A stretch of DNA of 49,599 bases from Syntrophomonadaceae bacterium. GTDB taxonomy: Bacteria > Bacillota > Syntrophomonadia > Syntrophomonadales > Syntrophomonadaceae. How positions within the stretch are numbered: position 1 is the stretch's first letter; each line of letters opens with the position of its first letter. The stretch is taken from contig JAQVWB010000001.1 in NCBI GenBank assembly GCA_028698695.1, forward strand, positions 1 to 49,599, given 5' to 3'. The notes under the pieces were generated by a model. The model was not told the DNA's origin and ran no database searches. It saw only the letters and a list, made by a program, of their open reading frames with translations. Made by a program: the position numbers and the translations under genes. Positions 1 to 49,599 of this stretch are shown in pieces.

Positions 1-378
1 CAGTTTGAAGCTGCCCATTCAATTGGTATGACACATTTCCAGACCATGCAAAGTGTAATAATTCCCCAGGCTATCCGTAATATTCTGCCGGCTACCAGTA
101 ATGAATTTGTGATTAACATCAAAGATAGTTCGGTGCTTATGGTTATCGGGGTTACTGAATTGTTTTTTCAATCTAAATCAGTAGCGGGTATCTATTATAA
201 ATTCTTTGAAGTCTTTCTCATAACTTCGATAATTTATTTAACTATGACCTTTACCGTTACCAGAATACTTCGCTATCTGGAAACCAAACTGGATGGTCCG
301 GCCGTTTATACTATTCATGGGTCGCAAACAGTTCCGGAGGCTTCATTCAGAATAGTGGACCGGGAGAAATTGCAATGA
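1..378 (+). CDS. amino-acid ABC transporter permease, C-terminal part (5' end upstream of window)
   Basis: Frame 1 is open from base 1 ([30 protein letters not shown]...), matching the EAA-loop signature of polar amino-acid permeases. The stop overlaps the next start (ATGA at 375-378). Confidence 0.85.
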
Positions 379-1112
379 AAAATATTATTGAAATTCGCCA
401 TTTAAAAAAATCTTTTGGAAATAACGAAGTCTTAAAGGATATTAATTTTTCGGTCAGCAAGGGCGAAGTAGTATGTATAATCGGATCCAGCGGTTCTGGA
501 AAATCAACTTTGTTGCGCTGCCTGAATCTGTTGGAGTATCCTACCAGCGGGGAAATACTGTACCGTGGACAAAATATTCTGGAACATAATATGAGCAATG
601 CTGTGTATCGGGCGAAAATGGGTATGGTATTTCAGCAGTTTAACCTTTTTAATAATCTGACCGTTCTCGATAATTGCATGGTTGGCCAGATAAAGGTTTT
701 AAAAAAGGATACCCGGGAAGCTAGAAAGTCTGCTATGCAATATTTGGAACTGGTAGGCATGACGCGGTTTATTAATGCCAGGCCCAATCAGATTTCCGGA
801 GGTCAAAAGCAGCGGGTAGCTATTGCCCGGGCACTGTCGATGGAACCGGAAGCCCTGTTGTTTGATGAACCTACCAGTGCCCTGGACCCAGAATTGGTCG
901 GTGAAGTTTTGAGGGTTATGAAAAATCTGGCCCAAAGCGGTTTGACCATGCTGGTAGTTACCCATGAGATGGGTTTTGCCCGTGATGTAGCCAACCGGGT
1001 GGTGTTTATGGATAGTGGAGTAATTGTTGAGGATGATGTACCGGAACTAATATTTAATAACCCCAAAAACGAAAGAACGCGTATTTTCCTGAAACGCATT
1101 CTGGAGGATTAA
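375..1112 (+). CDS. amino-acid ABC transporter ATP-binding protein
   Basis: Walker [13 protein letters not shown] signature [15 protein letters not shown], Walker [13 protein letters not shown]-loop VTHEM. Translationally coupled to the permease. Confidence 0.95.
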
Positions 1113-1204
1113 TTCAGGTCAGGTTTTAACTTAATAAGATAATCGGGGATGGTTAGTGACATGACTCTACGCAGAGACATGTCAGTAGCCATCTTCTTTT
1201 TTCA

Positions 1205-1258
1205 GCATCCGCGGAAACTTTTAGTTTCCGCGGATGCGGCATGGGACTTTGCCTTTTT
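1205..1258 (+). terminator. perfect 15-bp palindromic hairpin followed by a small hairpin and T5; probable terminator of the ABC operon
   Basis: GCATCCGCGGAAACT-TTT-AGTTTCCGCGGATGC (1205-1237), then GGCA..TGCC and TTTTT (1254-1258). The T tract is not directly adjacent to the main stem, so the assignment is tentative. Confidence 0.35.
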
Positions 1259-1333
1259 ACCGCATGAGTTGTACAGGGCAGGCATATATTTATTTAAAGT
1301 TAAAAATGGGAGTGTTGCACAGGGGGGAAGAGC

Positions 1334-1612
1334 ATGGAAAAACGCCGCGAAGTAATTGGCCGGGTTATGGCGGAATTTTTAGAGATACCTCAGGATCTGG
1401 TCTTGGATATTCCCAAGCTCAGTATTATTGGTCGTAATGAAATCTATGTGGAAAACCATAAGGGTATTATTGAATATTATCCCCACCGGCTCAGGATAAA
1501 TTTAAGTCGTGGGTTTGTCGAAATTGAAGGCAATGATTTGGAAATAAAGGCACTTATGACGGATGAAATGTATATTGGCGGGATAATTAACTCTATAAAA
1601 TATCATGACTGA
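1334..1612 (+). CDS. yqfC: sporulation protein YqfC (YabP/YqfC family)
   Basis: 92 aa with an RBS GGGGGAAG upstream. Sequence and size are typical of YqfC, and it lies directly upstream of yqfD as in Bacillus and Clostridia. Confidence 0.85.
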   Translation: MEKRREVIGRVMAEFLEIPQDLVLDIPKLSIIGRNEIYVENHKGIIEYYPHRLRINLSRGFVEIEGNDLEIKALMTDEMYIGGIINSIKYHD

Positions 1613-1631
1613 TTAGTGGAGGGAATGATCT

Positions 1632-1832
1632 ATGGCTAAGCGTTTCTTTGAACAGGTAGGTGGAATAATAAGTGTTCTCCTGCCAGGAAACAATCCGGAA
1701 AAAATAATAAATATGGCTCTATCAAGGGGTATAATCATAACTGACTTAAAACAGCAACCCGACGGGATGCATTTTAAGATTCGCAGCAGTGCTTTTAGTG
1801 CATTAAAAAGTATTGCTGAAGAAAATGGATAA
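1632..1832 (+). CDS. yqfD: N-terminal fragment of stage IV sporulation protein YqfD (ends at in-frame TAA)
   Basis: 66 aa with RBS GGAGGG. It is in the same frame as 1836-2855 and separated only by TAA 1830-1832 plus one codon. It corresponds to the cytoplasmic N-terminal region that precedes the YqfD transmembrane helix. Confidence 0.6.
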   Translation: MAKRFFEQVGGIISVLLPGNNPEKIINMALSRGIIITDLKQQPDGMHFKIRSSAFSALKSIAEENG

Positions 1833-1835
1833 GGT

Positions 1836-2855
1836 TTGGAAATAGTCGATAAACGTGGTTTGCCTTTTTATAAAGCTATTTTAAAACGGAGAATGGGTTT
1901 TATTGTTGGCGGGATAATATTTATTCTAAGTTTATACTTGCTTTCATCCTTTGTTATGTTCATTGAAGTAAGTGGAAATGAAAACGTAAACTCTACACGA
2001 ATTATGCAAAGTGCTGCCCGGCATGGTCTGCAGCCAGGTGCTCCCAAATGGACTTTCAGCCGTAGTGATATAGAAAAAAATATGCTGGTGGAGATAGAGG
2101 AATTATCTTATGTGTGTGTTGAAATAAAAGGCATATCTGCCAGTATTAAAGTAGTAGAAAAAGTATTGCCCAAAGAAGAAATTACCGGCCCTTGCCATAT
2201 GGTGGCTTGTAAAGACGGAGTAATAAATGAAGTATTGGTGTTGGAGGGACAAAGCAGAGTAGCAGCCGGGGATGTAGTAGCCCGGGGAGACGTACTGATT
2301 TCAGGAATTGTAACACCGGAGACTAATCCTTATATGCCTGCTGACACAGTTTATCTTCCTTATGCGGTAAGAGCGCGTGGTATTGTTAAGGCTCAAATAT
2401 GGTATGAAGGTTATGGGGAGTGTCATTTGCGGGAAGTGATTTTCCAGGAGGGTAAAACTGAAACCGCGCACAGATTAAAAACCCCTTGGGGTAAGGTAGC
2501 TTTATCCCGTAATCAGCAGTCAGGTTTTGAATATTATAGCAGCAAAAAATATAATCGCCATTTCAAAACCCCATGGGGAAGGCTGACTTATGAGAAAGAA
2601 TTACGGCAGGAAAAAATCAGAGTCGTGGCAGAATACTCTGAGCGGCAGGGGATAGAGATTGCCCGACAGAAGGCTATGCAGGAGTTACAAAAAAAACTTA
2701 AGAATAATAAGCCGGTTGGAAAGCCTAAGATGGATATTTTATCCTCTCCCAGTGAACCAATTATAAGAATTAAACTGATAGTCGAAACCAGTGAAAATAT
2801 AGCAGTAGCACAGCCGGTAATTGATGAGGAAATGGTTATTGATGAGCTCATGTGA
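1836..2855 (+). CDS. yqfD: stage IV sporulation protein YqfD, main part (TM helix plus C-terminal domain)
   Basis: 339 aa. KRGLPFYKAILKRRMGFIVGGIIFILSLYLL aligns with the B. subtilis YqfD RKGFPFLLLKSKLNIGFTIGF segment. It begins at TTG immediately after the in-frame stop. Confidence 0.8.
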   Translation: MEIVDKRGLPFYKAILKRRMGFIVGGIIFILSLYLLSSFVMFIEVSGNENVNSTRIMQSAARHGLQPGAPKWTFSRSDIEKNMLVEIEELSYVCVEIKGISASIKVVEKVLPKEEITGPCHMVACKDGVINEVLVLEGQSRVAAGDVVARGDVLISGIVTPETNPYMPADTVYLPYAVRARGIVKAQIWYEGYGECHLREVIFQEGKTETAHRLKTPWGKVALSRNQQSGFEYYSSKKYNRHFKTPWGRLTYEKELRQEKIRVVAEYSERQGIEIARQKAMQELQKKLKNNKPVGKPKMDILSSPSEPIIRIKLIVETSENIAVAQPVIDEEMVIDELM

Positions 2856-2901
2856 TATAATAACTTAGATATCGGCAAACTAGATCAGGAGGATTCTGTT
2901 A

Positions 2902-3873
2902 TTGCTCGAGAAGGAAAATAAAATAACTATTGGCAACATTGAATCAGCTACAATATTTTTTGGTAGTGGAGATGAAAATTTTCGTTACCTGCGTTCTATA
3001 TCCGGAGCAGATATTTCAGCCCGGGGAGCAGAAGTATTTATAAAAGGGAAGCAGGAAGAGGTGGAATTTTCGTCTGAATTAATTCGTAACCTGCTTGATA
3101 TTGTTGAGACAGAACACCGCCTCGGTATTAATGATATAAACTATATGAACAACCTGCTCAGGAGGGGCGAAAAAGCCAGATATAAGGATATTGTATCGGG
3201 AATATTGCTTAATTCGGTTAGCGGCAAAGCTATCAAGGCTAAAACCCTGGGGCAAAAACGCTATATTCAAGCAATACTAAAGGATGATGTAGTTTTTGGG
3301 ATTGGTCCGGCAGGGACCGGTAAAACCTATTTGGCAGTTGTGATGGCGGTAAGAGCTTTGCGCAATAAAGAAGTTGAACGTATTATCTTGGTACGTCCGG
3401 CAGTTGAAGCAGGTGAGAAACTGGGTTTTCTGCCGGGAGATTTAATTGAAAAGGTTAATCCTTATCTCAGACCCCTTTATGACAGTTTGTTTGATATTTT
3501 AGGTGTTGATATTACGCAGCGATATTTGGAAAAGAATATTATCGAGGTGGCTCCTTTGGCCTATATGCGGGGACGAACCTTAAATGATGCTTTTATAATT
3601 TTGGATGAAGCTCAGAACACGACTCCCCAGCAGATGAAGATGTTTTTAACTCGCCTGGGATTTGGCTCAAAAGCAGTTATTACCGGCGATATTACCCAGG
3701 TTGATCTTCCTGTCGATGAGTACTCGGGTTTAATTGAGGTACAAAAAATTTTGTCCCATGTCAAAGGAGTATCGTTTGAATACCTGACTAAGGAAGATGT
3801 GATTCGTCATCCACTGGTTCAACTTATTATTAATGCCTATGAACAACATGATGAACGCATTTCCAGCCACTAG
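2902..3873 (+). CDS. phoH: PhoH-family ATPase
   Basis: Walker A GPAGTGKTY and Walker B-like FIILDEAQN. TTG start 9 nt after AGGAGG. Conserved position after yqfD. Confidence 0.92.
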   Translation: MLEKENKITIGNIESATIFFGSGDENFRYLRSISGADISARGAEVFIKGKQEEVEFSSELIRNLLDIVETEHRLGINDINYMNNLLRRGEKARYKDIVSGILLNSVSGKAIKAKTLGQKRYIQAILKDDVVFGIGPAGTGKTYLAVVMAVRALRNKEVERIILVRPAVEAGEKLGFLPGDLIEKVNPYLRPLYDSLFDILGVDITQRYLEKNIIEVAPLAYMRGRTLNDAFIILDEAQNTTPQQMKMFLTRLGFGSKAVITGDITQVDLPVDEYSGLIEVQKILSHVKGVSFEYLTKEDVIRHPLVQLIINAYEQHDERISSH

Positions 3874-3889
3874 CTAAGGAGCATTTTTT

Positions 3890-6085
3890 ATGAGGATACC
3901 TAATATCCTTAATTTTATATGGAACAGAATTAAACTTTTCTTCACTAATTCAGCAGTTCAAAAGACTTTGGGTATTCTGCTTTTCTTTTCTATTACCATT
4001 CTTATTTTATTTAGCAGTTACAGCCCCAATCAGGTAGCCCTGCATCCCGATGAAGTTGCCCAGCAGGATATCCGCTCAGAAATAAATGCTGTAGTAATCG
4101 ATTATAAACAAACGGCAGTTTTACAGAATCAGGCAGCTGAGGGTGTACAGAAGGTATATCAGGAAGACCAGTATGCACTCACCAACATGCAGAATGAAAT
4201 AAACCGTTTTTACAATAACATAATCGAAATAAAAATAGCCGGTATTAACAAACAGGAAGAATTACAAAGCCTGATAACAGAAATAAATAGCAGGCATGAA
4301 CAATTCGAACAGAATTACACTGACAAGCAATTAGCCAGTTATATACTTCTTACTCCCGATGAAGATCTGGAGCAGATTCATTCCACCTCTCTCGGTCTGG
4401 TCGAAAATATTATGAATAAGCCGGTTACCGAAGAAACCATGGAAGATGCATTTCACCGAACTGTAACTCAAACCAATACCCTGAGTTATGCTCCCCAGGC
4501 CAGAGATTTAATAAATATTTCTATTATAAACAGCTTGCGTCCCAATCTGGTTTTTAACAAAGAAGCTACTGACAAAGCTATTAATGAAGCTATGGAAGCA
4601 GTTGAACCGGTGCAGAAAAATATCAAGGCCGGGGAAATTATTGTGCGGGCTGGGGACAGGGTTACGCCTGAACAAATATCGGCTTTGGAACAGTTGGGGA
4701 TACAGAGGACGGAGAGTTACTCATTAACATTAATCGGAGTATTTTTACTGGTTATACTTACGTTTTGGCTGGTAATAGAATTTATTCGTCGTTATCACAG
4801 AGAGATATTTAACAATGATCGCATGATGATACTTATTGGTTTAGTCTTTGTATTGATGCTCTTATTGACCAGGTTTATGGCCATTATTGAGATTGATGGA
4901 CGCACAGAAATAAATGCCTTGATTGGTTATATGGCTCCAGTTGCGGCGGGTTCTATGTTAATTGCCATACTGTTGGATAATCGCCTGGCCTATTTTATGA
5001 CTATGATAATGGCTATATATGTCGGACTCATAAATGAAGGCAACCAATTGTTCTATGCAATTGTTGCTTTTGCTGGTGGCACCATGGGAGTATTTCAGGT
5101 ACACCGGGTTAATCAAACTTCTGATCTGGCAAAATCGGGACTGTATATTGCCCTGGTCAACATAGTTACCATTTTGACCTTGTTGCTCGTAAGTGGCAAT
5201 GTTAAGCTTGATGTTGTATTTATGGCAATTATAATCGGGATTATTAATGGATTGTTATCAGCAGTTCTTATGATTGGAGTGCTGCCTTATCTGGAAACAG
5301 CTTTTTCCATAACCAGTATGGTGAAGTTGTTGGAGTTGACCAATCCCAATCATTATTTATTAAAGCGGTTATTATTGGAAGCGCCTGGTACTTACCATCA
5401 CAGCCTAATGGTGGGAAACCTGGCAGAAGCTTCAGCTGAATCAATAGGAGCTAATCCCTTGCTTGTACGGGTAGGGGCATATTATCATGATATAGGTAAA
5501 CTAAAAAGACCGGATTATTTTGTGGAGAACCAACAGGGATTTGATAATCCCCATGAAAAAATTGCTCCGGCACTTAGTGCCTTAATTATTACTTCCCATG
5601 TTAAAGATGGGGTGGAATTGGCCCGGGAAGCTCATATTCCGGAAGTTATTATTGATTTTATTGAGCAACATCATGGTACAAGCCTGGCCAAATATTTTTA
5701 CAGCCGGGCACTGGAGGAAGATCGGGACGGGAATATCAGTGAGGATAATTTCCGCTATGCGGGGCCAAAACCGCAAAGCAAAGAGGTAGCTTTGGTTATG
5801 CTGGCAGATTCAGTTGAAGCAGCTATACGCTCATTAAGTGAACCAACCCCTGCCAAGATTAAGAATATGGTTCGTCTTATAATAAAAGATAAATTAAATG
5901 ACGATCAACTGGAGTCAAGTGCTTTAACTTTTAAGGATCTGGATGTTATAGCCAATTCGTTTTGCAAAATACTGGAAGGAGTCTATCACCGCCGAATTGA
6001 ATATCCGGAAATTATAATAAAAGAATTTCAGAAAAGGGGAGAATCCCATGGAGACCATGATCATCAACCAGCAGAACAAAGTTGA
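3890..6085 (+). CDS. 7TM-receptor HD/HDIG-domain phosphohydrolase (YqfF/PgpH-like)
   Basis: 731 aa: N-terminal extracellular region, multiple TM helices, then an HD domain (HHSLMVGNLA, YYHDIGK, FIEQHHGT). Confidence 0.9.
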   Translation: MRIPNILNFIWNRIKLFFTNSAVQKTLGILLFFSITILILFSSYSPNQVALHPDEVAQQDIRSEINAVVIDYKQTAVLQNQAAEGVQKVYQEDQYALTNMQNEINRFYNNIIEIKIAGINKQEELQSLITEINSRHEQFEQNYTDKQLASYILLTPDEDLEQIHSTSLGLVENIMNKPVTEETMEDAFHRTVTQTNTLSYAPQARDLINISIINSLRPNLVFNKEATDKAINEAMEAVEPVQKNIKAGEIIVRAGDRVTPEQISALEQLGIQRTESYSLTLIGVFLLVILTFWLVIEFIRRYHREIFNNDRMMILIGLVFVLMLLLTRFMAIIEIDGRTEINALIGYMAPVAAGSMLIAILLDNRLAYFMTMIMAIYVGLINEGNQLFYAIVAFAGGTMGVFQVHRVNQTSDLAKSGLYIALVNIVTILTLLLVSGNVKLDVVFMAIIIGIINGLLSAVLMIGVLPYLETAFSITSMVKLLELTNPNHYLLKRLLLEAPGTYHHSLMVGNLAEASAESIGANPLLVRVGAYYHDIGKLKRPDYFVENQQGFDNPHEKIAPALSALIITSHVKDGVELAREAHIPEVIIDFIEQHHGTSLAKYFYSRALEEDRDGNISEDNFRYAGPKPQSKEVALVMLADSVEAAIRSLSEPTPAKIKNMVRLIIKDKLNDDQLESSALTFKDLDVIANSFCKILEGVYHRRIEYPEIIIKEFQKRGESHGDHDHQPAEQS

Positions 6086-6518
6086 ATATACCAGGGAACT
6101 GCAACAGGTGATCAATCAGGTTATTAAAGCAGCTGCCCGTTTAACTAAACTGCCGGAAAACTCGGAAGTAAGTGTAATGATAGTAGATAACAGTTATATA
6201 CAGGAGCTAAATTTTATTTACCGCAATCAAAATCGGCCCACTGATGTATTGAGTTTTGCTATGAATGAACTGGGTGAAGATGAACCGGATTTTGACTTTT
6301 CAGGAGATACCCATGTATTGGGTGATATTGTAATATCGTTGGAACAGGCTTTAAATCAAAGTGAAGAATATGGGCATTCCCTGCAAAGGGAATTGGGTTT
6401 TTTAGTTGTCCATGGTATGCTTCACCTGCTGGGTTATGACCATGAGGTAGAAGTGGAAACTCAGCTAATGAGAGGCCTGGAGGAAAAAATCATGCAGGCG
6501 GCAAATCTGGAGAGATAA
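6048..6518 (+). CDS. ybeY: rRNA maturation endoribonuclease YbeY
   Basis: Zinc motif HGMLHLLGYDH. RBS AGGGGAG 6 nt before the ATG. Overlaps the end of the preceding gene. Confidence 0.93.
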   Translation: METMIINQQNKVEYTRELQQVINQVIKAAARLTKLPENSEVSVMIVDNSYIQELNFIYRNQNRPTDVLSFAMNELGEDEPDFDFSGDTHVLGDIVISLEQALNQSEEYGHSLQRELGFLVVHGMLHLLGYDHEVEVETQLMRGLEEKIMQAANLER

Positions 6519-6522
6519 AAAC

Positions 6523-6882
6523 ATGGGTAAAAACACACTGAGTACAAGCTTCGGATATGCTATTGATGGAGTGTTATATGCCTTTTTGCGGGAGCGAAAT
6601 ATGAAAATCCATCTGCTGGCTGCCGTAATCGTTGTTATAGCCGGTATTTATTTGGGAATCGACCGACTGGAATGGGGATTACTTTCGTTGACAGTGGCAT
6701 TGGTTATAATTACTGAAGTAATTAATACGGCCATTGAAAAGACGGTTGATTTGGTTACAGACCAGTATCACCCTCTGGCTAAACTGGCTAAAAACATGGC
6801 TGCCGGGGCAGTTTTATTAAGCGCAATTAATGCATTAATAATGGCGGCTGTAATATTTGGACCATACCTGATATTATGGTAA
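6523..6882 (+). CDS. dgkA: diacylglycerol/undecaprenol kinase
   Basis: 119 aa, three TM helices, conserved EVINTAIE motif. Conserved ybeY-dgkA-cdd-era order. Confidence 0.9.
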   Translation: MGKNTLSTSFGYAIDGVLYAFLRERNMKIHLLAAVIVVIAGIYLGIDRLEWGLLSLTVALVIITEVINTAIEKTVDLVTDQYHPLAKLAKNMAAGAVLLSAINALIMAAVIFGPYLILW

Positions 6883-6901
6883 AGTATGAAGGAGTTTATA
6901 A

Positions 6902-7285
6902 ATGGATCATCGTAAACTGATAGAGTTGTCAAGGCAGGCGCAGACAGGTGCATATGTTCCCTACTCAGGTTTTAAAGTCGGCGCCGCTCTGCTTACTAAT
7001 ACAGGCAGGATTTATACTGGAGCTAATATTGAAAATGCCTCCTACGGTTTAACCGTATGTGCTGAACGCATAGCAGTATTTAAGGCAATTAATGATGGGG
7101 AAAAAGAATTTGACTGTATAGCTATAACCGCTTCCAGGGGATGGCCATATCCTTGCGGTGCTTGTCGGCAGGTATTGGCGGAATTTTCTCCTCACATGAA
7201 AGTTATAGTAAGTGATGAGAATAATAGTACCAGGGAATACTTATTAACAGAGTTATTGCCACAGACATTTTCTCTGGATATTTAG
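6902..7285 (+). CDS. cdd: cytidine deaminase
   Basis: Zinc-ligand motifs CAERIA and PCGACRQ; 127 aa. Confidence 0.93.
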   Translation: MDHRKLIELSRQAQTGAYVPYSGFKVGAALLTNTGRIYTGANIENASYGLTVCAERIAVFKAINDGEKEFDCIAITASRGWPYPCGACRQVLAEFSPHMKVIVSDENNSTREYLLTELLPQTFSLDI

Positions 7286-7298
7286 GAGGGCATAGTTG

Positions 7299-8177
7299 GT
7301 GAAATCGGGATTCGTAAGTATAGTGGGTCGGCCTAATGTAGGCAAATCCACTTTAATGAATACCTTAATTGGACAAAAAGTAGCAATCGTTTCGGAAAAA
7401 CCGCAAACAACCAGAACGCGTATCCAGGGAATATATACCTCAGATGCAGGGCAGATTATTTTTATCGATACACCCGGGATTCATAAACCCAAACATCTGC
7501 TGGGTGAATATATGGTCAAGGTATCAACCCGCAGTTTGGAAGAAGTAGATATTATCTATTATATGACTGATGTAACCCGTCCTTTTGGCGGCGGTGAACA
7601 GTTTATTCTTAATCAGCTGAAGGATGCTACAGTTCCAGTTATTATGCTGGTAAATAAAATTGATCTGGCTACCAAAGATCAGGTGGAAGATTTTATCGAA
7701 CCTTTTTTAAGCTATATGAATTTTTCTGAGGTAATTTCAATTTCAGCTACTCAGGGATTAAACTTGGATCTGTTACTTGAAACTACTTTGGGGTATCTCC
7801 CTGAAGGGCCCCTTTACTATCCTGAGGGTGACTTGACTGATCAACCGGCCTCATTTATTGCTGCCGAATTAATTCGGGAGAAAGCCCTGATTTTGACTCG
7901 TGATGAAGTTCCTCATTCATTAGCTGTGGAAGTAGAAGAGTTCAAGCAAAATGATAAAAAGGTATATTTAAGGGCAGTAATTTACACTGAAAGGGATTCG
8001 CAAAAGGGTATAATTATTGGCAAGAATGGACAAATGCTGAAAAATATTGGTGAGCAATCCCGTAAAGATATTGAATATATGCTTGACGCGCCCGTCTATT
8101 TGGACTTATGGGTAAAAGTAAAAAAGAATTGGCGCGATAGCGAAAATAACTTGAATCAACTGGGTTACAGGTTGTAG
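7299..8177 (+). CDS. era: GTPase Era
   Basis: G1 GRPNVGKST, G3 DTPG, G4 NKID, C-terminal KH domain. GTG 7299 is 8 nt after AGGAGGG (TTG 7296 is also possible). Confidence 0.93.
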   Translation: MKSGFVSIVGRPNVGKSTLMNTLIGQKVAIVSEKPQTTRTRIQGIYTSDAGQIIFIDTPGIHKPKHLLGEYMVKVSTRSLEEVDIIYYMTDVTRPFGGGEQFILNQLKDATVPVIMLVNKIDLATKDQVEDFIEPFLSYMNFSEVISISATQGLNLDLLLETTLGYLPEGPLYYPEGDLTDQPASFIAAELIREKALILTRDEVPHSLAVEVEEFKQNDKKVYLRAVIYTERDSQKGIIIGKNGQMLKNIGEQSRKDIEYMLDAPVYLDLWVKVKKNWRDSENNLNQLGYRL

Positions 8178-8193
8178 CTTAATGGAGGCAGGT

Positions 8194-8841
8194 ATGCTGG
8201 CAACTTATCTGGACAGCACCAATCTAAAACCGGACGCTGCAGCTAATGATATTCGATTATTGTGTGAAGAGGCAATTCGTTATCAAATGGCGGCGGTATG
8301 TATTCATCCTTATCGCCTTAAACTGGCAGCCGCTCTTATAAAAAACAGCGGGGTTAATCTATGTACGGTAATCGGGTTTCCGTTGGGGGCCAATACTACT
8401 GCCTGCAAGGTTTTCGAAGCTCGGGAAGCATTGCAAACCGGGGCTGATGAACTGGATATGGTTATAAATATTGCTGCCTTAAAAGATGGGGATGCTTATT
8501 TAATAAATGAAATTAAAGCCTTGCTGGCGTTAAAAGACCAATATGATTTTATTCTTAAAGTTATAGTTGAGACCGCTTTGTTAACTGTTGAAGAATTGAA
8601 ATACCTTACCCAATTGCTTACAAATCTGAAAGCAGACTACATAAAAACTTCTACCGGATTTGCTTCCCGGGGAGTTTCACTTCAGGATATTCAAACAATA
8701 AGTGCTCACAAGGGACCTGATTTAAAGATTAAAGCCAGCGGTGGGATTAAAACCACAGAATTTGCCTGTAAACTAATTGCTGCCGGGGCCAATCGACTGG
8801 GAACCAGCAATGCAGCACAACTATTGGCAGGGTCTGATTGA
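8194..8841 (+). CDS. deoC: deoxyribose-phosphate aldolase
   Basis: YLDSTNLKP N-terminus, VIGFPLG, KVIVET and the Schiff-base lysine context YIKTSTGF. ATG 8194 follows GGAGG (ATG 8182 is an alternative). Confidence 0.88.
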   Translation: MLATYLDSTNLKPDAAANDIRLLCEEAIRYQMAAVCIHPYRLKLAAALIKNSGVNLCTVIGFPLGANTTACKVFEAREALQTGADELDMVINIAALKDGDAYLINEIKALLALKDQYDFILKVIVETALLTVEELKYLTQLLTNLKADYIKTSTGFASRGVSLQDIQTISAHKGPDLKIKASGGIKTTEFACKLIAAGANRLGTSNAAQLLAGSD

Positions 8842-8869
8842 GGGAGAGGCTCAGGCAGGTGACCCCCTC

Positions 8870-9790
8870 TTGAGAGGAAAAACACTATTACTAACTGTTA
8901 TTTTTGCAGCTATTTATGTTTCAGTTATGTTGAACAACCCGGATGAAAGATTAAAAGCCGCCGGTTATAACCAGTTGCTTGATTGGTACGGTTTAACGAT
9001 TGTTCAATTTGCTGAGCTTGAATATGTGCATAATCCGGGGCTGCGGGTTTTAAATGACAACTCATCCCTGAGCATAGAAGCTGTTGTACCGGATGGTAGA
9101 ACTGATTATGCGGACAGACTGGATAACGCCATACTTTCCTGTCAGGCAATAGTTGAATGTTCAGGCATGGATAGCTGGCATACTACTTCCGCAGGGCAAA
9201 AATACCTTGGTTATATGCGGGATAAAATTTATCGGATTGTTGTTTTTGACGGTGGACATCATCTTCCCACCCTGGGAACCAGGCCGGATATAATTATTGT
9301 ACCGGTTTTTAAAGGCTATGCAGTTCATTCCTATATGCGTGATGGAATGAAAGTTGAGTGTTTGACGGCTATATTAAAAGCAATTGATTCACCTTCAGTA
9401 GTTGTTACCGTTCCCCGGTTTTTCATCGTTAAAAGTACCGGTTCTTTAACTGAGGTTGCAAGCAGGGTTATTAGAGATTCGTTGGATAACAGTATGGTAA
9501 ATGAAGAAAATAATCCTGGTCAGGCTAATCGTTATGGCAGTCGATATAAAGATTGTTTATTTGCCTATATTTCCAATAAAGAGGCTGACAACTGGCAGGA
9601 TTTCCTGGTTGGTTTTCAAAAGTTATATACTGAAGATATTAACCAGGTTTACCTGGCTTTCAACTATAATGAAATCAACCGGCAGCAGGCACAGGAGTTT
9701 GCTCAAAAGCTGCAAACCGAGCTGGGTGTACCGGTAGAGATAGTAAACAGCCCGGTCAAGGTTGCAGATTTGATATGGAGTGACAATTAA
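8870..9790 (+). CDS. hypothetical membrane-anchored protein
   Basis: TTG 8870 lies 7 nt after AGGTGA and gives MRGKTLLLTVIFAAIYVSVML (signal-anchor-like). The remaining ~280 aa have no motif I recognise. The stop abuts the recO ATG. Confidence 0.6.
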   Translation: MRGKTLLLTVIFAAIYVSVMLNNPDERLKAAGYNQLLDWYGLTIVQFAELEYVHNPGLRVLNDNSSLSIEAVVPDGRTDYADRLDNAILSCQAIVECSGMDSWHTTSAGQKYLGYMRDKIYRIVVFDGGHHLPTLGTRPDIIIVPVFKGYAVHSYMRDGMKVECLTAILKAIDSPSVVVTVPRFFIVKSTGSLTEVASRVIRDSLDNSMVNEENNPGQANRYGSRYKDCLFAYISNKEADNWQDFLVGFQKLYTEDINQVYLAFNYNEINRQQAQEFAQKLQTELGVPVEIVNSPVKVADLIWSDN

Positions 9791-10537
9791 ATGTACTTTG
9801 GTTCTCGAGCCCTTATTTTAAAAACTTCAGATTTACGGGAGACAGATAAGCTGGTTACCATATTTTCTGAGCAGGAAGGCAAACTGACTGCGGTTGCGCG
9901 GGGCATTAAGAAACCTAACAGCAGTTTGAGGGCTTGTGTACAGCCTTTTTGTCATTCGCAATTATTCTTTAGCCGTGGGCGGGAGTTGGACCTGATTACG
10001 CAGGGAAAATTGTTGGAATTTTACGGGAATGCCCGTGAAGATTTAAATCGAACTTTGCATTGTATGTATATTATGGAGTTACTGGATAAATCACTTATGG
10101 ATAGAGTGCCATTACCTCGTTTGTATAAAACGACTCTGGAAACGCTGCAGACAATTAACCAGTCAGAAATTAATCCTTTAGTTATTCGCTATTTTGAAAT
10201 GAATCTATTAATTTATCTGGGCTATAAACCAGTTCTTGATCAATGTATTTCTTGTCAACGGTCTGATGTTCAGCTAAATCGATTTAATCTGGCTGAAGGG
10301 GGCATGGTTTGTCCGTCCTGTATTAAAAATAGCAGTGATGAAATAAATGTTTCCGGTGAAACGCTGGCTTTGCTTAAAAGAATTGGCCGTGTACCGACAA
10401 ATACTTTGGAAAGAATACGGGCCAGTAATATGGCCCTTAACCAGATGGAAATATTTCTGGAGAAAAATCTGGAGTATCATCTGGAAAGGAAATTCAATCT
10501 CAAGTATACGATAAGACGCTTAAAATCTTCAGTATAA
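9791..10537 (+). CDS. recO: DNA repair protein RecO
   Basis: 248 aa with an N-terminal OB-fold region and zinc finger CISCQR...CPSC. Conserved position after era. Confidence 0.9.
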   Translation: MYFGSRALILKTSDLRETDKLVTIFSEQEGKLTAVARGIKKPNSSLRACVQPFCHSQLFFSRGRELDLITQGKLLEFYGNAREDLNRTLHCMYIMELLDKSLMDRVPLPRLYKTTLETLQTINQSEINPLVIRYFEMNLLIYLGYKPVLDQCISCQRSDVQLNRFNLAEGGMVCPSCIKNSSDEINVSGETLALLKRIGRVPTNTLERIRASNMALNQMEIFLEKNLEYHLERKFNLKYTIRRLKSSV

Positions 10538-10544
10538 GGTTGCA

Positions 10545-10573
10545 TTGACAAGGCAGTGCCTGGTTGATAAACT
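10545..10573 (+). promoter_or_regulatory. sigma-A-type promoter of the glyQS leader
   Basis: TTGACA (10545-10550), 17-nt spacer, extended -10 TGaTAAACT (10565-10573). Confidence 0.6.
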
Positions 10574-10579
10574 GTTTAT

Positions 10580-10810
10580 GAATTTTATATCTATGACGAT
10601 GATAAAGAGGAGTAATTAGGTTGCCTTTATGAAAGAGAGCCGGATTGGGTGAGAACCGGCAAAGGCTTATAATGAAGGGCGCTTTGGAGTCACAGGAGGA
10701 ACACCACTTAAAGTGGTAAGTAAAACCTGACCCATGAGAGAGGGCCGTTGAGGCCAATCAGGGTGGAACCGCGGGTATACCCGTCCCTGTTTTCAGGGGC
10801 GGTTTTTTGT
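10580..10810 (+). promoter_or_regulatory. T-box riboswitch leader (glycine, GGC specifier) with intrinsic terminator
   Basis: Stem I AGAGA/GGGTGAGA elements (10634-10652). Candidate specifier GGC at 10678-10680. T-box sequence AATCAGGGTGGAACCGCG (10756-10773). Terminator CCGTCCCT/AGGGGCGG (10781-10802) plus T6 (10803-10808). Sits upstream of glyQ. Confidence 0.85.
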
Positions 10811-10898
10811 TTTTTATACTAAAGTGTGTGACCATGATTGAGAGCATCGTTTGCAAGCATAAGCTTGAGTTTTCTAATTTCAAAGGAGGAAAGCAGGT

Positions 10899-11810
10899 AT
10901 GAATTTTCAGGAGATTATTTTGCGTTTGCAAAACTTCTGGGCCGGTCAAGGCTGTATAATCCAGCAACCTTATGATGTCGAAAAGGGTGCCGGGACAATG
11001 AATCCAGCTACTTTTCTGCGAGCATTGGGACCTGAACCATGGAAAGTTGCCTATGTTGAACCTTCCAGAAGACCTACTGACGGGCGATATGGAGAGAACC
11101 CCAACCGTTTGCAGCATTATTATCAATATCAGGTAATATTAAAACCTTCACCGGATGATGTAATTGATTTATATTTACAAAGTCTGATGGATTTAGGCAT
11201 AGATCCGCAGCAGCATGATATCCGTTTTGTTGAGGATAACTGGGAATCGCCTACTTTAGGTGCCTGGGGTCTGGGTTGGGAAGTGTGGCTGGATGGTATG
11301 GAAGTTACTCAGTTTACTTATTTCCAGCAATGTGGTGGGTTTGATTGCCATCCGGTAAGTGCCGAGATAACTTACGGACTGGAGCGCATAGCCATGTTTA
11401 TACAAAATCGGGACAGTGTTTATGATATAGAATGGGTAGACGGGATTACTTATGCTGATGTTCATCATCAGGCAGAAGTAGATTATTCCCATTACAATTT
11501 TGAACATGCGGATGTAGCTTCACTGATGACCATGTTTAATTTGTGTGAAAAGGAAGCTTTACAGGTAATGAAGGCTAAACTGGTACAACCGGCCTATGAT
11601 TATGTATTGAAATGTTCCCATTTATTTAACCTGCTGGATGCCCGTGGGGCTATCAGTGTTACGGAAAGAACCGGTTACATTGGCAGAGTCCGCAACATGG
11701 CACGAATGGTGGCAGCAGCTTTCCTAGAGCAGCGCCATAATCTGGGCTATCCACTTATAAAGGACCCGGCACTTAGAGAGCAGTTAATTAATGCAGAGGA
11801 GGCGATCTAA
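10899..11810 (+). CDS. glyQ: glycine--tRNA ligase alpha subunit
   Basis: 303 aa, highly conserved ([13 protein letters not shown]..., [14 protein letters not shown]). RBS AAAGGAGGAAAG. Confidence 0.97.
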
Positions 11811-13877
11811 GTGGCAATGGATTTATTATTGGAAATTGGGGTGGAGGAACTTCCTTCAGCTTCCTTGCCGGAAACGATTAATGAATTGCAGCAACTAACC
11901 CAATTACGCCTGGATAATTATCGTTTGCATTATGAATCAATCAAGGTTATGTCTACACCGAGGCGGTTAACCATATATATCAGAGACCTGGCTGAACAAC
12001 AGGCTGATGCACATATAGAAAACCGGGGACCCAAAAAGGAAATTGCTTTTGATAAAGAAGGTAATCCCAGCAAAGCCGGTCTGGGTTTTGCGCGTGGCCA
12101 GGGGATAGACTTTGAACAACTTGAAATTCGTCAGGTAGGGGATGTGGAGTATGTATTCGCCTGTAAAATTGAAATAGGGAATGCCACTACTGATATACTG
12201 ACTGAATTATTACAGGGCATTATTACTTCGGTGCCATTTCCCAAATCCATGCGCTGGGGTGACTTTTCCCTGCGTTTTGCCCGACCCATTCGCTGGTTAC
12301 TGGCATTATATGGAAGTAGTTTAATTACACTGCAGATTGAGAATATCTCCAGTGACCGGTATACGTATGGGCACCGATTCCTATCCCGGGGTAAGCTGGA
12401 AGTCAGAGACAGTCAGCAATATTTTCAGCAGCTTCAGGAGCATTATGTAATACTTGATCAGGACCAGCGGCGGGATTTAATCTGGCAGCAAGTACAGAAA
12501 GTAGCTGTGGATATGAATGCAACTGCTATGCATAATCCCGATTTGCTGGAGGAAATTACTTATCTGGTAGAATACCCGACAGCTTTTTATGGTAGTTTTT
12601 CGCCATCTTATCTGCAGGTTCCCTCGGAGGTGCTTACTACCAGTATGATTGAACATCAACGTTATTTCCCGTTATACGATAAGGAAAATAAACTAATGCC
12701 TGGATTTGTTGGAGTGAGAAATGGCAGTGATTATTCTCTCGAAGTGGTTCGCGCCGGAAATGAGAGAGTATTAAGGGCCAGACTTGAGGATGCCTTGTTC
12801 TTTTGGAATGAAGATACCAGGCAGCCTATTGAAGTAATGACCCGCAATTTAAAAGATGTTTTATTCCAGGAGCGTCTGGGCAATCTTCAGGAAAAGGTGG
12901 AAAGATTGGCGGTAATTGCCCGCTATATTGGTCAGCAGCTTTCCCTTGGTGATCCAGATTTGATAAACCGGTCTGCAGCTTTGTGCAAAGCAGATTTGCT
13001 AAGTAATATGGTCTATGAGTTCCCGGAATTGCAGGGAATTATGGGGCGTTATTATGCACAGCACAGCGGTGAACCGGCAGAAGTTTGTGAAGCAATATTT
13101 GAACATTATCTGCCCCGTTTTTCCGGTGACAACCTTCCGACAACTGCCACCGGTACAGTTTTAAGTCTGGCTGAAAAAGTCCATAACCTGACTGGTTGTT
13201 TTGCCATCGGATTTAAACCTTCCGGTTCGCAGGACCCTTATGCATTACGCAGACAGGCCCTGGGGATGGTAAATATTATTCTATCGCAGCAATTGGAATT
13301 GGATTTAAAGGATATATTTGCGGCAGCTTATGATTGCTTCGAAATGGTTATACCAGATATTGATAAAACTACCGCAGTAAATGAATTAAATGATTTTGTT
13401 TTACAGCGTTTGCGTGGGATACTGATGGAGCATTATTCCTATGATGTTGTTGATGCCGTCCTGGCAAACCCCAGCGGTAATTTAGCAGACCTGCAACGTC
13501 GGGCCTGGGCCGTAAATCAATTAAAACAATCTTCTTATTATGAAGACTTTATGGTGGTGTATAATCGGGCCAATAATCTTAGCAGGAAGTGGGAGGCGCA
13601 TAGCTATTCTGCCGAGGTTTTAATCGATGACAGTGAAAAGTACCTGTATCAGCAAATAAAAGAGGTTAGGCCCCGTATAGAACAGGCAGTTGAACAGCAT
13701 AATTATATTCTGGCCATACAACAGCTGGCAGATTTGAGGCCAGCGCTGGATGCATTTTTTGAAGCGGTTATGGTTATGGTGGATGATGAAACTTTAAAAG
13801 CCGCACGTATGGGAATGTTAAAGCAAATTACTGCTTACTGTCACTTTATTGCTCAATTTAATAAATTGGTTCAATAA
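11811..13877 (+). CDS. glyS: glycine--tRNA ligase beta subunit
   Basis: 688 aa. GTG start abuts the glyQ stop. Typical N-terminus LLLEIGVEELP. Confidence 0.95.
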   Translation: MAMDLLLEIGVEELPSASLPETINELQQLTQLRLDNYRLHYESIKVMSTPRRLTIYIRDLAEQQADAHIENRGPKKEIAFDKEGNPSKAGLGFARGQGIDFEQLEIRQVGDVEYVFACKIEIGNATTDILTELLQGIITSVPFPKSMRWGDFSLRFARPIRWLLALYGSSLITLQIENISSDRYTYGHRFLSRGKLEVRDSQQYFQQLQEHYVILDQDQRRDLIWQQVQKVAVDMNATAMHNPDLLEEITYLVEYPTAFYGSFSPSYLQVPSEVLTTSMIEHQRYFPLYDKENKLMPGFVGVRNGSDYSLEVVRAGNERVLRARLEDALFFWNEDTRQPIEVMTRNLKDVLFQERLGNLQEKVERLAVIARYIGQQLSLGDPDLINRSAALCKADLLSNMVYEFPELQGIMGRYYAQHSGEPAEVCEAIFEHYLPRFSGDNLPTTATGTVLSLAEKVHNLTGCFAIGFKPSGSQDPYALRRQALGMVNIILSQQLELDLKDIFAAAYDCFEMVIPDIDKTTAVNELNDFVLQRLRGILMEHYSYDVVDAVLANPSGNLADLQRRAWAVNQLKQSSYYEDFMVVYNRANNLSRKWEAHSYSAEVLIDDSEKYLYQQIKEVRPRIEQAVEQHNYILAIQQLADLRPALDAFFEAVMVMVDDETLKAARMGMLKQITAYCHFIAQFNKLVQ

Positions 13878-13968
13878 AAAATATACAACAGGATTTCTTT
13901 TCTTGATATAGTATATATAATTAATATGATTTGACCCAAAAAGTATAGCATAATTGGGATGGGTGAAA

Positions 13969-14613
13969 ATGATTGAACTAAGCGATCGACAGGAAAGAAT
14001 TCTGGATATTGTTAAAAAGAATGCCCCTATTACCGGTGAAAAGATTGCTGAATTATTAGGGGTTACGAGGGCAGCTCTACGTCCTGATTTAGCAGTGCTT
14101 ACCATGTCGGGATTTCTTGAGGCCAAACCCCGTGTAGGTTACACTTTTCGCACCGAAGGAATTGAAAGTGAAGTACGACGAGTTCTTAATCAGTACCGGG
14201 TCAGAGATATTCAGTCGATGCCGGTGGTAGTAAAAGAAAACTGCAGTATTTATGATGCCATTGTCACCTTGTTTATTGAGGATACCGGTAGTATATTTGT
14301 TTTGGGAAATGATAATTATTTGTCGGGTCTGGTATCACGCAAAGACTTTTTAAAGACTACCCTGGGTCAGGCGGATATTCATAAAGTTCCGGTTAATGTG
14401 ATTATGACCCGTATGCCAAATATTGTAACTACTACTCTGGATGAAACGGTAGTAGAAGTAGTTAAAAAGATTGTAGAGCACGAAGTGGATAGTCTCCCGG
14501 TAGTCAAATGTTTTATTGACCCGGAGGGAGAGGAAAAACTGGAAGTAGTCGGCAAAATCACTAAAACGAATATTGCCAGGCTATTCCTCGACTTAGCCTG
14601 TCAACGCGTTTAA
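13969..14613 (+). CDS. ccpN: CcpN-like transcriptional repressor (HTH plus CBS pair)
   Basis: MIELSDRQERILDIVKKNAPITGEKIAELLGVTRAALRPDLAVLTMSGFLEAKPRVGY matches the B. subtilis CcpN N-terminus as I remember it, followed by two CBS domains. The longest ORF starts at 13954. Confidence 0.85.
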   Translation: MIELSDRQERILDIVKKNAPITGEKIAELLGVTRAALRPDLAVLTMSGFLEAKPRVGYTFRTEGIESEVRRVLNQYRVRDIQSMPVVVKENCSIYDAIVTLFIEDTGSIFVLGNDNYLSGLVSRKDFLKTTLGQADIHKVPVNVIMTRMPNIVTTTLDETVVEVVKKIVEHEVDSLPVVKCFIDPEGEEKLEVVGKITKTNIARLFLDLACQRV

Positions 14614-14626
14614 GGGGGTATATAAA

Positions 14627-15448
14627 TTGTCAAAGCATTTGCCTGGAGTATACATCGTATCAGACTCCATTGGAGAGACTGCGGAAATGGTTGTCAGAGC
14701 CGCAGCCAGTCAGTTTAACTCTGGTAATATGGAGATTAGACGAATAACTAATATTTCTGATACCGATACTCTGGAGGAAATTGTTAATCATGCAGCAGAT
14801 AATGGCTTTATGATAGCCTATACTCTGGTAGTTGATGAACTGGGAATATATTTGCAAAATGAGGCAGAAAAAGCCGGGGTAGTGTGCGTAGATATTCTCG
14901 GACCTCTAATTAATGCTTTTAAACAGGTAAGTCACATTGAGCCTAAAAAGGAAGCCGGTCTGTTGCGCAAAGTAGACGAAATGTATTATCGCCGTGTAGA
15001 AGCGGTAGAATTTGCAGTTCGTTATGATGATGGCAAGGACCCGCGGGGAATAAACCTGGCCGATATTGTGCTGGTAGGAGTTTCCCGTACCTCAAAAACC
15101 CCTTTATCCATGTATCTGGCACATAAACGTATCAAGGTTGCCAATGTACCGTTGGTTCCCGAAGTCATGCCTCCGGAAGAATTATTTAAGGCAAGGCGGG
15201 GTAAGGTGATTGGATTAACTATTTGGCCTGATCAGCTAAATCAGATTCGGGCTGAAAGATTAAAGACTCTGGGATTAAAAGGACAGGCGACTTATGCTAA
15301 CCATGACCGGATATTGGAAGAGCTGGAATATGGGGATGAAATCATGAAAAGGCTTGGCTGTCCGGTGATAGATGTTACCAATAAAGCTGTGGAAGAAACT
15401 GCCAGCAAAATACTGGAAATATATTATAGGAGGATAAGCAATGTCTAG
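14627..15448 (+). CDS. pyruvate, phosphate dikinase regulatory protein (DUF299/YqfL family kinase-phosphorylase)
   Basis: P-loop GVSRTSKTP. 273 aa. TTG start 7 nt after AAGGGGGT. Overlaps the ppdK start by 8 nt. Confidence 0.9.
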   Translation: MSKHLPGVYIVSDSIGETAEMVVRAAASQFNSGNMEIRRITNISDTDTLEEIVNHAADNGFMIAYTLVVDELGIYLQNEAEKAGVVCVDILGPLINAFKQVSHIEPKKEAGLLRKVDEMYYRRVEAVEFAVRYDDGKDPRGINLADIVLVGVSRTSKTPLSMYLAHKRIKVANVPLVPEVMPPEELFKARRGKVIGLTIWPDQLNQIRAERLKTLGLKGQATYANHDRILEELEYGDEIMKRLGCPVIDVTNKAVEETASKILEIYYRRISNV

Positions 15449-18083
15449 GGAAAAGTTTGTCTATTTGTTTGATGAAGGTAATTCTAATATGCGTATGCTA
15501 TTGGGCGGCAAAGGTGCTAATCTGGCGGAGATGACCTTAATTGGTCTGCCGGTACCTCCTGGATTCACAATAACCTCTGAAGCATGTAATGCTTATCTGG
15601 ATAATAATGGGGAATTCCCTTCCCATATGCTGGATCAGGTTTTTGCTGCTTTAAATAATTTAGAAACACGAACCAACAAAAAATTCGGTGATGAAAAGGA
15701 TCCTTTGCTGGTTTCGGTTCGTTCCGGCTCAGCCGTTTCAATGCCTGGTATGATGGATACCGTTTTGAATCTGGGGTTAAACGATGAGTCAGTTAAAGGT
15801 CTGGCCACGTTGACTGGAAATGAACGCTTTGCTTATGATTGTTATCGCCGCTTTATTCAAATGTTTAGTAATGTAGTACTCAATATGGACCATACACTCT
15901 TTGATGATATTGTGGAAAGATACAAACGTAAATTAAGTCTCATATTTGATTATGAAATTCCGGCTGCGGAACTAAAATCAATGATTGAAGAGTATAAAGC
16001 GGTAATAAAAGAACAACAGCAATTTGATTTTCCTCAGGATGTTAAGGATCAATTGGTATTGGCTATAAAAGCAGTTTTTGATTCCTGGAATAACCAGCGG
16101 GCCATAGTATATCGTCGCCTCAACAAAATTGATGATCATCTGGGAACAGCGGTTAATATTCAATGTATGGCTTTTGGTAACATGGGTGAGGATTCCGGAA
16201 CCGGAGTAGCTTTTACTCGTGATCCTTCTACCGGCGATAGAGAGTTATATGGAGAATTTCTCGTTAATGCTCAGGGAGAAGATGTAGTTGCAGGTATTCG
16301 TACCCCGATGCCTATTTCCAAATTGAAAGATGAATTATCAGGAGTACATCAGCAATTTATTGATACTTGTGCCAAGCTGGAGATTCATTATCGTGATATG
16401 CAGGATATTGAATTTACCATAGAAAAAGGTACTTTATATATGCTGCAAACTCGTAATGGCAAAAGAACTGCCCGGGCAGCAGTAAAGATTGCCGTAGATA
16501 TGGTCAATGAAGGAATTATAACTCGTGAAGAAGCTTTGCTGAGAGTAGATGCAGAACAGATTAATCAGCTGTTACATAGACAAATTGATACCAGTGTCAA
16601 ACTTAATCCCATTGCCAAAGGCTTGCCGGCTTCACCAGGTGCAGCTTCCGGCAAAGTACTGTTTTCTGCTGACCTGGCTGAAAAGTTGGGTGAGGCGGGA
16701 GAAAAAGTAGTATTGGTCAGAAATGAGACGGCCCCGGATGATATCCATGGTATCATACATGCTCAGGGAGTACTGACTGCCCGCGGGGGAATGACTTCCC
16801 ATGCAGCCGTAGTTGCCCGTGGTATGGGTAAACCATGTGTCTGTGGTTGTGAAACCATAAAAATTGATATGGATAATAATCTGTTTATGGTTAATGGTCA
16901 TACTATTAAAGCCGGAGACATTATTACTATTGATGGGGCAACCGGTAATGTAATGATTGGTGAAGTTTCCATGATTGAACCGACTTTATCAGATGAATTT
17001 GAGACTCTGCTTCAATGGGCCAATGAAACTAAAACTCTGGCAGTACGAGCTAATGCAGATACTCCGGAGGATGCTGCCAAAGCCAGAGAGTTTGGTGCCG
17101 AGGGTATTGGACTGTGTCGTACCGAGCATATGTTTATGGCTATGGAAAGATTACCCTACGTACAGCAAATGATACTGGCCGAAAATCTGTCAGAGCGCGA
17201 GGAAGCTTTAAGTAAATTGTTACCCTTCCAAAGAGATGATTTCTATGGAATTTTAAAGGCCATGGCCCCTTATCCGGTTACGATTCGGCTGCTGGATCCG
17301 CCTTTACATGAATTTTTGCCTTCGCGTGAGCTGTTGTTATTGGAAGTTGCGGAATTAAAACACAATAAAGCTGATAGCCAACTAATCTGGCAAAAAGAAG
17401 AGCTGTTGAAAAAAATGCAGGCACTTTCAGAAAATAATCCGATGTTGGGTCATCGTGGCTGCAGATTGGGAATAACCTATCCCGAAATATATCGCATGCA
17501 GGTCAGGGCAATTTTTGAAGCCATGATACAATTGACTCAGGATGGAGTCAAACCTTTTGCTGAAATCGAAATTCCCCTGGTAATGGATGTTAGTGAGCTG
17601 AGAATGCTTAAAGATGAAATAATGGATGTATATAATGAGATAAAAACCAGCAGTGGAGTCGAGTTGGAGTTTGCAGTAGGTACAATGATTGAATTGCCCA
17701 GAGCTTGCATGACAGCGGATCAGATTGCAACTGAAGCTGAATTCTTCTCTTTTGGTACCAATGATTTAACGCAAACTACTTTAGGTTTCAGTCGTGATGA
17801 TGCTGAAGGTAAATTTATACCTATATATCTGGAAAAGAGAATTTTAAAAGATAATCCTTTTGCAGTTCTAGATCGTACTGGGGTAGGCGAATTAATGAAG
17901 TTGGGTATTGCAAAAGCCCGTTCCGTAAAACCTGATTTGCTAATTGGCATATGTGGCGAGCATGGCGGTGAAAGCAGTTCCATTGAATTTTGCCATCTGG
18001 CAGGTCTGAATTATGTAAGCTGTTCTCCTTACAGAATACCTATAGCCCGTTTAGCGGCTGCCCAGGCAAAACTAAAAAATTAA
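15441..18083 (+). CDS. ppdK: pyruvate, phosphate dikinase
   Basis: 880 aa. Phosphohistidine motif GGMTSHAAVVARG. C-terminal PEP/pyruvate domain (GICGEHGG, SCSPYRIP). Confidence 0.97.
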   Translation: MSREKFVYLFDEGNSNMRMLLGGKGANLAEMTLIGLPVPPGFTITSEACNAYLDNNGEFPSHMLDQVFAALNNLETRTNKKFGDEKDPLLVSVRSGSAVSMPGMMDTVLNLGLNDESVKGLATLTGNERFAYDCYRRFIQMFSNVVLNMDHTLFDDIVERYKRKLSLIFDYEIPAAELKSMIEEYKAVIKEQQQFDFPQDVKDQLVLAIKAVFDSWNNQRAIVYRRLNKIDDHLGTAVNIQCMAFGNMGEDSGTGVAFTRDPSTGDRELYGEFLVNAQGEDVVAGIRTPMPISKLKDELSGVHQQFIDTCAKLEIHYRDMQDIEFTIEKGTLYMLQTRNGKRTARAAVKIAVDMVNEGIITREEALLRVDAEQINQLLHRQIDTSVKLNPIAKGLPASPGAASGKVLFSADLAEKLGEAGEKVVLVRNETAPDDIHGIIHAQGVLTARGGMTSHAAVVARGMGKPCVCGCETIKIDMDNNLFMVNGHTIKAGDIITIDGATGNVMIGEVSMIEPTLSDEFETLLQWANETKTLAVRANADTPEDAAKAREFGAEGIGLCRTEHMFMAMERLPYVQQMILAENLSEREEALSKLLPFQRDDFYGILKAMAPYPVTIRLLDPPLHEFLPSRELLLLEVAELKHNKADSQLIWQKEELLKKMQALSENNPMLGHRGCRLGITYPEIYRMQVRAIFEAMIQLTQDGVKPFAEIEIPLVMDVSELRMLKDEIMDVYNEIKTSSGVELEFAVGTMIELPRACMTADQIATEAEFFSFGTNDLTQTTLGFSRDDAEGKFIPIYLEKRILKDNPFAVLDRTGVGELMKLGIAKARSVKPDLLIGICGEHGGESSSIEFCHLAGLNYVSCSPYRIPIARLAAAQAKLKN

Positions 18084-18112
18084 TGATGACTTAACTATAT
18101 AAAATATAAAAT

Positions 18113-18158
18113 AAGTCAGGTTTATAATGCTTTAGAAATAAACCTGACTTTTCTTTTT
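18113..18158 (+). terminator. intrinsic terminator after ppdK
   Basis: 13-bp stem AAGTCAGGTTTAT/ATAAACCTGACTT followed by TTCTTTTT. Confidence 0.75.
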
Positions 18159-18324
18159 ATATATAACACAATAAGGAGTGAAAATTTTTAAAGGATATAT
18201 TCTGTTTATGTAGTATTTATATCTTGTAAGGTAAATTAAATCAAAAGCTCTAATGAAGTTGACTTAGTAATCCTTTGGCCAATGTGGTTAAAGGGTTTTT
18301 TCAACCGTTTGGAGGCAAACCATT

Positions 18325-19404
18325 ATGCAGATACGACTTGAAATTGAACAAAGGGAAATAAATTATTTAAACCCCTTGGCTATGTTATCCAGCCGGACTG
18401 CCGGGCGGGAACATTACGAAGAACCGGACCCGATTCGTACTGCATTTATGCTGGACAGGGACCGGGTGGTACACTCCAAATCTTTTCGTCGGCTGAAACA
18501 TAAAACCCAGGTCTTTATAGCCCCACGCGGTGATCATTATCGCAGTCGCCTTACTCATACGCTGGAGGTTAATCAGATTGCCAAAACTATTGGAGCAGGC
18601 CTGAATCTCAATCTGGATTTAATAGAAGCCATGGCGCTGGCGCATGATGTTGGGCATACTCCATTTGCTCATGCCGGAGAACAAATATTAAATAAACTTT
18701 TGCCGGGGGGATTTCGCCACAATGAAAATAGTATCCGCGTACTGACCCGCGTGGAACAACATAAAGGCAGAAACGGCCTAAATCTAACCCGGGAAACTCT
18801 GGACGGAGTAAAACACCACAGTGGTTACAGCTATGGAGAAGCCAAGGCGGATACACTGGAAGGGCAAGTCATTCGTCTTAGCGATAAAATTGCTTATGTT
18901 CAACACGATATTGATGATTCCATTCGTGCCGGATTATTGAGTCTGGAGCAGATTCCAAGGGAATATCTGCATATATTAGGGGATACCCATAGTAAAAGAA
19001 TTGCTACTCTTGTAATAGATACTATAAAAAACACCCGTCAGCAGATGCATAATAAAGCGGAATTAATTAAAGTCCAGCCCTCCCCGGAAGTGGAAAATGC
19101 CTTACGGGGTTTACGTGAATTTATGTTTATAAATATTTATCAGGGGAAAGTATGTCAGGCGGAAAGAAGTCGGGCCATATTTGTTATCGAACATTTATTT
19201 GATTACTATATACATCATCCGGAAAAGATGAGCCAATTATACCGACAGATAGCTGATGAGGAGGGTTTGCCGGTTGCAGTGGCAGATTATATATCCGGTA
19301 TGAGTGATGAATATTGCATTGAACAATTCAGGAATATATACATTCCTCAATCGTTAGTTCCGGCGTATGAACTTCAAGTATTTTCTGAAGGTCCGGAAAA
19401 CTAA
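18325..19404 (+). CDS. dGTP triphosphohydrolase-like HD-domain protein
   Basis: RTAFMLDRDRVVHSKSFRRLKHKTQVF and HDVGHTPFAH motifs. 359 aa, upstream of dnaG. Confidence 0.88.
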   Translation: MQIRLEIEQREINYLNPLAMLSSRTAGREHYEEPDPIRTAFMLDRDRVVHSKSFRRLKHKTQVFIAPRGDHYRSRLTHTLEVNQIAKTIGAGLNLNLDLIEAMALAHDVGHTPFAHAGEQILNKLLPGGFRHNENSIRVLTRVEQHKGRNGLNLTRETLDGVKHHSGYSYGEAKADTLEGQVIRLSDKIAYVQHDIDDSIRAGLLSLEQIPREYLHILGDTHSKRIATLVIDTIKNTRQQMHNKAELIKVQPSPEVENALRGLREFMFINIYQGKVCQAERSRAIFVIEHLFDYYIHHPEKMSQLYRQIADEEGLPVAVADYISGMSDEYCIEQFRNIYIPQSLVPAYELQVFSEGPEN

Positions 19405-19462
19405 TTAATATGTAAGGGAAGTAAATACAAGTGTTAATTATAAAAGCAGCAGGTGAATTTAG

Positions 19463-21256
19463 ATGACCAGGTTTTATGATGATCAGGTGTTAAGAGAAAT
19501 AGAATCCCGTATAGGCATTTTAGATGTAGTTGGTGAAACTGTGCACCTGACCAGAAAAGGTAACCGTTACTGGGGAATTTGTCCTTTTCATGAGGAAAAG
19601 ACCGGTTCATTTTGTGTTACACCGGAAAAGAACATGTTTTATTGTTTTGGCTGTCATGCTGGCGGCGATTTATTCACATTTGTCATGAAGAGAGACAACC
19701 TCGATTTCAAGGAAGCAGTATCATTACTGGCAACGCGTTCAGGGGTGGAAATAAAACCATTATCACCGGAATCACGGTACCAGAAAGATAAACAAAAGCA
19801 GGTTATTGAGGTTAATCAAATAGCCAGTAAATATTTTATGCAGGCCTTGACTTCACCCCATGGCGAAAAAGCGCTGGATTATTTGCTTAAACGGGGGATA
19901 ACTATAGAAACCATTCGAAATTTTCAAATCGGCTATGCCCCCCCGGCTTGGAATAGTCTGGAGGAATTCTTACTGAGTAAAGCCTGTCCGCAGCAAGCCG
20001 TGAAATTTTCGGGTCTGATTAAGCGTAGTGAACAGTATGACAGATATTACGATTTGTTTCGTGATCGAATAATATTCCCCATTCATAATGTTCAGGGAGA
20101 TATTGTTGGTTTTGGAGGAAGGGTGCTGGATAATAGCTTGCCCAAATACTTAAATACACCGGAAACTGAAATTTTCTCCAAACGCAAAAATCTTTTTGGT
20201 CTTTATCAGGCTAAAGACTTTATAAGGCAACAGAATCAGTTATTACTGGTAGAAGGTTATATGGATTGCATTAAATTATATCAGGCCGGTATTCATAATA
20301 GCGTAGCTTCACTGGGAACTGCTCTGACAGTTGAACAGGCGAGATTAATGAAACGCTATACCGAGGAAGTAATCCTTTTATTTGATGGTGATGAAGCAGG
20401 TCAGCGTGAAGCATTAAGAGCCATACAAATTATGTGCGCTGAAGGTCTGAAAGTATGGGTGGTTTCGCTTCCGGGCGGTAAGGATCCGGATGAATATTTG
20501 GATTTGTATGGAAAAGAGGAATTTTTACGCTATATACAGAATAGTAAATCTGACCATATAGAATTCAAAATTAATCGATATATCGACATGGAAAAAGAGC
20601 TTAATCTTGAAACGAGCAGTCGAATAATCCAGGCAATTAAAGCTGATATTGTTCAGTTACCTGGTGAAATTGAAAAAGATCATTACACTCGTTTACTGGC
20701 TAGAAGACTAAATGTGGGAGAGTATATTATCCGTCAGGAACTGAAAAAGGAAAGAAACACTTATAAAGAAGGGATAAATAAGCATAAAAGCGAAATTATT
20801 AGGGATAATATTGGATACGGTAATTATAGCTTGGAAGAGAAAATACTGGTATCCATGTTAAAAAATCAGGAAAACTTTGAGCAAATCAGAAAAAATATTG
20901 GTCTGGAGTTCTTTCAAAACCAGGATTTTAAAGAGTTGATAAATAATTATGCCGGCTATTTGGATGCAGGAGAAGGGGGAGAACAAGCTCTGAACAGGAT
21001 GGTTCAAACCCGGGAAACAGGCCAGACATTAACGCGAGTACTGTTTTTGTTGGATGATGAGGATGCAGTGCTTAATTCGATAGAAATTCAGAATTTTATT
21101 CGCCGCGTTGAGATGAAAAGAGCTGAGCACCGATATAACAAGGTTATGGAGCAACTCGACTGGTTGGGTGAACAGGGAGACTTTTACAGTTTGCTGAAAT
21201 TTATCCTGGATATAGAAACCTGTCTAAACCATACCCGGAAAGGGGTGATACAATGA
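19463..21256 (+). CDS. dnaG: DNA primase
   Basis: Zinc finger [13 protein letters not shown]...[16 protein letters not shown] motifs EGYMD and DGDEAG. Confidence 0.96.
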
Positions 21257-22332
21257 AACTTGACGGAAAGTTAGCTGAAGCAATTGGCGTAATTGCTGAA
21301 AAAGGAAAAAAGAAAAAGAATTTAACATACGAGGAAGTTATTGAGGATTTACAGTCTCTTGATTTGGAACCGGAACAAATAGAAGATGTCTTTGACCATC
21401 TGCAGACTCTGGGTATTAATGTCAGTGCTTATAATGAAGAAGCCGAAGATGATGCTGAACCGGAGAATATAGAAACGGAAGAGGCTACGGTTCCTGAGGG
21501 TATTGAAATAGATGATCCGGTACGTATGTACCTAAAAGAGATTGGACGAGTACCGCTATTGACAGCCAGTGAAGAAATTAGTCTGGCGGAAAAAATTGAA
21601 GCTGGAGATGAAGAGGCTCGTCGCCAATTAGTTGAAGCTAATCTGCGTCTGGTTGTCAGCATTGCCAAACGTTATGTGGGGCGTGGAATGCTTTTTTTAG
21701 ATCTTATCCAGGAAGGCAATCTGGGTCTCATGAAAGCCGTGGAAAAATTTGATTACCGTAAAGGATTTAAGTTCAGTACTTATGCTACCTGGTGGATTCG
21801 CCAGGCTATTACACGTGCTATTGCTGATCAGGCCCGTACTATTCGTATACCTGTACATATGGTAGAGACTATTAATAAACTATCCCGTGTTCAGCGAAAT
21901 CTTTTGCAGACCCTGGGAAGAGAGCCTACTCCCCTTGAAGTTGCAGAAGAAATGGAGATTCCCGTTGAACGGGTAATTGAAATAATGAAAGTTGCCCAGG
22001 AACCAGTTTCTCTGGAGACTCCTATAGGCGAAGAAGACGACAGCCATTTAGGAGACTTTATTACGGATGAAGAGGCGGAATCACCGGAAGAATCGGCATC
22101 TTTTGTGCTATTGCGTGAGCATTTGGACGGGATTTTAAATACTCTTACCGAACGGGAAGAAAAAGTTCTGCGGCTTCGTTTTGGTCTGGATGATGGGCGT
22201 CCACGTACTCTTGAGGAAGTTGGTCAGGAATTTGGAGTTACACGGGAGAGAATACGTCAGATCGAAGCTAAGGCATTAAGAAAGCTGAGACATCCTTCCC
22301 GCAGTAAAAAACTTAAAGACTATATTGAATAG
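21253..22332 (+). CDS. sigA: RNA polymerase primary sigma factor
   Basis: Region 2 [27 protein letters not shown] and region 4.2 [23 protein letters not shown] overlap with dnaG. Confidence 0.97.
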
Positions 22333-22362
22333 AGTAATTAACACTCCCTATACAATCTAATC

Positions 22363-22392
22363 TTGACAAAGCAGATTCACGCATTATATAAT
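22363..22392 (+). promoter_or_regulatory. sigma-A-type promoter for tRNA-Asn
   Basis: TTGACA (22363-22368), 18-nt spacer, TATAAT (22387-22392). Confidence 0.6.
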
Positions 22393-22409
22393 ACTATTCG
22401 TTGGGGCAT

Positions 22410-22484
22410 TCCTCGATAGCTCAACGGTAGAGCATCCGGCTGTTAACCGGAGGGTTGTAGGTTCGAATCCTACTCGAGGAGCCA
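22410..22484 (+). tRNA. tRNA-Asn (GTT), CCA encoded
   Basis: Hand-folded cloverleaf: acceptor TCCTCGA/TCGAGGA, anticodon loop CTGTTAA, T-loop TTCGAAT. 75 nt. Confidence 0.92.
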
Positions 22485-22496
22485 TATGAATTGCAG

Positions 22497-22530
22497 AGCG
22501 GTAACCCCTGTGCAGAGGTGCCGCTTTTTC
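22497..22530 (+). terminator. intrinsic terminator after tRNA-Asn
   Basis: AGCGGTA.CC.CT / AG.GGTGCCGCT stem followed by TTTTT (22526-22530). Confidence 0.6.
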
Positions 22531-22564
22531 CTTGAAAGTCCGTCACAAACCGATTTATTTGCTA

Positions 22565-22593
22565 TTGACCTTTACTCAGATTTTTTATATACT
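22565..22593 (+). promoter_or_regulatory. sigma-A-type promoter for the three-tRNA unit
   Basis: TTGACC (22565-22570), 17-nt spacer, TATACT (22588-22593). Confidence 0.55.
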
Positions 22594-22620
22594 TACTCTT
22601 GCGAGGTTTTGGCGGAACTC

Positions 22621-22696
22621 GGGCCTATAGCTCAGTTGGTAGAGCTACCGGCTCATAACCGGTTGGTCCCAGGTTCGAGTCCTGGTAGGCCCACCA
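22621..22696 (+). tRNA. tRNA with CAT anticodon (elongator type; probably tRNA-Ile2 read via lysidine, otherwise tRNA-Met), CCA encoded
   Basis: Acceptor GGGCCTA/TAGGCCC, anticodon arm ACCGG-CTCATAA-CCGGT, T-loop TTCGAGT. 76 nt. No initiator features (the 1-72 pair is intact and the anticodon stem lacks GGG/CCC). Confidence 0.9.
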
Positions 22697-22701
22697 TTTC
22701 A

Positions 22702-22729
22702 GAAGTCAGAGGCCGGAAGTCAGAGGTCG
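22702..22729 (+). repeat. 14-nt tandem direct repeat x2 (GAAGTCAGAGGYCG), member of a local repeat family
   Basis: GAAGTCAGAGGCCG GAAGTCAGAGGTCG, one mismatch. Reverse-complement pieces (CTCTGAC, CCGACTTCC, CCGACCTCC) recur at 22824-22842 and 23071-23079. GAAGTCGG recurs at 23096-23103. Confidence 0.8.
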
Positions 22730-22846
22730 GATAAACAAATTCGATACTCGACAAGGCATGCTGATATAGGAGTTAGAGTTCAGAGTTTATAGAGAGCAAA
22801 AGGTTTAGTATCTGACCTCCTATCTCTGACAACCGACTTCCGTTAA

Positions 22847-22921
22847 GGCCCCTTGGTCAAGCGGTTAAGACACCGCCCTTTCACGGCGGTAACAGGGGTT
22901 CGAGTCCCCTAGGGGTCACCA
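22847..22921 (+). tRNA. tRNA-Glu (TTC), CCA encoded
   Basis: Acceptor GGCCCCT/AGGGGTC, anticodon loop CTTTCAC, T-loop TTCGAGT. 75 nt. Confidence 0.92.
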
Positions 22922-22924
22922 TTC

Positions 22925-23000
22925 GGGCGATTAGCTCAGCTGGGAGAGCGCCTGCCTTACAAGCAGGATTTCGGCGGTTCGAGCCAGTCATCGCCCACCA
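22925..23000 (+). tRNA. tRNA-Val (TAC), CCA encoded
   Basis: Acceptor GGGCGAT/ATCGCCC, anticodon loop CTTACAA, T-arm GGCGG-TTCGAGC-CAGTC (one G-A mismatch). 76 nt, 3 nt after tRNA-Glu. Confidence 0.9.
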
Positions 23001-23014
23001 TAATTAAACTAAGA

Positions 23015-23046
23015 AGCCTGCAAAATGTAAATTGCAGGCTTTTTTC
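23015..23046 (+). terminator. intrinsic terminator of the tRNA unit
   Basis: AGCCTGCAA/TTGCAGGCT stem followed by TTTTT. Confidence 0.8.
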
Positions 23047-23139
23047 GTTGGCATTTTTCACTTCTGCCAACCGACCTCCGCTAAGGCTGAAGTATGAAGT
23101 CGGAAGCATCCCTGACGAAGAGGGCCACATATATTATTA

Positions 23140-24012
23140 CTACTCATAACTTCGGGCCCATATCTCAATAATTTCTTTTCCCTGTCCTCTAACCAAAACC
23201 CGGGCAAACTCGGCAGCGGCTGAAGTTGACAAGGCTACAGCTTCTCCCGGATAACCCTGGGGTTTAAGTTCCACCCAATAACCATCATTAAAGTAAACGG
23301 CATCACAATCATTACTGTAACTGACCTGTACCATGGCTTTTACACAATGAGAATCACTGGCATTTCTCACGAGAAAAGTAACTTTATTCCTTGGAGCGAG
23401 AGCTATGGGAGTAGAAGCTTCTAAAGGGGCATAGGGCGTACACTTGGGAATAACCAGAGTTTCCATATCGAAACTGTTTAAAATTCCATTGACATAATCT
23501 ATGTGCAGCAGTGGACAATCGTTGCTATCATAAAAATTTGTGCTGCGAAATGCAAGCAGATTATTACTCTGTTCATTACCCTTTAATAGCAAGCCGTTAT
23601 TAGGAATTGAGCCATTATACCAACCCCTGACCAGGGAAGTAACATCAATAAATACCTTACCCGTGGTCAATCCGCTGGGGATGTTTAACATGCCATCCGG
23701 AGCCTCTGCTGATTTTGGCTGGTTATCCCAGTTTACCGAATATTGAGTCCAGCAGTTTAAAAGTCGGTAAGCAGCAACGGTAACAGGTAGAGCAGATACT
23801 TCATTGCGATATACAGTTAATTCCAGGACCGCCTTTTCTATGGTACTGGCAGAAGGGATTTGGTTAAGATTAAATTGCAAAAGTGAACGATAATCATCTC
23901 CTGGTTGAACATACTGGCTGACAAACAGAGCAATACTGGAACCAAAATTATTATTTGCATACCATTCGGAAATATAAGTATCCTGAAAAGGCAAAAGTGA
24001 CACTACAGCCAT
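23140..24012 (-). CDS. DNRLRE-like (carbohydrate-binding-type) domain protein with an uncharacterised C-terminal domain
   Basis: N-terminal half shows the pattern I associate with DNRLRE domains (DTYISEWYANNNFGSS, RSLLQFNL..IP....I.KAVLEL, VNWDNQP, GLLLKG). The C-terminal ~120 aa are unrecognised. ATG 24012 is preceded by GGAAGG (the longest ORF starts at 24033). Confidence 0.6.
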   Translation of the reverse strand: MAVVSLLPFQDTYISEWYANNNFGSSIALFVSQYVQPGDDYRSLLQFNLNQIPSASTIEKAVLELTVYRNEVSALPVTVAAYRLLNCWTQYSVNWDNQPKSAEAPDGMLNIPSGLTTGKVFIDVTSLVRGWYNGSIPNNGLLLKGNEQSNNLLAFRSTNFYDSNDCPLLHIDYVNGILNSFDMETLVIPKCTPYAPLEASTPIALAPRNKVTFLVRNASDSHCVKAMVQVSYSNDCDAVYFNDGYWVELKPQGYPGEAVALSTSAAAEFARVLVRGQGKEIIEIWARSYE

Positions 24013-24274
24013 AAACAATACCTTCCTTTCCATTGGAGAATCTAACTTAGCATACGAATTATAGAGGATAAAGGTTACATAAATCCACTATGTTACCTAA
24101 ATGACCACAAAATACATCACCAAACTATAAATGGTTAAATTACCAAACTATGTAACACTTATTTCTCCGAATTAATAAGATGTGCTAGAAAGGCAATTAG
24201 CCGAACTCATATGTCAATTAATTTTGGCAGATGGGATGGCAGCTTTTTAATAATTAAAACAGGAGGCTATAAAA

Positions 24275-24814
24275 ATGACTAATTACAAAGATGATTGTTG
24301 CATGGGAGGTTTTATGCCGCCCATGCCCCATCCCCGTCCCCGTCCAAGAATTAATCAGACTGTTTTAAAATGTGGGACCGGAAGCGGTCTGGTTATCCCT
24401 GACCATTATGAGTGGAATTCGCAGTTGTTAAATCCCTATACACTGGCTGCAGTATCTATTGATACTTCCGATTTTAAAATGGCTAATGTAAAAGTCGATT
24501 TTTCCTGTATTATTATGTTCAAAGAGTCTGATGGCAGTGATTTGCGTCTCACATTCCAACTAAGCAAAACCTATCAGTCTGGTGGAAAGATAGCTCTTGG
24601 AACCTGGACATTTGAAAGAGATATTGAAACAAATACTGAAACTACAGACTCTTTTGGGTTTACCTGGTGTGAATGCGATGCCTGTCCCGGATGTGCTTAC
24701 TACACGGTGGAATTAATTAATGTAGAAAGCAATAATGTTGATTGCAGGGGCATAAGCAACCCGTCCATTAATGCACTGGCAGTTGGCCCGCTGGCTTCTG
24801 ATTACGAATATTGA
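24275..24814 (+). CDS. hypothetical Cys/Pro-rich small protein
   Basis: 179 aa with a strong RBS AGGAGG. N-terminus DDCCMGGFMPPMPHPRPRPR, C-terminal cluster WCECDACPGC. Followed by a strong terminator. Divergent from the DNRLRE-like gene. Confidence 0.65.
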   Translation: MTNYKDDCCMGGFMPPMPHPRPRPRINQTVLKCGTGSGLVIPDHYEWNSQLLNPYTLAAVSIDTSDFKMANVKVDFSCIIMFKESDGSDLRLTFQLSKTYQSGGKIALGTWTFERDIETNTETTDSFGFTWCECDACPGCAYYTVELINVESNNVDCRGISNPSINALAVGPLASDYEY

Positions 24815-24828
24815 TAACAGTTTAACGA

Positions 24829-24863
24829 AGAGAACCCGGGGTTTACCCCGGGTTCTCTTTTTT
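24829..24863. terminator. bidirectional intrinsic terminator
   Basis: 12-13-bp GC-rich stem GAGAACCCGGGG-TTTA-CCCCGGGTTCTC flanked by an A-rich and a T-rich run. Sits between convergent genes. Confidence 0.8.
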
Positions 24864-24902
24864 GTGGAATATAAAAAAGATGAATATAGTAACTACAAAG
24901 AG

Positions 24903-25340
24903 TTATTCAGATTGTATAAATACATTTAAGTGCCGGTTTAATTCCTCGCGTAATTTTTCGCCATTATTATAATCATCCGGTTGCAGCCAACGTTTTTTAC
25001 CGGTAGAGGTTTCAATAATAAAAGCCGGATCACCCAGCAAGGATAATAAACGATTGGTTTTTACTTTTTTAATTTCATTAAAGGCTATACAGGATTGCTG
25101 GTCAGCATCTTTAAAGATCATAGCCTGATCAGTTATTTCAACTGTATTGCCAACATGCTGTTTACTGCTGCGATATATCAGCCCAATGATGATCATGCCT
25201 GCCAGGGCAATGCTTAATGCTGCCAGTGATGAAACTGTTCGCCAGACAATGAATCCGACAATCAACAGGAGTGTTAACCATATCCATGAATCAGTAAACC
25301 TGGTTTTGTCAGTTACTTCGTATCTGCTCAGAGATTTCAC
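24903..25340 (-). CDS. hypothetical two-TM membrane protein
   Basis: 145 aa with two hydrophobic helices (WIWLTLLLIVGFIVW, LAALSIALAGMIIIGLI) and a soluble C-terminal domain. The GTG start is poorly supported. Confidence 0.5.
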   Translation of the reverse strand: MKSLSRYEVTDKTRFTDSWIWLTLLLIVGFIVWRTVSSLAALSIALAGMIIIGLIYRSSKQHVGNTVEITDQAMIFKDADQQSCIAFNEIKKVKTNRLLSLLGDPAFIIETSTGKKRWLQPDDYNNGEKLREELNRHLNVFIQSE

Positions 25341-25372
25341 TTCCTCTCATATTATTACTGATTATGATTATA

Positions 25373-25918
25373 TCACCTGTTACATAAGCTATCTGCTGAT
25401 TTTTTAATTTCATTTAAACTTAAAGCGTCAATTTTCCAGCCCTGGCAATCTGATACTAAACATATCTCATATTGCCAGCAGTCATCCTGCGCATAACAGT
25501 TATAATAATATTTACTAAAAACGGCTTCATTATGATTAAAACCTTTAACAAATATGTCCTCATTATTTCCGGTAGTTATGAGAGGCAAGCCTTCTGTGGG
25601 GATTATTATCAGTCGATTATACTGAGGCTGCCATTGGCTATAGCATATTAATATAGCTTTGGCCATGGAAGGAGTAAACCCATCGCATAAATACCGGTAA
25701 GCTTCTTCGATTGAAGCTCCATGCAGGCTGACATTATTACCACCAATTACTTCTACATCAAACAAAAAACTATGTAGTATTTTAAAACTGTGTTGCATAG
25801 CCATAAAAACCTGTTCGCTATCATCATTATTTAACGCTGCATTACAAGCCGAAAATGGCCAGGATGTAAATAGAATAAAACTTGCCGTGAAGATCATTAT
25901 AAGCAGTTTGTGTCTCAT
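25373..25918 (-). CDS. hypothetical secreted protein
   Basis: 181 aa with RBS GAGGAGG 6 nt before the ATG. Signal-peptide-like MRHKLLIMIFTASFILFTSWPFSA. No recognised domain. Confidence 0.6.
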   Translation of the reverse strand: MRHKLLIMIFTASFILFTSWPFSACNAALNNDDSEQVFMAMQHSFKILHSFLFDVEVIGGNNVSLHGASIEEAYRYLCDGFTPSMAKAILICYSQWQPQYNRLIIIPTEGLPLITTGNNEDIFVKGFNHNEAVFSKYYYNCYAQDDCWQYEICLVSDCQGWKIDALSLNEIKKSADSLCNR

Positions 25919-26071
25919 GTATAACCTCCTCTGGTACCTATTATATAATTTAGTGGAAAAATTTTACAGTAAAATTAAGCGACAAATAATTTATACTAAA
26001 GTAGAAAATAATCTGTTACTATATAATAAATTAGCGAATATTTTGAAAATTAGGAACGGGAGGGATACTTA

Positions 26072-27985
26072 TTGGATATGCTTGATCAATTCCTGGAGAA
26101 AGTTCATACTATGCCCCGGATGTTTTACAACACCGTAGAAACTTTTGGTGACCGCCCCGCAATGAAGTTCAAACAGGATGCAGCATATACTACTATTACT
26201 TACCGTGATTTTGCTGATATTGTTGAAGAAATGGGAGCTGGTTTACTCAGTTTAGGATTTAAAAAAGGAAGTCCGGTTTGTCTTATGGCAGCAACCAGTG
26301 CACCATGGGGATGGGCAGATTTTGCAATTCAAGTAGCGGGCGGTATTACTGTAACCATTTATCCCTCATTGTCTGCTGAAGAAATTATCTTTATTGTCAA
26401 CCACTCAGAAGCACAATATTTAATTGCCGGTGATGCCAGGATTGCAGATAGAGCTTTAAGTGTAATGCATAAGATGCCTTCTTTAGAAAAAGTAATCGTT
26501 TTAGAGAGAAATTATGGACCACAAGATTATCGGGTTATTGATTTGAATGAACTAAGATTATTAGGCCGTAATCTGCTGGCAGAAAACCCAAATGCGGTTA
26601 AGGAAGTCTGGCAATCGTTAACTGGCGATGATCCTTCCGGGATAATATATACTTCCGGTACTACCGGAGAGTTGAAAGGCAGTCTTCTAAAGCATCAGGA
26701 TATGATTGGTTCCTTAACCCGATCGCTTAAGCATATGACGATAGGCGGATATTCAGCTACTTATGAAGATGTAGCCTTTTCTTTATTACCGTTAGCCCAT
26801 ATTTGGGAGCGTAACAATTCCTATTTGGCAATGATAGCAGTAGGAGCCTGCATTGGTTTTGCCGAAAAACCTACTACTTTGGTTCAGGATATTCAGGAAA
26901 TCAAACCAACCTGGGTGTTGCTGGTACCTCGCCTCTGGGATCGTATTTATAATGCATTTAGAGGTGCCTTCTCCTCCAGTGAAGAAGGCAAAAAATTATT
27001 TGATTGGGCTATGAAAACAGGTGAAGAAGTACTACAGCACAGGACCGGTAAAAATGGTGCCATAGATTTAACTGCTGATCCCGAGCAGTTTTTAGAGGAG
27101 AAACTGGCAGCTGATTTTCGTAAAGCCAATGAAATGGTTTTTGCACAATTGTATAATATGCTGGGCGGTCGTTTAAAGATACCCTATTCCGGGGGAGCAT
27201 TTTTACCGCCTGATTTACACCGTAGTTATCTGATAATGAATTTTCCGCTGCTTAATGGTTGGGGATTAACTGAAACTGCTGCTGGAATTAGCCATGGTTA
27301 TCCCAATGCTACTAAAATCGGCTGGCTTTCTCCCATGGTTCCGGGTGTAGAGGCCAGATTGGACGAGGATGGTGAAATCCTGGTAAGAGGAATTGGAGTT
27401 ATCCGCGAGTATTATAAGAATCCTGAGGAAACTGCTCTGGCATTTACTGCGGATGGCTGGTTCAGAACCGGTGATATTGGTGAGTTTGATGAAGATAATT
27501 ATCTGAGAATTGTTGACCGTAAAAAGTATATTATTGTGTTGGATACTGGTAAAAATGTTGCTCCGGTCAGAATTGAATCAAAATTTACCGGCAGCCTGTT
27601 TGTTGAACAGATGGTAATTGTTGGCAACAATCGTAAATATATTGGTGCCCTGATTGTACCGGCTTTCGATTATCTGCTCTATTTGTTAAAGGAAAAAGGC
27701 TTTGAAGTGGATGAAACGGGCTTGGAATATGCCAATATTAATGGCATGGAAACCTGTGTCAAAGTTGGTCCGGAAGTAATCAATCATCTCATGGTTAAGG
27801 AACTGATTGATGCTGAAGTGAATCGGGTTAATTCACTATTGGAAGATTATGAACAGATTAAGCGTTATGTAATTCTCCCCCGCAAGTTTACTGAAGCCAG
27901 CGGTGAAATGACTCCCACCCTGAAAATAAAGAACCGTGTGGTTCTGGAAAACTTTGCTGAAGAAGTGGAATCAATCTATCAATAA
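26072..27985 (+). CDS. long-chain fatty-acid--CoA ligase (AMP-forming)
   Basis: AMP-binding motifs YTSGTTGELKG, GWGLTET, TGDIGEFDEDNYLRIVDRKK. TTG 26072 follows GGGAGGG (ATG 26078 is an alternative). Confidence 0.9.
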   Translation: MDMLDQFLEKVHTMPRMFYNTVETFGDRPAMKFKQDAAYTTITYRDFADIVEEMGAGLLSLGFKKGSPVCLMAATSAPWGWADFAIQVAGGITVTIYPSLSAEEIIFIVNHSEAQYLIAGDARIADRALSVMHKMPSLEKVIVLERNYGPQDYRVIDLNELRLLGRNLLAENPNAVKEVWQSLTGDDPSGIIYTSGTTGELKGSLLKHQDMIGSLTRSLKHMTIGGYSATYEDVAFSLLPLAHIWERNNSYLAMIAVGACIGFAEKPTTLVQDIQEIKPTWVLLVPRLWDRIYNAFRGAFSSSEEGKKLFDWAMKTGEEVLQHRTGKNGAIDLTADPEQFLEEKLAADFRKANEMVFAQLYNMLGGRLKIPYSGGAFLPPDLHRSYLIMNFPLLNGWGLTETAAGISHGYPNATKIGWLSPMVPGVEARLDEDGEILVRGIGVIREYYKNPEETALAFTADGWFRTGDIGEFDEDNYLRIVDRKKYIIVLDTGKNVAPVRIESKFTGSLFVEQMVIVGNNRKYIGALIVPAFDYLLYLLKEKGFEVDETGLEYANINGMETCVKVGPEVINHLMVKELIDAEVNRVNSLLEDYEQIKRYVILPRKFTEASGEMTPTLKIKNRVVLENFAEEVESIYQ

Positions 27986-28001
27986 AAACGGTATTACTTA
28001 A

Positions 28002-28037
28002 AGCGGCCGGTTTCTGAAAAACCGTCCGCTTTTGCTT
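28002..28037 (+). terminator. intrinsic terminator after the acyl-CoA ligase gene
   Basis: AGCGGCCGGTTT/AAACCGTCCGCT stem followed by TTTGCTTTT. Confidence 0.7.
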
Positions 28038-28191
28038 TTATAGTGCGCAAGAATGTTATTATAAGAAAGGTTCTTCAATTATTTTAACCTGACCAGCCTG
28101 AATTTTATTGCAACATTAATCGTGCTCATAACCCGCAGGATTATAACACATATTGTTAGGTTTTCTGCTGTTAATGGTCAAGCATTATAAC

Positions 28192-28220
28192 TTGACAGAA
28201 CTATATTGTATCGTTAAAAT
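28192..28220 (+). promoter_or_regulatory. sigma-A-type promoter of the ylxM-ffh operon
   Basis: TTGACA (28192-28197), 17-nt spacer, TAAAAT (28215-28220). Confidence 0.55.
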
Positions 28221-28263
28221 TGAACAGTAAAGTAGATTGTCTTTACACAGGAGATTATAATTT

Positions 28264-28605
28264 ATGCTGGAAAAAATGGAACAGATTATTTTATTAAAGG
28301 ATTTTTATGGTCCTTTATTAACTCCTAAACAGCAGGAGGTATTAAATCTACATTATGAACAGGACTGGTCTTTATCGGAAATTGCTGAGCATTGGCAGAT
28401 TTCCCGTCAGGCAGTCTTTGATTTAATAAAAAGATCGCAGAATGCATTACAGGATTATGAGGACCGTCTGCATCTGGTAAAAAAGTTTAACTTTACCCGT
28501 CAAAAAATTGAAGAAGCTCACGCATTGCTTAATAATGCAACCGGTGATGAAGTTATTATTAAACGGGTACAGGGAATTTTGAAAACGGTCAGTGAGTCGA
28601 TATAG
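28264..28605 (+). CDS. ylxM: YlxM-family putative DNA-binding protein (UPF0122)
   Basis: 113 aa with a sigma-70 region-4-like HTH (WSLSEIAEHWQISRQAVFDLIKR). Conserved position upstream of ffh. Confidence 0.88.
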   Translation: MLEKMEQIILLKDFYGPLLTPKQQEVLNLHYEQDWSLSEIAEHWQISRQAVFDLIKRSQNALQDYEDRLHLVKKFNFTRQKIEEAHALLNNATGDEVIIKRVQGILKTVSESI

Positions 28606-28621
28606 GCAAAGGAGAGATAGC

Positions 28622-29962
28622 ATGGCGTTTGAAGGTCTGTCTGATCGTCTGCAGGATATATTTAAGAAACTACGCGGCAAAGGCAAGATAACTGAAGATG
28701 ATGTTAATGCGGCTATGCGTGAAATTCGGCTGGCGCTGCTGGAGGCCGATGTTAACTTTAAAGTGGTCAAAGATTTGGTGGCCCGCATCAAGGAAAGGGC
28801 AGTGGGACAGGAAGTTTTGGCCAGTCTTACTCCAGGACAGCAGATAGTTAAGATAGTTCATGATGAAATGACTGCACTGATGGGCGGCACTGAGAGTAAG
28901 CTGGTTCTATCATCGCACACTCCCATGGTCATTATGACAGTCGGTTTACAGGGAGCAGGTAAAACTACTACTGTAGCCAAATTGGCCAAGTCACTGGTAA
29001 AACAGGGCAGAAGACCGCTGCTGGTAGCAGCAGATATATATCGTCCCGCCGCTATCAAACAGTTGCAGGTATTAGGAGAACAGATAAATATTCCGGTATT
29101 TGCAATGGGGCAGAACAATCCGGTTGATATAGCCCGTAAATCCATGGATTATGCCCGCGCTAATAATCGGGATATTGTAATCCTCGATACAGCCGGACGA
29201 CTACATGTCAATGAAGAATTAATGAATGAATTAAAGCAGATACAGGAGCAGGTTAAACCGGATGAAATACTGCTTATAGTTGATGCTATGACTGGTCAGG
29301 ATGCTGTAAATGTTGCTGAAAGTTTTAATGAACAATTGGGTCTGACCGGAGTAATTCTGACTAAATTAGATGGTGATACTCGCGGTGGTGCAGCTTTATC
29401 AGTCAAAGCAGTTACCGGATGCCCGATTAAATTTGTTGGTATGGGTGAAAAACTGGATGCTTTGGAAGTGTTTTTTCCGGATCGTATGGCTTCTCGCATA
29501 TTAGGCATGGGAGATATTCTGAGTCTGGTAGAAAAAGCTCAGGCTAATTTTGACGAAAACCAAGCCCGCGAAATGGAGCGTAAGATTCGCCAGCAGGAGT
29601 TTACGCTGGAAGATTTTATGCAACAAATGCAGCAGGTACGTAGTATGGGCCCCTTGCAAGACTTATTGGCAATGATTCCTGGTATGGATAAACAGCTCAA
29701 AGGCATGCAGGGTGAATTTGATGAAAAAGAAGTATACAAAATCGAAGCTATTATTCAATCCATGACTCCGGGAGAGCGTCGTGACCCCGGTATAATAAAC
29801 GGCAGTCGTAAAAAGAGAATTGCCCGGGGCAGCGGTACCAAAGTCCAGGAAGTAAACCGCCTCCTAAAGCAATTTGAGGAGTCCAAAAAAATGATGAAAC
29901 AGCTTACTGACATGACGGGTAAAAAGGGCAAAAAGGGAATGCCTATGCGTTTTCCTTTCTAA
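28622..29962 (+). CDS. ffh: signal recognition particle protein Ffh
   Basis: MAFEGLSDRLQ start 6 nt after AAGGAGAG. GTPase motifs GLQGAGKTT, DTAGR, TKLDGD. Met-rich M domain. Confidence 0.96.
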   Translation: MAFEGLSDRLQDIFKKLRGKGKITEDDVNAAMREIRLALLEADVNFKVVKDLVARIKERAVGQEVLASLTPGQQIVKIVHDEMTALMGGTESKLVLSSHTPMVIMTVGLQGAGKTTTVAKLAKSLVKQGRRPLLVAADIYRPAAIKQLQVLGEQINIPVFAMGQNNPVDIARKSMDYARANNRDIVILDTAGRLHVNEELMNELKQIQEQVKPDEILLIVDAMTGQDAVNVAESFNEQLGLTGVILTKLDGDTRGGAALSVKAVTGCPIKFVGMGEKLDALEVFFPDRMASRILGMGDILSLVEKAQANFDENQAREMERKIRQQEFTLEDFMQQMQQVRSMGPLQDLLAMIPGMDKQLKGMQGEFDEKEVYKIEAIIQSMTPGERRDPGIINGSRKKRIARGSGTKVQEVNRLLKQFEESKKMMKQLTDMTGKKGKKGMPMRFPF

Positions 29963-30037
29963 TTGATTGATAGTTTCAGATGCTTTTAATGCATTTTGAG
30001 CTACATATATTGTATATGACTTTAAGGAGGTGAATAA

Positions 30038-30304
30038 ATGGCAACAAAAATCAGACTAAGAAGAATGGGTGCCAAGAAAAGACCATTCTATCGTTTGGTA
30101 GTAGCAGATGCAAGAGCTCCCAGAGATGGACGTTTTATCGAGGAGATAGGGTTCTATGATCCTGCCACTGAACCAGTCACTATTAAGATTGATGAAGAGA
30201 AGGCTCTAAAATGGTTATCTGATGGAGCTAAACCTTCTGATACAGTTAAATCACTGTTTCAAAAACAAGGTATCATGACCAAGTTCGCTGATAGCCGCAA
30301 ATAA
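30038..30304 (+). CDS. rpsP: 30S ribosomal protein S16
   Basis: [24 protein letters not shown]; RBS AAGGAGGTG. Confidence 0.97.
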
Positions 30305-30325
30305 GTGGCAGGGGGTGAAATATAA

Positions 30326-30553
30326 ATGAAAGAACTGGTCGAATTTATAGCCAAATCACTGGTAGATAACCCCGACGAAGTTGAGATCAAGGAAGTTGAA
30401 AATGATCGCGGCATTGTTCTCGAACTAAAAGTGGCAGCCGATGATATGGGTAAGGTGATTGGCAAACAGGGTAAAATTGCCAAGTCAATTCGTACTCTGA
30501 CCAAAGTTGCTGCTGCCAAAGAGGGTAAAAGAGTAAATGTAGAAATTATTTAG
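30326..30553 (+). CDS. khpA: KH-domain RNA-binding protein (YlqC/KhpA)
   Basis: 75 aa with a GXXG loop in VIGKQGKIAKSIR. Confidence 0.9.
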   Translation: MKELVEFIAKSLVDNPDEVEIKEVENDRGIVLELKVAADDMGKVIGKQGKIAKSIRTLTKVAAAKEGKRVNVEII

Positions 30554-30579
30554 GGCTATATTCTAGCCCTTTCTTTTTT
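30552..30579 (+). terminator. hairpin plus T-run inside the rpsP-rplS cluster (partial terminator or attenuator)
   Basis: AGGGCTA-TATTC-TAGCCCT followed by TTCTTTTTT. Overlaps the khpA stop codon. Confidence 0.45.
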
Positions 30580-30609
30580 AAGGTTTGCTCAGGGGAGTGA
30601 AAAAATATC

Positions 30610-31134
30610 TTGAAAGCTAATGAGCTGGTAAGCATAGGTAAAATCGGAGGAACCCATGGATATAAGGGCTTGCTGAAAGTTTTGCCTCTGACTGATTACC
30701 CACAACGATTTAAACTTTTAAAACAAGTATATGTTGGTCAGGGCAAGAATACGGAGCTGATGACTGTCGAATCAGTTACTGACCATAAGAAACATCTCCT
30801 TATCAAGTTTAAAGGAGTAGATGACAAAGAAGCTGCCCGGGAGTTGAACAACCATTTAATTATGGTTGAAGAAAAAGATATTTATCCATTGCCCCCGGGA
30901 CACTATTATCATTTCCAACTCATGGGGTTATCCGTATTCGATGAGCGCAAGGGTTATCTGGGCGACTTAAACGAGGTTTTGGAAACCGGGGCTAATGATG
31001 TTTATGTAGTAAAATCAGAACGGTATGGGGAAATACTTATACCAGCGATAAAACAGGTAATCAGTAAAGTTGATTTATCTGAAAATAAAATGCTGGTCAA
31101 TCTATTGCCCGGATTATTGGAAGATGATGAGTAA
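30610..31134 (+). CDS. rimM: 16S rRNA processing protein RimM
   Basis: 174 aa. VSIGKIGGTHGYKGLLKV N-terminus and a PRC barrel C-terminus. TTG start. Confidence 0.9.
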   Translation: MKANELVSIGKIGGTHGYKGLLKVLPLTDYPQRFKLLKQVYVGQGKNTELMTVESVTDHKKHLLIKFKGVDDKEAARELNNHLIMVEEKDIYPLPPGHYYHFQLMGLSVFDERKGYLGDLNEVLETGANDVYVVKSERYGEILIPAIKQVISKVDLSENKMLVNLLPGLLEDDE

Positions 31135-31150
31135 ATCGGGAGAGAATAAG

Positions 31151-31894
31151 TTGAGTATAAGGAAATATGATATCCTGACTCTTTTTCCACAGATGTTTGT
31201 ATCGCCCTTTACGGAAAGTATTATAAAAAGGGCTCAGGAAAAAGAACTGGTCGAAATTAATACTATTAATATAAGAGATTTCGCTCCCGGCAGGCAGCGC
31301 CAGGTTGATGATTACCCTTATGGGGGAGGCGCGGGCATGGTTATGAAGGCTGATGTACTGGGTAATGCTCTTGATCAGGTCACATCTGCCCATACATATG
31401 TGGTATATATGTCTCCCCAGGGCACCAGGCTTAATCAGGAAAAGGTCAGACAGCTGTCGCAATATGAGCGTATGGTTATTTTATGCGGACATTATGAGGG
31501 TGTGGACGCACGCATTTTTAGCCGCATAAATGAGGAAATTTCTATTGGAGATTATATATTAACTGGTGGAGAAATACCGGCCATGGTGCTGCTGGATGCC
31601 ATAATTCGTTTGATACCGGGAGTGTTAGGGGACGAAAACTCAACAGTAGAGGAAAGTTTTTCTTCCCGCTGGTTGGAATATCCCCAATACACCAGACCGG
31701 CTGAATATGAGGGGCAAATGGTTCCAGGGATACTCCTTTCCGGACACCATGAGAATATACGCCGTTATCGAAAAAAGCAAAGCTTATTAACCACCCTGCT
31801 AAAACGACCGGATTTACTATTAAACAGAAAATATGATGCCGAGGAACGACAGTTATTAGAAGAAATATTATTTAATGGGGAGCAAGTTGAGTGA
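31151..31894 (+). CDS. trmD: tRNA (guanine37-N1)-methyltransferase
   Basis: YDILTLFPQMF N-terminus and SAM-binding GGEIPAMVLLDAIIRLIPGVLG. TTG 31151 is 6 nt after GGGAGAG (ATG 31124 is an alternative). Confidence 0.93.
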   Translation: MSIRKYDILTLFPQMFVSPFTESIIKRAQEKELVEINTINIRDFAPGRQRQVDDYPYGGGAGMVMKADVLGNALDQVTSAHTYVVYMSPQGTRLNQEKVRQLSQYERMVILCGHYEGVDARIFSRINEEISIGDYILTGGEIPAMVLLDAIIRLIPGVLGDENSTVEESFSSRWLEYPQYTRPAEYEGQMVPGILLSGHHENIRRYRKKQSLLTTLLKRPDLLLNRKYDAEERQLLEEILFNGEQVE

Positions 31895-32466
31895 AAGAAT
31901 CCAAGGTATATATTGCCCTGCTGCATAATTCCATGTACAACAAGCGCATGGAGGTTATAACTACTTCAGTTACTAACCTTGATTTGCATGATATTTCACG
32001 GGCAGCCTGTACTTTTGCCGTGGAGAAATTTTTTGTAGTCCATCCTTCACCTAATCAGCAAGAACTGATTAATGATATACTGGACTATTGGAGAACAGGT
32101 TATGGAGGCATCTATAATCCGGACAGAAAAGAAGCCTTTAATATCCTGTCTCTTACTTCCAACCTTCAGGAGGTAAAGAAACAGATTGAAGAGCAGTGTG
32201 GTGAAGCGCCTATAACCATTGCTACAGATGCCAGGATATATCCCAATACTGTATCCTATAGAGCTTTAAAAAGCAGGATAAAGGGTGAAACCCGGCCTTA
32301 TCTGATATTATTTGGAACTGGCTGGGGAATGGAAAAATCCTGTATGGAAGCCTGTGATCTTATTCTGGAGCCGATCCAACCGCTGGCAGAGTACAATCAT
32401 TTATCGGTCAGAAGCGCCGTATCAATAATACTGGACCGCTTGTTGGGAGATGATTGGTATGAATAA
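31891..32466 (+). CDS. predicted SPOUT-like RNA methyltransferase (trmD-adjacent family, Methyltrn_RNA_4-like)
   Basis: 191 aa with a GTGA overlap with the trmD stop. VTNLDLHDISRA and LILFGTGWG motifs recall the family often encoded next to trmD. Assigned from memory only. Confidence 0.6.
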   Translation: MKESKVYIALLHNSMYNKRMEVITTSVTNLDLHDISRAACTFAVEKFFVVHPSPNQQELINDILDYWRTGYGGIYNPDRKEAFNILSLTSNLQEVKKQIEEQCGEAPITIATDARIYPNTVSYRALKSRIKGETRPYLILFGTGWGMEKSCMEACDLILEPIQPLAEYNHLSVRSAVSIILDRLLGDDWYE

Positions 32467-32524
32467 GTCTAAAACTAGCCGGAATTATCCTGATTAGATT
32501 ATGTGTAAAAATACATATATTTGC

Positions 32525-32635
32525 TTGAGTTTATGTTAATAAAGATGATATAATCTCTTTGTTATGGGTTTATAAAAGGTGGTCCGCTGCAACATCAAGG
32601 TTGGTATGAACACCTGTTGGAAGGAGGTCGGATTG
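32525..32635 (+). promoter_or_regulatory. rplS promoter (TTGAGT-18-TGaTATAAT) and ~75-nt structured leader (possible L19 autoregulatory leader)
   Basis: -35 at 32525-32530, extended -10 at 32546-32554. The leader contains AAGGTGGT...ACACCTGTT pairing that ends at the RBS GGAGGT. Confidence 0.4.
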
Positions 32636-32986
32636 ATGAACGATATAATCAGAAGTATTGAAGCTGAACAATACAAACAGGATTTACCTGATTTTGGACC
32701 TGGCGATACCGTAAAGGTACATGTAAAAGTTGTAGAAGGAACACGGGAAAGAATCCAGATATTTGAGGGCACCGTAATTAAAATCAGAGGTGCCGGACTG
32801 TCCCAGACTTTTACGGTCAGGAGAGTTACTTATGGGGTAGCAGTGGAAAGAACATTTATGATGCATACTCCCAGAATAGCTGCTATTGAGGTAACCCGAC
32901 GGGGTAAAGTACGCCGGGCCAGATTGTTTTACTTACGCGATCGCGTCGGTAAGAAGGCCAGAGTCAAGGAAAAAGGCCGTTTCTAA
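32636..32986 (+). CDS. rplS: 50S ribosomal protein L19
   Basis: [38 protein letters not shown] follows GGAGGT. Confidence 0.96.
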
Positions 32987-33003
32987 TCGCAAAATTTTAA
33001 CCG

Positions 33004-33032
33004 GGAGAATGCCGCAGGGCATTCTCCTTTTT
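33004..33032 (+). terminator. intrinsic terminator after rplS
   Basis: 10-bp stem GGAGAATGCC-GCAG-GGCATTCTCC followed by TTTTT. Confidence 0.85.
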
Positions 33033-33060
33033 GCTATCAATTATGAAATAGACATATAAT
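33031..33060 (+). promoter_or_regulatory. sigma-A-type promoter driving the GC-rich element and rbgA
   Basis: TTGCTA (33031-33036), 18-nt spacer, TATAAT (33055-33060). Confidence 0.55.
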
Positions 33061-33066
33061 ATAATT

Positions 33067-33328
33067 ATGATTCTACTGCATAAAGGTATATTGTGCTGAG
33101 CTGGATGTATAAACACTCCGTTGCCAAGACTCTGCATGGGAAACACCAACGGATTGTTTCGCGGTTCCAGGGGGACGTTCCGATTCCGCGTCCATGCAGG
33201 GCGTCACTCTCGCCCCATCCATGGGGCTCGCCCCCTTCCGCCACTTCACCTTCGCTGGGTGTTTCTTCCATGCTCCGTCAACGGCTCCTGCGTATTTATA
33301 CGTCTAAACCGGGTTTTTGCAGTGGAAT
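33067..33328 (+). ncRNA. unclassified GC-rich structured RNA candidate (rod of four nested helices plus a G/C-run core)
   Basis: No credible ORF. Nested pairings: 33070-33080/33318-33328, 33104-33113/33295-33304, 33118-33123/33279-33284, 33134-33147/33258-33273. G-U wobbles favour the + strand. See findings. Confidence 0.5.
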
Positions 33329-33369
33329 GAATTATCAGTCTCATTATAAAAATGTGGAGGTTTAAATAC

Positions 33370-34227
33370 TTGAATATTAACTGGTATCCGGGCCATATGG
33401 TTAAAGCCAAACGGGCGATAGAAGAAAATATTAAAATGGTTGATATGGTAGTCATGCTCCTGGATGCCCGGGCTCCTTTTTCCTGTCGAAATCCGGAATT
33501 GGAAAAGATCGCCCGCCGCAAGAAAATTGTAATAGTATTAAATAAAGCTGATTTGGCGGCACCTGCTTCCACTAAGGCCTATATCAAAAGATTAATTGAC
33601 CAGGGGTTGGTGGCGGTGGCTATGGATTCCATAAGCGGTAGAGGACAAAAAGAGGTTATTGAAGTGTTACGCAAGGCTTATCAGGATAAAGCAGACATAA
33701 TGATTAGCAAGGGCAATCGGGTAAGACCTGCCCGGGTTATGATTACCGGAGTGCCTAATATAGGTAAATCAACCTTTTTAAATACCCTGGTGCGTCAAAA
33801 AGCGGCACGAACCGGTGCTAAACCTGGTATTACACGAGGGAAGCAATGGGTTAGGGTACGGGATGATATAGAGTTTATGGATACTCCCGGTTTAATGTGG
33901 CCTAAAATAGATAATACCGAGCAGGGATTGAAACTGGCCTTGCTGAATATAATTGGTGAAAATGCTTACGAGGAAGAAAAAGTAGCTTTATATTTAATTA
34001 ATATATTGCAAACCCGATTCCCTGAAGTTTTAAGTGATTACTATAAAGTAACTGATTTGCATGTAAGCAGTGAAGAAATACTGGAACAGATATCCCGTAA
34101 GAGAGGGCATCTGTTAAAAGGTGGTTCGCTGGACCTGGAAAAGACCTGTAAGCACCTGTTGATTGATTACCGAAGTGGTACCCTGGGCAGGATCAGTCTG
34201 GATGATGATTATTTATCTGAGGTATAG
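33370..34227 (+). CDS. rbgA: ribosome biogenesis GTPase A (YlqF)
   Basis: Circularly permuted GTPase: NKADL (G4) precedes GVPNIGKST (G1) and DTPG (G3). INWYPGHM N-terminus. TTG 33370 is 9 nt after GGAGG. Confidence 0.92.
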   Translation: MNINWYPGHMVKAKRAIEENIKMVDMVVMLLDARAPFSCRNPELEKIARRKKIVIVLNKADLAAPASTKAYIKRLIDQGLVAVAMDSISGRGQKEVIEVLRKAYQDKADIMISKGNRVRPARVMITGVPNIGKSTFLNTLVRQKAARTGAKPGITRGKQWVRVRDDIEFMDTPGLMWPKIDNTEQGLKLALLNIIGENAYEEEKVALYLINILQTRFPEVLSDYYKVTDLHVSSEEILEQISRKRGHLLKGGSLDLEKTCKHLLIDYRSGTLGRISLDDDYLSEV

Positions 34228-34338
34228 TGGGGAGTTTAAGGATTACTTAAGGGGGTTGAATCCATGTTGCTAGTTAAACCTGAGCGGGAAAGTTGGCGAA
34301 AACTATTTTATCCCATACGGTCGCAAATAAAAGTAACT

Positions 34339-34776
34339 ATGTTGATTCCAGTTATTTTGGCGGTGGTTTTAAACTCCAGTGGTTGCTACCAGGTCTCGCC
34401 GGAAGATAATAGCACAACCGTAATTAATCCCTCATCGCAAACGCCCGTAGAACCGCTTGGTACTACTGATATCGTTCAAAATCAGAATAACATTGCCCCC
34501 CCTGAAACGGACAAATTGCAATCAGCGCGAAACATATTGTTTGCTTATCAGCCGGAATGGAGAGACCTGGAAGCTCAGGGAAAACGGACTATTGAAGGCG
34601 GTTTTGCTACTATGGTAATTGATACTGAACAGCAACCAGGAAATATATTTGTTTTCCATGTTTATGATATTATTGAGTATCCAGATGAATCACATAATGC
34701 TACTTACGGATGGTTTGAGATTAATACTGATACTGGTGAAGTATATGACAGTATATTAAATGAGCGGGTTTATTAG
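34339..34776 (+). CDS. hypothetical exported/lipoprotein-like protein
   Basis: MLIPVILAVVLNSSGC signal-like N-terminus. The C-terminal YGWFEINTDTGEVYD is PepSY-like. The longest ORF starts at 34264, so the start is uncertain. Confidence 0.5.
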   Translation: MLIPVILAVVLNSSGCYQVSPEDNSTTVINPSSQTPVEPLGTTDIVQNQNNIAPPETDKLQSARNILFAYQPEWRDLEAQGKRTIEGGFATMVIDTEQQPGNIFVFHVYDIIEYPDESHNATYGWFEINTDTGEVYDSILNERVY

Positions 34777-35582
34777 TCCCAGGCCAGTATTTCCCTGACC
34801 GGCATAGCCAGTCCGATTATCTCATTGCTGTTATCATTATCAGCTTTATAAGTAGCAAAAACTACTCCCACTACTTTGCCCTGCTGATTATATACCGGAC
34901 TACCGCTATTACCAGGGTAAATTGGTGCCAGGATACTGAAAGACTGTTCGGCTTTGTCCTGGATGTTCAGATAAGCCCCCACCGTTCCCTCAACTACCAC
35001 ATTGTTTAATCCCAATGGATTTCCCACCACCATAACCTGGTCACCCACCACCGGGACTTCATGTTGCAGGGCTACATAAGGCAAATCGGATTTTTCCAGA
35101 TGTAAAACTGCTAAATCATATTCCGGTTTACTATCCCAATTAATTACTTTATACGGTATACCATCCGGAAAACGAACTATTATCCGGGAAGCGTTTTCAA
35201 TTACATGATGATTGGTAATGATGACTCCGTCAGGTTCAATATTAAAACCGGTGCCGTGGCGGGATTGATTTAATCCTTCACCTTCTGCCTCAATTTTAAC
35301 TACTGCCTCCAGTAATTGTTTATCCATAGTCTCTTTTAAAGAGGAAGAATCCAATAATAGTTCACCTATGGGCTGAAAATTATTGGGCCAATAGGTAATA
35401 GCAATTAAAGCAGCAAAAGCCAATACAGTTATTAAAGCTGTGATGCGCAACCACAGGGGTATACGGCTGGGGTATGAATCATTATCATCTTCCAGCCAGT
35501 CCATATATGATTCGTTCTCATCCCAGCTGGTATCTGGATAATCCAATCTCTTATCCGAGTTGTCAGGTTCAGAATTCTTCAT
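34773..35582 (-). CDS. membrane-anchored trypsin-like (S1-family) serine protease
   Basis: Catalytic-triad contexts TNHHV, DLAVLHL, GNSGSPVY. N-terminal acidic tail plus a TM helix (LWLRITALITVLAFAALIAI). Confidence 0.85.
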   Translation of the reverse strand: MKNSEPDNSDKRLDYPDTSWDENESYMDWLEDDNDSYPSRIPLWLRITALITVLAFAALIAITYWPNNFQPIGELLLDSSSLKETMDKQLLEAVVKIEAEGEGLNQSRHGTGFNIEPDGVIITNHHVIENASRIIVRFPDGIPYKVINWDSKPEYDLAVLHLEKSDLPYVALQHEVPVVGDQVMVVGNPLGLNNVVVEGTVGAYLNIQDKAEQSFSILAPIYPGNSGSPVYNQQGKVVGVVFATYKADNDNSNEIIGLAMPVREILAWD

Positions 35583-35850
35583 AATACTCTCTTCCCTAAC
35601 TTAATTTTTTAATAAATAGCTGAATAATAGAATCTATCGATTTAATTCTACATGCTATTTCCTTTTAGTAGAAGGGGGTAAATGGCTGACGATATAACCA
35701 ATCAGGTTAGATGATGGAAGAAGACAATTGATATTAATACATAGTATTTACATAAATATTTTGCAGGAATTAATATTATTTTATCGAATAGGAACAACAA
35801 TAGGCATATAATATATAAATAAAAGTTATGAAACGGAGGTTGGGGAACAA

Positions 35851-36921
35851 ATGAATCGTGCCAAATGGTTTATTCTCATTACCGGTTTGACCATCGGTGC
35901 TATTGCAGTCATATTGGTTAAATTGGGCAATCCGGCTAATATGGGCTTTTGTATTGCCTGTTTTGAGCGGGATATAGCAGGGGCACTGGGGTTACATCGC
36001 GCCGGGGTAGTCCAGTACATGCGTCCGGAAATAATCGGCATTATACTGGGGGCCCTGTTAACAGCAATGTTTTCCGGAGAGTTTAAGTCCCGGGGGGGTT
36101 CTGCTACTACAGTTAGGTTTGTAATGGGTGTATTTATGATGATTGGAGCCCTGGTATTTCTGGGATGTCCGTTACGTGATGTTTTGCGTATGGCGGGTGG
36201 GGACTTCAACGCGGTAGTTGGGTTTATTGGATTTATTGCCGGAGTAGGCAGCGGGGTTTTCTTTCTCAGACGAGGTTTTAATTTGGGCAGAGCCGAAGCC
36301 AGTCATTCCAATGCGGGTGGTTTATTGTTGCCCATCATTTTTGTGTTCTTCCTGTTTCTATTACTTAAAGCTACCGTGTTTAATCCTGATGCGGGCGGAC
36401 CAATATTCTTCAGCAAGGAAGGTCCGGGTTCCATGGTTGCACCGCTGGGGATATCGTTGTTGGCCGGATTATTGGTAGGATTTTTAGCTCAGAGGACCAG
36501 GCTGTGTTTAAGCGGTGGAATTCGTGACTTCATCTTAATCAGGGATAATTATCTCTTAATCGGTTTTATAGGAATTTTCATTGGAGCACTGGTGCTGAAT
36601 GTTGGCTTTGGATTTTTCAAACCAGGATTTGCTGAACAACCCATTGCTCATACTATGCATATATGGAACTTTCTGGGCTTATATCTGGTCGGCCTAACTG
36701 CTACCTTGTTGGGTGGATGCCCTCTGCGCCAATTGATTCTATCCGGTGAAGGAGATATGGACGCAGCAGCAGTAGTGGTCGGAATGATCGTAGGGGCAGC
36801 TTTTGCTCATAACTTTATGCTGGCGGCCAGCCCTGCTGGAGTAGCAACTTACGGACAAATTGCCTGTGTAGTTGGCATATTGCTGATGGGTTGGATTGGT
36901 TGGAGTTTTCGTGAGGAGTAG
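35851..36921 (+). CDS. YeeE/YedE-family sulfur/selenium transport membrane protein
   Basis: 356 aa, polytopic. GNPANMGFCIACFERDIAGALGLH N-terminus and repeated GCPLR motifs (FLGCPLRD, LGGCPLRQ). Confidence 0.85.
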   Translation: MNRAKWFILITGLTIGAIAVILVKLGNPANMGFCIACFERDIAGALGLHRAGVVQYMRPEIIGIILGALLTAMFSGEFKSRGGSATTVRFVMGVFMMIGALVFLGCPLRDVLRMAGGDFNAVVGFIGFIAGVGSGVFFLRRGFNLGRAEASHSNAGGLLLPIIFVFFLFLLLKATVFNPDAGGPIFFSKEGPGSMVAPLGISLLAGLLVGFLAQRTRLCLSGGIRDFILIRDNYLLIGFIGIFIGALVLNVGFGFFKPGFAEQPIAHTMHIWNFLGLYLVGLTATLLGGCPLRQLILSGEGDMDAAAVVVGMIVGAAFAHNFMLAASPAGVATYGQIACVVGILLMGWIGWSFREE

Positions 36922-36932
36922 GGGGTATTTTA

Positions 36933-37142
36933 GTGGAAAGAATTGATGTGCGGGGATTAAGCTGTCCTATGCCGGTTTTAAAGTGTAAGAAGGCTATAGA
37001 TCAAGGAGCCAAAGAATTATTAGTTATAGGTAGCAGCCAGGTATCCAAAGAGAATGTAACCAAACTGGCCAAAAAGGAAGGTTTTAAAGTTACCCTCGCA
37101 GTAGATGCCAAAGACGAATGGGAGATGAATTTGAAAAAGTAA
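36933..37142 (+). CDS. TusA/SirA-like sulfurtransferase (YeeD/YedF-type partner)
   Basis: 69 aa with GLSCPMPVLKCKKAI (CPxP motif). GTG start directly after the transporter gene. Confidence 0.85.
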   Translation: MERIDVRGLSCPMPVLKCKKAIDQGAKELLVIGSSQVSKENVTKLAKKEGFKVTLAVDAKDEWEMNLKK

Positions 37143-37269
37143 CACAATATTTCCCGTTTTTTCGCAAGACTATAATAACAAATGAGGTTACAATTAGAGA
37201 AGAAACTCGATATCTTTTGGGTTTCTTCTTTACTATTGAAATACAAAATACTTTTGGTGGGTAGCGTAT

Positions 37270-38445
37270 ATGCTGAAAAGGACATTATCGATAATATTAA
37301 TTGTAATTGCCGGGATGTTTACCGCAGTAATGGTATACGGGTCTCTGAGTCCTAACCAACCGGTAATTATGAATACAGAAGATGAGCTGCCACTTCCCGA
37401 AGAGAAATTGTATGAGACCATAAATATTACTGCTATTGGTGATTGCCTGATGCATAATACGCAGATTTGGTCTGGTCAGCAACCTGATGGAAGCTTTAAT
37501 TTTGATACCTTTTTCGCCTCGGCAAAAAGTCTGATTGAGGAGGGAGATTATAGTTCTGCAAATTTCGAAGCCCCCATGGCCGGACCGGTCAGTGGATATT
37601 CAGGATATCCGGTTTTCAACAGCCCGGATGAAATTGCAGATACGTTCAAACAAGCGGGGATTGATCTGATTATAACAGCCAATAATCATATTCTTGACAA
37701 AGGCTATAAGGGTGCTTTGCGTACCATGGAAGTTTTACATAGTCGGGGATTGGATACCACCGGTACTTATGCTAGTCTGGAAGAGAGTCAGCAGTTTTTA
37801 ATAAAGGATATTCGAGGGGTTAAAGTTGGTTATCTGGCTTACAGTTACTCCACTAATGGTATTCCGGTACCGGAGGAACATCCTTACTTTTTTAATTATT
37901 TACAACCGGAAAAAGTACTACAGGATATTGCCCTGCTTAGACCACAGGTCGATGTTGTTGTCCTGGTTTTGCACTGGGGTCAGGAGTATCAACCCAGACC
38001 AACCGAGGAGCAGCGTAAAATGGCAATTAAGTTTTTGACCGCAGGCGCAGATATTATTCTGGGTAGTCATCCCCATGTGATTCAAACCATGGAAACGATA
38101 AAAATTGAAGACCGGGATGCATTTGTAATTTATTCAATGGGGAATTTTATCAGTCACCAGCGTGGACAGGAGAGAAACAGTGGGATTGTATTAAAAATTG
38201 AACTGGTTAAAAACTTTAAAGATGGCCGGACTAAATTAAAACGTGTAACCTATACCCCAACCTATTCACATTCTTATACTGATAATGGCAGAACTTTTTT
38301 CCGGGTAGTACCGGTTGAAGATACTATTATAAAAATTGAAGCGGGAAAAGAGCCTTATTTATCCCGCAGTGATTTACCAATTTTAAAAAGTGTTTTATCG
38401 CATACCCGTAACCAATTAGGTGATCCCTTCTTCTATGATTCATGA
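37270..38445 (+). CDS. CapA-family (metallophosphatase-like) protein with an N-terminal anchor
   Basis: NITAIGDCLMH, ANNHILD and LHWGQEY motifs typical of the CapA/PGA_cap family. N-terminal TM helix. Confidence 0.8.
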   Translation: MLKRTLSIILIVIAGMFTAVMVYGSLSPNQPVIMNTEDELPLPEEKLYETINITAIGDCLMHNTQIWSGQQPDGSFNFDTFFASAKSLIEEGDYSSANFEAPMAGPVSGYSGYPVFNSPDEIADTFKQAGIDLIITANNHILDKGYKGALRTMEVLHSRGLDTTGTYASLEESQQFLIKDIRGVKVGYLAYSYSTNGIPVPEEHPYFFNYLQPEKVLQDIALLRPQVDVVVLVLHWGQEYQPRPTEEQRKMAIKFLTAGADIILGSHPHVIQTMETIKIEDRDAFVIYSMGNFISHQRGQERNSGIVLKIELVKNFKDGRTKLKRVTYTPTYSHSYTDNGRTFFRVVPVEDTIIKIEAGKEPYLSRSDLPILKSVLSHTRNQLGDPFFYDS

Positions 38446-38502
38446 ACAATTGACAGGCTGCCCCTGTGATATAATAGGGTAATAGAATGGGGGGGTCTTA
38501 TT

Positions 38503-40470
38503 ATGAACAAGTATCCCAGCCTTTTTAAACCAGGTTACATAGGCAAATATCTTATATTAAACCGTTTGGTTATGGCCCCTATGGCTACCGGATATGCATC
38601 TATTTATGGAGAAGTGACGGACCACAATATTGATTATTACGAGAGCCGTGCCCGGGGTGGGGCAGGGTTGATAATTGTTGAAGCTGCCTGTGTTGATTCA
38701 CCGGTTGGCAGGGAAGGTTTTGGGCAAATTCATATCGACCATCCGCATTACATACCGGGGTTATCCCGTCTGGCTACGGCGATTAAATCTCATGGCAGTC
38801 GTGCTTTTATTCAGTTGTTTCATGCCGGAAGACAAACCAGCACAATGGTAACCGAGGGCAATGTGCCGGTTGCCCCCTCTCCTCTGGCCTGCCCATTTAT
38901 GAAAGAGAAGCCCCGTGAGCTTACTGCTGAAGAAATAGATTTGATAAGAAGTAAATTTGTCAGTGCAGCTATGATCGCTAGTATGGCAGGTTTTGACGGG
39001 ATAGAACTTCATGCCGCGCATGGCTATTTGATTAATCAATTTTTATCAGCCAATACCAATCAGCGCAACGATGAATTTGGGGGAACCCTGGAAAATCGCA
39101 TGAGGTTTTTATTGCAAATAATAAGAGATATTAAACAATTTCAACCGGAATTGGCAATCAGCGTGCGTCTTAATATGGATGATTTTGTGGCCGGCGGTTT
39201 ACAGATGGAAGAAAGTCTTGTTATTTGTCAGGCAATTGAGGCCAATGGAGCTGATGCTATCCATTGTTCCTGTGGTACTTATGCGTCTGGTCTTACCAGT
39301 ATTGAACCGGCTTCTTATGAAGAAGGCTGGCGGGTTTATCTGGCAGAAAAGGTTAAGCAGGCAGTGAATATACCGGTTATTACCGGAGGAATAATTCGCA
39401 ATCCGGTCATGGCTGAGAAGATTATCGAATCCGGGCAAGCCGATTTCGTATTTTTGGGCAGGCCTTGGTTGGCTGATTCGGAATGGGCACTTAAAGTATC
39501 CCGGGGGGATGAGCGGGATGTGCGCCCCTGCATTATGTGTAATGAATGCATAGGTAATAATTTCAAGGGTTTACCTACCCATTGTACGGTTAATCCCGGT
39601 ACGGGCAGGGAGCACCGGGGGGTACGGCAAAAAGAGTCTTCCAGCCAATTTCGTGTAGCGGTAGTTGGCAGCGGACCTGCCGGTATGCAAGCAGCTTTGG
39701 CTTTAAATGATGCCGGAATAGCTGTTACTTTATGGGAACAGAAATCCCAACCGGGGGGTATGATGAATATTGCCTGCATCCCTCCCAATAAACAGCGTAT
39801 AAAAGACTTCCGCGATTATTTGTACCGGCAAATTTTACAGAGTGGCGTTGAGATGGTTTTAGGACATGCTTTTGTACCGGAAATGTTAAATGATCATCAT
39901 TTCGACCATATAATCATGGCTACCGGATCAGTACCCAAAACTGTAACCGGATTGGAGACCGACTCAAAATTTTTGTTGTCAATAGAGGAAGTGCTGGAGG
40001 AACAGGTAGTTATTAACGGACAATCAGTAGCCGTGATTGGTGGAGGCGCAAATGGATGTGAAGTTGCTCATTTCCTGCTGGAAAGGGACAATCAGGTTAC
40101 TGTGATTGAACAGCAAAACAAACTGGCGGCTAATTTGGAAAAGAAAACCCGGCGGGATTTACTGGATCATCTGCAATCAGCAGGAGTGGTCACATTAATG
40201 CAAAACTGTGTAACGGGAAGCAACCCTCACCAGCTTTTAGTGGAAGATTCCCAGGGCGGCAGGGGTATTCTCCCCATAGATTTTGCGGTCATAGCTGCCG
40301 GCTATGAACCCGAGCGCAGCCTGTTTCAATCTTTTCAGAATTACGATGTAAGCTTATCAGTTATCGGTGATGCCTGGCAAATAGGCGGAATAAGGCAGGC
40401 TATATTGCAGGGATGGCAGGCAACCGATCAAATTGCGTTAATTGCGAGGAAAAAATATGACACAAATTGA
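38503..40470 (+). CDS. NADH:flavin oxidoreductase / 2,4-dienoyl-CoA reductase-like enzyme (OYE domain, 4Fe-4S, FAD/NAD domain)
   Basis: OYE-type TIM barrel (LVMAPMAT, HAAHGYLINQFLS), cysteine cluster CIMCNECIGNN...C, then dinucleotide fold VAVVGSGPAGM and VAVIGGGANGCE. Confidence 0.88.
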   Translation: MNKYPSLFKPGYIGKYLILNRLVMAPMATGYASIYGEVTDHNIDYYESRARGGAGLIIVEAACVDSPVGREGFGQIHIDHPHYIPGLSRLATAIKSHGSRAFIQLFHAGRQTSTMVTEGNVPVAPSPLACPFMKEKPRELTAEEIDLIRSKFVSAAMIASMAGFDGIELHAAHGYLINQFLSANTNQRNDEFGGTLENRMRFLLQIIRDIKQFQPELAISVRLNMDDFVAGGLQMEESLVICQAIEANGADAIHCSCGTYASGLTSIEPASYEEGWRVYLAEKVKQAVNIPVITGGIIRNPVMAEKIIESGQADFVFLGRPWLADSEWALKVSRGDERDVRPCIMCNECIGNNFKGLPTHCTVNPGTGREHRGVRQKESSSQFRVAVVGSGPAGMQAALALNDAGIAVTLWEQKSQPGGMMNIACIPPNKQRIKDFRDYLYRQILQSGVEMVLGHAFVPEMLNDHHFDHIIMATGSVPKTVTGLETDSKFLLSIEEVLEEQVVINGQSVAVIGGGANGCEVAHFLLERDNQVTVIEQQNKLAANLEKKTRRDLLDHLQSAGVVTLMQNCVTGSNPHQLLVEDSQGGRGILPIDFAVIAAGYEPERSLFQSFQNYDVSLSVIGDAWQIGGIRQAILQGWQATDQIALIARKKYDTN

Positions 40471-41143
40471 TGAGACTATTTGGCAGGAACAACAACGCAT
40501 TATGCAATTGCATATATTTGAGCAGGAGGCATATCAGCGGGGATTCAAAGCTGTGGCGGGTATTGATGAAGTAGGCAGGGGACCTATTGCCGGCCCGGTA
40601 GTGGCAGGAGCAGTTATTCTACCCCGGGATTTTTTTCTGGCCGGAGTAGATGACTCGAAAAAGTTATCAGCATCTAAAAGAGAATATTTAGCCCAGGAAA
40701 TAAAAAAATATGCTTTATCATGGGCAGTTGCATACATATTTTGTCCTCGGTTGGATGAAATAAATATTTATCAGGCTACCATCGAAGCCATGAAACTGGC
40801 AGTAGCCAATCTAAATCCCCAACCGGATTTTTTACTGATTGATGCCATGAAATTATCCGATATAAGTATTAAGCAACAGTCTATTATTAAAGGTGATACT
40901 TTAAGTATGTCCATAGCATGTGCTTCGATTATTGCCAAAGTTGAGCGGGATAACCTGATGAAGCGATTGGATGAAGTTTATCCTGGATATTTTTTTGCTC
41001 AGCATAAGGGTTATGCAACCCGCGGGCATATTGAGGCTTTAATGGCCAACGGACCATGTCCTTTGCACAGAGTTAGTTTTGAACCGGTTAAATCGCTGGT
41101 TTCAGGAGGTAATTATGGAGAGCAGCCAGGTCTCTTTAAGTAA
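40457..41143 (+). CDS. rnhB: ribonuclease HII
   Basis: GIDEVGRGPIAGPVV and DDSKKL motifs. ATG 40457 follows GAGGAAAAAA. 14-nt overlap with the upstream gene. Confidence 0.93.
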   Translation: MTQIDETIWQEQQRIMQLHIFEQEAYQRGFKAVAGIDEVGRGPIAGPVVAGAVILPRDFFLAGVDDSKKLSASKREYLAQEIKKYALSWAVAYIFCPRLDEINIYQATIEAMKLAVANLNPQPDFLLIDAMKLSDISIKQQSIIKGDTLSMSIACASIIAKVERDNLMKRLDEVYPGYFFAQHKGYATRGHIEALMANGPCPLHRVSFEPVKSLVSGGNYGEQPGLFK

Positions 41144-42746
41144 GGTCATGTTTAATATTCTCAGTCCCAATGAACAGGGATTGCAGTTGAATAAAGGCGA
41201 AATACTGAGGGGAGTAGTTCAGGATATAAAACTGGACGGACTGGTTGTTCTGGCGCTTAAAGGCAGAATGATTGAAGCCCTGACTGAAGTGGCAGTTAGC
41301 AAAGGACAGCAGCTGTTTTTACAGGTAGATGATTTTCGTAACGGCAAAGCCTATTTGAAAGTTTTAACACCTCAGGCACTGGAAACCGCGGAGAAAGCTA
41401 ATTTATCAGCTAATTTGAAAGAGATTGGGCTACCGGTCAGGGACAGTAATATTATCATGGCTCAGAAACTAATCCAATATGAATTACCGGTTAGCAAAGC
41501 AATGATGAGTGAATTAGCCAGAGGTGTAGCTCTATTGGGTGAAAGTTCTGACCGTAATCTGGAATTGACCGCTTTTGCTCTTAAAAACCAGATTCCTGTT
41601 ACGCGGGAAGCATTAACTCTGCTGGCTCAATCAGCTTCATCAACTAATAATAATATTGCTCGTTTAGTGCAGGATTTGGTACAGGTGTTAAACAAACTCA
41701 CTCAGAGTCCAAGTACAACCATGGGTCAAAACCCAAACATTTCCCAAACTTCGGTTAATAACCCTCTTAATACAGGTCAAACTGCGAATCCGGCTACAGT
41801 CACCCCAAACCCAAATCAGACTTCACCTATGCCATCATATATGACCGGCATAAATAGCGACATAGTTGCATCTCAAGACAACCAGGCCTCCAAAGGCTCA
41901 ACTGCTCCTTTGTACGGTCGGGGGGGAGAACCCTTGGCAATTAATTTAACCGGTGCATCTAATCCTGCCCCGGCAGCGGATGGACGAACTATGATTATTG
42001 CCCCGACAGGTGAAACTAATCCAACTTTTCCGGCAAGCGGCGATATAACTTCCGGTCAGCGCCTGGCTCAGGTTTTGAATATGTTGACCAGCCTGCTGAG
42101 TGAGGCAGAAGTTGCGATAGGGGATAAAGATTCTTTAGGGACACGTTTACAGCAGTTAATGCAGACAAGACCGGAATTAGTCAGACATATAACCTGGTTA
42201 AAAAATATTCTGGAAAATGAAATTCAGACTAACCGCACTCCGCAGTTAACTGAACTGGTTAGCAAATTAGGTGGACTGGAAAAGGAACTGGCCTCCCAGC
42301 AACTATTCAATGCAGTGAGCCGACCAGCTTCCGAAGCGCCTTTGCCGTATTTTTATTTTTCTTTTCCGGTTAAAATGGATAATGATCTATATCATTGCGA
42401 ATTGCGGTTAAATCGTGAGAATAAACGGGATCTCAAATCTATGGACCATATTCGCTTTATTGTTTCGCTGGATACTTCCCGAATGGGATTGGTGGTTTTT
42501 CATGTCGACTGGGATAAAACCGGAATACTGGAAATACAGGGAGTGGTTCAAAACTCGATTGTAAAGGACCACTTGAGCGCTAATGCTGCCAGTCTGGAAA
42601 ATGAATTATCGGCTCTGGGATATAAGGTAGTCGATCGGGGCATAAAGGTAGCAAAATCTGCTGCTGATTTACCTGGCGAGCGTCTGCAATTTTCTGAAAT
42701 AGAAGCTCCGGCAATAGGAAGATTCAGTATTGATGTTATTGTATAG
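41115..42746 (+). CDS. FliK-like hook-length-control-domain protein (YlqG-like)
   Basis: ATG is 5 nt after AGGAGG. The central region is N/Q/P/T-rich low complexity. The C-terminal ~150 aa resemble a Flg_hook domain. Position after rnhB matches B. subtilis ylqG. Confidence 0.6.
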   Translation: MESSQVSLSKVMFNILSPNEQGLQLNKGEILRGVVQDIKLDGLVVLALKGRMIEALTEVAVSKGQQLFLQVDDFRNGKAYLKVLTPQALETAEKANLSANLKEIGLPVRDSNIIMAQKLIQYELPVSKAMMSELARGVALLGESSDRNLELTAFALKNQIPVTREALTLLAQSASSTNNNIARLVQDLVQVLNKLTQSPSTTMGQNPNISQTSVNNPLNTGQTANPATVTPNPNQTSPMPSYMTGINSDIVASQDNQASKGSTAPLYGRGGEPLAINLTGASNPAPAADGRTMIIAPTGETNPTFPASGDITSGQRLAQVLNMLTSLLSEAEVAIGDKDSLGTRLQQLMQTRPELVRHITWLKNILENEIQTNRTPQLTELVSKLGGLEKELASQQLFNAVSRPASEAPLPYFYFSFPVKMDNDLYHCELRLNRENKRDLKSMDHIRFIVSLDTSRMGLVVFHVDWDKTGILEIQGVVQNSIVKDHLSANAASLENELSALGYKVVDRGIKVAKSAADLPGERLQFSEIEAPAIGRFSIDVIV

Positions 42747-42754
42747 GAGGAACC

Positions 42755-43024
42755 ATGCAGGACGATAAATTAATGGACAAGGCGGTAGCTCTGAGATACA
42801 ATCCGGATCAGGATGAAGCCCCGGTTGTAGTTGCCAAGGGACGGGGTTATATAGCTGAGCGAATCAGGGAAATTGCCCGGGAGTCCGGTGTATTGGTAAA
42901 AGAAGACCGGCAATTGGCGGACTATCTTATGGCACTGGATTTATATGAAGAAATACCTTCGGAATTATATCCGGTAATTGCAGAAATTCTGGCTTTTATT
43001 TTCCGTATGAATCAAAAGATGTAA
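42755..43024 (+). CDS. FlhB C-terminal-domain-like protein (EscU/YscU/HrcU family fragment, YlqH-like)
   Basis: 89 aa. AVALRYNPDQDEAPVVVAKGRGYIAERIREIA...IPSELYPVIAEILAFI matches the FlhB segment downstream of the NPTH cleavage site. No TM region. Confidence 0.8.
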   Translation: MQDDKLMDKAVALRYNPDQDEAPVVVAKGRGYIAERIREIARESGVLVKEDRQLADYLMALDLYEEIPSELYPVIAEILAFIFRMNQKM

Positions 43025-43035
43025 GCGGGGAAAAG

Positions 43036-43383
43036 ATGAATCATCAGTTAGGGAAAAAAGGCGAAGCTATGGCCGCCGAATATCTACGCAGGAAGGGTTA
43101 TCAGATTGTAAAACAGAACTTTTATACCCGGTATGGCGAGGTGGACATAATATGTACTCAGGGACGGGATATAATATTTGTGGAAGTTAAAACTCGTACC
43201 AATACTAAATTTGGCCTTCCTGAGGAAGCTATAACCTATAAGAAAAAACAGCACATCAGAAAAGCAGCTCTGATTTATTTAAATCAGACTGAGGGTAGTT
43301 TCAAAGAGTTGCGATTTGATGTAATAACTATTTTGTTTGATGGTGACCATGCCAACATAAATCATATCGAGAACGCTTTTTAG
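43036..43383 (+). CDS. yraN: YraN-family (UPF0102) endonuclease-like protein
   Basis: 115 aa. GEVDIIC...IIFVEVKTR restriction-endonuclease-like core. Confidence 0.88.
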   Translation: MNHQLGKKGEAMAAEYLRRKGYQIVKQNFYTRYGEVDIICTQGRDIIFVEVKTRTNTKFGLPEEAITYKKKQHIRKAALIYLNQTEGSFKELRFDVITILFDGDHANINHIENAF

Positions 43384-43400
43384 TTGAGGTGATTGACCAA

Positions 43401-44255
43401 ATGAAACCTGGAATCGGAGCTCATTTGCCCATAGGAAAAGGACTTAAACATACCATTGATGAAGCGGTTAACATAGGAGCAGAAGCTTTACAGGTATTTT
43501 TGCGTAATCCACGGGGAAGAGGTGCCAGAGAATTTTCTCAGGAGGAAATAGACTATTTTATAGCGAAAAAAGAAGAGCATAATATTAATCCGGTAGTTGT
43601 GCATATACCCTATATATGCAATCCGGCTGCCGCCAAAGAAGATATCTATGCGTTTGCCCTGGAAGTTGTGGAACATGATTTGATTCGTTGTGACCAGGTC
43701 AAGGCTGATTATTTAGTGCTGCACCCCGGTTCCTATACTACTTCTACACCGGAGCAGGGCATGGAAAGAGTGGCGGCATTGTTAAACCGGGTATTGGAGA
43801 AATACACCGGCAACACCATGATCCTTCTGGAGACCATGGCTGGTCAGGGTACAGAATTAGGCCGTAACTTTGATGAGTTATATAGTATAATTCAAAAGGT
43901 AGATAACCGTGAGCAGGTGGGGATATGTTTTGACACCTGTCATACTTTTGCTGCCGGATATTCCTGGTCTACTGACGAAGAAATGCAAAATTTACTGGCG
44001 GCCATGGACAACCTATTTGGCAGAGAGCAGGTAAAAGTAATTCATGTAAACGATAGTGAGAAAGAACAGGGTATGCATCGTGACCGTCATGCTCACATAG
44101 GAGAGGGAATGATTGGAATAGACGGCTTTTTGAAACTAATACAAAATGATTTTTTCAAAAGTCGTCCCTTTATTCTGGAAACTCCTTTTGAAGGTGTGAT
44201 GAACGATATAAATATTCTAAAAGAACTAAGAAGTAACAGGGGGATAAAAAAGTGA
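43401..44255 (+). CDS. nfo: deoxyribonuclease IV (endonuclease IV)
   Basis: VVHIPYICNPA, LVLHPGS, LETMAGQG, CFDTCHTFAAGY, IHVNDS metal-site motifs. ATG 43401 follows GAGGTGA. Confidence 0.9.
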   Translation: MKPGIGAHLPIGKGLKHTIDEAVNIGAEALQVFLRNPRGRGAREFSQEEIDYFIAKKEEHNINPVVVHIPYICNPAAAKEDIYAFALEVVEHDLIRCDQVKADYLVLHPGSYTTSTPEQGMERVAALLNRVLEKYTGNTMILLETMAGQGTELGRNFDELYSIIQKVDNREQVGICFDTCHTFAAGYSWSTDEEMQNLLAAMDNLFGREQVKVIHVNDSEKEQGMHRDRHAHIGEGMIGIDGFLKLIQNDFFKSRPFILETPFEGVMNDINILKELRSNRGIKK

Positions 44256-45076
44256 TAATTTACGGGAAGGAAATTAGGGGGAAAATCCAGCAGCAGCTAC
44301 AGGAGGAAGCCAAAAATATCAAATTAAATCTTGTAGTAGTTCATATTGGCGATGATCAGCCATCCGAGGCCTATATCAGGGGTATACGCAAATTTGCTCA
44401 TGAAACCGGAGTGGAAGTGGATGTATACAGCCTTTCTGCCGGCACCAAACAGGTACAGGCAGAGCGGATTATACGGGAACTGAATAATGACCCGGATGTA
44501 AATGGGATTATGATGCAAAAACCTTTGCCCGAACATCTGGATGGCAATTTGCTGACCAACCTGATTGATTATCATAAAGATGTGGAAGGAATTCATAACT
44601 ACAATCTGGGTAAACTTATAAGCCGGCAGGAAGGGGTAAAACCAGCTACTCCGAAAGCAGTTGTTCGTATGCTTAAATACAACGATATTCCGATAGAGGG
44701 TCGCAAAGTAACCATTGTAGGCCGCAGTACTATATTGGGCAATCCTCTGGCAGTAATGATGACTTCGGAAAACGGTACAGTAACCCTTTGTCATACCCGA
44801 ACCCGTGATTTGAAAAATGAAACCCGCAATGCGGATATTTTGGTAGCTGCTTTGGGAAAAATGAACTTTATTACTCCGGATATGGTCAAAGAGGGCGGGG
44901 TAATAATAGATGCGGGTATTAATTTTGATGCCAATGGCAAAATGTTTGGCGATGTTCATGAGGATGCCCGGGCCAAAGCCGGCATAGCCAGTGCGGTGCC
45001 AGGCGGAGTTGGCGTAATTACTGTTGCTGAGCTGTTTGATAATCTGTTTATTCTTAACCGTCAATTGAGCAAATAA
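44252..45076 (+). CDS. folD: bifunctional methylenetetrahydrofolate dehydrogenase/cyclohydrolase
   Basis: VGRSTILGNPLA and PGGVGVITVA motifs. GTGA overlap with nfo. Confidence 0.93.
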   Translation: MIIYGKEIRGKIQQQLQEEAKNIKLNLVVVHIGDDQPSEAYIRGIRKFAHETGVEVDVYSLSAGTKQVQAERIIRELNNDPDVNGIMMQKPLPEHLDGNLLTNLIDYHKDVEGIHNYNLGKLISRQEGVKPATPKAVVRMLKYNDIPIEGRKVTIVGRSTILGNPLAVMMTSENGTVTLCHTRTRDLKNETRNADILVAALGKMNFITPDMVKEGGVIIDAGINFDANGKMFGDVHEDARAKAGIASAVPGGVGVITVAELFDNLFILNRQLSK

Positions 45077-45097
45077 TGGCTTAAATAACGACCAAAT

Positions 45098-45132
45098 AAA
45101 AACTATCCACTGTTATCAGCTGGATAGTTTTT
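45098..45132. terminator. bidirectional intrinsic terminator between folD and the thioesterase gene
   Basis: AAAAACTATCCA...TGGATAGTTTTT with an inner CTG/CAG extension. A-run upstream and T-run downstream. Confidence 0.75.
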
Positions 45133-45167
45133 GCTATTCCTCAGGCATAAAATTATGAACTAATATC

Positions 45168-45659
45168 CTAATATAAGGACATCCAGCAAATCTTCGGGTT
45201 TTCTTTGCGTTCCTTACTGCGCTGCCGACCTTCCTCAAATTCGGCTTCTTCAACTGGATTTTGTAATTCCAGTTGGGGGATTTTTTTAGCCTTCAAATTC
45301 TCATCCAAAGCCACAAAAGTAAAATAAGCGGTCATACAGCATTGTTTCGTACCCTGCAGCAAGTCTTCTGCATCAATATTCACTGCTATTTCCATAGAAG
45401 AGTTGGAAACATAGGTTATATTGGCTTTACAGGTAGCCATATTACCCATATAGATGGGCGCGTGAAAATTAATATTATCTATGGCTGCGGTTACTACAAT
45501 TGAACGTGAATGTTTAGTGGCACAGGCGCCGGCACAATTATCCATCATCTTGAGCAGTTCACCACCGTGGGCAGTTCCCGCCGGATTGGTCTGTGAGGGT
45601 AGAATGATCTGACTTAATGTAGTTGCGCTTTCTGCAATAGTTCTTGTGGGTTGATCCAT
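45168..45659 (-). CDS. acyl-CoA thioesterase (hotdog fold)
   Basis: NPAGTAHGGELLKMMD motif. ATG 45659 is 8 nt after AGGAGG (the ORF extends to GTG 45668). Confidence 0.85.
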   Translation of the reverse strand: MDQPTRTIAESATTLSQIILPSQTNPAGTAHGGELLKMMDNCAGACATKHSRSIVVTAAIDNINFHAPIYMGNMATCKANITYVSNSSMEIAVNIDAEDLLQGTKQCCMTAYFTFVALDENLKAKKIPQLELQNPVEEAEFEEGRQRSKERKENPKICWMSLY

Positions 45660-45721
45660 GTGTTCCACCTCCTGATAGAATTTATACTAAAGGAAAAAGC
45701 TGTGTTTTACAAGAAAATTTG

Positions 45722-46723
45722 CTATCCCGGTGATTTACGGTTATAAAGATAACTGCCATTCACCAGTGTATATTCAACCTTACCTTCATTAAGTAACGAT
45801 TGCAGATAGGCTAGGGTTTCGGCCAGCAGTAGTCTTCTGATATGTATATAGGTTTGGGATTTGGAAAGAGTTTTAGCCAGTTCCCAGGCTGTCATAGGTT
45901 GCCGCAAATTATCATAAATCACAGCTTTCCTTTTATTGTGATGATTGTTGATGAGAGTAATTCTTTCATTTATATTGGAAAACACCTGACCATGACCAGG
46001 CAGCACCGTATCAATGGATAATGGCTGCAGCTGGTTTAATGCTGATAGATGTATGTCGCAGGGATTGTCAATACTATTGTGTGGCCAGTCAGTCAGATGT
46101 AATAATGTATGGCCGACTATATTATCCCCTGAAAAAAGAACCTGGTTTTGCTCGCTATGAAACACACAATGCCCGTCAGTATGGCCGGGGATAGCTATAA
46201 TGTCATAATCCTGCCCGTTCAGGGATAATATCCGGTCCTGATGCAAGGGGGCAAGTACCGGCAGCGGCTCCAGCAGCGGTTTAATACTGATGAAATCATT
46301 CTCCAGTTCGCGTACCATATCCAATGGCCAGGCTGCCTTTACACACGTACCATAAACTTTATCCATGTACGAATCGCTGCTTATATATGTGTTAAAAGCC
46401 ATAATATCAGGCGGAGACAGATACACTGAGGCGTCACATTTTTCCTGCAACCATCCTGCCAAACCGATATGATCATGATGATGATGAGTCAGATAAATAC
46501 TGGAGATGTGACGCCAGGTAATACCTATTGCAGCTAAAACAGCTTTTAAAACTTCCCGGTTTTCTTTGCGGTTGACCCCGGTGTCAATGAGTGCCCAGCC
46601 ATGTTCAGTTTCAGCCAGGAAACAATTATTTTCTTTCAGGGGAAAGGGCATGGGCATTTTTATAATATAAATACCCTTTGCCTCTTTTAACCATCCCCCA
46701 TCCCGGAGTTGCTGAGCATCCAA
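45722..46723 (-). CDS. MBL-fold metallo-hydrolase with a C-terminal winged-helix-like tail
   Basis: HHHHDHIG (HxHxDH) plus downstream His/Asp ligands (PGHTDGH, LPGHG). TTG 46723 is 6 nt after GGAGGA (the ORF extends to 46738). Confidence 0.8.
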   Translation of the reverse strand: MDAQQLRDGGWLKEAKGIYIIKMPMPFPLKENNCFLAETEHGWALIDTGVNRKENREVLKAVLAAIGITWRHISSIYLTHHHHDHIGLAGWLQEKCDASVYLSPPDIMAFNTYISSDSYMDKVYGTCVKAAWPLDMVRELENDFISIKPLLEPLPVLAPLHQDRILSLNGQDYDIIAIPGHTDGHCVFHSEQNQVLFSGDNIVGHTLLHLTDWPHNSIDNPCDIHLSALNQLQPLSIDTVLPGHGQVFSNINERITLINNHHNKRKAVIYDNLRQPMTAWELAKTLSKSQTYIHIRRLLLAETLAYLQSLLNEGKVEYTLVNGSYLYNRKSPG

Positions 46724-46911
46724 AGTAACTTCCTCCAATTGTTGTTATATATACTATTATTTATCCAATTGATGCTTATAGCAAGTATTATATAACCTCG
46801 TAGGCTCATGCACTATTTTCCGCCTTTATTAATAACATGTATCAAAGTTTCAGGGCAGAAGGGCATGGAAGATAAACCCGGCTTTATCTTCTCTGTTAGA
46901 GGAGGCTATGA

Positions 46912-48180
46912 ATGAATAAAACTGTTTATGTTCTGGGATTGGGACATATAGGTTTACCAATTGCCGCCTGGATTGCATTGTCTGGGTATCAGGTAGTTGG
47001 AATTGATATTGATAGAAATAAACTGAATGATATTCGCCATAATCGGGTGAAGATTCACGAGCATTTTAATGGTATGCACTTATCTCAACTGGTTTATGAG
47101 CTGGTTGGCAACCAACAGATAATAATTTCTGACCACCTGTCCCGACTGGATAAAAAACCGGCAATTTTTATTATAACTGTGGGCATAAATCCAATTGAAA
47201 ACGGAGAGCATGATTTGAGTTCACTGCAATCAAGTTTGGATATGCTCATTCCTTTACTGAAAGAGGGCGATTTAGTAATCTTTAAAACCACCATGATTCC
47301 AGGAACCTGTGAGGACTATATTGCCCCTCAACTAATCGGCAGGAATATTATGCTGGCTTATTGTCCGGAGACGATAGCTGAAACCAGGGCTTTTATAGAG
47401 TTAAATGCAAATCCGCGCATTCTAGCGGCGCTTGACGAAAAAAGCTGGCAGGCGGCAGCCGGTTTTTATCGTAGTTTATCGCCTGCTCCCATAATAGCAG
47501 CTTCCAGCTTTCGTATAGCAGAGTTAGCAAAAGTGGTTCAAAATGTTATTCGGGATGTAAATGTTGCTCTGGCCAATGAGCTGGCTGAGCTGGCAGAATT
47601 ACTGAATGTTGACAATCAGGAACTGAGAGAATTGGTAAATGTGCATCCCCGCGTGGAACTATTGCAATCGGGTCCCGGGGTGGGAGGTTACTGTCTGCCT
47701 AATGCCTTGGGTTACCTGCAAGCCAGTATCAAAGAAACGGACACCTTTAAGCTGGAATTATCTGAACTGGCACGGAAAATCAACCAAACCAGGCCAGGCA
47801 AAGTTGTGCAGGTTCTTCGGCAGGCACTGGCTGAGAATGGTAAACAAATGGAAAACGCTACTGTTGCCATACTGGGATTAGGCATGAAAGATTACTGTGC
47901 AGATACCAGGTTGAGTCCGGCTTTGGCAATAATTAATCTGTTGACAGACAACGGTGTTCGCATAAAAGCATATGACCCTCTGATAGAATGTTGTGAGTAC
48001 CAGGTGCAATCTTTACCCTATTGTCTGGATGGCGCTGATGCGGTAATCATTTGTGCCCTGCAGGAAGGCATGAAAGCAAGTCTGCAGGAAATGGCCTATT
48101 ATTTAAGCCCGCCACTTATTATTATTGATACCCGTGATTCCGTAGAAACATGGGAAGGGATACTATTATACCGGGTGTAG
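46912..48180 (+). CDS. nucleotide-sugar dehydrogenase (UDP-glucose/GDP-mannose dehydrogenase family)
   Basis: N-terminal Rossmann fold VYVLGLGHIGLPIAAWIA and a catalytic-Cys context GVGGYCLP. 422 aa with RBS GAGGAGG. Confidence 0.8.
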   Translation: MNKTVYVLGLGHIGLPIAAWIALSGYQVVGIDIDRNKLNDIRHNRVKIHEHFNGMHLSQLVYELVGNQQIIISDHLSRLDKKPAIFIITVGINPIENGEHDLSSLQSSLDMLIPLLKEGDLVIFKTTMIPGTCEDYIAPQLIGRNIMLAYCPETIAETRAFIELNANPRILAALDEKSWQAAAGFYRSLSPAPIIAASSFRIAELAKVVQNVIRDVNVALANELAELAELLNVDNQELRELVNVHPRVELLQSGPGVGGYCLPNALGYLQASIKETDTFKLELSELARKINQTRPGKVVQVLRQALAENGKQMENATVAILGLGMKDYCADTRLSPALAIINLLTDNGVRIKAYDPLIECCEYQVQSLPYCLDGADAVIICALQEGMKASLQEMAYYLSPPLIIIDTRDSVETWEGILLYRV

Positions 48181-48607
48181 GTAAGTCAGAAAGGAGTCAG
48201 CTAACTACCATAAATAATCTGTCTCCAAATTAATCAACAAAAACCGTGTTTATATACGTCAATCAGCGTAATCCATGTCCATTCAAACTCCAAAATCATC
48301 TGCATCTGCAACAAGCTACTCCGGCTGGTCAGGCTTGACTAATATCTGAACCTGACTATACTTTTACAAAGAAGGCAGACATGTTTGTTAATTAAGCGAT
48401 TATATTGTATGGGATTATTTATCTGGCGACAACTTCCCGAAAATTAAAGGAAAAATCGTGATTATATCGAATGTTTAGATTGATAAAAACTTTATATATT
48501 CAAATAATTATATAAAGAATTAATAAAATAATGTTATTGGAAATATAACATAAGGCTATAATTCACAATAAATTGCACGAATGTGATTTGTACAAGGGTG
48601 GTAAAAA

Positions 48608-49599
48608 ATGAAAATCGGTATTCTTAACACTGGCGTTAGACATGAAATCGTTGATTTTGCAACTGGAGAAACCAATAACAATATAGATATGCCCAAGCTT
48701 TCCAAAGTACAGCAGATTCTTGACTTATACCCTTATCCAGGTGATCTGGAAATGGATAGTATTGACTGGGTTACTGATACAGCTCTGGCAGTAGAAAACT
48801 TCTACAAACCGGATTTCATGTTTTTAAGCTATGCTACACCTTATTTTCTGGCCTTATTTCAGCCGGAACAGCAACTGGACTGGGATGCGATAAAGAAAAG
48901 ACTGTTTGCCCAAATAGAAAGATTTATCAGTGAAACCGGTTATACTCCAGTAATCCTTGGTACCGGTGGTACACAGCCTATTGAGGCTGAAGTGGATTTA
49001 ACCGGGTTGGAGGGAGTTGTAACCTGCAGTCGCATGGGACCGGTTTATGCCGGGTTGTACAACCCTACCCAAAGGGATCTGGAATATCTGGAACAGCTTG
49101 AAACTGTCCAGATGGTATTGCCGCAGGAAAGGCTTGTACATGTTTGGTCGGGTGGTTCTGACAGTAAAATCAGAATTCCGGATTATCTATTAGTGGCCTC
49201 CCGAGGGTATGTTTTTCGTTCCCTCGTAAATACAAAACGGGTTTTACACCGGGTTAACGCCCGCGATAATATTATCCCGGTTGAGTGCCCTGATCAGGTA
49301 AACAGTATCGGTGATATTGCTGCCATGGTTAAAAAGCGGTTAAGAAAAGAACGGGTGGCATTGATTATTGCCGAGGGCATAGATGTAGAAGATTTTTATT
49401 TCGCCTCCCATCAATGCAGTAATAATTATTCCTGGTATACTTATCTTCCCGGAGAAGGACAGTACCTGGTGACTGGCAGTGGCAAACACCTGCCCGAACA
49501 TCCTTATCCCCCCGGATATAGGTACTACGAAGACAATGAAGCCGGCAAAGCCTATCCATTTTCCGGTTATTATCATTTCCTGCCTGATGCCATGGTCGG
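48608..49599 (+). CDS. hypothetical protein (3' end beyond window)
   Basis: My own translation of frame 2 from ATG 48608 (RBS AGGGTGG) stays open for ~330 codons to the window edge (MKIGILNTGVRHEIVDF...YHFLPDAMV). It is absent from the ORF track, probably because it has no stop. No motif recognised. Confidence 0.6.
   Translation, partial: MKIGILNTGVRHEIVDFATGETNNNIDMPKLSKVQQILDLYPYPGDLEMDSIDWVTDTALAVENFYKPDFMFLSYATPYFLALFQPEQQLDWDAIKKRLFAQIERFISETGYTPVILGTGGTQPIEAEVDLTGLEGVVTCSRMGPVYAGLYNPTQRDLEYLEQLETVQMVLPQERLVHVWSGGSDSKIRIPDYLLVASRGYVFRSLVNTKRVLHRVNARDNIIPVECPDQVNSIGDIAAMVKKRLRKERVALIIAEGIDVEDFYFASHQCSNNYSWYTYLPGEGQYLVTGSGKHLPEHPYPPGYRYYEDNEAGKAYPFSGYYHFLPDAMV

Follow-up and report, generated by a model that had tools for sequence, protein, structure and literature searches.

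A structured, apparently mobile element resembling the TwoAYGGAY RNA class in the rplS-rbgA spacer of a Syntrophomonadaceae lineage

The window analysed in this study, a stretch of 49,599 nucleotides of Syntrophomonadaceae DNA, carries rplS followed by rbgA, and the spacer between these two genes holds an inserted non-coding element of 261 nt (33069-33329). The flanking signals that an earlier sequence-only reading had placed here were all found, namely the rplS terminator (33003-33028) with its T-tract and, for rbgA, a GGAGG ribosome-binding site and a TTG start codon (33370). That reading had also described the segment as structured, non-coding, rod-like and compositionally foreign, and the element proved to be real in each of these respects. 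G+C reaches 42 of the 60 bases in 33181-33240, as it had noted, and stands at 61% in the element core as opposed to 41.5% in the whole window. Homology to the related loci L157, L158 and L163 stops at ∼33068 and ∼33329, and nhmmer found one copy of the element in the 49.6-kb window. The element, its ends and the nearby promoter-like sites are as follows:

33031..33060, plus strand: sigma-70-like site TTGCTA-18-TATAAT with 10 of 12 matches, a candidate rbgA promoter that predates the insertion
33063..33068, no strand assigned: left 6-bp direct repeat AATTAT, abutting the element; putative target-site duplication
33069..33080, no strand assigned: left terminal inverted repeat GATTCTACTGCA, one arm of helix P1 of the sequence-only reading; the arm sequence also occurs in L157, L158 and L163
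33069..33329, minus strand (taken as sense by analogy with TwoAYGGAY): whole inserted element, delimited by the excision fit to sister spacer L011, the limits of homology and nhmmer
33318..33329, no strand assigned: right terminal inverted repeat TGCAGTGGAATG, matching the left arm at 11 of 12 positions
33330..33335, no strand assigned: right 6-bp direct repeat AATTAT, a perfect copy of the left repeat, abutting the element
33331..33358, minus strand: weak promoter-like site TCCACA-16-GATAAT with 9 of 12 matches, in flanking DNA and aimed into the sense strand

The rplS-rbgA spacers of two sister lineages and an outgroup (L007-L012, L168/L169) all lack the element, measuring 110-114 nt in the sister lineages (RbgA 92-94% identical) and 75 nt in the outgroup (RbgA 67% identical). 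When the empty site was reconstructed, the fit to sister spacer L011 was best with 33066-33329 deleted, and L011 has a single AATTAAT at the place corresponding to the AATTAT repeat. Because of the 12-nt inverted ends, the AATTAT duplication and the empty sites in the sisters, the element looks like an insertion present in this Syntrophomonadaceae lineage only. Among the three options left by the sequence-only reading, a MITE-like palindromic insertion fits the origin best, given these same features and the occurrence of homologues in unrelated loci. The target duplication is clear in the window only; the flanks of L158 match at four of six positions by eye, and no duplication is recognisable in the other homologues. 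An inverted duplication of the flank was also considered, as sister L008 carries CACTGCAAAAG at the site, suggesting a pre-existing left P1 arm. This mechanism was dropped, since both P1 arms are conserved in L157, L158 and L163 and L011 favours clean excision of 33066-33329. The locus thus offers a clean natural experiment, with a filled site and empty sites in sister species, precise ends and a target duplication.

The element begins ∼8 nt downstream of the -10 box of the TTGCTA-18-TATAAT site. The earlier claim of a promoter firing into the element was correct as to its position and sequence, but the site is not the element's own, since sister L008, which lacks the element, has TTGCTA-16-TATAAA. 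If real, it would be the promoter of rbgA itself.

Folded as a single sequence, the element has a z-score of -3.8 on the plus strand and -4.1 on the minus strand, and none of 200 shuffles folds as well. Alignment A7, made up of the window element and five homologues, contains 58 pairs, with 91% of cells paired. Fourteen of the 58 pairs have changed on both sides, compared with 5.4 ± 1.6 in shuffles (0 of 500 reached the observed value) and 4-8 in slid controls. The retention of the rod by compensatory substitutions argues that it is a selected structure. Its parts, numbered as helices of A7, lie in the window as follows:

33101..33116, minus strand: 3′ arm of the outer conserved helix (helix 1), pairing with 33292-33307 and containing P2 of the sequence-only reading
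33127..33280, minus strand: sub-threshold match to Rfam TwoAYGGAY (RF01731), model positions 1-168, 34.4 bits (gathering score 43; E = 9.7e-4 in a 501-nt search)
33136..33153, minus strand: 3′ arm of the long middle helix (helix 3), pairing with 33254-33271; P4 of the sequence-only reading, extended
33169..33177, minus strand: 3′ arm of the inner stem (helix 6), which pairs with 33229-33236 and closes the two-hairpin junction
33186..33199, minus strand: hairpin 2, CUGC-AUGGAC-GCGG, loop at 33190-33195; AYGGAY loop in six of six homologues
33212..33227, minus strand: hairpin 1, GCCCC-AUGGAU-GGGGC, loop at 33217-33222; stem in six of six homologues, AYGGAY loop in five of six
33229..33236, minus strand: 5′ arm of the inner stem (helix 6)
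33254..33271, minus strand: 5′ arm of the middle helix (P4)
33292..33307, minus strand: 5′ arm of the outer conserved helix (P2)

Covariation was seen in both long helices. Helix 1 has 16 pairs, seven of them changed on both sides, while helix 3 has 16 pairs with three such changes and an A-U to C-G swap in three of the six sequences. The inner stem contains a G-U pair (columns 80/136 of A7) that is invariant in all six. The sequence-only reading had drawn the rod by hand as P1 (11 bp, one G-T), P2 (10 bp, one G-T), P3 (6 bp) and P4, all of which are complementary where it put them, and P1, P2 and P4 are conserved or covary among the homologues. It had proposed a covariation test of these helices, and the compensatory changes across the six homologues support the rod. 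The small G/C hairpins that it placed at the apex are also complementary, but GGGCG/CGCCC and CGCGG/CCGCG are not conserved; the conserved form is two hairpins inside the GGGGG/CCCCC stem, which it had listed only as an alternative. Similarly, the switch-like pairing of CTGCATGG with CCATGCAG exists in the window as described but is kept in only three of the six homologues.

The dismissal of the open reading frames in this region as genes was supported by homologue substitutions, which lack codon periodicity (0.52/0.57/0.51 at the three codon positions). Gene calling yields a 68-aa minus-strand ORF in the element and ORFs of 69-130 aa in the homologues, which would be the starting point for a small protein gene, and the overall rod shape brings to mind a 6S-like RNA, as the sequence-only reading had suggested. 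However, every frame is interrupted by a stop codon in some homologue, the called ORFs have no Pfam match, and the 68-aa ORF matched only itself when used as a query. The ORFs of 68-130 aa annotated at the element and its homologues in public collections are thus spurious. The 6S comparison fares no better, since Rfam gave no 6S match at any of the thresholds used and the apex forms a two-hairpin junction instead of a bubble. We consider a small protein gene or a 6S-like RNA to be scarcely conceivable here.

The functional molecule is most likely a minus-strand RNA, antisense to rplS and rbgA. The minus strand gives the more stable fold in six of six homologues, with a consensus fold of -61.6 kcal/mol compared to -51.1 kcal/mol for the antisense, and has 17 G-U pairs versus 11 A-C pairs, one G-U being invariant. 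A U-G pair of hairpin 2 on the minus strand would read C-A in a plus-strand transcript. Watson-Crick covariation does not distinguish the strands, being as good on the plus strand, which is favoured by some wobble pairs in the window copy (P1 and P2) and in several homologues (P3). The sequence-only reading had assigned the element to the plus strand on the wobbles of P1 and P2, an assignment disfavoured by the AYGGAY loops, the Rfam matches, the invariant G-U and the fold energies. Just upstream of the sense 5′ end, -10-like boxes were seen in L158 and L163, with poor -35 boxes; -10 boxes occur in four of the six homologues in all, each with a poor -35 box, and none makes a convincing sense-strand promoter. 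No sense-strand terminator was found.

Read on the plus strand, the element would act on rbgA, which encodes a ribosome-assembly GTPase, as a structured leader or riboregulator that might switch between two folds. On that strand it does follow a promoter-like site and precede the ribosome-binding site of rbgA, the G-T wobbles noted above fit such a transcript, and the alternative 8-bp pairing is kept in the window, L157 and L158 with one compensatory change. Nevertheless, that pairing fails in the remaining three of the six homologues, all six fold less well on the plus strand, and none of the relatives examined has the element upstream of rbgA. Furthermore, no homologue adjoins rbgA, and their orientation towards neighbouring genes varies. 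With orthologous spacers that lack the element and homologues beside unrelated genes in every orientation, a dedicated rbgA leader is very unlikely.

The five further homologues come from other metagenomic organisms and show 61-79% pairwise identity, with one copy per contig. L145/L136 were obtained from a metagenome pattern scan, and L157, L158, L159-162 and L163 were recovered through a search with the spurious ORFs. The homologues that the sequence-only reading had called for bring the family to at least six distinct members. The same reading had proposed counting copies within the genome; the count is one per contig for the 49.6-kb window and the fetched contigs, and no near-identical copies appeared in the collections searched (by called-ORF search and core-pattern scan). 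A first, strict metagenome pattern had no match, nor did a chimeric query of six joined spurious-ORF translations. BLAST with the element found no match in plasmid and phage collections, and scans of viral contigs returned nothing, or unrelated hairpin repeats only. A loose two-hairpin pattern run on a genome collection gave at least 120 loci, mostly gammaproteobacterial, with none of the window element's family among the matches listed. In two assemblies, a break falls inside the element.

The neighbours of the homologues are unrelated, including a two-component system with an ABC transporter, mutS2 with a penicillin-binding protein, and a LexA-like gene. Every orientation relative to neighbouring genes occurs, and no gene is common to the neighbourhoods of the six homologues and L024, a bona fide TwoAYGGAY locus. 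Such scatter is also what would be expected of a non-autonomous MITE, in which the rod and its two hairpins would serve transposition at the DNA level, for example as sites for a transposase or host factor on folded single strands, and any RNA would be incidental. The inverted ends, the 6-bp duplication and the empty site in the sister lineages fit this explanation as well, as do the symmetry of covariation between the strands, the decay of the P1 arms in L163, L145 and L159, and the related two-hairpin repeats that occur many times per genome in Saccharospirillum (among the matches listed). Set against these are the apparently single copy per genome fragment without near-identical copies in the collections searched, the fixation of the element in all sampled strains of the L159 species and the failure to find a transposase. 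Moreover, the whole 200-nt interior keeps its pairing via compensatory changes, with loops that are invariant in type. To our knowledge, ordinary MITEs do not keep interior pairing in this manner. An element of purely selfish DNA is a competitor to be taken seriously, although we judge it unlikely.

The sequence-only reading did not recognise the element as any known RNA family. No match was indeed found in the region at Rfam gathering thresholds; below them, however, the minus strand resembles TwoAYGGAY (RF01731), a motif of clan CL00106 (Weinberg et al., 2010; PMC2864571). Matches were obtained on the sense strand only, with 34.4 bits for the window, 35.0 for L145 and 28.5 for a partial match in L164, all below the 43-bit cut-off, while a 9-kb search at E ≤ 1 was negative for L157, L158 and L163. 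Eleven of the 12 apical loops across the six homologues fit AYGGAY. Tandem G-A pairs have been reported for TwoAYGGAY by RMfam, citing earlier work (PMC4333381); by eye, they are present in hairpin 2 of L145, L159 and L163 (UGAGC/GCGAA type) and not evident in the window, L157 or L158. In the reverse direction, model R1 of the window element's family did not report the bona fide TwoAYGGAY of L024 (76.6 bits, closing rod of ∼70 bp) at E ≤ 5. This model was built from six sequences only, with an effective number of 1.09, and its own members score 126-164 bits. As there is no reciprocal match to L024, the shared architecture could be convergent. On present similarities of loops, fold and model match, the element is best called a divergent relative of TwoAYGGAY, and the locus exposes a branch of that class escaping the Rfam threshold. 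No function has been demonstrated in the accessible literature for TwoAYGGAY since its description in 2010.

The CsrA/RsmE hairpin consensus (SELEX, RsmE-hcnA) is CANGGANG. In Firmicutes, CsrA is antagonised by the protein FliW, and we know of no RNA decoy of CsrA established in that group. The two loop octamers of the element, CAUGGAUG and CAUGGACG, lie 27 nt apart and fit the CANGGANG context; no other CAYGGAYG octamers occur in the 49.6-kb window. CsrA binding has been predicted for TwoAYGGAY in Clostridia by RMfam (PMC4333381). No CsrA-like ORF was found within the 49.6-kb window, and the literature yielded nothing useful on CsrA in Syntrophomonas.

The explanation that we favour, and think probable as a whole, is an inserted TwoAYGGAY-like rod that gives rise to a minus-strand RNA with candidate dimer-binding loops and spreads in a MITE-like or horizontal manner. 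The rod would be a stable scaffold on which two identical C-AYGGAY-G loops, separated by 27 nt, are offered to a dimeric partner. CsrA is the most concrete candidate for that partner, in which case the RNA may act as a one-dimer decoy. The element itself may spread as a MITE-like unit or through horizontal transfer. As a side effect of its position, rbgA transcripts arising from the upstream promoter or from rplS read-through would carry ∼260 nt of the complementary rod in their leader.

A bolder version, which we offer tentatively and regard as possible rather than probable, is that TwoAYGGAY-class RNAs, or at least the branch described here, are cargo of low-copy mobile elements, making them transposable protein-decoy RNAs and not host-encoded regulators. 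A selected pair of CsrA-type hairpins, mounted on its rod, would then move between genomes within a MITE-like unit bounded by inverted ends and a 6-bp target duplication. If the RNA does travel as a mobile unit, the very long, variable outer stem of TwoAYGGAY and its lack of a fixed neighbourhood may need rethinking. Compact two-hairpin constructs could be used to probe the published CsrA-decoy hypothesis in Clostridia-type bacteria.

The RNA might alternatively work with a reverse transcriptase encoded at another locus, as its partner or template, being copied into cDNA instead of serving as a protein decoy. A preprint of September 2026 (bioRxiv 10.64898/2026.09.22.753630) may propose such a function for TwoAYGGAY. 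Term counts for its text give 52 occurrences of TwoAYGGAY, five of ‘TwoAYGGAY loci’, 14 of ‘reverse transcriptase’ (probably in the abstract), 24 of ‘cDNA’ and none of CsrA, although such counts may stem from unrelated sections or methods. A crude regular-expression test for the PQG...YxDD signature was negative for the ORFs of the window and of ∼160 two-hairpin loci, and the neighbours of the six homologues and L024 share no gene. A role in reverse transcription appears quite improbable.

Comparison with known systems helps to place the element. It shares a rod-like outline with 6S RNA and lacks the central bubble that defines the latter. Like structured leaders and riboswitches of ribosome-biogenesis genes, it has a promoter-like site on one side and a ribosome-assembly gene on the other, yet it is not conserved at the locus and has no riboswitch match. 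The likeness to bacterial MITEs such as the Correia elements of Neisseria, RUP of pneumococcus and ERIC/IRU of enterobacteria is closer. These are also non-coding units of 100-300 nt with terminal inverted repeats and a short target duplication in AT-rich intergenic DNA, they form a long hairpin when transcribed, and they vary in presence between close relatives. The element differs from them in having apparently one copy per genome fragment, an interior under structural selection with a conserved asymmetric two-hairpin apex, and no known parent insertion sequence or transposase.

Like CsrB, CsrC and RsmX/Y/Z, the element displays GGA motifs of the CANGGANG context within hairpin loops, and the 27-nt spacing of its two sites suits one CsrA dimer. 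In contrast to the 5-22 sites of those RNAs, it has just two in loops, with one further CAUGGAAG inside a stem, and the pyrimidine before GGA is conserved. It also differs in lacking a recognisable pair of promoter and terminator, in sharing no sequence homology with Csr/Rsm RNAs and in having no Rfam match to their families.

The closest counterpart is TwoAYGGAY itself, whose closing stem is often very long (2010 supplement; PMC2864571). The element's rod is longer and segmented, its host is a member of the Syntrophomonadaceae sampled in metagenomes of digesters or fermentations, whereas TwoAYGGAY comes from the human gut, and the hallmarks of insertion in its family (inverted ends, target duplication and empty site) are undescribed for TwoAYGGAY in the literature found. 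Both have two adjacent AYGGAY hairpins, each closed by C-G, inside a short stem, together with an unusually long, nearly perfect outer stem; in the element, the inner stem, middle helix, outer helix and P1 make up a rod of ∼58 pairs with covariation. Both occupy intergenic positions in Clostridia-type genomes with no fixed neighbouring gene, and the element aligns to the full length of the family model on the same strand. We would place it within the TwoAYGGAY class, as a new and apparently mobile variant.

The element in the rplS-rbgA spacer is real, well structured and was accurately described in the sequence-only reading. It lies among the following features:

32986: stop codon of rplS
33003-33028: terminator of rplS, followed by a T-tract
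33031-33060: promoter-like site, TTGCTA-18-TATAAT
33063-33068 and 33330-33335: direct repeat AATTAT, flush against both ends of the element
33069-33329: the element, 261 nt, proposed sense strand minus
GATTCTACTGCA and TGCAGTGGAATG: terminal inverted repeats, matching at 11 of 12 positions
33370: TTG start of rbgA (ylqF)

The terminator, the promoter-like site and the G+C spike (42 of 60 bases in 33181-33240; 41.5% in the window) were each located where they had been placed, and the complementarity of the four nested helices (P1-P4), the small G/C hairpins and an alternative CTGCATGG/CCATGCAG pairing was all as given. The fold beat 200 of 200 shuffles on both strands (z = -3.8 for plus, -4.1 for minus). 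Substitutions among homologues lack codon periodicity and the called ORFs are therefore artefacts, which upholds the claim that no credible gene lies here. Two independent same-species assemblies (contigs L002 and L004) break at one and the same base, window position 33208, inside hairpin 1; the cause may be a further copy or variant elsewhere, differences among strains or low coverage of the GC-rich hairpins. In the trmD-rplS interval, a 191-aa PF09936 (Methyltrn_RNA_4) gene (31891-32466, plus strand) is present in all Syntrophomonadaceae relatives examined.

BLAST of the element against plasmids and phages gave no match, the called 68-aa ORF as query found no relatives, and viral scans were likewise empty. 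In metagenomes, a second scan based on the hairpin pattern recovered the homologue L145 (with L136). A spurious 69-aa plus-strand ORF, used as query against 1.84 billion representative proteins, returned four further spurious ORFs, on the contigs of L157, L158, L159-162 and L163. The resulting six distinct sequences, including that of the window, are 61-79% identical over ~265 nt. Using nhmmer, one copy was found per locus and no second copy within the window; in the L159 species, every sampled strain carries the element. Genomic context differs at each homologue locus, as these examples show:

L145: two-component system and ABC transporter; sense strand antisense to both
L159: between mutS2 and a gene for a penicillin-binding protein; sense strand downstream of the penicillin-binding-protein gene and in its direction
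L163: LexA-like peptidase gene; sense strand downstream, same sense
L158: divergent gene pair; sense strand upstream of one gene, same sense

RNAalifold on the six sequences gave a rod of 58 pairs, consisting of an outer helix (with P2), a short GCC/GGC helix and a long middle helix (with P4), plus two inner stems and a pair of apical hairpins, with 91% of cells paired across the alignment. A covariation check on these six sequences found 14 pairs changed on both sides, compared with 5.4±1.6 in shuffles (0 of 500 reached 14) and 4-8 with slid partners. The P1 sequence is conserved in the window, L157, L158 and L163 and decayed in some copies; the original P3 register excludes the GCC/GGC register and vice versa, and the two could not be told apart. 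The inner hairpins first drawn (GGGCG/CGCCC and CGCGG/CCGCG) are not conserved among the homologues, the GGGGG/CCCCC stem offered as an alternative is conserved, and the CTGCATGG/CCATGCAG pairing put forward as a switch is kept in just three of the six.

The apical loops of the window element read AUGGAU and AUGGAC on the minus strand, and AYGGAY fits 11 of the 12 loops across the six sequences, each closed by a C-G pair. At permissive thresholds, the Rfam TwoAYGGAY model (RF01731) aligned end to end with minus-strand positions 33280-33127 at 34.4 bits, under its cut-off of 43 bits (E about 1e-3 for that search), so an element not recognised at first as any known RNA family does resemble one. 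Loci L145 (35.0 bits) and L164 (28.5 bits) also matched, each on the strand that corresponds to the window match. A 6S-like RNA, also considered, was rejected, as Rfam gave no 6S match at any threshold used and the apex is a junction of two hairpins instead of an open bubble. Other RNA features in the window are a T-box leader (10590-10791, plus strand; 94.9 bits, gathering score 93) upstream of ORFs that start at 10899, and a four-tRNA gene cluster (22410-22997, plus strand).

Watson-Crick covariation is equally good on either strand. The plus strand, chosen in the sequence-only reading, does agree with G-T wobbles that the window copy has in P1 and P2 and several homologues have in P3. The AYGGAY loops and RF01731 matches favour the minus strand, as do an inner-stem G-U pair that never varies, a count of 17 G-U to 11 A-C pairs, fold energies that are lower in all six homologues and a consensus energy of -61.6 kcal/mol, versus -51.1 kcal/mol for plus; minus is probably the sense strand. 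Promoter signals on that strand are weak (-10 boxes are there, -35 boxes are poor), and no terminator was seen after it.

Judged by the relatives of its RbgA, the host is an uncultured Syntrophomonadaceae bacterium. The element is identical on other contigs from the same species. Two sister lineages share the gene order, with RbgA 92-94% identical to that of the window and 91% to each other, and their rplS-rbgA spacers of 110-114 nt lack the element; in a Syntrophomonas erecta-type outgroup the spacer is 75 nt. Given these short spacers, the most economical history is that the window's lineage gained the element once. When every possible deletion was tried, removing 33066-33329 best restored the spacer of sister L011, and we estimate that a perfect 6-nt junction match would arise by chance in such AT-rich DNA roughly 1 time in 1000. 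The landing point is ~8 nt downstream of the -10 box of the promoter-like site. As sister L008 also has such a site (TTGCTA-16-TATAAA), it predates the element: the description "promoter-equipped" was right about the presence of the site, but not about its ownership. A riboregulatory leader of rbgA is contradicted by the sister spacers and by the other gene contexts of the homologues. At L008:2960-2975 the empty site reads GTTGCACTGCAAAAG, similar to the inverted-repeat arm ATTCYACTGCAAAAA; set beside L011, the likeness looks coincidental, and target preference or an old remnant would be alternatives. Overall, we regard the insertion as specific to this lineage and apparently mobile, and the inserted DNA as a divergent element of TwoAYGGAY type; in the literature searched, insertion hallmarks of this kind were not found described for the class. 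The main rival to a dedicated RNA is plain selfish DNA, with a structure that would serve its mobility.

As a TwoAYGGAY-type RNA, the stiff rod would present two identical loops 27 nt apart, which suggests a dimeric binding partner. We take C-AYGGAY-G (CANGGANG) to be the high-affinity CsrA/RsmE hairpin consensus; just two CAYGGAYG octamers occur across the window, both in the loops of the element. By analogy, CsrA is a putative partner of the two loops. TwoAYGGAY RNAs were proposed in RMfam as CsrA-binding sRNAs in Clostridia (PMC4333381). A September 2026 preprint (bioRxiv 10.64898/2026.09.22.753630), going by its term counts, treats TwoAYGGAY at length alongside reverse transcriptase and cDNA and never names CsrA. 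No reverse-transcriptase signature turned up, by a crude search, in the window or in any of the fetched loci.

Similar hairpins occur in other settings. Metagenome contig Ga0307428_1011215 (L138, 64% G+C) packs six hairpins, their loops reading CAUGGAUG or CAUGGACG, into ~180 nt (560-745), and L142 holds a similar array; the style resembles the multi-hairpin CsrB/RsmZ, here built of AYGGAY loops, and Rfam did not recognise the L138 array. Among the matches listed, Saccharospirillum genomes of several species carry many copies each of a ~120-nt repeat, GAGCGTTTTAGCATGAGCG...TGAATCCCATGGATGGGATTCA...CCATGGAYGG, with two AYGGAY-loop hairpins (loci L017, L025, L036, L039, L046, L047, L061, L065, L066, L074, L075, L080 and others); the repeat is thus a relative of the two-hairpin theme in multiple copies. 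Elements that combine two hairpins with long inverted repeats on their flanks (L143:14-131, L033:3810-3925, L116, L135, L131, L093, L089, L098) lie mostly in gammaproteobacterial genomes and metagenome contigs. They aligned at full length to R1, our covariance model from the six sequences, at 20-36 bits, and none of those tested reached the Rfam threshold for RF01731. The two-hairpin class appears much broader than RF01731. L006:290-375 and L141 (viral contig IMGVR_UViG_3300025133_000003, 66% G+C) have two direct and one inverted copy of GATCCCCATGGATGGGGATCGG close together, the hairpin being the sole likeness to the window element.

RF01731 did not match three of the homologues, and R1 did not find L024, a true TwoAYGGAY member (76.6 bits). 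With the sub-threshold scores, these results led us to call the element a TwoAYGGAY-like variant, apparently outside RF01731 proper. The closing stem of TwoAYGGAY is described as "often very large" in the 2010 account of the class (Weinberg et al. 2010, PMC2864571), and the long rod of the element resembles the roughly 70-bp closing rod of L024, whereas all family scores fall under the RF01731 cut-off. The element thereby adds a new variant to TwoAYGGAY, a known RNA class without an assigned function.
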